Shown in pieces: positions 1 through 64,000 of a stretch of DNA of 64,000 nucleotides. The notes beneath the pieces were generated by a model. The model worked only from the letters and a program-made list of their open reading frames with translations. It searched no databases and was not told where the DNA came from. This DNA comes from Lytechinus pictus (lineage: Eukaryota). The stretch lies in the NCBI RefSeq assembly GCF_037042905.1, contig NC_087251.1:15998001-16062000 (forward strand), read 5' to 3'. The translations under genes and the position numbers were made by a program. How positions within the stretch are numbered: the stretch's first letter is position 1; each line of letters opens with the position of its first letter.

Positions 1-1
1 T

Positions 2-1460
2 AAAAATGTCACCCGTCACAATGGTGTAAGCTTTCAAGCTATTGAAAATGTAACGATACAATCTTATATCAATGTCTTTACTACAACTATACCCGCTAAT
101 GACGTAATATCTGCCTCTCGCATCTCTAATGGTCGCATAGCTGTGTATCTAAAATCAAAAGAAGCTGTTATCAATGCTGTACAAAAAGGCCTTGAGTATG
201 AGGGGGCCTTTCTTGAACTAACCCCCCTTGTACGGCCCACTACTCGAGTCATTTTATCTAATGTATACCCAGAACTACCGAATTCTGTCTTGACTGAAAA
301 TCTAGCACCTTTTTGCAAAGTTGTGTCCGACTGCAAACCAATACCTCTATCGATTTAAAGACAAACGTCTAAACCATATTATGAGTTTTAGAAGGCACGT
401 TCAAGTGTTAGTGAAACCTAACACAACACTTCCAGATAACATTAATTTCGTGTTTTCAGGTATGAACTATCGTGTTTTTATTTCAACTGAGTCAGTCAGA
501 TGTTTTAACTGTGGTGAATTTGGTCATATTTCCCGCAATTGTAAGAAACCTCAAACAAGCACAAATACTAATCAGTCAAAGACAAACGCTGCCCCAGTTT
601 CAAATGACACGAGAGTGCGCCAGCGCGGATCCTCCCCGCCCCTCACTACGGTTTCGGACCCCATGCCACCATCACCTCCCCCCTTGGCGGCAACTACAAT
701 GCCCCCACCTGTACCCACCTCCTCTGATTTCCCTAGTTTACCACCTCGTGATTGTGGGCCCCTTTCTACCTCAGCCACCCCCTCGCGCATCAGGAAGCCT
801 CAATCCTCCCCACTGCACATACCTCTGACATCACCTGCTCAGCCGTCCAGCAATTCAACTACCACGCCCATAGTCGTGTCCTCCAAGTCCCCTCCCCCCA
901 AATCTATTTCTGCGTGCCCTTCGCCTGTGTGGAAAACTCCCCCATCACCTGTCCGAACTTTCTCTGAAGTTGTTTCAAAACGTAAGCAACTAACACCCGA
1001 ATCAAACGAAAACAATACTACTCTTACTACACTGAAGGCCCCCTCTCCTCTTCGGAAAGTGGCCAGGAAAGCTCCCTCCTCCCAAACCGAAACCGTAGAC
1101 TCTCCAACCTTGACGCAAGTCCTTGACTCCCAAACCCCCAATATCCCTCCTACCCCATCCTCCACAGTTGGAGATTCATCTACCGACACTGACCCCATGA
1201 CTTGGGAAGATGCCCAAACGGATGAAGATGTCCCGAAGGAAGATGCACTCCCATTGACTCAAGGCCCCCTCTCCCAAGGCCAAATTGTGAAATTTCTGTC
1301 AAACGTAAAAGGGCGGAAAAAGCCTGCCCAGATTGCACGGAAATATACATCAAATATTCCAGGGCTAGTTAAACAATTAAAGCCCCTGAAAAACAGCCCC
1401 CTAGTAAAACGTAACATGCAGCAGAGGATATACAAATTGATCAGCACTCTGGAGAGCTAA
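2..1460 (+). CDS. Tx1-like ORF1 (nucleic-acid-binding, zinc knuckle); N-terminus truncated, frameshift near 350
   Basis: Frame 2..358 is open (KNVTRHNGVS...SASRISNGRIAVYL...PLVRPTTRVILSNVYP...KPIPL). It continues in the 321..1460 frame (FKDKRLNHIMSFRRHVQV...CFNCGEFGHISRNC = CX2CX4HX4C), followed by a Pro/Ser/Thr-rich region and a basic C-terminus. Confidence 0.85.
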
Positions 1461-1514
1461 TTCCTTTTTACCTTCTCTCCATTCATTACGTACGCTCAAG
1501 TTGCTATAGCCATA

Positions 1515-4500
1515 ATGGCACTGTCAATGCTGACCCTCAACACCGGAGGATGCTCCTCCCAAACTCAAAATGCCTCCTTCCGAGTTTATGTTGAGCAAAT
1601 TGCATGCAACCCGCTCGTTGTATTTTTACAGGAAACTTACCACCTTAAAGATAGCAATCCTTGCTGGAGCAACTGGTCGCATAAACCTTTTTGCTCACCC
1701 GGTATTACTCGAGGGTCAGGAGTGACAACTTTGGTTAATAATTCTCAAGTCGATATTTTATCTACTTGTATTGTTTTTGATGGCTATATATTGTATAACA
1801 AGCTCTCCCATAATAACTGTATTTATCATGTATACAACACACTCATTCCTCAATCTGATGAAATGGCAATTAAAGCTATTAATGCCCTTAATTGTCATAT
1901 ATCCACCTGTTGCGAAGATAATATTGTGATTGTGGGTGATTTTAATTGCACTGAAAATCCTGCGATTGATCGTTTGTGCACGCTCACAGAACGCAGACCT
2001 AAACTTGTTACGGCTTTGCAAAATGTTCTGAATAAATCTTCTCTTTGTGATGCATGGCGTTTTCTAAATCCAAATGAAAAGAAATTCACCTGGCAACGGC
2101 ACAATCCAGCCAGTGCACAGGGCTTTTCAAAGTCTAGATTAGATCGATTTTATGTACCATCGTGTCTAGTTTCTTCTATTCATAAGTGTGAAATTATACC
2201 TAGTTCCTTATCTGACCACTCTGCAGTTTCTCTAACCTTGAAATTTCCAATACGAGCTAAAGGAAAAAGTGCATATTGGATTTTTAATAACACTCTTTTG
2301 GAAGACGAAAGTTACATTGATATTATTCGTCTTTTTTGGTCAGATTGGCAAAAAGAAAAAAATGACTTCCCGAATCTTGCATCTTGGTGGGATTTCGGCA
2401 AGGTTCATATAAAATCAATTACTCAAATGTATAGCAAAAAAATAGTACAAAGGAAAAGGCAAGCTCTAATAGAAATTAACAAAGAGATTGATAAACTTCA
2501 GAGCGCAAAAGAATCTAGCCAACAAGATAAATATACTCTCGACGAGCATAGAAATGCATTAAACTCGTTACTGAAAAATGAAGCACGCGGAGCTCTTGTG
2601 AGGTCTCGCTTTAAATACACAAATGAAACAGACTCATGCTCCAATTTTTTCTTCAACTTAGAAAAAAAGAATTCCTTATCAAAAAGTATATCCCGCATTC
2701 GGCTCGCTTCGGGACGTATTTCGGAGAACCCTTCTGAGATAAAAAATCATGTTCGGGAATTTTATGAATCTCTTTACACTCGAAAGCCAACTGACAAGAG
2801 CGCCATCAATAGTTTACTTGTAAATATCAAGACGCTTGATCCGTCCTTATCAAAGGACCTTGAGAATCCAATATCTGTAGAAGAACTTGATAATGCTGTC
2901 AAGCAGCTAGGCAAAAATAAGTCTCCTGGTATCGATGGACTTACCTCTGAATTTTATCATGTCTTTTGGCCCATGCTCAAAGATGATTTTCTCGAAGTTC
3001 TTACCTCCTCTCTTGAATCTGGATTTTTACCATACTCTTTTAGGAGGGCGGTCATTACTTTACTCCCCAAAAAAGGAGACCTCGCTGATATTTCAAATTG
3101 GCGTCCCGTCTCCCTCCTCAACACAGACTATAAAATTTTTGCTAGGCTGCTTGCCAGTAGGCTAAAATCATGCATTGACCATGTTATTGGAAGAGACCAA
3201 AGTTATTGTATCCCCGGTCGTTCTATTTATGACAACATTAATCTCATTAGAGATATTTTGTTCTATGCAAACACTGATAATATTTCTTTGGCTGTATTGA
3301 ACTTGGACCAGAAAAAGGCATTTGATAATGTAGATCATGTTTATTTATTCAATGTTATGAAACGCATGGGCTTTGGAAGTCATTTTATATCTTATATACA
3401 AATTCTGTATGAAGGGGCTGAAAGCCTTATTAAAGTGTGTGGATCCCTGACAGCTCCCTTCCCCTTTGAGAAAGGAATACGACAGGGATGCCCTCTATCA
3501 GGGTTGCTATATACTCTCGCCATTGAGCCTCTCCTGAACTCACTAAGAGAGAACGTGTCAAATCATGCATTAAATATCCCTGCTATTAACAAACGTTGTG
3601 TAGTATCTGCATATGCAGACGATGTATCGATATTTGTTACAGCCGATGCTGGCTTTGAATTAGTTGAACAAACTTACAATATGTTTAGTCTGGCCTCTGC
3701 TGCATGTTTAAATACAAAAAAATCACAAGGCCTTTGGGTCGGCCGTTGGAAAGGGCGGAATGATAAACCCCTCAACTTTTCTTGGAATAGTGAAGGTCTC
3801 CCTTTTTTAGGAGTTCATTTAGGGAACACCTTTAATTATTCTAAACAAAACTGGATTAAATGTAAAGAAAGACTTAATAAGACTTTCATTTCGTGGTCTC
3901 GTTTATCGAACTCACTCTCATTTAAAGGCAAGGTATTGATTGCAAACCAGCTCGCTGCATCAAAAATATTTCATGTTCTTGCAGTTCTTTCTCCTCCTGA
4001 AAATGTATTAAACGAACTTCAGAATTTAATTGTGAATTTTATCTGGTCAAATAAGCGGCACTGGTTAAAGAAAGAAGTGTTGTATGAAAAACCTGACGAA
4101 GGAGGGCTGGGGCTAGCTTGTCTCCAAGCTCGTGTTCTAACTTACAGATTTTCGATTATTCAACGGTTTCTTTCGTTAAATTCTCATCCAGTAAATGACT
4201 TTATGGCTCATTTTCTGAGACAGTATTGTAAATTAGGATTTGATTACCATTTGTTCTTTACAAGAATTGATCCTAAGTTTTACACAAGTCTTCCAGTTTA
4301 CTATAGTGAAGTTCTGCGAGCTTGGTTGACATCTGGAGCTCGAATTGTGACACAATCCCTCTCTTTCAGCCATGCAATTAACATGCCCTTAAGTAGTTTT
4401 CATATTATTGATGCAATTGATGTTGATAATTTTTTTCCGACGCGCCTGATGGCATGCGGAGTGAAACTAGTTCGCCATTTGATAAACCACTCAACCGGTC

Positions 4501-5372
4501 TTTGGATTGAGAGTAGCTGTCTCCAAAAGAACTTTCCAAGAGGACTTCGACAACCATCATCGCGTCTCATCGAACGTGAAACATTACTCATTCGAACTGC
4601 ACTCTCTAAAGTTTTTCCTACATATTTTAATGACTCAGGCTGTCAACACGAATACTCTGATTTATTGTCTGTTCCAGTAACTCCGATCAACTTCACTCTG
4701 GCTTCTTCCGAAAATGGACTTACTGCTTCTTCTAAAGCCATCTACACAATCTACAGGAAAGAACTAGATAACACGACAATCTCATCAAGCTCACATTGGC
4801 ATGATACTGGATTTCTCGATCCATCTACAAAAGTGAACTGGCTATCTATCTATCAACTACCAACACCTAAAAAAGAGGCTGATATTCAATACAAACTCCT
4901 TCACAATATTTTACCGTCGCTCACTGTACTCCATCATCTTAATACAGACATTCCTTCTTTTTGCGGATGGTGCGGAGAAGCAGGAACCATTCAACATCTG
5001 TTCATCGAATGTAAAGGAATTCAACCCCCTCTCAATCTTCTTCATAGACTGTTGAACAATCTCCTCCCCTCTCTCAAACTTAATTTTGACCTGTACTGGG
5101 CACTCATTCCGCATGCCAGAGGGCGTGACAGAAAGATTATCCGCCTTGCTAATTTCCTTATTATTAGTTTAAAAAGTACAATTTATTTTATGTACCGTAC
5201 CTCAAATTTCACCGATCCACTTATAATTTGGTTACATCGTCTCAAAAACAGAATACTCTATGAATTTACTTATTACAAATTATGTTCTAATATTGATGCT
5301 TTTTCACGTAAATGGTGTATGAATAGATTACTTTTTACAATTAACGAGGGCAGCATTGCATGGCTCATTTAA
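1515..5372 (+). CDS. Retrotransposon ORF2: AP-like endonuclease, reverse transcriptase, C-terminal zinc finger (1285 aa, intact)
   Basis: EN motifs FLQET, GDFNC, SRLDRFY, SDHSAV; RT motifs SPGIDG, WRPVSLLNTDYKI, LDQKKAFDNVDH, GIRQGCPLSG, YADD; C-terminal CGWCGEAGTIQHLFIEC. Confidence 0.97.
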   Translation: MALSMLTLNTGGCSSQTQNASFRVYVEQIACNPLVVFLQETYHLKDSNPCWSNWSHKPFCSPGITRGSGVTTLVNNSQVDILSTCIVFDGYILYNKLSHNNCIYHVYNTLIPQSDEMAIKAINALNCHISTCCEDNIVIVGDFNCTENPAIDRLCTLTERRPKLVTALQNVLNKSSLCDAWRFLNPNEKKFTWQRHNPASAQGFSKSRLDRFYVPSCLVSSIHKCEIIPSSLSDHSAVSLTLKFPIRAKGKSAYWIFNNTLLEDESYIDIIRLFWSDWQKEKNDFPNLASWWDFGKVHIKSITQMYSKKIVQRKRQALIEINKEIDKLQSAKESSQQDKYTLDEHRNALNSLLKNEARGALVRSRFKYTNETDSCSNFFFNLEKKNSLSKSISRIRLASGRISENPSEIKNHVREFYESLYTRKPTDKSAINSLLVNIKTLDPSLSKDLENPISVEELDNAVKQLGKNKSPGIDGLTSEFYHVFWPMLKDDFLEVLTSSLESGFLPYSFRRAVITLLPKKGDLADISNWRPVSLLNTDYKIFARLLASRLKSCIDHVIGRDQSYCIPGRSIYDNINLIRDILFYANTDNISLAVLNLDQKKAFDNVDHVYLFNVMKRMGFGSHFISYIQILYEGAESLIKVCGSLTAPFPFEKGIRQGCPLSGLLYTLAIEPLLNSLRENVSNHALNIPAINKRCVVSAYADDVSIFVTADAGFELVEQTYNMFSLASAACLNTKKSQGLWVGRWKGRNDKPLNFSWNSEGLPFLGVHLGNTFNYSKQNWIKCKERLNKTFISWSRLSNSLSFKGKVLIANQLAASKIFHVLAVLSPPENVLNELQNLIVNFIWSNKRHWLKKEVLYEKPDEGGLGLACLQARVLTYRFSIIQRFLSLNSHPVNDFMAHFLRQYCKLGFDYHLFFTRIDPKFYTSLPVYYSEVLRAWLTSGARIVTQSLSFSHAINMPLSSFHIIDAIDVDNFFPTRLMACGVKLVRHLINHSTGLWIESSCLQKNFPRGLRQPSSRLIERETLLIRTALSKVFPTYFNDSGCQHEYSDLLSVPVTPINFTLASSENGLTASSKAIYTIYRKELDNTTISSSSHWHDTGFLDPSTKVNWLSIYQLPTPKKEADIQYKLLHNILPSLTVLHHLNTDIPSFCGWCGEAGTIQHLFIECKGIQPPLNLLHRLLNNLLPSLKLNFDLYWALIPHARGRDRKIIRLANFLIISLKSTIYFMYRTSNFTDPLIIWLHRLKNRILYEFTYYKLCSNIDAFSRKWCMNRLLFTINEGSIAWLI

Positions 5373-5510
5373 ACATTTGATTTTATAACTCTGTGCTTGT
5401 AATCAACCTGATCTCATTTGAATGTTTATGTCAAACTATTCTTTTATTATATACCTGACTTTTGTGATTATAATTTGTAAATAAAGTTTTCATTTGAAAA
5501 GTCAAAAAAG

Positions 5511-6286
<776 letters not shown>

Positions 6287-6394
6287 TAATTCAATGTATC
6301 TCCATCATAACCATATGCGGGAACCATATAGAGATATACACTAATAACGCTTAGTATACATCTCTATGATCAACCTACATACTCATCAAATTGG

Positions 6395-6503
6395 CAATTG
6401 ACGTTGTGTCTTTGACGGGCGCCGGATATGTACTTCCGTCTTCATTCACACGACACACGTCCACAAAAGAATGATGTCTGCTGGTAAATAGAATATACCA
6501 AAG
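6395..6503 (+). promoter_or_regulatory. Putative TATA-less promoter / 5' UTR of the B3GAT3-like gene
   Basis: CpG-containing stretch just before the ATG with ETS-like CCGGAT/ACTTCCG (6422-6438) and two TGACG half-sites; TSS not determined. Confidence 0.4.
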
Positions 6504-6591
6504 ATGCGGCGGTTATTACGAAATAGAATGATATTCATGGCTTATTTTGTAGTTTCCTCCGGAAGTATACTATGGTTGGCATCAACATGCG
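6504..6591 (+). CDS. B3GAT3: Galactosylgalactosylxylosylprotein 3-beta-glucuronosyltransferase, coding exon 1 (cytoplasmic tail + TM anchor)
   Basis: MRRLLRNR then hydrophobic MIFMAYFVVSSGSILWLASTC (type II anchor); donor G|GTATGT at 6592 is phase 1, matching the acceptor before 10089. Confidence 0.75.
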
Positions 6592-7595
6592 GTATGTATC
6601 ATTGGCAATATAGATCTAAGACATGTCGTTTGAACTTTGTGAAGCCGACGGTTGTCCCATATAATGAAATCGATGTAAGTAATAGCCTAGTAACATTACT
6701 ACACATGCACATGCGATAGGTGTCTGACGCCACACTGAAAAGTGTCAGCATAAAACAGGCTGATTTAGGGGGAAATATGGCACATTTTTTCGGGAAATCC
6801 AGGCTGCTAGAAAAATGTGATCTGAATTGATTATTAACTTGTGTTTGGCAAGTATGGAAAGAGAAAATTCAGGGGCTTCTTTTGACAGTAAGGACAAGTT
6901 TATAAAAATTATAGAATTATTTGAAATAAGGATTTGGAGATAAATTGCAAACCCTTATTTGTGTGTGTGTTGAGATTGCCATTTCCCCATGCGTTTTCTA
7001 TGGGAAAATTAAATTTCTTTTTTGTACAATTTTTTTTCACTTTGTCGCAATTTTTCATTGTGATCTGGTTTCCAAATCTTTATAAAAATCATACCATCAG
7101 AAAGAGCATAAAAAATCCTATTGGACTCTTTATAGACAAGTTTTTGGCATTAATAATAAATCTATAACAGCTCTCGGAAGCTAAAAATTTGGATTTGTGT
7201 GTGTCCATTTCTTAACTACACAGTCTATGGCAGAGAAATGCTGAAAATTGACCTTATTTCATTCTTCTTTTTTAAAGCCAATAATTGGAATTTTTAAAAA
7301 AATGTTACACTTCTTGTCAGTCGGAAGGTCATTTCTCTTCAAATTCACAAAGAAAATGTGATATTTTCTTGAAATAAGAAAAATATTTTTTTTATCCAGA
7401 CACCCCGCCGATAGTATAAATTAGGCTCAGATCTATATCTACTGTAGTATACTCCGGCTATCTTACAGCTCTCTTATCCATTGCAATATACAACAATTTT
7501 AATTTTATTAAACCGGTTTTACCAAATTAAATTGTAATGTTGCTGTTCCTTGACCTTAAAAAGTTAAGCCTTGTTTGGGCTAGGCCTTGGCTTAA

Positions 7596-8179
7596 AGGAG
7601 AATGAAACTCTTGGAGCAAGTTGGCTTTTGTGAAAGCAGAAAAATCAAAGAATAAGATCAACAAAAGTTTGAGTAAAATAGTACTAGCAATAGAAGAGTT
7701 ATGAGCATTTGAATGTCGAGATCACTAATGCTATGGAGATCCTCCCATTGGCAATGCGACCAAGATCTATGATGTCACAGATGAACAACTCTCCCCTTTT
7801 GGACACTGAAAATATACCCCAAAACATCTCTTTTTGCTCATTCTAATCATATGACAAACGATTCATCAATGATATAATGTTGTGAAACCTCTGTACTTGT
7901 CCTCTCATAAAGAGAACACCTCAACTTGTGATAGACTCTATAAAAGTGAGAATATAAGTGAAATAAGTACTTAAGTAATGAGGGAGTTGTACGTGTGTGA
8001 CATCACAGATCTTGGTCGCATTGCCAATGGGAGGATCTACATGGCATTAGTGATCTCAATATTCAAGTGCTCATGACTTTCTTATTATTCATTCAATCTT
8101 CCTCAAACTTTCAACAATATGTTTCTTAGATTTTTCTCTTTGATATGGATTCAGCTGGTTTCAAGGGTTTCATTCTCCT
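7596..8179. mobile_element. Non-autonomous DNA transposon, Kolobok-like (TTAA TSD, AG...CT ends), in intron 1
   Basis: TTAA|AGGAGAATGAAAC ... GTTTCATTCTCCT|TTAA; imperfect inverted arms ~200 bp including GATCCTCCCATTGGCAATGCGACCAAGATCT and its reverse complement. Confidence 0.85.
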
Positions 8180-8855
8180 TTAATCATCATCATCATGCAC
8201 TTCTTATTGCGATGTTGCATGGCCAAATGCCTCATCGAAAAATCTTGATCTTTCACCCAGTTATCTGAAATATATCTTCTCCAGGGCCAGGCCAAGTCAT
8301 GCAATTGAAACAAGATTTCGCATGAATAGCTCTTTTTAAAGTTGAATAATTGTGTGGCCAGTACGTTGGACATTTGAATTCATGGGATATGCCAAATGGA
8401 ACAACCTCAATGTAAATCAAAGAAACAGTTTGTCATTAAATGCTTTTAAATCAGGGTTTAATAATAAAAATTAAAGGAAAATATTATTTTTCAGTATATC
8501 GTATGAAACAAACTATATGAACTATAAGGAAAACAGTCATTTTATGTCTGGTTTAACAAAAATGTGTGATAGTTTGATATTATTAATTTACTTTTCATTA
8601 TTTGATTAGGACGATCTTTATATAATTTTTTTTAATTTTTTCTTTCAAAATCATTTATGGGGTTTGTTTTGAGGTTTTCGTTTATCTTGAAACCAATTCA
8701 TTGTTTAATGGATATTTTTTGTTTGTTAGTTTTTTTTTCAGTTCTTTTGGGTTCCATATTTATAGATATGTATATGTAATTGTGCTATTGATTATGTAAA
8801 TATTACTGATTCAATTATATTAATTACATGTATAGTAAATTGTATGTTATGCGGA

Positions 8856-8912
8856 CAGGGCCATTGTGGAAAGCCGTTCTGAACCGACAATGCTACCCTG
8901 TATAAATAAAAC
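8856..8912 (+). mobile_element. LINE/SINE 3' tail remnant (CR1/L2-type)
   Basis: CAGGGCC...GCTACCCTGTATAAATAAA; related tails in reverse orientation at 14482-14548 and 19951-20015. Confidence 0.5.
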
Positions 8913-10088
8913 TACAAATCTTGGGCATTTCAGGGGTGAATTTGCCCCACACCAATTTAGATATCTTAACTTATATCTCGGGTAAAAATTTTGATTAAGT
9001 ATCTGTGGATTTTGTACAATGGTGCTTGAAAGTCTGACTACTCTGGCAGCTCTTTTTTTCAACCTTACTGAGATCCCTATGCCCCCCGAGAGTGACCCCG
9101 AAGGCACCATGACTTTTTTTAATGAGGCAAATAAAGGGCCTTACAAAATATGTCTAGATTATAAATTACAAATATTGAACACATCATCTCTGATAAAGCT
9201 AATGTATGTAATTTAGTTGATTCTGAGTCTGATAAACAACAAAAAAGTAATAAAAGTCATCTATATTCATCGTAATCATGATTCATGATTACATTGGATT
9301 CATGATAGTTTAAATAAATTATAAAAAAAGTGATTTTTTTTTTTGTTACAGTACTTAACCTAATGCATCATAGACTTGACACAGTCAGAGTTTCAAACTT
9401 TCAGGTCAACTGAAAGCTTTGGTCTCTGTTTCATCAGTTCTCTGTTGATCTGAAATGTCTTGCTTCACTACACCTCCTTACGTTGATTGAAGATGTTATT
9501 GCACTCTGAGAGGGGACCAATGCTCCAAATTAATCATTGATCATTGATAATATTTTCCATCAAAATGTACTGTAGGTTTTTTAATGATGAAAGTTTTGAA
9601 AATAATCAGAATGTAGCAGTCATCACCACCTTGGAGCAATTTCATTAAGAATCAATCTAATGTAATAAAATAACTACCCTGATTTTTAGGGGAATATTAG
9701 GCCTACTTCGAACTTATGGGCTCACACAGTGTGTGAGATGGCTAGCCATCTTTATAGGAGGAGAAACAAAAATTGAAAAATAAAATGTTTAAAATCTAAA
9801 AAAAAACCAGACAGATTTCAGCTGTTTAGGTTTCAGGGAGTTGGTAGTGCTGCTACCATTAGTCTGAAGTCTGGCATATTTTCCTCTTTCATATGAGAGA
9901 TAATTCATTGGATTTTATGAAAGGTTAGAAATTTTTCTATCTTGCTTAGGACATCTTCTCCATTTACAGTGTTTTAATGTATAGTGTACAAATAATTTCT
10001 GTATACACTGGTTATGAAATTGCTATTGTTTTCATTTCCATAGATCACTGAACATGTTTTTTCTTTCTTCGCTGATTTATTATTATAG

Positions 10089-10648
10089 GACCTGGATGCA
10101 TGTCGGATGAAATTGGAGAAGATTCTATGTTAGATTATTACAAACATGAGCTAGAAAGAACTAGAGCTAATATGAGGCAAACTGAAACTAAATTAAAAAC
10201 AATCACTCAAACCTTGAACAAGCAATATGCAAAAGCTGCCAGTACTGTGAATGAGATTCTAGGAATTGAGAGCCCTCGGGTACCGAGCATCTTTGCTGTC
10301 ACACCAACGTACACCAGACCAGTGCAGAAGGCAGAACTAGTGCGGTTGAGCCAGACCTTCCTCAATATTATAAATTTTCATTGGATAGTTGTGGAGGATT
10401 CTGAGAGAAAGACCAACCTTGTGTCTAAATTCTTGGAAAACTCTGGCCTAGTGTACACCCACCTGAATGTAAAAACAACAGATGAGTACAAGTTAAAGGA
10501 GAATGAAGCTTCTTGGAGGAAACCTAGGGGAGTTGATCAAAGGAACCTTGCAATTGACTGGATTCTAGAAAATGTTCCTCAAGATGAAGAAGGGATAGTC
10601 TACTTCGCAGATGATGACAACACGTACAGCTTGCAGATTTTTGAAGAG
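10089..10648 (+). CDS. B3GAT3: B3GAT3-like coding exon 2 (stem + GT43 N-terminal catalytic domain)
   Basis: Acceptor ...tattatag|GA; motifs IFAVTPTYTRPVQKAELVRLSQT, HWIVVEDS, PRGVDQRN, GIVYFADDDNTYSLQIFEE (DxD); donor GAG|GTAGGT, phase 0. Confidence 0.95.
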
Positions 10649-10673
10649 GTAGGTCAGAGAAATGTTAGATCTG

Positions 10674-10810
10674 GGGCTTGTTTCATAGAAACGCATGATG
10701 GTCACGTTGCAATTAAGATAACTACATTGTACCATGGTAACAGGGCTCAAAATGAAATTCAAGGTTTCCATTCAATGGCAAAGTTGAAATTGTCTTTATG
10801 AAATGGGCCC
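10674..10810. mobile_element. Harbinger-like MITE with CTG TSD, in intron 2
   Basis: CTG|GGGCTTGTTTCATAGA ... CTTTATGAAATGGGCCC|CTG. Confidence 0.6.
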
Positions 10811-11198
10811 CTGATAAAACAGGTAGTACATTCCTATATTATGTTTTATCAAGTGGTGATTACTGTTATAAGAATAATCCTTGAATCCGTTTTGATGAAT
10901 AATTGATAAATGGACAGAATATAAACACTAGATTTGTAGAAATCTCATGACATCATTTTTTTTAGGTGAAGGAGTATAAGCTCACTGTTTGAATGAAAAG
11001 GCAGTTAGTTATAGAAAATAATCTTTGGTAAGATAAGCTATTGAAATGATAAACAGCAAGATATAGTGCTCTATTTTTCAATGAAGATGATGCAGGTATA
11101 GCTAAAAGATGAAATTCTTTTTTTTTTCTTAATAAGTATGTCTCCATTGCAAGAAACCTCTATTTTACCATGATACATATTTTTCATGTTCACTGCAG

Positions 11199-11495
11199 AT
11201 GAGAACAACTCAGAGAGTCAGTGTGTGGCCTGTGGGACTTGTTGGTGCGCTTCGCTTTGAGCGACCTATTTTAAACGACGCAGGAAAGGTAACCTCTTGG
11301 TACACCATGTGGGCCCCTGACAGACCATTCGGAATGGACATGGCTGGATTTGCAGTGAGTCTCAAGCTCTTCAGGCAGCAACCACATGCTAGGTTCGACA
11401 TCACCTCAATGAGGGGCTATGTGGAGTCTTCTCTTCTTGTACAGCTGGGAGTCAGAAAGGAAGACTTGGAACCTCTAGCAGAAATGTGTACAAAG
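11199..11495 (+). CDS. B3GAT3: B3GAT3-like coding exon 3
   Basis: Acceptor cactgcag|ATG; MRTTQRVSVWPVGLVG...RPFGMDMAGFAV...GYVESSLL...LEPLAEMCTK; donor AAG|GTAATC, phase 0. Confidence 0.96.
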
Positions 11496-12596
11496 GTAAT
11501 CAAATAAAGATAAATAAATACAAATCAGCAATGTCAACACATTTGTTAATATTGCCAATTTATATTTCTTTATCTTCATTTCAAATTGTAATTGTTACAT
11601 TAAAAATGGAATGATAGAAATTTTGGGGTCATCTCATTTGACATTGTAAGAAAAAAAGAGGGTTTTAAATTGTGCAGACAAGAAACCTGTTATGGGCTAT
11701 TCCACGGTTACTCACATTACATTTGGAGACACCTTGACTCATACTTGGAGCTGTAAATCCATTATTATTGATAGGAACTAAACATCTCTTTATCACAACA
11801 TAGTACGCAGTCTGACTATCCTTTGTATAAAAACAAAACTTGGGAAATTTCATTATGCTCCTGGCTACTCATGTTACATGATTTGGACATGCATAAAATG
11901 AAAAATGGACATAAGTGAAAAGTGTCCTCATGCAAGGCTTTTATGAAAGTTGATCATATCCATTTCAAAGAAGTATATTAGGGAGACAAATTTGAATATA
12001 ATTAAAAAAATAAAGAACACATGGTTTTTACAAGGGGTGCAGATAAAGTGGTTACTCATGTTACGGTTCAGATGGGCTATATGTACAAAGACACATTGAG
12101 CTCATGTCCACCAACCTATGGAATTGCCCTTATGATAATATTGATGAAAGTAAGGTCATTAATTCAAGTTATTATTTGTATTTTAATCCAAATCAGCAGC
12201 TCAAAGGAAAAGGGTCATAACAATTGTTTGACAGTTATTCTTAGCTGAGGGAATATATTGCCTGTTGCCATATCATGGTCAAAAGTCAAAAGAATACAAT
12301 AAAATTCTCTGATCAAATATACTGGTGCTATTGAATAAGCTTTGACTTCAACGCAGCTCTAGTGAACATCGTTTATATGTCTCAAATGACTGACAGGCCA
12401 TTATGTCTCCCAAAACAATTCATGCAGTCCATCCAGTCAAAAGAATGCAATCAAATTCTTTGATAAAATTGAATTAGCTTTGACTTCAATACAATATTAT
12501 GCACAAGACTACCGGTAATCATAGATACAGTTAGCATTAGAGACACTGTGGATACATTTAATTCATACTTTCCATGATACAATCAGTAGCCTAGAT

Positions 12597-12778
12597 TACC
12601 TGGTGGGTGTTTCATAAAGCTGTTCGTATGTTAAGAGCAACTTTAAGAACAACTGGTGATCCTTTCTTGTGGTAAATGATATTCATTGGTGCTTAATTAT
12701 TGCGTAAGAAAGGTTCACCAGTCGTTTCTTAAAGTCGCTCTTAACTTACGAACAGCTTTATGAAACAGCCCCCAGGTA
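12597..12778. mobile_element. Palindromic MITE, in intron 3 (termini related to 10674-10810)
   Basis: TACCTGG..TGTTTCATAAAGCTGTTCGTA.GTTAAGAGC..CACCA arm mirrored by ..GCTCTTAACTTACGAACAGCTTTATGAAACA..CCAGGTA; ~70-bp arms. Confidence 0.85.
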
Positions 12779-13486
12779 TTTATCAAAATTTGATATATTA
12801 AGATATGATTCATGAGTTCTGCTCAGCATCTTTGACAGTCCCTCCCCCCCCCACATCTCCCACTGTTTTTACTGTGCTGAAATGACAGGATAAGAATTAA
12901 AAAGATGATTTATAGGATTCCTTCTGAATGACTTCTTCCTCAGTGCCTAAAGTAGCAGTCTTTACATCAGTTCAACCTGGTTGATATCCTTCACAGAGCA
13001 AAATAACCATGGATATTGTAGCTTCATGAATAAGCTTACATAAACTAAAGAAAAATAGATGCAAATAGTATATGATATTATCATCATCATCTATAAAAAT
13101 TAGAGTGTTCTAGCGATGCATTAAAAACATGTATTTTGCATCAATTGCCTGTGCAGTATCAGAGCATATCCCTAAAAAGGACCGAAATCCAATGAATATC
13201 CCATAGACTCCTGTACAACATTTGCTATTGAATGTGTAAGCTTATTCAACAGTCTAGTGCTAATGCGTGAAATATACAACGCGTGCAACAATGAAAGCAA
13301 TGCGATGCGCAGCATAGAGCACAACTACGCTCCATGACGTCATAATGAACTATATGCAAGTTGCATGTTGACGACTAAAATTGATCCTATGAAGTGATAA
13401 TGGCATAATGTGGTAAGTGATATGACTTGTTAAAGTAAATTTCTCCCTCTTTTTTTTTGGGGGGGGGGGTGGGATAGATGATAATA

Positions 13487-13600
13487 ATTATATTGGATGG
13501 CGGTATTTCATGAAATACCAGAAATATTCCACTCGTTAGGGCCAATATTCCAAACTCTTGGAATATTTCTTGTATTCCATTCTAAGGCATCCAATATAAT
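13487..13600. repeat. Imperfect inverted repeat (probable transposon end) near the exon 4 acceptor
   Basis: ATTATATTGGATG/CATCCAATATAAT outer pair and GAAATATTCCA/TGGAATATTTC inner pair. Confidence 0.6.
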
Positions 13601-13663
13601 ATAATTATTCTTCACTTTAATTAATGATAATGAAAATAAGATTTCTGTTATGCTTTCTTCCAG

Positions 13664-13762
13664 GTACTGGTCTGGCACACAAGAACTGAAAAACCCAAGT
13701 GGAAACAAGAGGACAAACTGATTGCACTCGGTAAACCATCAGATCCTAGAATAGAAGTATAA
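13664..13762 (+). CDS. B3GAT3: B3GAT3-like last coding exon
   Basis: Acceptor ctttcttccag|; [32 protein letters not shown], the GT43 VWHTRTEKP motif and SDPxIEV C-terminus. Joined CDS 88+560+297+99=1044 nt (347 aa). Confidence 0.95.
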
Positions 13763-14481
13763 TCATGAGGACGAATCATTCAAAAGATCACTCCTCAAAG
13801 CGCAGGGATAAGAAAAATTAAACTAATGATGTGCAATTTTTTACAGGACATTTTGTCTTTTATAAACCTATCATGTTACTATAGACCACATGCCTTAAAA
13901 GAGTCAATGTTAACAGGACTCAAATTAAAAGAAACAAACAACACATAGAGCGATAGTGGCATATGAAAGGTTCAGTATTAAACACAGCCCCTTTTCATCT
14001 CATCTCTTCCATCAATCGAATAACCTACATGCATCCTTTGCCACATACCTCCAACAAATATTCCTTATAATGACGGTATAGTGGATCCAAAGTAATGGGT
14101 GATAATTACATCCTCTATTATTTCTGTTGTTCATTCAGCTTCTTGGTTCCCCCTCCTATACTGTATACCCAGGGGGTTGGGCTTGTTTGATCCACCTTGC
14201 ATGGGAATATTCACAGGTTGTGACCCTCGATCAGTATGGTATAAGAATGTTTGATTCATTAGGCCGGTTGTAAGATAGTCATGACTTTTCAAACAACTGG
14301 AATATGTTTGGGTGCTCAATCAATTCTCAATCATTTAGATTCCCAAAAGCTTAATATGAAATCCAATCTCTCTACATTAAAATATCCTGTCATTAACTCA
14401 TTAGCATGTGAATTCAATGTTTATTATTTTGTCAAAGTTTGATTTGGGATATAAATTCTAACTTTGTTGAAACAACATAGA

Positions 14482-14548
14482 ATTTATTCATTTTATTTTA
14501 ACAGGGTAGCCCTTTCAGTTACAAGAACTGCTCGACCAAGGGGCCCTG
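14482..14548 (-). mobile_element. LINE/SINE 3' tail remnant
   Basis: Minus strand reads CAGGGCCCC..GAGCAGT..CTGAAAGGGCTACCCTGTTAAAATAAAATGAATAAAT, same tail as 8856-8912. Confidence 0.55.
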
Positions 14549-17500
14549 TATCAACAGAAATAAAAAGCGTAACAAGAAATATTACATAAAAATAGTCAAC
14601 AAAATGAGAAGAAAAAAAATGTAATCCATAAAAGTAAAAATAAATCAAAATATTTGGTGTATCTAATTAGTGCAAGAACAAGTAAACAGTTGTGTTGAAG
14701 TTAAGCTTTATGAATCACACACCTTTCAAGGGTCTATAATCTGACTAGTCAGTTGACATGCAATAGGCATGTATTAATTATAACTGCTGTTCCAATTAGG
14801 ATTAAGGTGGAGCTGCAAGGAAGGCAGGGATGACCACCCCCCCTAGTAAGTGGAGAACAAAATTGAGGAAAAGAGGAAAAGATAGTATAAACAAGATAGG
14901 TCTGACTTGTTTGCTACATACCTGTCATTCATTTGAAACAACAACTAAAATGACTGATTAAATGTATTTGGAAGTAGTGATAACTAATGCAATATATGGC
15001 ATTATACCTTTTATGTGGTGAGCACATACTAACATGTGCATTTCACTGTGTAGCTGCTCTAAAGTGATACCACTAAGGGGGGAACTGGTGAGCTACGTAG
15101 AAGTACGATTTTGACCTATCAATCAGGTTTTGAGCTGATATTTTGACTTTTATTTACTATGCAAACATATTTTCTTCATAAAACATCATTCATGATTTGT
15201 GACTTTTGTATTAGTCATGCATTATGCACTGCACTCAGTCAAGTTTACAATTAGATAAATGGTATATGACAAGGCTACTTATCTTATTGTGGTATGAAAT
15301 CAATGCATTGTCTGTAACCCTTGTGAGCATGAAATATTTGTATATTTATTTTTATATAACCAGTACTTCACATATCTTATAACTTTTTTTCTATTTTTTA
15401 GAATTGATAAACTGTAGGCCCATAATGAAAAAAAGAAAACAAAATATGTGAGCATGTCCATGAGCAGTTCCTCAAATATTGGCTAAGTGCCAAACTTAAA
15501 TGGTCTTGTAACATTAGACAATGACGGAACAAAAAGTTTTGTATAAAGTTAGGCCATCTTCCAAGGTATGAATTTTAAAGTATGATGTATTATCATTTGT
15601 TGGTATTAAAAAAAAGATTTTGTAAAAACTTGGGGAAAAACATATTTATGTGAAAATATCTGTGATTTGTTGTCATAATATGGAATTTGGTCTATTGATC
15701 GTACTGATTGTTATGATAAATTTGATAGATTGTTGAAGATTGTTTCATTTATTTCAATTCTAGAAACATGTGCATGAATTAGTGAACCTAGCATTAATTA
15801 GTAGGTATAAGAAAATATTTGTTCAATCTTGCCAATTTCCTAGTCTCCACACTGTATTGAGATAAATTAGATATGATGGCACTGTTCTCAATTTAAAACT
15901 TCAAGACATAGATCCCTACTCTACCAATTGTGAAATGATTGATAATATTTGTGTGCATTGGCGCCCTCTATTGAACAGAGTATAGCATGTCTTTGCAAGT
16001 GCCAGGTTCCCTGTAACATTGTAAAGTTGGTTTTTTTTTAAGTCTTCTTCTTATGTTGGTTTGAGTGGCAATTAGTCATATTTGACTACTGTCGCCATTG
16101 ACTCTATCTATAAAATCTCATTTCTCACATAAAGATATTATTATTACCAATATGATGTATACATATATATGAAATATTTTTCTTGTGCATTCTTCTAATA
16201 TGAAAAAGATAATTATAGTATTATATACAAAAGTTTGTCGTAACTCTTGTCAAAATGGCATATAAAAGATCTTCACCAAAGGATTTTAAAAATGAAAGTA
16301 AGTTTAAGGTATCCACAAAATTTTCATTTCTGCGTTGACATGTCAACCATCAGTCAGCGAGACTCGTTCTGCAATAATATGAAACATAATCTATTTCGGG
16401 GATTATCACTACATGCTTACCCTGTATTGACAGTTATACATGTATACTTACTGGTGCTAAACCAATCAGAAACACGATGAAAATTTGATTTATAAAGAAA
16501 AAAAATCACTCAAATATTTTTTAATTCTGATATTAAGAGACAATTTGCATTGTACTTTTAGGCCAAGCAATATAGAGAGGGGCCTTTTTCATAATAATTA
16601 TAATAACTTGAGAAAAAATATTTTCCAATGGATTTACATTCGTCATTGACTTGAATGATTTAGACAAGTTATCTCAATATTGCACTTTAATTATTTTGTT
16701 TATATTTTTGATGAACTATTGTCATACAGCTATTACATGTTTTATTCTGTAATTCTCTTCATCACTACATGCAGTGCTGGCTGAAATGAAACCTTATGTT
16801 TCCAGTATTACCATGTTAGAATGCCTAAATTGTAAGTCAGCTCATTAATATCTTTTAAAAGTTTTATAAAAGCTTTATAAGTGTAACTATTAATATTACT
16901 ATTGTTATTAACTTGCCAATGTTTTACATTCCACAAAACTCGATGTACGTGTGACTTTGCAGACTCCCCCCCCCCCTCATCTTTCCATTCATTTTCCACC
17001 CCTCTTTATTTGATATATATTATTGTTGTAATTCTCCACCCATCCTATTTATTTAATGGATATTGCTGTTGTTGTTATTATTCATTATCTTATTCTACCT
17101 CGTCTTTTTTTTGGTCTTCTCCTGAACTGGTAAAATGCGTGACTATTTCGAGCACTTTTGCCTCATAAACGGATCACCCCTTATTGATATTTATTTTTAA
17201 ATGGGTTAGACTTACCACAAAAAATGTTACTCTGAATAGAGTGGGATATTCATGCCACGCATGTGATATTTACTATATGATTACAGTTGCATTATACACT
17301 CGAAAATAATGGGTGAAACGGCTCAAGGTATAGGGAAATGTATGTCCAACCAAGTTTTTACATTTCTATCCACAACTTCTTTAAGTATAATCCCTTCTTC
17401 AATTTCCCGTTTGTGTTCTTCAAATATTGTTTAGCTTCTGATTGCTCATTTGTAGTTTGACAACTCACGATGAGATTATGTTTTACCTGAAACTTTTGGA

Positions 17501-17841
17501 CAGGATTTTATCGGACAAATATTTGTATAAATTTCATCTGTTTGAATATGTTATTATAATGTATGTCTGGTAGATAATGGGACTCAATTTTGAAGAGTTT
17601 ATCTTTTGTATTTCAGTTATTAAATGTTTTATGCCATTATGGTGCATATCATTATTTTGATATAAACTTTGATATATGTTACCTAGCCATGTTTCCATGT
17701 GTTATCAGTCCTTGAGTGCATGGGATAAACGAGTTATAGGAAGGAATCCAGGAATTGACTTAATTCAAATGTATCGTCGCGAGTAGAGGTTTTGTACTAA
17801 AATATGAGGAGCAGCAGCTTTATAGGCATAAAATATCACAG

Positions 17842-19880
17842 CACGGGCGTAAACCCCGGGGGATGGGGAGATGTATCCCCCCCACTTTTCGGAGAGGGGG
17901 GTGGCATGTATATTCATCCCTTCCTCCCCTCCCCCCCCCCCCCCCGCCCACACACGCACACTTTTCAAGACAAAAATATTTTTTTAATCATCAAATAATG
18001 CTACTGTTAATGAGTGGGTTCATCTTTCAATACTTAAATTTGCCCAATTTTGCATTCTATAAATGCAAATTTTCTCACGCGGTCGCTCCAGCCCCGCATT
18101 CAATATAATCTTACAAGATTTTGGCCATGACAAGTAGGCCCTACCTACGTTTAGCTTTAGTATCCCTGCATCATGAGAGTATGGTTATAATACATCCATC
18201 TATGAATAATTGTATGATACCAATTACTTTTGAATATGGTTATAACTTTGATCAAAAACCAATCAAAACATCCTTTGAATACACTGGCGTAAATGTGGGG
18301 GGGGGGGGTCATATTATTATCCTAGCATCTTTGTGGAAGCGGGGGATAATTTGTACAAAAAAATACAGGCATATACCCTCTACTTCTAGTTAAGCGTACG
18401 ATGAGTACTGATGACATTGACCAAATCAATGTCGTTAATGAAACATAGAGGCAAGCAGGGGCAGCAATATTTCCCCCACACACTTTTCATCCGTTTATAG
18501 GAGACTTTAAATCACATTAATTTCATAAACAATATAATAAATATTTCAAATGTGAATATTGTTCAAACTTGTGAATGTTGCATCATCTCCCAAGATAATC
18601 TCAAAGATTATTCAAAATCTTTCCTTTCTGCAATATTTTCCATTAAATTGCATAAAATTTATGCACTTTCTCCATGTGTTTTTAAATTGATATTGTGGCC
18701 TGTGATGGCCGACAATCATTTCATAAAGCACCCTTAATCCCGAAAATCATCCCGTTTTTTTTTTCATTCTCATCTCACCTTTAACAAGTGAGCAAATGAG
18801 ATTTCATTGAACAAAATATGGATTGTTTAATACTTATTTGCTATTTATATTTCATTTTCCTTTTCTTCTAAAGTTAAACTTATTGATAACTTACATTTAT
18901 CGTCCTCTGTAATATTATGTACATCATTTTAAACGACCGAAGCAACTTTTTCAAGGCTCGATCAACTACTATACGCTCACTCGCTGCAATTCTCCAATTG
19001 CACACCTCTTGAAAGACAATTTTGGTCACCATTCTGTCTTCCAACTATTGAATAGTTATTGATATTTACTGTAATTCATTACTTTATATCCCAACAAATC
19101 CAGTACACTATAGCCATCCAGGCGCGGATCCAGGGGGGGGGGGGCACAGGGGGCACGTGCCCCCCCTTTTGAGAAGCAAATTTTAAAATTTGTAATGTAA
19201 AAATGCCACGAAAACAGAGGTGTGCCCCTCTTTTGAACTTGAAGGCCTTTTTTTTTTTTTTTTTTGCTTGTCAATTTTTTCTCCGGGTACGAAAAACCCA
19301 TAATTAGTGCTTGAAAACCTTTTTTTTTTGCGTTGTCGATTCTTTTTTTCGGGTACGAAATACCCTTTATTTGTGGTTGAAGGCCTTTTTTTTTTGCTTG
19401 TCAAATGTTGTCAAAAAATCCTCCGAAAAGTTTGCCCCCCCCCCCCCCTCTTTGGAAATCCTGGATCCGCCCCTGTAGCCATTGAAAAAATCGTGAGAGG
19501 ACTTTGACTGAATTAAAGATGGTAATCCATTTATATTATATACCTACGTATACATTGCCGTAATGACTAATTACGCACAACTTAATGAAGTTTTTGGACA
19601 TCATTTTGTCTCACAGCTGCTAAATATTTGCTCGATCGTTTCGCTCGCTCGCATATTGATATTAACTGTAATTCATTACTCTATATCACAACAAATCCAT
19701 TACAAGATAGCCATCGAAAAATCGTTATAGGCCTAATAACTGAATGATGTTACTATTGTGTACACGGTTATATACGTAGCCTTTGGTGTAGGGGTGTCTC
19801 CAAAATTTTGAATGTTCAGGTCAATATATTGTTATCACCCCCCCCCCCCCCCCATTGCTCAGACCGGATTTACGCCAGTG
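17842..19880. mobile_element. 2.0-kb non-autonomous hAT-like element with perfect 8-bp TSD
   Basis: TATCACAG|CACGGGCGTAAACCC ... GGATTTACGCCAGTG|TATCACAG; no transposase ORF. Confidence 0.85.
19119..19475. mobile_element. Nested hAT-like MITE with 8-bp TSD
   Basis: TAGCCATC|CAGGCGCGGATCCAGG ... CCTGGATCCGCCCCTG|TAGCCATT; internal tandem ~65-bp units (TTGAAGGCC-polyT-GCTTGTC). Confidence 0.88.
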
Positions 19881-19950
19881 TATCACAGTAAGTATACTCG
19901 TCACTATTAATTTCTAGCAGAATAACAATACTGAACGATTGTGGGTAGTG

Positions 19951-20165
19951 ATAATTATTATTTTACCCAGGGTAGCCATCTCAGGTCTTATGAGTTTTTC
20001 TCCCACTGGGCCCCGCCTAACATTATTATTACCCTTCTCCATTCCAATACGTTGAGCGCCTGACCAGAAGGTATAACAACGCTCAAAAGTTTGTACGACT
20101 CGGCGGGAATCGAACCCACGGCCTCCTGTTCGCTACCTCGAAACCACACAGTTACCACAGTGTCC
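19951..20165 (-). mobile_element. tRNA-derived SINE with LINE-like tail
   Basis: Minus strand has B box GTGGGTTCGATTCCC (20105-20119), a degenerate A-box region upstream, and 3' tail GGGCCCAGTGGGAGA..GGCTACCCTGGGTAAAATAATAAT. Confidence 0.7.
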
Positions 20166-21827
20166 GCTGTTCACTAATGTTGGGTCGATTCTTCATCTGA
20201 CGTTTCCTAGTTTGATGAGTCAAAGTACATGCGATGCACCATATTCCACAATTTATTCTTTGAATATTTGTTATTTTTATTTTGTTCCAAAAGTGCATAT
20301 AGTCGCATAGAACATACAAGGAACGAAATTAAAGGATTTTAAAGGGATTTAAGGAACCAGGACTTCTTCCCACTTTGAAATAGAGAATGCAATTCATTAC
20401 CAAACGCAAATGGCACCATTCTAATGGGTATACCTGTGAAAGCTTAACGAATGAACGAGGAATTTAATTCTGTGATCCCATTCGAGGAAAATAATTGAGC
20501 CTACTGTCAGCTGTAACAGGAATTAAAAATCACAACAACAACAACAACAAGAGCAACAACAAAGTCAGGAACAGCAGGTTATGACGAAAGAAACGTAAAC
20601 AATTATTGTTAAAGGATGTTAATCCTCTCTCTCAATTGGATAAGGGTTCGGGCAGGAGGTAAGAAAGCAAAGAATGACAGAAAACCCCCGCTAGCTCTCT
20701 GGCGACACGACGCCAACGTCCCGTATCGTGTGTGGGATAGGGTACCCGTTATGCTCTCCTAACACATTCTTTTATCCAAACCCACATCAAAACAACCATT
20801 TAATCCAACTAAATGGTTTTATCTTTTCCCCGTTAACGCAGTGACGAATAAATAGAAAATATGAAGAGGTTATACACAATGAGGCGTGTGGGGGTTTAAA
20901 GGCAGAAGACAGTATGTCTATGCCAAAGCAAGTCCATTTTGTTCCAAACAATTACATCCTTCGTTAGTCTTTTTCAGGCCACCTTCTCGTAATCGGCCTA
21001 GTCGAGGGGTCCACAAAGACAAGAAAAATAGAACCCACTCTTAATTCAAGAAGGGACCACAAAGAGATTTCTATATACAACACTGCCTTTGGTGTGTGAT
21101 TGATATCTTGCTGAAGGGGGGGGGGGGGTGGCAGGGTGGAAGATGGAACACGTATTGAATCAAAAGATCAGATTGAAGACATCATTTCTTTCCAAGGTAG
21201 GTACGAGAGAGAAATAGCGGGAATGCGAGGGCTCTCGATTTTTCCGAGTTTTCAAGTGAACTGGTGTCATGGGGGAGGGGGTATATTTTTTCTTAAATCT
21301 GTCAATTTGATATTATTATATATTACTATCTATCATGCATTTTTTTTTCAAACAAAAAAGTTTTTGTCGAGTTCAACATCGTTCACAAATTCTATGTGAT
21401 TTGTTTTTCTTCTCTTTTTTTTGGGGGGGGGGGAGAGGGAGGAGGGCGAATAAATCCTTACTCAAAGATAGAAAACGGAGGTTGATTTTTTTATACAAAA
21501 TTTAATGCCATAGAATGGTGTCCTAATGTTGGTGTATAAGTGGAAACTGCACTGAACACCACACAATGATTAAACTTGCGGGACGAATCCAATATGTACA
21601 TGTATCTAGTACATGATGTAGGGGATGTATCTATAGGTGGCCGAAAGACATGCACGCAATCTGTTAAACATGTTAAAGGAGAAATGATTGGTCAATAGGC
21701 GCACAACTATATCTTATTTTGAGTTATCAGAAGTTATATAGGTGCTTATTGAAGTCAAGACTAAACTGGCATGTTGTAAGATATGAAACACATCCATCCC
21801 CAAATAAAAGCAATTGAAAACACTGGC

Positions 21828-22040
21828 CGTAACGATGACACGACAATTGCTCCTGTGACATAATTATGCTCCGGTCTTAAAGCTGGGAATAGAGTTAGGA
21901 TTGTACTAGAGTGTTTGGTTCAGAATAATATGAATGTAAGGGTTATGGTTTATTCAGTTTGGAGGTTAGATTTTGTGTTTGGCTTAACATGCCGATTTTC
22001 CATCGGAGCAATTGTCGTCGGATTAAATGTCATGAAACCG
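21828..22040. mobile_element. Degenerate MITE with GGTTAG-like internal repeats
   Basis: CGACAATTGCTCC (21841) and GGAGCAATTGTCG (22005) inverted pair, ATGACA/TGTCAT outside them. Confidence 0.55.
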
Positions 22041-23733
22041 CAGTACCAGTCGGAAAACAAAAGTGTGCACCCATCTCAGATGACAAAGTTCGCTTTAATA
22101 AAGGAAAGGGAAAGTTGCATCTCTGAGGCCTATATCAGAGTATGGGCATGGGCAGCAAGCTGAGTAATCAATGATGATCACATTTACAAAGGATATGGGG
22201 TGCTTGACCCAGTAGCCTAACCCCTTGTGGACCTAAAACGCGATGTTTGTGTTTATATAAATCGGAATATGGTAGTTGGTTTTTAAAAAAGATTCCTCTA
22301 AAACTGTATATCTAGTAATCAATCCCATCATTTTAAAAATTACTCTGTATTGCATTTAAAAAAACCGCGTAAAGTATGCATTTAACCCTTGATTTAACCC
22401 CTCTTAAAACTTACAATCATTCTTCTATATAGGTAAACTTGATCGTGCGCTCCTATATAGCTTAATGCAAATAATTTTCTAACATTTTACATTTCCTTCC
22501 CCCCCCCCCACCCCAGGGAAAAAAAACTGCGCTAGATCATGGCACTGGCCCCCTTTTACATCTTAATGGGATGTCAAAATTGTTCAAAGTTATTTTTCAT
22601 CATTATCTTTTTATTTGCGAATTATTGAATAATATAACGTCCATACATCCATCATGGATGACATGAATTATGACTTATACGAATTAAAATTTTACAATTT
22701 AAAACGACACCTTTCTATTTTATTTGTATGACATGTCGTTAAGTCTTATTTTAACAATGATATTAAACAGGGCATTGAATCGTGCATAATTAACAAAAAG
22801 GTCCAACGGTCACAATTTCATAACTCGGTGTTCATAATATAGACTGCATATACGACACAATTTTCAAAATACAGACCTCGAACATTGATTCGATTCAACT
22901 AATTCGCTGTGCACCATGAGTAATAAAATCATATAATGCTTAAGTCTTTCTTTTATGAAGTTAGCATGTCTTTTTAATAAGATCTCTGTGCAATCAAGCA
23001 TCTCTTGTCAGTCTTGTCAAAGCTTGAAATAAATCCACAAGTCACGGTAACGACCCCATGTCTGCTCTACATGCAGTGTAGAGGCTTTCATCTACCTCTC
23101 CAATAATTGTCTGTCTTCAACTAGCCCTTTTGACATCAGAAGCGTAATTACTAAAGGAGGAGAAATCGCAAGTTACCATCCCTCTTCTCAGAACACGTAA
23201 AAAATAATAAGGAAAAAAGTCAGAAATGACACATCGGCGTTAAATTGCGCGAATAATAATACGCTGGCGTCCGCTTTCACGTAAAATGGTGTAATTATAT
23301 ACTTCTTTTCAGACAAAAACTCACACACTTCCACAGTGAATTTAATGATGGTGGTGGTCTCTAAATGATGGAAAAGTACTTCTTAATCCCATTGTCCGTC
23401 GTTTGTATTGTTGGAGCGCTTCGTTGATGACGTAAAGAAATATACTTTTTAGGAAGTATGCCTCTCCTCTAACGGAAAAAAGGACACGACTGCCCGAGAA
23501 AACAGAATAGAGATCAAGGAGAATAGATTTTACTGACATTTTTGTTTTATTCCAATCTTTTTGTAAGAGGAAAGGCAGTCTTGATAACACTCGACGCAAG
23601 ACAACTGTGGATTCATCGATCAGGAAATCGAGAATTATTTTCGCAATGTTTGGGTGAGTTATTTTGTTCCCTTTACATTATTGACAGTATCATTCTCTAA
23701 AATGCACGTGTCTTTACATCACACATATATACA

Positions 23734-23902
23734 CACTGTAAAAAAACGAAGTGATAATGTAGCACTTACAGTGCTTGTATAGTGACTGCGCTACGAGTGC
23801 TGATTTTCTAGTTCAAATTTAAACTAGAAAATCAGCACTCGTAGTGCAGTCACTATACAAGCACTGTAAGTGCTAAATTAGCACTTTATTTTTTTTACAG
23901 TG
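23734..23902. mobile_element. Near-perfect palindromic MITE with CACTG termini and 2-bp (CA) TSD, EnSpm/CACTA-like
   Basis: CA|CACTGTAAAAAAA ... TTTTTTTACAGTG|CA; inner arm TAGCACTTACAGTGCTTGTATAGTGACTGC.CTACGAGTGCTGATTTTCTAGTT mirrored almost exactly. Confidence 0.9.
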
Positions 23903-26900
23903 CACAGAGATAAGAAACTCTATTTGTATAATCGGCTGGGTTATCCCCACTATCTTTTCGTATTTTTTCATTATCATAATTCTTGAATTTCATGAATATA
24001 AAAAGTTGTTTTATTTCGTTCGTTTCGTGGACATTGTAAAATTTGCATCACTTATTGCAACCTTGATTATATCAGAACGTGAGACTTGAAATAAGTTAAT
24101 AATGATATCATATACATTGAAAGAGAGAGACGTTGTCATGTTTGTATGTCATGATTATGCATTATTTGCTTAGCATACAACAGATTGTAAAAAAATATGT
24201 TAAGTTGGTAATCTGAGGGGAATATGATATACCCCTCCTTAAAATGAGAATGATAAATTCGAATTCTTTTCTGAAACATTCAGTAGATATCAGCGCCATT
24301 TTGTATTGTCTTAAAATAAATTTTCATTTATGTAAGCGACTGAAATTCATGAACAAAACTATCATCATTATAACAAATTGTTTCTCTCTGTTAATAGCAT
24401 GTATGATACTATCAGTTAATAATCATTTCACTTTTTTATTGTTATTTTTCTAATCGGAAAGCATCAAAACATGTTGCATGAATTATCATTTCCATTTTGT
24501 ATATAATTAGGCCAACATTCATTGTAACTTCGGTAATGTCAAAGGTTTTGGAACAAACATTCGTGCAAAATTATAAACAATGTCTATTCTTGTACCCTGG
24601 ATTTGATAAGTTTAGTCTACTTCTTTGGGTTTCCAAAGAACAGCGCAGATGCCTGCTGGGTAAAAAGCGAAATCTACCTGTTGAAATAGGCCATGATAAA
24701 ACGTGATTTGTTAGTCGATACTATCGGTCTTACTTCATGGTGATAGATCCATACTAATTTGTCTCGTCTTAATCTCCTTTTCTTCTCAAAACAAACACAA
24801 TATGTTCCGCGGCATATAACCATCCATCATCTGATTTACAGTCATCTCGGCTGTTAGGAGGAAGAAGAAAACGGGAGAGGGGGAAAAAGTCGGAATGAAA
24901 TCTAAAACCGCACGGCACGAGCGTCAATATTGGGTGGAGATCTAGCGAACGGGGCAATACATTGCACTTAAATGTAAAAAGCGAAGCAGAAATAGAAGGA
25001 TTTCGATTTTCCTCGTAAAACCACACACGCGCCAAAACGATTTTTGAGGTCCATCTGCCCCCGAAATATTAAGGGGCGGCTTAAATGCCGCGAGCCGACT
25101 GAAATGATATGCGAGTATTATTGCCCTAAAGAGTTAAATGCTTGTAACAAAATGTTTCATCGTTTGCTTCTACTCAAGCTCAACAAATGAAATAAGTAAT
25201 AAAACATTTTTTAAGGAAAGAAACGAACCATAGACTGTGATCTGTGAAGCAGTAGCAGCTAGGAAGCAATTCTCTTCTGCATTATTCATTTGGGAATACA
25301 GACATATAGCATTTAAAACATTGAAACAATGTAATTTTGTTGGTCTATATCACTATCTAACATTTATTTCATGGGACCTCAAATAAGTAAAGTAATATTC
25401 TGTAAATATTGCTGACTCTTACTTTTTTTAATTTGTTTTCAGTTTCTCTCAGTTCAGTCTCGTTTCAATTTCATATTAGTATATGCCAAACATTTTTTTA
25501 AGATACAACATAATTAAACAACAATGATATACACCAAGCACAATGGTTTTTGCCAATATGGCTGTATAGAATGACATATAAATATTTATATCAATGCGTG
25601 TATATTTTGTTTATTTCATTTCAAAGAGAAAACAATAAAACAAATAACCTATCACCAAAACTATCAGAACAGTCTACGATCATATGGATACCATGATTAG
25701 AATGCCCACACCATCCCCGTTCTCCTCCTTTTTAAGTCTCCTTATTTTTGTTATCTATTTTTAGCATTAATTTTGATACCCATATAGGTTAACCATGATG
25801 AGAGGGCAGCTTGGCAAAGGACTGTGCAGTCTTTTCACATTCCTGAATTTATCAGGATGGCCAATTCATACACACTTCTGAAAACATAATGATAATCATT
25901 CTCGAATATAATAACCTAACATTATGTGAAGTTGCAGATGTATAATCCTTTTCAACTGAAGTTGGTGTCCTTAATCTTCGTCAGAATAAAAATAATGGTG
26001 TGAAGGGATTTCTTTAGGAATGCCCTGTTTATCTCTTAAGCATGCTTTCTGCTTGAGTACGGTACCCTCTCTGCACTTTAGGAAGCTAAATGAAATCAAT
26101 AATGAATACGCTTTCAAGATTGTTTCTTGTTTTCGAAATTGACTTTTCCTAATCGCTTCATTAATTCTTGATCGATACTAGATTATCGTGATTTTCTGCA
26201 TGATTTAATCATCAATATCCGCACAAAAAATAGAGGCCCAAAAAGGGGCATGACGAAGTACCTGTCGCCTATTTTAGAGAAAAAAAACCTCTTAGTTTTT
26301 AATGATCAATTCTTTCTGGCCAGAATAAGCTGTCATGTATAAGATATACTCGCAAAAGTTATGTAGTCCACATAAGTATAAGAAACCCAAATAAAATACG
26401 TTAACTGGCATTAATTACAAAATTGAGGCTAGATAAGGCGATGTAGCAAAATAGCTCCAAAATGATAATAATCTATTTTTTCCTTATCATTTTCCCAAAG
26501 AAATAGAATGAACAATCACATGTCTAAATATTAAACAATGTCATATGAAAATAGATAACGTTAATAAAAAATAATTTTTCACAAAATGCCTTTAATTGTT
26601 GGTACATTTTTTCCCATTTCTTTATAGACTGCTGCGTATCAACTTAGTATAAAAATAAAATTGTGGTTTCCTGATGAAAAAGACTTATGAGGAATATCAC
26701 ACGTTTAATTAACATTAAGGGAAATAAACAAAAACTGTGCCTTATCTTCTACATCAAACCATTTTACATGTGTAAACCTAGCACTGAACAAAATCAATAT
26801 TTTTAATGTTTCTGTTGTGTTTTATAACCTAAAATGTTGCATCATAGAAAGCCATGTTTGAAAAAAAAATGTCCATTATGTATTTAATGATTGAATCATT

Positions 26901-27233
26901 ATCAAACGGTTCAAATCAAACTTTTTGCACGTTATTACAAGTTTCTGTATTCCTTTCATTTGCTGTTTACAAAACAACTAAAATTCAAGTTAAATTTGCT
27001 TATTCCTGCATTTTAATATTTATGGTTTTATCTAACAGGTTCTACTCTACACTTACTTTTATCATCCTCTGAGTAATGTTTTGCTTGATCTTTATTTGCA
27101 TATCCATGAGACTTTTATCTTTTCGAATTTATTATTTGCTTCATTTAAAAAAATTATTCTTGCTACATCATTACTTTCATGAAAACAAAATAATCATAAT
27201 CATAATTAAAAACATATAACACAATATATTATT

Positions 27234-27331
27234 AGAAAGTCAAAAAGGGGCCTAAGCTTTCGATCCTAGCAGAATCTTCGTCAGAGGCAAAATGACAAAC
27301 ATATAAAGTGGAACAACCATAATATAGACCA
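27234..27331 (-). mobile_element. 98-bp Penelope-like retroelement fragment with 13-bp TSD
   Basis: ACAATATATTATT at 27221-27233 and 27332-27344 flanks a segment containing a hammerhead ribozyme motif. Confidence 0.75.
27239..27296 (-). ncRNA. Minimal type I hammerhead ribozyme
   Basis: Minus strand: GUCA-UUUU-GCCU-CUGACGA-A-GAUUCU-GCU-AGGAUC-GAAA-GC-UU-AGGC-CCCUUUU-UGAC. Core CUGANGA/GAAA/UH, 6-bp stem II, stem I GCCU/AGGC extended by GUCA/UGAC, palindromic AAGCUU at stem III. Confidence 0.8.
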
Positions 27332-30300
27332 ACAATATATTATTGTCAGAAATGTATGCCTGTTCGTTAAATTGTTTGCTGATATCTGCTGCATGAATTC
27401 GGAAGTTGTTTACACGGTAAGGTATGTTGAATTCAATTTATGCAACTTTGTGTGCCAGCATAGTGTTTCACATACTGTAAAATCTAATTGAACAAAAAAT
27501 GCTTGCATTTTAAGTGCAGACCTACAATTAATATTGCTAATTTCGGTGCTAAAAGTAGGAGGCAAATCCTTTATATTTTTAAAGTATTCTTTGTCATGTT
27601 ATTTTTTTTTACGCGAGATGAAAGTTGGTCCTTAACGTAAATAAACTTGTAAATACACTTCTGTAAAAACGAAGAGGCCAATTAAGATGTTTTGTTTTGC
27701 CATTAGCCCATTCCCAGGTACCCGTCGGACGCGGTAGAGGGATTTCTATAAGAATTGCTTGACCTAAACACTCCACCTCTTATAAGATTCGTCAACCCCA
27801 ACACAAGAAATTGCATATATCATGTATATGGAATTTATTTTGATGGTGAAATTCATACAAATCCTTCCAAAATGTCCAACAAATTTGAATCGACGAAAGC
27901 GTTCATTAATAAATTCGTTTAAGAAATAAGTAAAAGACAATAAAGACTTCGATTGTGGAGCAAGCATGTCGTCGATTATTGCACTGTGATTTCTACAGCT
28001 CGCAGTCGATTAGCAACGCCTCTCTACCCTCCTGACGACTCGCTCGATCATGCACACACTGATTCACGGCTCCCTCTCCCTCTCTTTTCTATTGCTACGT
28101 CTGATGTTCTAAACACTTGGCCAAGAGACTAGGGAGAAACAGCCAAGCTAAACTCCATCCAACACGCTGGCTGATCATCAGCTTCAGATATGCGGAAGAT
28201 TTGATGAGTGAATAAAAGTCCTTTCTCATGAGACTCCCACTTTCTCTCTCTCTCTCTCTCTCTCTCTCCCTCCCTCCTTCGTTCTCTTACTCTCACTCTC
28301 CGAATAAGTTTATCTTACCTACTTTATCTACTCCTACCCACTTACACCTCAAGAATAAACTCTCAAGAAAGAGAAGAGATAGCACTTGTCATCCAATTTT
28401 CTCTCAGGTGTACAAAGTGACATAAATGCCGATATCGTCCCAGTATTTCCCTTTCCCTATTCTTTTACGAGCCAAGCCTTTTGGTTTTGTACGCCACATT
28501 TAGTTTTATCGGATCTAAGTGACAAACTTTTCACGGATCGCTTTGTTTGAAAATGCGATATTAGAGTGATACTTTTACCTTTTTTGCAAGCTTGTCAATA
28601 AAAAAAAAGAAGTTTGCAAGGGATTAACAAACCACTGTACACCCTAAAACAGCCTACAGTATTTTTTGTTCTAGCAGAATTAAAACAAAATCAGGGCACG
28701 CACTTTTAATCTAAAGTGCAACAAAAACACCTGTTGTAAGCATGTGTAAGTGCCTCTACCTATATGCGTGAGTTGAAAGGGGTATAAAGTGATAGAGACT
28801 GGACTTGTAAAAGTATTGTATAGAAGAGAAGGACAATAGCAATGGATGAAAATAATGATGAGAAGGGAAAGAGTGAAAGCTAGAAGGAGATAAGGGGGAG
28901 ATGTTGAGAAATTGGGGGCAGAAAGAGAGAGGGGCGGACTTCAAGAAAGCAGAAGGACGAGAAGGTATACAGGGAGTGTTCGAATTTCATAGTTAAGGGA
29001 GGGTATAGAGGTATGTGTGAGTGTGTGTCTTGTGAGCGTGGGTGTAAGAGAGATATAGTTAGAGTAAGAGAGAGTGGGGAAAGAGAGAGAGTGAGGGGGA
29101 AGAGAAATAGGAGAGAGGTGTCGACAATGCCTTGATTTCTAGCCTAAATAGTTCGAATTCCGTCTCTGAATTCACCGTCATCAGTAGATTTTAAGGTATT
29201 TCAAGATTATTGTAGGTACTGTAATAACATTTGCGTAATATGGAAGATTTATATATTTTATGGGTTTTATTCTATAAATATTTTTTTTTAATTGTTTCTG
29301 ATTAAGAGTTTTTAGAATTATTTGATTGATCACTCACTTTACTATACATCACCTTCAAACTCTTTTTTCGTAAAGATTTTGTGCTTACCCGAGTCTTGTT
29401 TCGATTAGGGACCAAATATGTTTAGGAACTACTTACTTGCAAAAAATATACTTCGACAAAGGGATGCAAGAATTATGATAAGTTTTAATATGCATGTGAA
29501 GGATTATCGCAAACAAGAGACGCTGAAAACAAAAGCAAAACTTTGTCAAATGTGTTATTCGTCACGCTACCTGAGGTAAAAACATCCATGAAATTACCAG
29601 TTGCTTTTAAAGGCATACGATTTTTATTATTCCTTATCATATGAAATATGAACGCGGATATAAAAATATTAAATGACGAAAGAACTAATAAAACGAGTTG
29701 AATCCTGATCAAAATACAAATTGGAGAAACATTAAAGCAAGGGAAATTAAAGTCAGGATGAAGTCGTTACTTATATGCCATTTCAGAATAGACCATCGTG
29801 TTTGCTTTGCTGATTAACGTCTTCATTAATCATTCCATCCTAGATTTTATCAGCACCAAGAAAGACAATATAAGGAGATTTTCAGCTAAATCAATACCGC
29901 CAGAGCGCTGCCTTCATCATTCATCTACCACCAATGATAATACTTCAACTATCAGTTCTTGGGACCCAGAATGCATAGGCGAGTATGTACGCGCAGACCA
30001 GACGGATAGGGAAAGATAGGAGTACTGTCTTTCATTAAATACAACTTGGCAATAAATTCACACGCACTACACACGCGCACACACGGTTCGCGATTTTCCT
30101 GGCTTTTAATTTGGAGTGTCGTTATACGGGGATAATATACGACTATCCTTTACTCTCTTTTCAATCGACTTCTCTCCTCTCCCTTCTACTTATTGTGAGA
30201 AGAGGGGATATTTATTTCCGACACCCAGTACTCTTGGTCAAAGATTAACCAAAGAGGCATCTGCTGCAGGTTGATCATGAACTAGGGCCAAGCTGGGATT

Positions 30301-33300
30301 GATACAAGATGGCCATTCGTCTTTTTGTTCGCCTTGCCCTTTCCCTTCCATTTTGCCCCTGTTTACTTTTTATAGTTTGAGTTAATCCTCGGTCATGTTT
30401 GCTTATCATTATAGAGATAAATTTGGCTTTAAATCGAACAGAAGGCTGAAACTTAATGATAAAAAAAAACAATGCCCAAACTCACCAAATTTAAAATCAT
30501 TTTCTCTCTCTGGGGGATGGTAAGGATCTTTCGGTGTCTATAATTTCATTCATTTAACAACGATAAGTCTACCGGTTTATGTCGATCGTAAGTCCATGAA
30601 AAATCATTGCTAAAGTGTTACAATCGGATTTATTACTGATAATAACTCTTATGCTACATGACATACGGTATTAATGGATTTACAAGAAAAAGGGTGCAAG
30701 CAAATACAAAAAATAAATCATTAAAAACTATTATGTTTTCACTGTAAGATGTCAACTTTGCTTTGTCATTAATAATTATGCATCCTTGTTTGTCTTTTTG
30801 TTGTGCGCTCTCAACCTTTTTCTTCATTGGCCTATTATCGTCTTTCTCTAAATTCAACTAATAAGATTGTGTGGTAATTCATGCTTGGGCGCGCGCGGGC
30901 GTGTGTGTTTGTGTGTGAGCGCGCGAGCGTGCGTTTATGATGAGTGTAGCGGACTACCTAATTATGTTTGCATCTGAACTTTGTCAACTTCTTTTTGAGT
31001 GAAAAAATCTCAATCGATTTTGATTCTTTTAATTAAAAGCAAACTTTTTAAAACAAACTTGAATGCTGAATCGTCTCATATAGTTGCATGAGCCTATACG
31101 GCAGATGAGTTCTTGCATATTATCTACAATATTTTACAATTTAATTTGTAATCATTTTATGAGAAGTGCATTTCTTCACTGGCCTTTTTGTGCATGTTTA
31201 TTTCTTCCCTCGCTTACCACACGCACACGCACCTCTACGTACACGCACACACACACCCTCGCGCAATACGCTTCCACAGAAGCATTCTTTCCTAGTCTCT
31301 CCTTCTCTTTCTTTCTCTCTCTCGACAGTCTATCTCCCCCTTACTCTCTTTATCACATGTCCTCATTTTTAACACAACTTATATAATACCTTGCTTCAAC
31401 AAAAGTCTAAATTACGAAAACACAAACAAAAATCAGTCTTCTTTTTCTTGAAGATAATTATATCTAAATATCTGTAGTCATCGTTTTAAACTCAATTTAG
31501 GTATAGCAAAGATGGAATAATCAAACTATGACGAGGAAAAAAATAACGATAATCCCATCTGTTAATCATAATTCAGTACTTGACTAACACATATGACCCT
31601 TCCTTCAAGTAATTTAGAAGCACATTTTAATAAAATGATAATGAAGATAATACAAAATGACATATAAAACAACAAGAAATTCCAAATAACTCACAGAACA
31701 CCGAATAAAGTCCAAAGAACGTCTATAAAAATAGTTGTTTACTTTGAATTGCAGGATAACTGTTCTCCCTTTAGGCATATAGGTTATTCCTTTATTATGT
31801 GCCAATACTAAGCCAAACTGATAGTAAAATAACATTTCTATTCATAAAGCTTTTTTCCCCTTTGTTTGTTCGTTTTTACGTCAACCGAGGCAGATGTTAG
31901 ATTGCCATTCTATTACAGATTGGGAATTACTGACAGAGAAAACGGGGATACATATAGCTATTAAAAGAAAATCATTTTAATATTCCGATCAATCGCACCT
32001 CCATAAGTACTGCGTATATAATGACTCAACATCTTCATAAGACGAAGATCGCTTATAAACATCTTTCTTAATTAAGAATCCTTAATTTGCCTATACTCTG
32101 AGCTAAAAACAAACTTAATGATAATCGTTATTATGTAACACGGTGATAATAAAACCCATCTATAACGTGTCAATCCTGCTGAGAGATTTGCCATGTTTGC
32201 AAATATAAATATTAACTTCCATCCAAATTCCATTACGGAAGCAGATTGGTTTTTATCAAGTGAACGATCATCGCCCATATTGCGAATCACTTTGACGAGG
32301 AACATGGCGTCCATAAACAAATGTGAGGAAAATAGACAGGAGATTACGGAGAGGGGAGAAGAAAATCAGTGGAGAAATTTAAGCGTCGTCTAGAATACCT
32401 GTGTTTTCACTGCTTTAATCACATCCATGGCGATTTCACGGCGTTTTCACGCCTGCTTTGACTGAGCACCGCGTGGCTCATTAAGCCCGCCGACTGGTCC
32501 CGTACGGGTGGGCGGGTACAGCCTGCTACGAGTGCCGCTGCATTAGTGCATACAACCAGAACTAATCGATTTGAAAAGGGTGTAGACATGAAGATTTCAT
32601 TTCCCTTCGTTCTCCTTGTTCCGCATTGCTTAGTTCAAATTCTATATCCATCTATGGAAATCAACGTACATCGTCAACTAAAAAGGGGTGTCTGTAAAGA
32701 AGGAACGTAGAAAGGAAACTCGAACTATTTTTATTTGAGCTTTTTAGTGCGGTGTATAATGCAAAGTATGGTATCACGCATTTAGGAGTGGTCGATAGTT
32801 TAGGATCGTGTGGTTATGGCGCGCATATACTTTTTAGCACTCTGGAACCAGTTCGATTTTTATCATTGATTAACTCCCAGACAAGATGTAAAGTAGGAGT
32901 GAAAAGAGAGATGAATGCATTGACAGATATTTATTTCATGCATCTCCGAGAGGAAATGAACATATTTTTCAATGAAACTTTAGTCTACATAGCTTGTCGA
33001 GGTTTCAGAGATGATTGCTCTCATAAAAGAAAAAAAAGAAATTTCCACTGAAGAAAACAGAAAAAAAGTATATGATTTCGTATTCAGGAGGGAAATTTTC
33101 ATTCATATTGACGGGCATCGTTTTCTTTCCATTTCAGTTTGCCTGTTTACCCGAATTTCAAAGAAACGATCTTGTTTACTTATCACGTGATTCAATATTA
33201 TTTTGACTTCCATTCTATGTAAATTGATTAAGATTATAATGCCGGAACAAAAAAAAACAATGAATTCAAAATAATGGACGGTTGAGTTTTCCTTGGATCT

Positions 33301-33360
33301 GAATTTTCATATTCCGACAGCATGTTTAAATTGTGAATAATAAAAATATAATGTTATATA

Positions 33361-33524
33361 CCTCAGTCACATTTGCTTTACGGTTGCCGAACGGCGAGTC
33401 GAAAACAGCTATTCTATTCATTTTTATTCAAACCACCTATAATAATTATGTAGCTCGCACAAAAAATGTTAAAACGGCTGTTTTCGACTCGACGTAGACC
33501 GCCGTAGAGCAAATGTGAGTGAGG
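33361..33524. mobile_element. MITE with ~50-bp imperfect TIRs, TA-flanked
   Basis: TA|CCTCAGTCACATTTGCTTTACGG..CGAGTCGAAAACAGC ... GCTGTTTTCGACTCG..CCGTAGAGCAAATGTGAGTGAGG|TA. Confidence 0.8.
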
Positions 33525-35040
33525 TATTAGTGATCTGCAAATGAAGAGGATTTTGAATGTACAAGACTAAAATAAAAATAAGAAGACTCAATAAAGTAAA
33601 GGAGAAATTAGCAGAAGGGAAATGGCTTTGCTATGGAGTAAAAAATTGAAAACAGAGATCGGAGAAACTCTTAGAAAATTAAAGGGAGAGAAATAAAAGA
33701 AGAATCAGTTACGTCAGTCGAGATATACGGAATACAATGGGGGGGGGGGTGATGAAGAGAGGGGATATAGCCAGAGCCCTGGGAACGGTTTTTCAATAGG
33801 TGGTGCTGCTTTGGGGGAAAAAATGACACACAAAAAGGAGGGTTCGCTCCAAAGTAAAGGTGATTTTGGTCAGAAAAATATTGACATGCACAAACAAGTT
33901 TTGTTTCAAAATTAAGGTAATTTTCGTCGAATTTCCACACCTTTTTTGCATGCCATTAAGATTTTAAAGGTGTGCTGCATATGGTGTAGTTTAACATAAT
34001 ATCCGCATCACCACGCTTCCCAGGGTTATGGGGATAGGAAAGAGGAAAGGGCGAGGGAGGGGAACACCTCACACACAGATATAAATAGGGGGGTATGTCT
34101 TTCATAACGAAGAAAATGAATAACCCATTTTGCAAATACACTCATAATATAGAAGGACGTCGTTTATGATTCCAAAGTAGTTATTTACAAACTACGTCAA
34201 CTTGTTCAATTTTATTGGTGTCAATTCATTTAGTAGTGATTAGTTATTCAGACCAAAGTATAATTGCCCTGAATCGGAGTTAACACAAATTTCCTAAATT
34301 GAAAATCAATCCAAAGGAATATCACCAAATTTTGTATGTAATTCTATTTCCTATAGCGTGGACGATGACACCATTTAGACCTACTCATAATACGGATTCC
34401 TTGTTAAAACTACTTCAAAACCTTTGCAAACTAGGTTTCAATCCAGTCATTAAAATGTGTATCTGATGCCACACAGATCGAACAAGGCTACTAATCCGTT
34501 TGTTTACAAATAGTTGATTTGAAAGTCTCAGAAAAAGAGAAAGAATAGGGGAAAGACGAATAAAAGAGAAGGGCTCTTATTTCGACAATGTATAGAATGC
34601 ACATGCTCGCAGTTTTTTTTTTTTTTTTTTTTGGGGGGGGGGTTCGATCTATATTATATCTAATGATAAATTTTTATTAAGATTCTATATAATAAAGAAA
34701 TATTGTGAATTATATTGAGGCTATTGTTTTTTTCTTTTTGTGTAATAATTATGCCTTATGCCTCCAACGTCAAAGTTTGAACATAAATACATTAAAAATT
34801 GTTTATTTCTTTATACTTTGTTGGTATCTGATCGTAGGTTTTTACGATATACTTACTATGTCTATATACTCTTTTTAAATGATTGATTTTATTTCCCTGT
34901 ATCTTATCATCAGACAAGTTCCTTACTTTATTATATATTTGTAATTTATCTAAAGTTATGTGATTTTCTCGAGAAAGGTAAGATTCTCTTCTTGTTCATG
35001 CCGAGTAATAAATGTCAGGTATATATTTAAATCTAATATG

Positions 35041-35170
35041 AGTTGAGTGCAGCTAAAAATGTGGATAATTCTTGCTAAAGGAAAATATGACATTGCTAAG
35101 AAACGAACCCACGACCCTCTGTTTAAAAAGAAGAACGAGAGTAAAAAAAACCCACTAAACCACGAAGCGC
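35041..35170 (-). mobile_element. tRNA-derived SINE (degenerate 5' portion)
   Basis: Minus strand: A-box-like GTGGTTTAGTGG, then GAGGGTCGTGGGTTCGTTTC (B box), then TTTCCTTTAGCAAGAATTATCCACA..GCTGCACTC body. Confidence 0.65.
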
Positions 35171-37176
35171 AACAAGAGGGGTGCAGAAAGTGAGAGAGGG
35201 GGTAAAATACTCTCATATACCAAGGTAATTGCGAGGCGGTACGATGTGTATCTAAGCGCTGTAATGAAGAAGCGTTATGACTCTTCGTTTCGGCTACCAA
35301 ACTCTTACTATATGCATCAATCATGCCCCCGTTGGCGGAAAACGGAAGTCAATTTATTTCTCGCCGCGGGCAATCCCTATTTGCCCACCTTCTGCATAAT
35401 AGAACACCGAGAAGAGGGCAGAAGGAGGAGGAGAAGGAGAAGATGATGACGATGATGGTGATAGTGGAGTCAGAGCATCGACTGAAAATCTACCAATGCA
35501 AGAAGAGAAACGGGGGTGGCGGGATGTAACACAAATTTATCGGTCATTTCCTGAGGTTTTTACGTCGAAAATTATATTTATCTTGTAGATGCCATCCCCG
35601 GTGTGTTGCGGATGCCAGAAACGGGCTAATGAAAGTTGTTGTTGACTATAGGACGGTCTCGGCCCGTTAAACAAAGTTCATTTTGATTCGGTGTATATAA
35701 AATAGGCCTCCGCACGCGGTAACACCTGAATTTTTTAGCGCTGATTTTTGTAAAGTGTGACTCATGAAACTTCATCTTTTTTATCATTTTATAAAAAACC
35801 CAAATGGGTGTGTATCACACTGTTGACCTCTAGTGTTGAATTCTACATCCTGAAGGATCAAGTCATGGCTTGGATTACTCAAATACTAGAAGATCAAACA
35901 AAATTTGAATTTTCAGTATATGTTTCTAACGATTGTCTACTCTAAAGCGTGACAGCATTCCATTTTAAAGAGGATTAGTCATCTTAAAATCGTATTAAGT
36001 TACCCTAAAGACATCGCTGATGGGAGTCAGACGGATACATTATGTTGTGGTTAGAGGATAAAAAGGTCGATGTATATTGCTTTACGTTTTTACACCTGAT
36101 GCATATAAAGAACACAAACATGAAAATTCAAAATAAAATGGAATGAGTAAGCATTGACTTAAGGCAGATCGAGAGATCTCAAAACTTATTTCTACACCAT
36201 CGAACTTTCAAACCATTAATTATATATCTAAACAGAGTCTTTATGTAAGAAACTCAACAAAATTATGAATTAATGATAAACGTGATGAGCATTGCACACT
36301 TTAATAATCATCTTATTGGGTCATTTCTTTTTTAGAAGAAATATGTCGTGAAATGTGTGTCTTTATATTTAGCTTGTTCAGATTCGTTTTCGAGATTGTG
36401 CAGGAATAAATATTCTCTATATACTAAAGGTGATTACTTCTTTTGCTTTGTTAGAAAAACTCAAAGATAATCATTTGCCACTCGTTTAACTATTTGATCC
36501 TTTCTCCTTTCGGAATCTAAATAAATAAATAGATAGAAATAGGCAAAGAGGATAGGAAAAAAAAAACAGATTTAAAGAAGTATGTCATATGATAGTATAT
36601 GAGACGATATTTATAACATGATTTTTTAATTATGGAATGGGCAGAGGTCTCAAGGGAATGACACTTAAGATTAAGGAAAATATATATATTTTTAATATAA
36701 GCAATGCTATCATTTTGTAGCAATTGCCAACTATAGTGTTTCTCGATTAGTAATAAACTAAATAGATGACTTTCTTTCTAGTGAAACACATAATCACACA
36801 GGTTAATGTCTGAAGTAGGAGCGTGAAGATGTTCTCCTCATCACCTAAGAACGTCTAAGTACTGATCCTTATCGTCTAAAAAGCCTCACAGAGCCTTATC
36901 CCAGCTATCTAACACCGCAAATTGGCCACACGAGCACATCTTACCTTATCGCGCCAACACATCGCTCACAATATAGGAAAGAAAAAAAGAAAATAAGAGG
37001 AGAGAATGTTATCGTGTAGATTGGTTTACATCGCGATGCTTGTTGCGACACCTTTCGTTTTTACAACTGATGACATGGTTTTCGTTTTAACACAGCTTTA
37101 TCGAGACAGTTATTCGTCCGATATTGCACTTTTTACAGAATGTATGCAGTATTGGAACATTAGAAACAGTCATATA

Positions 37177-37387
37177 CACTCTTAAAATAGTTGGGCAAAA
37201 ATGCTCTGGGCAAGATACTGTCCACACAACTATTGGTTAAAATCTGTTCAAATTTGGTAATAAAAACTAATAATTGGGCAAAATATTATTTTGTTCAATT
37301 GGATAATTATTGCCAAGAATATATATTTTTTACCAACATAATACCCAACACAGTGGACAGTATATGTTGCCCAACATTTTAAGTGTG
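37177..37387. mobile_element. CACT-ended MITE, TA-flanked
   Basis: TA|CACTCTTAAAA..GTTGGGCAA..TACTGTCCAC ... GTGGACAGTA..TTGCCCAACATTTTAAGTGTG|TA. Confidence 0.75.
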
Positions 37388-38172
37388 TAACAACAAGTGA
37401 TATTTCTTTCTTAAATCATTTTAAAGTATCTTTTTCCTCTTTCTCTGTTAATACTTATTCATGTTTTGGTCACTTGGAAAACCATTTGGAATGGGGGCAC
37501 CATGCATCATTGTTTGTGTATAAATATGTAAAATTAAAATGTGTTTATTTTCTTTAGAATAAAAATTACCATTATATGGACATGATGGATTAGGAATCTA
37601 ATTGCAATAGATAAACAGCAAAATAATTATCTGTGATTCTCGGAGTATACCAATTCTGTATTTATTATTCTTTTTACATAACTACTGTAAAATAAGACTA
37701 TACCCGCACCTTGCCCATCACTGTGGTTTTGGGAATTTCCCCCAGCTTTCCGTGGTTTAACTGGTTATTGGTTGGGGGTCCCCAAACTGCAATACATCAA
37801 CCACTAATAAAGACAGTGAATATGGTGATGGAAAGTTAATGAGACATATATCTAAAATGGAAGAGAACATCCAGAGGAATAGCTGTGCCCACGATATTCT
37901 CATGAAGACCTGCGTTTTACCATCTAATTTACACCGCCATAATGGAACGCAGATGGTCTCCGAGCATGTCTTTTAACCCATAGCATGTGTCAATGTGTTG
38001 TTGCTGGCTTGCTGTTAATCATAAACCCTCATTTAAAAATGGTCATGATGACCATCTCGACTATTTAAAAATTAATAGAGATTAATGTTTGAAACAAGTG
38101 ATATATAATTATAAATTATATTAGTGTAAATATTACAACTTTTCACTCACTTTCAACTCCGATTTCAACAAG

Positions 38173-38471
38173 CAGTGCCGTACAGATGGAAGGGGGCCTG
38201 AGGGGCAAGAGCCCCCCCCCCCCACAATTTTTCTAGACCAAGAAAAAAAAAGAGAAAAGAAAAGGAAAGGAAAGGAAAGGAAAGGAAAGAGAAAATGGTG
38301 AAATATGATATTATTTTCTGAATATTATGTAAAAATCTATCACAAAATTGAATTTTTGTAATAAAAAGTTCAATTTTTTTGCTTGCTCGCTTCGCTCGCT
38401 CGCAACTTATAAATTTTACGCGATACGCCATATCTAGCCCCCCCTCTTTATTTTGGCTCATTACGTCACTG
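38173..38471. mobile_element. hAT-like non-autonomous element with internal (GAAAG)n and GCTCGCTTCGCTCGC motif
   Basis: CAGTGCCGTA ... TACGTCACTG termini, G/C-run subterminal boxes; flanks TCAACAAG/TTAACATT match only 5/8. Confidence 0.6.
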
Positions 38472-41400
38472 TTAACATTTTATAATGTTATTCTGAAAAG
38501 GTGAAAATGTGGTAATGTGGTTGATTTATTGTCTTTACAAATGTGTCATAAAGTTAAGGAAATTTATTCAACAGTATAAATTCTAACAATGTTATCAAAA
38601 CATTTTGGTTAGATATTCCATTAAAATTGATTCGTTATATTACATTTAATTCTTACACTGAAAGATTTATCTTGATCCGAAATAACATTTTAATCTGATT
38701 TTGTATTATAGATTATCATTCTCTCTGTAAACTTGGGAAGTGGCAAGCCTGTAAGTAAAGCATTAGAAATTTAATGGATAAATATTGAGCTCATATCCAT
38801 TCTTCCTTAACTTGTTTTTTCTTCTCGTCGTGTTTTAAGCAATTTTCGAACGAGTTAATTCCAACAACAAAAAATGTTTACTCACTGTTCAGATGGAGGT
38901 AGCTAGTATGTAATAATAAAGTTTCATCTGTCAAACATTCTTCTTACCCAGTATTATAATTCATAACAACGTTTGAGGCTTTACCAAGTTTTACTCAGCA
39001 AATTAATTCAGCGTATAGCAGCATGAAAGGTATTTTATATGCTTCATGTACAGATCGATTATCTTGGGAGACAGGACTAAAAATAAGACATAAAACTGAG
39101 CACTCGCAAAAATCATCTATTTGAGATAAGCGTAATGTGAATTTAGATTACTTAAATCACTTGAAATTAATTTGAGTTAACATGCACTGTATACATGGTG
39201 TATGTATTTGAATATATTATGCAGTAATATTTTGCTCACATTGTCGGTACCAGAACTTCTGTTGCAGTTATAACGTTTCGGTTTCACAGGCACATTTTCT
39301 CACATTTACATCTCTCGAAAAGTGAATAAAGATTGGATTTAATGGATTTTACCTCAAACATGGTATCAGATTTCGGGAGTGAATAAAAAATCTCAAACTC
39401 TTACTTAGAGCAATAAATAAGGCGCGAAATCGGAGGTGACGTATCAAATTTAGCTGTCCGATATCTCTTAACGTTGGAAGATCGCTAATGTGCAATCGAA
39501 GAATTATTGCACATCTCCCCTTTCTCCCTCCATCTATCATTCTAAACTACCGTGAAAGCTTGCAATGTTTGCCGGACGGCTCCCCGAAAACCAAGAAGCA
39601 TTTAGATGGTGAGGGGCTTGACAGTTACCAAAAACGTTCCACCCTTGCCTGTCGCCTGCGAGACTTGCATCAAACCCAACCGCGGGAGAGCTGGCGGGCG
39701 AACCCAGCAAGACACTGTTGTATCAACACGCCATCCACCTCCACCAGCTGTCGCTATTATTCTATCTTTCAGCACATACGTGATTTATGTTAGGCACCCA
39801 ATGATAGGCATAAAGCACCAAAATACATTTTAAACTAATGTTTTAGGATGCCTGTTCCTCGTATTTAGCCAGTATAGCCAAAGTCTTATACTCCACACCA
39901 TTTTTGTTCCCTTAAGCATGGCTAAACAGTCGCTTCACTTAACCCATATTCTAAAAAGACCAGTTCCAGTGGTCAAAATTCGTCTGGTTAATGCCCTAAG
40001 GCCAGAACAAAGCCGCAAGAAATCATTCCTGAAATCATTTCATAAAGGCGATATTTTGGCCTTTTGGGGGACGATAAAGTCAGCGCAAACCACCACTTTA
40101 AATCGCGGGCGGCGCAGCATGACTTTACATCGTTATCCCGCCTGAGCGGCACTGAAGCGCCATTTCTCCGTTTGTTTTCACGGCTTTTCGGCTCATTTAC
40201 CATCGACAAGTGATAAGGCATGTAGGCTTGCATTATGGTGGGGGAAAGCCTTCTTGTGTAGTTTTTGTGCCGGTGCTGTCAGGCGTGTGTCTATGGGGCT
40301 GTCACTTTTAACTCAGGTGCAGTCAGTGCTAATTGACGCTTTAATTGGGATTTTGGCAAGGATTTGTATTGTATCCTTTTAAAGCAGCCGTGTGTGAGCA
40401 AACACCAGACGCGTTGAAAATCTGTGCGTAATGTCGACTTCATGACGGCTCCGCCCCAAGGTGGTTGGATCGGAAATTCTTCTTCTAATTAAAACAACGC
40501 CAATGTAAATACAAACATAAATGTATAGTGCACTCAAATAAATTTGAAAGTTTCATATATACATTTACAATAATTATTGTTATGAACAAAAAAAAAAGAA
40601 GAAGAAGAAGAAGCAATTAAGCTTTCAATCGTTTGCATGTTGGTGATTATAAATATATAAGTAGACTGTCTTAAAAAGGCTAAGTTTTTATATTCTGATT
40701 TTCTCATTAAATTTGCATTGTAAGTAGTTTTTGTGACACATCGATGCCTTTTGTTGGGGTTTACCATCCATGAAATAAAAATAAACCTACTCTAAATATT
40801 CATTCAAAATTGTCAATAGGTCTAGAGCTAAGAAGTAAATGCAAAGAAGTAAATATAAGCAGCATATCTTCATTAGATGTAGACATAGTGTGAGCCAGCT
40901 TTAATGGAAGTAATCAGCCGTTTTGAATTGCCCGTTTTTTGTCAGTTCTTGCTTTTCACTTTCTATACGGTGGAAATATTAATCTAGAATTTGTGTCAAT
41001 ATCATAATGAAGTCATCTTCATTAGATGTAGACTTATTGTAAATCATTAAAGCGGATAAAGAATGGATGAATTCCTTTAAAGTACTTCTCTCGCTTTTTG
41101 TTTATTCATAATTATATATAAGAAAGTAGAGTGATGCCCAGCGGATTTTATGTTGTGATGTAATCCTTTGTATAATGAATTTGATGATGAATAGAAAATT
41201 GGTTCTAAGATAACTGAAAAATAAAAGATGAAGCTTTATTAAAAGCACGGTAAAATGCTGGAGGTATCCTATAACGTTCCATGTGAAAATGATATCATGA
41301 ATGCATCCGCTATCGTTAAGTGTTTGCTGCAAAAAGTGGCGCCTAGTGTATCGAACGAAATTTCTTGAAACATTTCAAACATTTCCTCCAATTTCGAAAA

Positions 41401-44400
41401 AGGCTTGAATTCGTTACATTCAAGATTGAGTCTGTCATTCCTTGGTTTAGATTTTCAGAAATTGGAGAAATCGAATTCTCAATTTCCGTGACAGCCTGGT
41501 TTGTTTGATTCCCGTGACGTTGTCCTGAATTTACATTATATCCTCTTTAAGACGTTGCTTAAATTATGATCAAGCTTGGATAAAACAGAAACGTGTACCA
41601 TTGTTGGGAAATATTTTGTCAGAAAGAACTTTCATGGGTAATTTTCATGTGATATTTACATTCTATTGAGTGGTTTATCCAAGAAACATACGCGTTCTTT
41701 TTAAGAGATATATCTTCTTTTTTTTTTAAATCTGCAACGCAATTTTAAAAATGTGAGTTGCTAAAGTAAATTTGGGGTATACCCTCCCAAACTAAAAAAA
41801 AATGTCGAACAAAAAGGAGGAAAAGGAAGAAACAAAAAAAAGGTGGAAGAATAAAGGAAATTATAAGGTAAAATGAAAGATTTCAGAACTACTGCATCTT
41901 CTATTTTTTTTTTTACTTTTAGTCCTCTTCTTTCCTGTTTATTTCTCCTTTTCATTCATTTGATTTTTATTTCATTTTATATTCGTTATTTCTTCTTTGT
42001 TTTATATACGATTGGTTGTTGCAAAGTTAATTTAGATCATAGGAGAATCCTTTACATGCATCATTCGCTCGCTTTGCTTGCCCGTATTATCTAGATACAG
42101 GATACTTAAGGAAGCAAACGGATTCTTCAAGCAAGGTGACGAAATTTCGTTAAAAGGGTTATTGTATTTCTTAGCTTGCTGCATTCACGTGTATTCATAG
42201 TTAGGGAAGCAAACAAAATATTTTACCAGGTGATAAAATATATACACCTCTTATTATCTCACAGATCGAGGATGTATCCTTTTCGTGGAAATGAAACTTC
42301 ATAATTACACTTTTAATTTTTTTTTTACTTGCTCGCTGTCCTCGTTCCCCTGTTTCCATTCTTTTTAAAGGCAAACAAATGCAATAAGCAAGGTAAAAAA
42401 AAAGTTTAACAGTACAACATATTTTGGTAAAAGAAAAAAAATGGTTAGCAAGACGATCGAATATACGAATATTTGTCATATTTATGTAGGGGGCCTACAT
42501 TCCTTATTTGATGACGATAATATAATCAAACACATTGTCATTATGAATATATTTTTTCTCACGCATTTCGCTCGCTCGTGAAATCTTAGACTTATCGTAG
42601 GTAAACAATGGCTAAACAAATCAGAGTTCGGAGCATTTGACAGTGATGGAAACCAAATCATCTTTGTTATAAGGCTCATTAATAGATGATATTTTGTCGA
42701 AACAGTTACCATGACAAATTTTAATGATAACCATTTTTATTATAGCAAGGTGCCGAAAACATTTTATTGACTTAATGATGATCCACTTCGTTAATGTTCG
42801 AAATACACTTATAGTGTGTATGCGCGCAATGGAGGAGGCGGGGGGATTATAGTGCAACAAAATTTTCGACACCATCGAGAAGATTGTCGTCAAATCTACA
42901 ATCTTACAACCACCACCAATCATGTCGCCCTAGCCAAGCAACTGGCTAGAAACAGTCTACCGTGAGACTCGCCAATAAAAATATGTATATCCAATGAATT
43001 CATTTATTTGTACCATTCACAAAAGGAGTAAAAAATCTTCAAATATAGATTTTCTGTACATTTTGTTTCCGATTGTGACAACGTTGACAGCCAAAGACAG
43101 TGTTGACAGTAGTCTCTTTAATTTTGAAAGTTGCAATCAACCTTCGTTTCATGTTCGATGTTACAATTGGGTCATCGCCGCAATATATATAGTTTTAATC
43201 ATCGTGTCAATTCGATTACACACAGATGTGTTGTTTTCTACTTCTAATTCTCTTGTAGATATTCTCATCGCACATGACACTTAATTTGCTGAAGCCTCGA
43301 CAGCCATCTCTTAAAACAATACAGGCGAGTTGACGCTGTCGAGATCTTAATTGCATCTCTCAAAAAACCTCTCGAAGGTAGGAAGGAAGGACGGAGAAAA
43401 AGAGTTATGAAAATATCGAATGAATCGCCCATTCGTCCACGGTTGAGAAATATAAGAAGAATAAAATAGCCTCCTCGGTTTTTCAACGTTTATGATAAAC
43501 ACCGTGGAAAGCTCTAGATGAGTTTATGTTTCATCAAAGCACGTATCGTCTTAATGGATTAGGTCGATGTATAGAAGCGACATATTGTTAATAGTTATAG
43601 ACATAGTTGTTATATCACGGTAGATTATAGAGGTTTCAACATCTTAGTTATTTGAAATAATTAGCGAAAGTATAAACGTATTCTGAAATCGTTATTTTAA
43701 GTGGAGCAAAGGCAAAAGACAGCTTTAACTTGTCAGAAAAAAAAGTGATAAATGGTCTCTAAATTTCACCAATTTTGATAAGTTTAATAGGCTATAGGTG
43801 GCAGGGAGTCGTGGGGCGGTGTAAAAACTCTTCAATGCAAAAATGTCTATTGTTACCATGAATATATACGCATGCATGTCCCCTTAGAATTTTAACGGAG
43901 CAAGCAATGATATTTTGCACTTAAATGGGCCGTTCATGGAGTGACCCATTTACCAATCATGATGTATTTCCCTTTTCTGTGCAGTTTCCATTCATTCCCC
44001 CTAAGACCCCACCCTCTCCCCTCTCTCCATCTTGTTATCACCCCCCCCCCTCTCTCTCTCTCTCTCACTTTGTTTCTCTCTCTCACTTTATAAATACATT
44101 CCTTTCTGTTCAACGTTTTCCCGCCTTAATCATATTTTGACATAAATGCTCTCAAGTCGGATAACTGTTGAGGTAAATTTCGAAAAGCTGATTGAGCGTG
44201 AAGTTGAAAAGGGTGCTGTGAGTCGGTCTCGTATTCATCTCGTCACATTCTTGTGTGTGCATTGCGTGTTTGGCGCGCTTACCAATCCCTCAATCTTTCT
44301 CTGTATGTAAGCTACGAGGCCGTATCAGCACATCGCTTCAGATTGGAGTACTTCTGCTTCAGCTAAAATGAATAAATAGGACTTAGTTAGATTTAAAGAT

Positions 44401-47400
44401 GAAGGAGAGCTGGAACATGGGTATTTTAATGTATAAAGACATTTGAAATTATTAATCATACATTGATATCTAAGGTAGATGATAAAACAGTATTATGTCC
44501 AGTTGTCAATTTATGACGTATATTTGTGTGAGCTTCAATTATTGTTCATCTGGCTAAAGTTAAAAACACAATGCAAAATTCCTATCATTACCAAATCGTT
44601 ATTTTTACTTTTTTGTATTTATTGATCAATCAAGTGTTGACAATATTTTCCATACAATTCATAAAATAATCGGAAAAAAGGATAACATGACAATAAATAC
44701 ATTAATGGTAAAGAGATAAGAATAAACTTCCTATACAGTATAAAAATAATTTAACAGCTCATGTACAAACAGGAACCAGATTTTATATCAAATTAACGTT
44801 TCTTGACACTATAGGAGAAACTTGAATGATATATTAGGTAAATAATTAGATTTTTTTCTTTCTTTCCTTTTTATTCCAGAGAATAAAAAGAACCTTTAGT
44901 TCATTATAATTATGAACAAAAACAATAACGAATCAAATTATTTTTATATAATTCTTTTACATACATTAATTCTTTTACATAATTCTTAATACATTTTTTC
45001 TACATAACATACAATATTTTATAAATGAAAAAGTAATGGTGATGCCTACTTCATGAAATAATTTAAAAACAACGACCATTTCTGATGAAATTTCTCGCAT
45101 TGATTATTTTTTCATCAAAATGTACTTTTCAACAACAAAATATCTCTGAACTTCACTTTTAAGGAGATCAAAACTTGGTAATTTATTATTCATTTTCATT
45201 TTATATATGTGAAAGCGACAGATTAATAGAATAGTATTTAGAGCAACAAAAAAATAACTATTTCCAAATAAACACAATTCTCGATCAAACTGTGAATAAT
45301 TAGATAGTATTAAAGTTTGGCGGTGAAATAAATATGAACAAGTTCCATGCTAATTTTATTTTACGAGGATAAGAAACCAAGGCACATTATTTTTTTTAAT
45401 TTAATTAAAGCTTTTTTTTATATATATAGCTTCATTTTCATTAATCAACTATAGAATATCCAAAATACTTTAATGATTCTTATAGATAAATACTGAAGCA
45501 AGTCAACTGTTATAATAAAAGCAGATACGAAATTAAGTGTGTTAATACGAATGTATAATTCGTGTCAATTGTATAATTGTATTAACTAGGTAATATGTCT
45601 TCATGAATGTTTGTCTGGATTAATATTGCACAAAATGGAAATAAAATAAATGAGGAGCTACCTTTACAATTCAATACTTCTGAAAATGAAATTTCTTTAT
45701 CAATTTGTTTTTGCCAAGTTTATATTTTAAATTAATTGAATTGATTTTTTTTCGCATTCTTAAAAACAACCATCGTTTTAAATAAACAATCATCTTTTAT
45801 CAGCAGCTGCACTCACAACTTATCGAATTTAGTTTTAGCAAAAATGCTAAAAAATGATACTTTTTAATGATCTGAAAAAGTGTGCCAAGAAACTTAACTG
45901 CGGAGTATAAGAAATTAAATGTTTAGTTTCTTTATTTCTTATTCTGCACAAGGACGATTAAAAATGGTAATAACGAACAGGAGAGAATCGGGCCTATGTT
46001 GTCGTAGATAAAGAACTGTGCTAAAAAGAGTGAATAATTAAAAGAAAGGGGTATGAAATATTCTAGACTTAATGCGATCATCCTTTTGGGGGCTAATATA
46101 AAAACATTTTTTTAAAGACTTATTACTTATTACTTATTGTGATAACGATTTTTTTCTTCATCATTTTGTGAAGATATCAATGTTGAACATAATTGTTATA
46201 AGATATATAGGGTGAAAGTTATGGTGAATATAAAACAATTTTGTCTTCTTTTGAATAAGAGAATGGAGGCGTAGATCAAAGATTGTCTGTGAGATGGCTC
46301 CATATAGCAATAAAGAATTTAGGGATGCAACGACATGGTATATCTTGAGCCAGGGTATAGGAGGGCGATCGATGTTCCAACGCTGCATCCTTAATTGGGC
46401 CTTTCTCTGACATCCCATTACAGTTCCGCTCTATCGCAGAAAATAGAAGGAGGAAGAAAGACAGAAGAAAGAGGTCCAAAGAGAAGAAAGAGACATTTTA
46501 TCAAGGGCTTTTTATATTTTGTGCTCCGAGCAAATAGCTGGAAAAGTTGACAACCCATTTCCCGGCAGTATCATTTGATGTTAGTAATCGATGGCAGGTT
46601 TATTGAAGCTAGCGCCGCATCGCACCACGAAATGAAGTTTACATAGGAGAGATAGATGGTAAGAAGGAATGGAGAGAGAGGGGCAAAATCAAATGGATGG
46701 ATAAAGAGAGAGAGAAGAAATAAAGGGAGAGGGGATGAGATACAAAGCGAGAGGAGCGAAAGACGTGAAGAGAGTTAGATTTAAACAGATAAGATGAAAA
46801 AAATAGCTAGATGGATTAACAAGATTGATAGATAGAAAGAAAGAAGATAAAGGGAGAGATAGAAGAGTAGAGACGGATAATGAAATATTAAATAGCCAAG
46901 AAACTATTGTACTTTGACTAAATAATGTGACTGATGGAGCGACAAAAAAAAGAAAGAGATAAACAAGTTGAAATGTTTAACAAAGTTATATCAGAAATGG
47001 GTATGTAATACAAAATATTATCTTTTACAAATTTGAAATAAAAAAATGTTGGTAAACAACATTGTTATTAAACAAACAGACACAAAGAGACAGAGATACT
47101 CGATTTTTTTCTAGAAATAATAATTTTTTTGTTGATGAAGAATAAATTCCTGCATTTAACAGTAAAAGAAAAGTAGCTGATCGGCGAGTTTTGTCTTTTT
47201 TTATTTGACCACGCGTTTTCACAGTGCCATAAAAGAAAGGTTAAAATGAATTTTAAAAGAAACATACATGAAAAATCGGCAAGTATGGATTTTCATGAAT
47301 AAAATGAAGTTCGGGAACCTTAGAATGGAACATTAAGGCAATTTATGAAGTAAAACATACATTCAGAAAATGTCGATACTATTGTACAGTGAAAGAAGGA

Positions 47401-50400
47401 AGAAAAGGGCATGACGAACGACAAACTAAATGAAAAGCTGAGAAACTTGAAGAGAGATATAGGGGTAAAGAGTGTCTTCGAGATGGGGTGAGGGGTAATA
47501 GGAAAGAGAAGGATTGTCTGTAATGCGGACAGGTAGAGGATGCCTGAGGATATGGCGAAATTAGCTCCATCGTGTTCGGAAGAAGAGATGCTCTACACCA
47601 AAAAGCCCGCGTTCGGCCTCAGGCAACATCATTCCTAATGCGTAATATTAGCCTTGTATCGAATAGACATTAACACGGTGCGAGCATATTAAAACCCGGC
47701 TTCGATCAGAAGTCAGGGGGAGAAGATGGAGAGGGAGAACAAAAATCGAAGAGTGACGACGATAATTTGAATTCTGAGTGATAAAAGGGGAAGAAAAGGA
47801 GAAGGTGACGGGAAAGAGAGAGGGAGAAAAAATGCGGAGTATCTCCTTTTATTCGGTGTTTTGGTCGAGCCAAGCCTCCGAAGAGTCTAAATCGTTTTAG
47901 CTTGGACGATCAATAAGAAGTACAGATAGAAAATACCGCTTGGCAAAACATTACAGTGAGTGAACAATGCCTTTTTGCCTTAATGATTTGAAAATTGATA
48001 CCGACTAAGGGCATCTGAGGACAGAAGAGTTCGCTGCTGCCCCCTTTAATGTCATTAGAGAAAATAAGGCGTGATGAAGAGTGAATTAGGAATGTGTCAA
48101 CCGTATCAAGAGGGAGCAACAAAATTAATTTGATCAAACCACGCTTTCCACTTGAGATTAGTAATTAATGACCACTGATATATAATTTATCATCACCTTC
48201 AAGAAAATTAGATTGAAAAGATTAATATGTTACCAAATTATCTATTTCATGATTGATAAGTGAACAGCATCAAGTAAAAAAAGGAATAAAGAGTGTCATC
48301 AACAATATTGATATTGATTGCTGATACAACATTTAATTTAATGAATGTCATCGTTGTGTAATAAATTAACATTGCTCTGTAGTAAACATTCCCCTTGTAT
48401 CATTAATCGAGAAAACAATTTCTCCAAAATATACCAGTGAATGGGACAACATGATTCTAACTTCAGCATTATTGTCGACATTGAATATAGAGCTTTAGAG
48501 AAGATTGAATTACATTTTTGTGAGGCGCAACAAATATAAAAATGCGATTTTTATTTTCGTCTTAATCAGAAGCTCCGGGGCATAAGCTACGTTTTCTGAT
48601 GCTTGGTATGCACAAAATAAAAATCTGAATATTATGAATCTGAATCTTAATATAACTCAAAGTGTTTAGTGTTTTACCGGTATGAATGTAAAGTGTTATA
48701 TAAATGTAACTGATTATATTATACCATCAAATCTAATTTCTGCAGCATTAATATTTCATAACTAAATGCCTGTTGTACAATCTATTGTTTCGATTTAGAA
48801 AGTACAATCCCAAGAGTGTTTCACAAGTTCCTTTATATTGCGTATTTTTCATTTATCGTAATTTCAAATTCGATATCAGTGTTAAATTGTTTTAATTGCA
48901 TTGGGTAAATACATTAGAGTATACTAAATGTAACTGAATGCGTAAGTGGCTTAAACAAATCCATATGCAGGCATGTTATTGGAATAAAAGATGTAAGAAA
49001 GACCAAACATTAGTAAAGATGAATCTGACAGACCCCTTATAATGGCAACAACGAGGAAGCAACATGTAACAAAATACCAAACGAAATTTGACATTGTATT
49101 CATGGTTAAGTTATTTAATCGCCTCAATATCAATAGTATGAAAACCAAATCCAGGCGACAAATTGGGCCTCTTTATGCATGCGATTACACTCCGCCCTTC
49201 CATAGCCTGAAGATCTGAAACCAAATATGTAATTGATATGGGTCATGGAACAGATTGGTCCGCAGTCCTACGTTGATAGGGGTGTAAAAAAAGAGCGAGA
49301 TGAGGGGTGCAAGGTTGGAGTTTTACTGACAAAGTATTTGGATAGGAAAATGAAGCGATGGCATTAGCTGTAACATCGAGGATGGAAATATACTTGCACA
49401 AGCCTTCAAGGTACGTAGGCCTATATACTTGTCATACAAAATATTACGAAAGTAATGCCGAGAGATATTCATACCTGCTCATTGCGAGAGTCCGGGATGA
49501 AGAGATTTACGGATACAGGGGTAGAGGGAGGGAACGGAATGGAGAGAGAGGGGGGAGAAAAGTGGGTGGGGGAAGCGTGCATGGGAAGAGGAAACTCCGG
49601 TAAAGAAGAGTATAGGAGGTTCGTCGAGGCGGTTGAACAGATTTTAGCCGACTCAACCAGGTAGCTCGCATTTCTGCCGCCGGCTATTGGAGCTCTAAAC
49701 TCTTTCAGTGGTTTGGTGACAAGTAAAAAAAAAAAAAAAAAAAGAGGAAAGGGAACAAGTACGAAAAAACCCTTTTTGGTACTGGTAAACGGTCCCTCAT
49801 GAAAGTCGATACGGCGACTTAGCCGCATCACCAATATTCACCATATTGTGCCCCGCAAGAAAATTCTCCATGTAAGTCATATATTTGGTCTTGTATCATT
49901 TTCGATTTACCATGGAATCATAAAGAGTGATTAAGAAACTGTCAAGATGGCCAATCATTCCCCCATATTTGCTTTTATGAACAAGATTTAATTTCAATGG
50001 CAGATGAAAGAAGGTGCGCCGCTATACTGGGAGACAGTAGCACCCCATGAATTTTCAAGTAGTGAAAAAAGAGCAAAAAGAAGGAAAATAAAAACAAAGC
50101 TTTAACAAAAGGAAGAAAAATAAGAAATAATTAAAAAGGTAAAATACTCCTATTTATTAACCAAACAAATGAAAAGTATAATAAAATCCTACCTCTGCTT
50201 GCATTCTCTCCATGAAAAAATTGCGCCATTCTCATGTGAAAACAGAAAAGTTTACTTTTGAGTATATATAATGAAACGATGGGAAGACAACAGTCACTGG
50301 AAAGGGGACGAATTTTTATTACCGATTATTCTGCCTTGAGATAGTCGTCAATATGACTCCTAATTCTTAAGATATTTGTTGAATAATAGTCATAACATCT

Positions 50401-50498
50401 TTGTCCCTTAATTTGTTTTGTCATTAAACAGTTCTTAATTGGAATTTTTATCTTGAGTTAAAGCTTTTAACTTAATATGACATTCCTTACCTTGTTAA

Positions 50499-50694
50499 CA
50501 CTTTTAAAATGTAGGGCAATATTATTGTCCACACAGCAATTGTTTAAAAAAATTGTCCAACTCTGGGTAGTTTTCAACCATTACGTTGTAGTTTTCACCC
50601 AAATCACACATTATTGGTTTAAAACTACCCATAATTGGATAAAGTTTTAAACATTGATTTGTGGACAGTAGCTTGCCCAACATTTTTAACAGTG
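50499..50694. mobile_element. CACT-ended MITE, same family as 37177-37387
   Basis: CACTTTTAAAATGTAGGGCAA..TTGTCCAC ... GTGGACAGTAGCTTGCCCAACATTTTTAACAGTG. Confidence 0.75.
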
Positions 50695-53600
50695 TAGTTT
50701 AGCAAAAGTTACAATGGAACGATATCTCTAACTAAGGCTCTTACCTCTGGAAAATTGTCTTCAGTGACATATAAGATGTAAGTTTTTAGAGAAATAAAAA
50801 AAAATAAGAGACAATGATATCTCTTTACATCTATTATCAAATGTTTAAAGGAACGTATATAGAATAATGTTGACGATTATTATACTTGATAGGAAAAGCA
50901 AGATAAGTATACAAGAACATGAAATCTGACTGATATAACCGTATAAAATATATATATGTTGAATTCATCACTAAAAATGCAAACGATTTCCTTTTCATTA
51001 TAAATTTAGAATTGCGACTGAAGTGAAATACTTTTACAACAGTTTGGTAAGAACTATGAAATATGTGATAAGTATTACGTATTGAAAAATATTGATTATT
51101 TCAATTCTTTCCTAAAGCGACCCTGTGACCTGCCTGAGAACATAAATTGATATTGTGATTTAGTCTGAATTAACTGTCAGCGCTGGTATAAATTCGGGGG
51201 TATGCAACCAAAAAGATGGACAAACCGTGCTTTCATTTACAGAAATTCTCGTTTGAAAACGAAAAGAACAGAAACACGCAGGGGAGGAGAAGGGAATTGA
51301 ATTCATACTCGATGCATTCCCGAGTGACAGTGATAAAAAGTGATTATTAGGGGTTATGAATAGTTGATTATTCGAAGAAAAGATTGGGGTGGGCAATATG
51401 TCGCCAGTACTGAACGAGCAAAGAGCAGCGCACTGTTTAAACTTGTCCAACAAAAGATGTGCTCAATGCGAGCATATGGTGCGGCTTTTAAATTTCAAGT
51501 GGGGATCGCACGTGCTGAGATATCGCATCCGAACACGCTAAAATACCCAGCGCGCCCCCAAAATTGTTTGAGATCCGGAAAATGTGGCAGAAATATATCT
51601 GGTTAGAAAAAAAAGAAACTGATAATGAAAGGTTTCTTATTCATGTGCGTATAGAGCTTAAATGGAGGAGGATCCATTTGTGCAGTGGAGTAAAAAAATA
51701 AAAAGAAAGTCGCATTTGTTTCGTCATCTCCGCCAGGATTGTCGGTTTAGTACAGGTCACATGCATCAGAGTGTGTAACTTTCGTCTGATTTCTTTATCT
51801 CACTAAAACTCAAAGAAATAAACTTTGGAAACTTATAAACAGGTCTATAGAGAAAAACTATACAAAAGATTGAAAATCAACAACTCTGACCAACAGTGTG
51901 TAGCTACCCCGACGAAGGCCTATTGATGAGATGTGTTTTTTTTTCCAATAAATATTCAAGGATTGAGGAATCGAGAGGAAGAACTCCATAGAGAGCAAAG
52001 CAAATAAAATTTCATTTTAATTCAAAGACCTTCATACAAAATTGACAAGCGGGATAATTTACCTGCCCAGCATATCAGGGAGTTTTTGCTCCGTGTCGCA
52101 TGACGGATTCAAGAACACACGAAATGTATTGAAAATGCCTGACAAAACAATGAACAGCTTATAGAGGCCTTTGTCGACAATAATTAGTGAAAAGGACCAG
52201 TAGTTTCTTCCTAAGTTTCGGAGCTGACAAAAATTGCAAATATGTCGTTTGTTCATAATTTAGGACGAAACTGCTTTTTTTTTATTCACCAATTTCCGAA
52301 AAAGACTGCTTTGTTATTTAGGGACCCCGGGGAAGAACAGGTTGGCTATTAATATAATAGCCAATCTAAAACGGGTCTATCCCTGCGATATATAATTTTG
52401 TATGACATGCATTGTTAAGTTTGATTATTGTTACATTGTTATATTGTATGTAATTATTTGATCATGTAATGTTTATTTTGTTTATATTCATGTGTTTTTT
52501 TAAAGCGTGAATAAAACCAAACCAAACCAAATCATTCATTATCATGAAAAATACATTTCGACGTTCGTGAATCCGTTGCGTCGTCGATCGAAAACTCTTA
52601 TTTTTTCGATTGACGAAGTCTGAATATACCTTACTTTTTCATGACTACGGTCTACTCTGAAATAAAGAATGGTAAGCATTAGAGAAATGAATGACATTAA
52701 AGGCTATCGCTTTACGCTTTAACAAAATTATCATCAATTTCTCTCCAGCCTGTCATAATATGCTTTATGTCAGTATAACATACGTCGTCACGGCTTTAAA
52801 GCGATTTTCGGCTTCTTCTATACGATGATTGTGCGCGCATCTTTGGACAGGTCGGCGCGCAGTCAAATTACAAGCCAGATGGGGCCTGTCGATGTGTGTA
52901 AACATTTGCTCCAAATTCATACGCTGGCATGTATGTGGAGCAAGCCAATTTCTAGGCGGCGTGCAAACTCGCAAAACGCTATTTGAACTTCGGCTTACCA
53001 GAAATTGAAACAGTGATTTATGCAATATTGCGTCGGAAATTTGAGGAAATCATAAAAGCTCATGCGCTGATTTTCAGGAACTGGGCGCAAATTTACATCC
53101 AGCGCGATATCAGTGTGTATTCGGTCTTTAGCATCCGAAGTTCTGTCTGAGCCATAATCAGTCAGTCGGGCTAAACTAAAGTCGAATTCGGCCCAAAGCT
53201 GAAAAGAAAACCAACCGCCGTCTGTCGGGAATAGGAAACCACTCCCCCCCCCCCAAAAAAAAAGGGGGGAAATACGGGAAAACCCATTAGCTACATGCAA
53301 AACACTTCCTCTAACTTTCTGATGCATTCAGAAAATCTTCATAAATTTGATACAGTTATTCAAATATAAAACATACGGGGTTGATGCCCTCAAGAATAAG
53401 AGAGGGTGGGAATGTCACAATGGGTCAGTTTGGATTGGACATGTACCACTGGACATCGTACACCGCCCGCTGGACATACTGGACACAGATATCCGACTCC
53501 ACGCAGATCGCCATCACAAAGCTGTCACATATTCATGATCACACTTACTTTACACGCTCGTGTGCCACCGAGAGTCCATCCTAATATACCCTTCCACCAA

Positions 53601-56600
53601 TCACGTATGCCTCAAGAAATTATTTAAACTCAACAATCCCCCTTATCCGTCTCCAGGGATACGCTTAAATCGAAGAGAATAAAAGTCAAAATGTGTTGAT
53701 AATCCTCATACACGTCAAACATATGGACTCATTTCATCTTCAAATATGCTTTCCAGTTTCGTGGGCATATGGACTCATGAATTTTATTACTCGATATTTC
53801 GCGGCAAGTCGTAATATTGATACAACCAAAAGACGTATAAAACTTCGAAGAGCAATTTTTAAGTATCGAAATATGCAATTTTATAAACATGTCGTGTGCA
53901 CTTGTCTTTCATTTGAGTTGTAGCCTATTGTGTAAGACATCATTTTTAGAAAATGAAAAGATTATTATTAATTATTGAAATGTCGAGACTTTTAAATATT
54001 TTAACTCTGCACTTTCATTCAGTATTCCTTTCTCCTTTCGTTTCTATTGTTTAATAGAATTCATTTCATTGAAATAGAAATAAAAAGAGAATAGCTGATC
54101 TAAGGTAGATAGCAAACAATTAAATTCTGAATGTCATTAATTAAAAAATATCCAAAACTATTGCAATGAAGAATTAATATAGAATCAACTCTAAAATCTC
54201 AAATTTGTACACACTCCATAGATTTGAAATTATATCCAAGTAGGGGGCAAGAGCCTTCTCCTCCCCCATCCCTTCTTTGCAGCTTATAACTATTATTTGA
54301 AATATGTGCAGGATTTATTTCTTAAATTGATTTCAATTCAACTTGAATTTTTCTTATTTCATACTTTCCGTGCAGTATCTGGATTCCCTTGTCTTCACAG
54401 TGTATTTTTTCGAAATTGATTTTTAATGATGTCAACCATTTATATATGAAATTTCAGTTAGGCCCATCTTGAATAGGTTTGAATAGGCGCCCCCCTGCCC
54501 ACACACACACACACACACACCCTCACACACACACAGGCAATGCTATACAATTTATTGTTCATCAGTTTCCATGAAGAGAGGTGTGCGTATCTTTTATTTT
54601 TTTGTTTCGCTTTTTGTGTGTGTTATATACCTATGCAGAATAAATTGAGCTCTTATCTTCTCCCATGTTGCCAATCTTGAATTTTCAACTAACCTGCACA
54701 AAATGTGTTCTTGTATTATTAGCATCCTCTTCGTTAGCAATACTCATCGTATATTCACGCTTTATTGATATGCATGTATACAAAACATTAAATCAGCGCG
54801 GACTTCGACCCATCCTTAATCAAACCTTTCTCAAGGATCGAGTCCTCTTCATGAAAAGAATGGGCGGTACGGATCGCATCCCTGTCAAACTCAGTAACCA
54901 TGACAACGGACACAGGTACACGGGGAAACGCAACGCTGAGATTTTTGACCTGTCCTCCGCTATCTGTTCTCTGTCTCAAGCGCGCGCGCTTGGTCCGTTT
55001 ATATTGAACTTATGAATGAGAAACGAAAAAGAAATCTTCACTTCTTTGGCTTCGGCGCGCTTTTCCACTTTCACTCCATCTCATCTGGCCGTGTTTCAAA
55101 AGGAGCACTCCAGCTACTAATTGTCTCTCTGAGGATAGAGAAGCTTGACGTGGGGACGACACTCCTTCTTAGTCTATCTCTCTCTCTCCAACTCTCTTCA
55201 CGCCGATTCTCCGCCGACTGGGCCCCGGTAAGAGTCGCATGCTTCATTCCAAGTACAATTTGGAGGGTTTGGGGGAAATACCAATTTGTTCAATTTCTTT
55301 TGGCTGAACTATTCTCCACTAGTGAGAGTTTTCAACTTAACCGTTTCCTTGTTGTGATGAAACACTTCTCATTATTTCTCAATGCCACCCTTTTTTATTC
55401 TGCCCTCCGATTCTAGGGCCCTTGTTCGATCGCAATTCCTGTTCTCACTTCAGCATAAGGGTGTGCAAGGGCTTTTTGACTTCTATCGAGTTAATTGAAT
55501 TATTTCGAGTCTCAATTGTCATTTAATTGCATCTTCGCCCACCATATTGGTGAGATGAGAGTCGTGTTGTCACGACAGCTACTGTAAACGTTTCTTACGT
55601 AATCTTTGATTCCACTTCACCAGACGGTCATCACTCATTTCGTTAAATATCGCTGCCAAAATGCAATTTACCTTTGCCCTTTATAGCGAAACTATAGCGA
55701 TGAAAGATGTTTTACGCTCTATTTTGATAAGTTCTTATACGATTCAAAATGGAACAGCATCATTCTTTGAAAAAAGTCTTGCTTGTAATGCTCTTTGTTT
55801 ACTTAGTTATATTAGTGTATTTCTTTTATTTTCCTTATTAATATTAATCTTTTAAAAATTTATTTTTTAAATGCTGTGTGAGTTTGAGAAATGCAACATT
55901 ATAACATTAGCAATTAAAGCAATATTATTCATTTTCATAGTCGTGATGTAGTCACGAGCATCAATGTCGGTACGATGTTGCGTGTATGGCACAACTGTAT
56001 CGCTACAAGTTTATTTAACTTGAACATTACTATCGACATCTACGATATCTCGTCATCGACGACATTGCCTTGATTGATCTACATCATATTCATATAGACA
56101 TCATGTTAAATAATAAAAAATGTATCATATTGATTTAATTGACTGTCGATATTACTGTTTCTTTACTTCGCAGTAAAGGTGGATAATTAAACCTGTAAAA
56201 TGAATAATTGATACGGCCTCACTTACTTTAACAGTTGTATACGCCGATCCTTTAGAATATATTTTTTTAAGATATGGTTTTTATATATTTTTCTTATTTT
56301 CGATAATTTCTATATACCTAATTGATATGAGACTTTGCGGTTGTCTTATCAGTATTCTGTTTGATAATGTTTGCTGAAGTACGTGATTCCATGCATGTCA
56401 AATTATTGAGTTGTCAATGCCGGTTCAGTTTGTTGCAATGACCTAATCGTGTCGAATACATCAAGATTAAACATGAATTATTTCATCGTCGTGTCAACAA
56501 CATGACTTTGCACATTTACATTTCAATGTCTGATCATGGCAAAATGTTAACTATTATTTTGTTCGTATATCGGGTTATAACCACCTTTTACATTATTCTA

Positions 56601-58066
56601 TTAACATTGTTCAATACAAAACAATTTTTTTTTGCATTTAACAAGATAATTCAATCAACTGTCTCATATAAACGACCTCACCCTAAAAATAGATTACCGT
56701 ACTCAATATTCTAAAAAGAGAGTATTTGCATGTTCCTTTGGTATACACTATTGCCAAATAAACTGTAAGAATAAAATGAAACATGCGCTTTACTAATTAA
56801 TTTACACTACGATAATGCATGCCTCATTTTACTCAATATCAGGTAAATTTGTCCACCGACAACATAATTTAGAATGCGTGTTCTGTTACATTACAGACGT
56901 TTAAAATTGCTTTTGTAAAATTCACGACTGACAATGATAATTATATTGCCAGAGTTTTAGAATATTGCTCATTTCATCATTTTCAGCTGTTTGATACATT
57001 GAGTTATAAAGAGAAATAAATTTATGTTCAATTTTGATATTGTATTTTCCTTCTCATATGGTAGGTTTATATGTCAAAAAATCTATTTCAAACATCGAGC
57101 TCGAGATCGGCTGAGGAGCGATAACTTTGTTTTTCTCCTTATCTTTTTTTTTTTTTTTTTGTATATTGTTGTAGTGTGCACAATCAGTTTGCAGGATAAA
57201 AAAATACCTCGTCTTGCCCTCAAACGCATATCATAAACCTCCATTTGAGAAGATACCATTTAAAATGTTTGTCATTGAAACAGGGGCTCATTTCAGTTTA
57301 TAGGTTGCATTTCAATAGCGGCGTGTCTCAACAGTCTAAATAAACTGAAGTTACGGCTTTCTTATTCCCGAGAGTGGGTCGGTACAGGATGTGAATTTGC
57401 GGAGATGTACACGAAAAGCACTCACAGTGAAGAAAATATTTTCCTGTCGGACAATGAACGAAGATATCATGACCGTATTAGCTTACAATTAAGAAAGGAC
57501 TGTTGCATTCTTGGCAATATCATCGTTATACACTCGATACCTTTTTGGCGCGAAATTGGGTGAAGAAATCGTGTTTGCTCTGACGATATCGGGAGAAGCG
57601 CATGCAGGTTTTGAAATTTGGCGCGTAACCGAAAACAAGGTAAACGAAGCTGGCACAATAGACAAATTGTGACTGCTTTATATTACTTGAAATCAAAGCT
57701 ACTTAAATATCTCTTTAGATCGGCTGAAAATATGGATCTTTTTTTTCTATTCTAATATAGACTTCTCTCAGTTATTTCAAATGTTGGTGGAAAGCGGACA
57801 CCATTAAAATATGTTACTTAGAGAAGAGGACTAGCCGTCTCTTCGCTTCTAAGTTTTCTTACAATGAAACTTCAGAACAAAAACGAATATGAGGAGATAC
57901 ATCTATCTTTTTATATAAGACGTTTGATTTAATGAATGACACTTAAAATACATTTTTACCATGTAGCCTTGTTATACGCCCGATATGATAACAAACTTAT
58001 CAGCAATCATTGACATTGTGTTATTCATACCAAAGTGTGTTGCCCAGAAACATGACTATCGGAATA

Positions 58067-58424
58067 CACTGTTAAAAATAAAACTGTTTAAAAAAAACAG
58101 TAATTATTACTGGCAGTACAAACAGTATGAACCGTTAAGTTACGATGGATTGTAACGATGAAAAAAAAAACTGGATAACTGTAAAAAAAAAATTAAAATA
58201 CGAACACTATACTGCAATCCACGTAAAAAACACGAAAGTTCATTGGTATTTTACAAAGGTTATTGTTCTTTACTTTGTTTTACATTCAACTTGTAATTCT
58301 ACGTTACATATCACTGCATTAATACGTTTGGTTTGTTACATCATTGTGCCGTCTGTTATCAAAAGGTAAACATCTTGTAAATTTACGATTTTTCTTGGTA
58401 AAATTATTAGCATTTTTAACAGTA
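58067..58424. mobile_element. CACTG-ended MITE (degenerate)
   Basis: CACTGTTAAAAAT ... ATTTTTAACAGTA, with ACTGTAAAA / TTTTAC-type subterminal repeats. Confidence 0.6.
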
Positions 58425-60027
58425 AACGCTTCGTGTTGAGACAATATCGATGAATATAAAGATAATACATTTTGTTTTTCCTGAAAATAAAATGAAGAAA
58501 ATAATGATTGAATAAACGAATGAATTAATTAATAAAGATTTATATGAATCAAGTCTAAAACTCCAGTACCTATACCATGTATACAGTCATGTACTGTTTG
58601 AACATCGGCTTCCGAGGATGACAATGTACCCTAAATTTAAACAACAACCTTATATGCTATACAGATACTACAAGAGACATCAGATTTCCTTTTTTATGTG
58701 TATCTGCCGACTTTAGCATTAAAGTATTTTTGTCGAATACATACCTAAAATATTCAAAGGTAATATTTAAAAAATATGTTTATTGGCGACGACAAATAAT
58801 TATGCCAACAGATTGACCCTGGCTTCGTCCATATTGTCTCTTTTAGTATACCTGGTATTTTATAAAACAAGGACTCCAAGAAAGAAGAAATATGTTTTAT
58901 GAATGTTATTGCATGTAATATGTTTTTTTTCTCGTTATTACATTTTGTATACTTATGGGGGTTTTTGTTTACTTTAATTCTGAAAAAAACGACATTCAGT
59001 CGTCATTAAAGTTGGAGAATAGATCTATATTCAAGAAAACTATCCTCATTGATGATTTTGAAGTACAAGTTATTTTGAGCAGACTGATAACATCACTAAA
59101 AATAGTAATGTACATTCTGAGTGGGTTAGTCAAATAACAACATCGCTTACGTGTAATATAGCGTGTCAGCGGGGTCACTGTATCTCATTCAAATAGTGAA
59201 GGATATTAAAGGTCGATATAATATTTTGCAAAATAAACATAAGCTTTAATCCACACGCAGGTGCAATTAATATTATATCGCACGCAGGTGGTACGTCCTA
59301 TATACTTTTGAGTATCGGGCATGTCGGGTGCATATCCCTGTCTCATGACCAGCCGTCCCTGGCCCGGTGGATGGTCGTAAGGTCAGACGAAGCTCAGAAT
59401 CGTAGAACCGCACTACCTGACTTAAAACATGTCTGAGTTTCCGATCATAAAATTTGTTTATAGATTATTATTATACTCTCTTCAAACAAAGGATGCATAT
59501 TCACGTGCGTTTACTTTACGTATAGAGTTCAAATATCTTCTTATCAGCTACACTTGACTAAGAAGGCCTCTTGATGCGAGCAAGCGACTGTCGGGGACGG
59601 AAGGCACAAAACTTGGACAGCACTCAAACTAAAGAACAACACAAGATTGCTTTGTAAATGTAACAATACTTGGGCGCACTATAAACTCAGGAGTTTAGCA
59701 CTTGAATTTGCTGTCGACGCGATGCTGATAAGATAGTGGGCTATGTCAGTGAGTGTAGTAGGTTGAATTAGTTTACTCTCTTACATCAACTCCATATGCA
59801 TACGCCAAAAGGCACGCGTGTGCTGGCGAAGGAAAAATAAACATTTAACCTCACTTTTGCCTCGGCTTTAAATTTCTTTAAATGCTCGTCTACATGAGAT
59901 CACTAGGGCGATTGATAAGAGTGACTCTGCAAAATTAAAATATGGAGAATTATTTTCATCAACCTCGATCATACCGTCATCGATATCATCCTTATTATGT
60001 TATTAGTAGTAGAGCTAGAATGATTTA

Positions 60028-60117
60028 TAATAATTATAATAAAAATAATGATGATGCTAATGATAATAATAATGATAAAAATAATGATAATAATAATGAT
60101 AATAATAATGATAAAAT
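60028..60117. repeat. (AAT/GAT)n low-complexity microsatellite
   Basis: Directly visible. Confidence 0.85.
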
Positions 60118-60611
60118 ATAATTTACTACTTATTGGGCATTGTATGACAGAAATTGTATTCTAAAACCCATTCTAAATAAATATTCAAATTATAAAATTG
60201 AATAAAAATGAACGACAAAAGACATTTTTAATACAATCTCTGGGTTTTAACTAAATGTATTAAGATAACATTTTGTTAGAATTATGAAAAAAATCATGAT
60301 TATACGCAAAATTACTCTAAGTCCCTCGAACAATTAATCTTCTCAAACATGGTCTAAAAGGGATTTGCATCCATTTTTTTAGATTATATTTTTAAATCGG
60401 TTATTGATTTCCCTTATTGCATTTTTCAGTTAACAAAATTGTTCGTCAAAAAATGATTTTCGTTTTACTCATCGTAATGTGAAACCCTATAAAAATTGAG
60501 ATGAACTTAGGAATTATAAAATTCATATCTAAAAATTAATTGTATTCTATCTATACTTCATTTGATCTTATCCAATTATTTGATATAATATGGTTCTAAT
60601 TTCGTTCATTA

Positions 60612-60812
60612 AATAATAATACATGAGGTTTGTATAGCGCACTTTCCATCTTGATTATATGTTCAAGGCGCTTCAGAGCAGATCAACATCAAAAGCTATT
60701 TACATAAAATACATGTATGAACAATAAGTCAATGTCTATCAAAAAGCACTCTTAAACAGGTATGTTTTCAGGTTGCCCTTGAAGGTGGTCGCTGAAGTCA
60801 AGAATATAGATT
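60612..60812 (-). mobile_element. 5'-truncated L2-clade LINE 3' end
   Basis: Minus strand encodes SIFLTSATTFKGNLKTYLFKSAF* (FKxxLKTxLF ORF2 C-terminus), then 3' UTR with AAGCGCCTTGA..GCGCTATACAAA and (ATT)n tail. Confidence 0.75.
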
Positions 60813-62881
60813 AAAACACAATGAAAATCACAATTCTATTTTTTTCCTGCACTGTACATACCTTCGAGTTCAGAGGTTCGGATAAAGTCATGCGCCCTCT
60901 CTGTCGAACATGTGGGTATAAAAGTTTACGTCTTTCGGATGGTGACGTTAAAGGTCGGTCCCAGACGTAAATAATCATATATGATTGATACACGTCTGAC
61001 AAAACTCAAATACACACACACACACACACACGTTCCACAGTGTTCAAAGTGAAAAAAAATGCAGGCAAAGTGCCCGTATTGGTGATTTTCAAACCAATGC
61101 AACTGTGAATGACCAGGAAAAATAAATTAAGAAAAAAATAATAATTGCAATGCCAAATAAAATACTGAGACCTCAACCACAACTAAAATAATACTGGAAT
61201 AATGCAAATACAAAACCAGTGCCAAGATTTTTGTTTAAGAAAGAGAACTACGTTTATGAAATTTAAAGAGTTATCGATCTAACATTATGTCTCTAATTTA
61301 ACACCAATTAACATAGATTTTATTTAGAGTGTTATCACTAATCTTCTAGGATGAAAATAGTTGAACTAAAGAAAAGGCATATACAAGATTTGTTTTCTAG
61401 TCTGTTGCTTTGTATGTTTTTCTGTCTTCATGAGACAAATTTTAAAAGTTATTTAGCTTTTATGTGCTTTGTTTCTTTTGCCTAAGGTGTATAGACGTAA
61501 GATTCAATCAAATCGGAAAATATACAATACCCTTCATCTCAAGTCTATCTCTAGAATGCAATATTGGTCTGATGGTGATTTTCTTAATGGTTTGATAGCT
61601 ATACAACAAACAAAAAAGGGTTACGATGTAGCCCTTGATATCAACAAACCCCAAACTAACTCATTAGAAGGCTAATCAAGATAAACACCAGGAAGAGAAC
61701 AGGACCAAAAATTACCCATTGATTGGCGAATGTCAATAAATTAATCGTAGTCCTGTCTTCAATGGAGCAATATAAGACGGACAAAATTGTGATTTATACC
61801 CTGTACTCACGGCTCCATATCTGTTTAGGGCTCGTGCATGTCTGTAGCATGGCAAAGATGATGAAGTTGGTGTCAGTCTCCATTTCTATAAACATCCGAT
61901 TCAAATGATGAGAAGCATTAAGAATGGATGACCTCATTTTGATTGTGGGCAATTAAATGATTAGAAAGATAAGTGGATGGGTATTGAGGCTTTGAATTAG
62001 ATGAATGTCATTAAATTTACGTAGTTGTTTTTGTTGAAATTGCACATGCAGGAATTGAGACGAAAAGGAAGACAACATTATTATTTGCCAAAAACGATGA
62101 AAAGTTAAAATGACCATTGACATTGAGTAAAGTAGATCATTCGCTAACTGACAGACGAATTCTTTGAAGTTTAAAACTGTTTTGATAGGTTTAGCAAGGA
62201 ATAGCAAGAAGTGATTGAGCGTGAATCTAATGCATAAAACCTACGTCATTAATTGATCGCCACTTGTATCTGTTAAAGTAACGCTGTTCCTCAACACATC
62301 AAAATATAATGATAGGGAGTTATCATTGACGATATTTCGTGCAACAGGAACATGACATCTTAATTTTTTTTTATTATGTTAATGAAGATAGAACAATGGT
62401 CAAAGTAATATTGGTACTGAAAGAGTCTGAGTATAGAGCTGTAAATCATGTTGGGTCTTCCTCTTTTTTTTCCTTCAGATTCAAGCTCTATGACAATCTA
62501 GACAGATTTTAGATAGACTATCGGATCGCAAGCGCAACACCACGATTGTACCTTAATTCAAATAGACCATGCAGGGAACCTGTTAGATAAAGAGTTGCAT
62601 TCAAATACAACTCCAAAAATCAAAGGCAACGTCATCTTCATGCAACCAATCAGAAGAGGGCACGTGGGACTTGCGTTTAACTTTTGCAGTTGCGATTTTT
62701 TTTGTATGATTCGGTATTAAGGCCAATGCACATTCTTATAATCTGCGGTGTTTCACAAAGGTTTAAGTGTGACTAAAATTGCACTTAAATCATAACGCAT
62801 CATCGTCTGGTGGTCAGATTCAAACAAGAGGACTCGTATTGTTCATATTGGAAGGGTATGATATTAATCAGTGAGTGAGAG

Positions 62882-62892
62882 CCCCCCCCCCC

Positions 62893-62923
<31 letters not shown>
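62882..62923. repeat. Adjacent poly(C) and ~30-nt poly(A) homopolymers
   Basis: Directly visible. Confidence 0.8.
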
Positions 62924-62926
<3 letters not shown>

Positions 62927-64000
62927 AGATTAGAACACCCATTAATTTGAGCTAGAATAGTACAAGACGATATATTACATGACTGCGGATGTATTGCCTT
63001 GTTGTGATTTTCTGTTGGAAATGATTTTTTTAATAATAATTTTAACCATAATCATAACCAGCATAACATTTCAACTTGACCCCCCATTTCATTGTCGGAT
63101 TGGTTTATTAGTGATCAGACAACAATACTGTAGAATGATGAATGATAGGTAATCTATGGTTACGTTTGTTTTCTCCAATCCACTCCTAGGAGTTTTGTAA
63201 TCACTGACATAGAAGCAAATATATACTCGACTCCTGATGGTGTGATCACGATTGCTGGATTGCATGCGAAGTAATAAAGAAATAATAGCATTTATGTCAA
63301 TAGCAACCAGGAAACTATACAGACTCGGGAGTTGTATTTGTAAATAACAAAGAGATTATCAAGTACAACGGGATATGAAGATGACTGAGTTTATCTTTTT
63401 TTTTCATTTCTTAAAGAAAAAAGTTAAGCCAAAAAGTTACCAAATATTGGTTAAAAGGGGGAAGATATTCGTCAAGCATGAAGTTTGTGCCATTTAGGTG
63501 AAATAGAATCTAAAAGTTTAAATACTTCTTTAAGTTTCAATGACACATTGAGTATTTAGTACGTTTTTTTTTTACTGTAAACATGCATGACATTTTTTTT
63601 TTATCCAAAACTATACACTTAGGTCTGACGATTACACACTAGAATGTAATGTTTTAAGGGACCATTAAATATTTAAAAAAAAGATAATTGGAATATTATT
63701 GAACATGAAATGTAAGAGGTGCGATTCTACTGAAAAATAATTATTGAGACATACAGAAAGTCTTGTAACTATTTTGAAAGATATTTTACAATATTTTTGT
63801 AATGGGTGGAATATATCTCGAATTTCTGAATTAAAAGAAGTGTGGAATCATCTTCAATTCGTAATGAAGACTCTCATTAAATCGGAGATGAAAAGAGAGG
63901 CCTTTTTTGTGTACACACGACCTGACTTTTTGTCACAACTTGAGGTATTTAATGACCTTTCAAGCGACAAATTCTAAGTTGACATTAGGGAGAGTCAACA

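Follow-up and report, generated by a model that had tools for sequence, protein, structure and literature searches.

A 98-bp insert in the genome of Lytechinus pictus is very probably what 5' truncation has left of a young autonomous Penelope-like element (PLE), namely its 3' end. It is flanked by a 13-bp target-site duplication and absent from another haplotype, and it carries a hammerhead core whose U at position 4 (U4) likely arose by chance, as a CpG transition from the C (C4) of its family. The insert lies in a 64,000-nucleotide stretch of contig NC_087251.1 (positions 15,998,001 to 16,062,000), here called the window. Coordinates refer to the first letter of the window unless a locus is named.

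Insertion site and empty allele

The insertion comprises three features.

27221..27233, no strand: target-site duplication, copy at the 3' end of the element, from the ACAATATATTATT repeat and the empty allele
27234..27331, minus strand: terminal 98 nt of a PLE, where its 955-nt 3' UTR ends; 97/98 identical to the full-length copy L032
27332..27344, no strand: target-site duplication, copy at the truncated 5' end; contigs of other samples begin aligning at 27332

The two copies of ACAATATATTATT, at 27221-27233 and 27332-27344, leave 98 bp between them. By itself this repeat is weak evidence of insertion, and 15 of 1,000 shuffles of the 2.5-kb AT-rich region yielded a 13-bp repeat by chance. 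Despite this weak statistic, a true insertion is settled because an empty allele exists. Contigs from four DNA runs (three samples) were aligned to window positions 26700-27700. In one of them, X3 record 17, letters 879-1324 align to 26704-27178 and letters 1373-1523 to 27338-27488, with 48 letters between the blocks versus 159 in the window. The shortfall of 111 letters equals the insert (98) plus one copy of the duplication (13); it is read from the record coordinates of this one spanning contig, as the alignment skips the AT-rich repeat at 27179-27218 and gives no joint. X1 and X4 each contributed two contigs whose alignment begins exactly at 27332. A preliminary description of the window had pointed out the direct repeat around the 98 bp and proposed a search for an empty allele; the repeat is confirmed by the window letters and by the allele of another sample, which lacks exactly 111 bases. 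The flanks of the contigs from other samples differ from the window by several percent, so these contigs represent other haplotypes or a close relative. The insertion in the window is recent and polymorphic.

The target site is nearly palindromic (ACAATA-TAT-TATTGT, 27332-27346). The long outer stem seen when the whole 124 nt are folded stems from this site and not from the element.

The parent Penelope-like family

A DNA search of the 812-Mb genome with the insert scored 40 copies of 1,535 candidates. The paralogues that the preliminary description had asked for are therefore present, and so is the link to an open reading frame (ORF) for reverse transcriptase (RT) and GIY-YIG endonuclease (EN). 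Twenty-nine other loci match the insert at 98-99% and extend from ~105 to >1,590 nt upstream, with ragged 5' ends. Position 27234 is the main fixed 3' end of the family and recurs in these 29 loci. The full-length copy, L032 (C11, minus strand), is an element of ~4.25 kb with hammerheads at both ends, arranged as a first hammerhead, a 5' UTR of ~600 nt, an open frame of 895 aa, a 3' UTR of 955 nt, and the second hammerhead. The insert differs from its last 98 nt only at core position 4.

The 895-aa frame is a single ORF in which RT (RVT_1, E 4e-8, above the cut-off) is followed by a C-terminal GIY-YIG match (E 3.5e-4; 21.2 bits, just below the Pfam cut-off of 22.6), with a C-x4-C-x2-C linker between them. 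A CX2-5CxxC linker between RT and EN is given for Neptune and Nematis (PMC8557442); L032 carries this motif, which the Neptune clade shares with Nematis. A PDB sequence search with the frame found no relative. The family also displays 5' truncation, inverted partners, and an optional 3' tail, as EN+ PLEs do. A further trait of EN+ PLEs is an intron retained in the 5' UTR; that of L032 holds a 150-nt tandem duplication (4412-4110, minus strand) whose pyrimidine tracts end in AG and resemble acceptors, so that a splice acceptor may have been duplicated.

The hammerhead of the window copy

The hammerhead elements of the insert all lie on the minus strand.

27239..27296: type I hammerhead of the minimal form, its stem I extended, with cleavage predicted at 27254/27253; fits the min-HHR consensus (PMC4209133, Fig. 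S3)
27296-27293 with 27242-27239: GUCA/UGAC extension of stem I
27288-27285 with 27253-27250: stem I
27284-27278: core CUGACGA, followed by an extra A at 27277, a 6-bp stem II, and GAAA
27283..27283: core position 4, where the family has C and the window copy U, likely through a CpG transition that followed insertion
27254..27259: palindrome AAGCUU, stem III as a dimer only

The core, extra A, stems, palindrome, and extension read as they had originally been described. In a fold of the 63-nt unit, all 14 proposed pairs had predicted probabilities of 0.80-1.0. A minimal-hammerhead descriptor matched the window once, at this site, and matched none of 200 shuffled versions. The window copy carries the core CUGANGA...GAAA...UH together with the traits of minimal type I hammerheads, namely an extra base at 9/10.1, a G10.1-C11.1 pair, and a palindromic stem III. 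The Rfam scan proposed in the preliminary description returned no covariance-model match between the window hammerhead and the Rfam hammerhead families, either at the gathering score or at E up to 10.

The family core carries C at position 4

Genome-wide, 1,236 exact 39-nt matches contained CCGACGA (C4) and 18 contained CUGACGA (U4); the control gave 0. Across four runs from three samples, C4 accounted for 98.6-99.4% of the contig depth. The weight initially placed on the complete core of the window copy is therefore misplaced: CUGACGA is a rare variant (18 versus 1,236) of a C4 family.

C4 and G5 form a CpG. Single changes at position 4 were to T in 19 cases, A in 3, and G in 1, and those at position 5 were to A in 14, C in 4, and T in 2. 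The two strand-symmetric CpG transitions do not differ in frequency (U4, 19; G5A, 14; p = 0.49), although by established hammerhead chemistry G5A destroys the motif, whereas U4 restores the consensus. Because U4 is about as frequent as G5A on the opposite strand, it is likely neutral CpG decay, and to judge from these counts the canonical U4 of the window copy is likely a chance transition from the family core. In each of the six inverted pairs with both arms over the site, a U4 arm is paired with a C4 partner. Against a purely neutral model, very short copies are enriched among U4 (12/18 versus 35/90, p = 0.04), an excess that it does not predict unless short copies are older. RT error could alternatively have produced U4. 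A selected, active U4 subfamily was considered and rejected, as U4 appears on several subfamily backgrounds and differs between the arms of one insertion. A perfect core in a single copy can thus be mutational noise.

Other minimal hammerheads with the same palindrome comprised 699 with U4 (family revertants included) versus 12 with C4 outside the family, the latter count excluding those with A at position 10.2. Since same-palindrome hammerheads elsewhere overwhelmingly carry U4, C4 is a derived trait of this family, all of which descriptors restricted to U4 would miss. GAAAGCUH also occurs in ~680 minimal hammerheads that belong to several other families, and many of these sit close together as back-to-back pairs. 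A literature search found no PLE family fixed for U4C; Lunse et al. 2017, outside that search, may already describe C4 variants.

Two further sets of C4 motifs were seen. Loci L150-L158 include two small, older-looking groups of C4 hammerheads with a CG palindrome (6 and 5 of 15 matches; control, 3). Two identical C4 hammerhead-like motifs stand in tandem 236 nt apart at L170/L171 (C2) and form a possible retrozyme-like pair.

5' ends and the proposed start of the family RNA

We sampled 90 C4 copies, in order, from the first 100 listed of the 1,236. Their 5' starts fell 1-9 nt before stem I in 35 copies, 10-60 nt before it in 13, and further upstream in 42; the lengths 179 and 326-330 are lower bounds, set by an indel in the reference and by the probe's end, and one insertion contributes two of the 90 rows, one for each arm. 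Duplications were scored in the shorter copies. A 60-nt tail is present in 31/90 copies, 30 of which end at one second site. AAT follows 25/57 untailed ends, pointing to an AT-rich target.

Across the genome, the G of the GUCA helix is the first base of 127 copies in which a base other than T precedes it. Among the 100 of these that were listed, that base is G in 74, A in 20, and C in 6; long copies have T at the corresponding position in 79/79. Long copies running into the 5' UTR (L032, L056, and L007) begin at the hammerhead edge too, and an Inr-like TCATTT lies at this boundary. Two positions of the window copy correspond to the putative start region.

27296..27296, minus strand: position matching the inferred capped RNA start of the family (first base of the stem I extension), where 5' ends pile up with an untemplated G
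27319..27326, minus strand: putative TATA-like TATATTAT, 30 nt upstream of that start

TATATTAT has one mismatch to the TATA consensus. Reverse transcription of a cap is reported to leave an extra 5' G (PMC4038843). From the untemplated G, the pile-up of 5' ends, and the TATA-like box we infer a capped RNA starting at the first base of the hammerhead. The sequence evidence suggests such a start for the family, and the extra G could instead come from RT addition bias or target microhomology. The literature search found no PLE with a capped start at its hammerhead. The window copy includes 35 nt upstream of the putative start, so its template was the hammerhead of the 3' UTR.

A pile-up of 5' ends at the cut site was sought and not found. 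In a census of exact 20-mers not preceded by T, only three places lacked U before the cut site, namely one mutant, one inverted partner, and one 20-nt solo insertion; at most two of them are true starts. Because such starts are nearly absent, the copied templates appear to have been mostly uncut. The scarcity of cut-site starts may still be compatible with cleavage, as cut RNAs may be degraded or poorly copied. The solo insertion, at ~1501-1520 of L088, starts at the predicted cut site and has a 10-bp duplication and five extra letters; no other single locus hints as clearly that a cut RNA was copied.

The proposed course of insertion is as follows. The family GIY-YIG endonuclease would nick an AT-rich target, and RT would begin on uncleaved RNA, always at one site that lies 16 nt downstream of stem I. 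In the window, RT would have copied the hammerhead of the 3' UTR and stopped after 98 nt, leaving a plain truncation. Internal RT starts and AT-rich nicks are described for the PAc element, for which cleavage was unneeded for insertion in vitro (PMC11167929). In the family at large, the hammerhead would likely serve as a structured RNA end, that is, as transcript start and RT landmark, with cleavage weak or late.

A wider proposal is tentative, and we rate it somewhat below even. The C4 family outnumbers all same-palindrome U4 families together (1,236 versus ~680) with a core that would be weakened by C4; its RNA would be capped from the first base of the hammerhead, internal RT initiation would have turned such RNAs into hundreds of capped, uncut, hammerhead-only cDNAs, and cleavage would be dispensable or disfavoured. 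If true, the hammerhead is a folded RNA end and RT landmark, and the genome supports the in vitro result for PAc.

The most serious competitor, which we regard as unlikely, is that the pile-up marks an RT stop where cDNA folds into the stem I hairpin, and that C4 does not keep the family hammerhead from cutting in vivo. It bears on the family mechanism only and not on the identity of the insert. The boundary is indeed the first base of the GUCA/UGAC helix. U4C is a natural viroid change that lowers activity in vitro and keeps infectivity (PMC3088659), and CYGANGA is in use as a natural hammerhead core (PMC13481778). Moreover, a subfamily whose 3' UTR has diverged by ~10% retains the 39-nt motif intact, albeit in a copy found via the motif, which biases the comparison. 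An RT stop is, however, at odds with the untemplated G, with the Inr-like motif and the TATA-like box at -30, and with the long copies that reach the 5' UTR and start at the same base. The genomic record of the family suggests that the copied RNAs were capped and uncut.

Function at the window site

The nearest recognised gene ends near 13,780; judged by its motifs, it is probably a beta-1,3-glucuronosyltransferase-like gene, with three exons at 10076-13780 (plus strand). Open frames of 384 and 1,303 aa at 306-5372 (plus strand) presumably belong to an intact LINE of L1/Tx1 type (endonuclease and RT), again judged by motifs. A (TTTC)n array follows these frames at ~5500-6250. No coding exon was recognised by eye within 13 kb of the insert; the inspection covered those above 40% GC among the 169 open frames at 11.6-64 kb. 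A long intron or a non-coding RNA may cross the site.

The preliminary description had proposed that the insert could cleave minus-strand transcripts. Most likely, however, this solo copy is inert, because stem III forms only with another hammerhead and the window holds no partner. In published work, monomers of minimal hammerheads failed to cut and their dimers were weak (PMC4209133); for PAc, the hammerhead required its protein (PMC11167929). It is highly improbable that the solo copy is an active ribozyme cutting host minus-strand transcripts at 27254/27253 by dimerising in trans with other family RNAs. Its canonical core and well-predicted stems I and II would favour such activity, and >1,200 family copies plus the ~680 other GAAAGCUH hammerheads are possible partners. 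In a rough energy model, however, two monomers (-26.2 kcal/mol) and a misfolded duplex (-34.0) both come out more stable than the swapped, active-like dimer (-17.7, extension helix omitted). The copy is also polymorphic and far from any recognised exon. Cleavage of minus-strand transcripts by the window copy would be unlikely, and the insert, one ordinary stub among >1,200, probably has no function.

Comparison with known systems

The preliminary description spoke of a recent, highly truncated PLE/retrozyme-like insertion. Its first part holds, given the paralogues, the RT/GIY-YIG parent, and the empty allele; its second is not supported, given an autonomous coding parent and the lack of tandem units in the loci read. 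Non-LTR retrozymes are defined by non-coding units of 150-450 bp that are repeated in tandem and all bear a hammerhead, and by circular RNA products. A non-autonomous unit of the retrozyme or SINE-like kind, mobilised in trans, is the least probable reading of the insert: ~39% of sampled copies are hammerhead-only stubs of ~56-64 nt (~120 nt with the tail), many with their own duplications, but internal RT start on the 5' hammerhead explains these, the insert matches the 3' end of a coding element colinearly, only one copy has the 98-nt length and no family-wide boundary exists there, no tandem 150-450-nt units occur in the loci read, and the window contains no second copy. The insert shares with these retrozymes a type I hammerhead, long duplications, and a link to PLE ends, and differs in having no tandem units, a minimal rather than canonical hammerhead, and direct descent as a fragment of a coding element (PMC7229834; bioRxiv 10.64898/2026.07.22.740005).

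The insert resembles the min-HHR of metazoan PLEs (Cervera and De la Pena 2014, PMC4209133), with which it shares a short stem I, a 6-bp stem II, the extra base before G10.1, a palindromic stem III, a U-rich 5' flank, and mostly solo, truncated copies. The rows of Fig. S3 of that paper that we compared carry U4, whereas the present family carries C4 and the window copy is its rare U4 variant.

As in EN+ PLEs with a linker zinc finger, of the Neptune/Nematis type (Craig et al. 2021, PMC8557442), RT precedes a C-terminal GIY-YIG with a CX4CxxC linker, and 5' truncation, inverted partners, an optional tail, and AT-rich targets recur. The present tail is 60 nt long rather than 30-40 nt, and the 5' repeat of L032 is the hammerhead alone; the likeness is one of motifs and architecture (PMC8557442).

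PAc, a Poseidon element of Anolis (Frangieh et al. 2024, PMC11167929), likewise has two fixed 3' ends bracketing the tail, an AT-rich target, and no ends at the cut site. In contrast, the present hammerhead lies ~600 nt upstream of the ORF, carries C4, and would mark a capped RNA start. The role of hammerheads in PLEs is still open (PMC8557442, PMC11167929). For such questions the family, young as it is, combines an autonomous copy that is still intact with a fixed variant of the core and natural revertants, so that natural C4/U4 pairs exist for comparison.

The insert is an object of a known kind, a truncated PLE end with a min-HHR. The fixed C4, the putative capped start at the hammerhead, the hammerhead-only stubs, and the 60-nt tail, for none of which the literature search found a paper, are modest additions at the level of the family.
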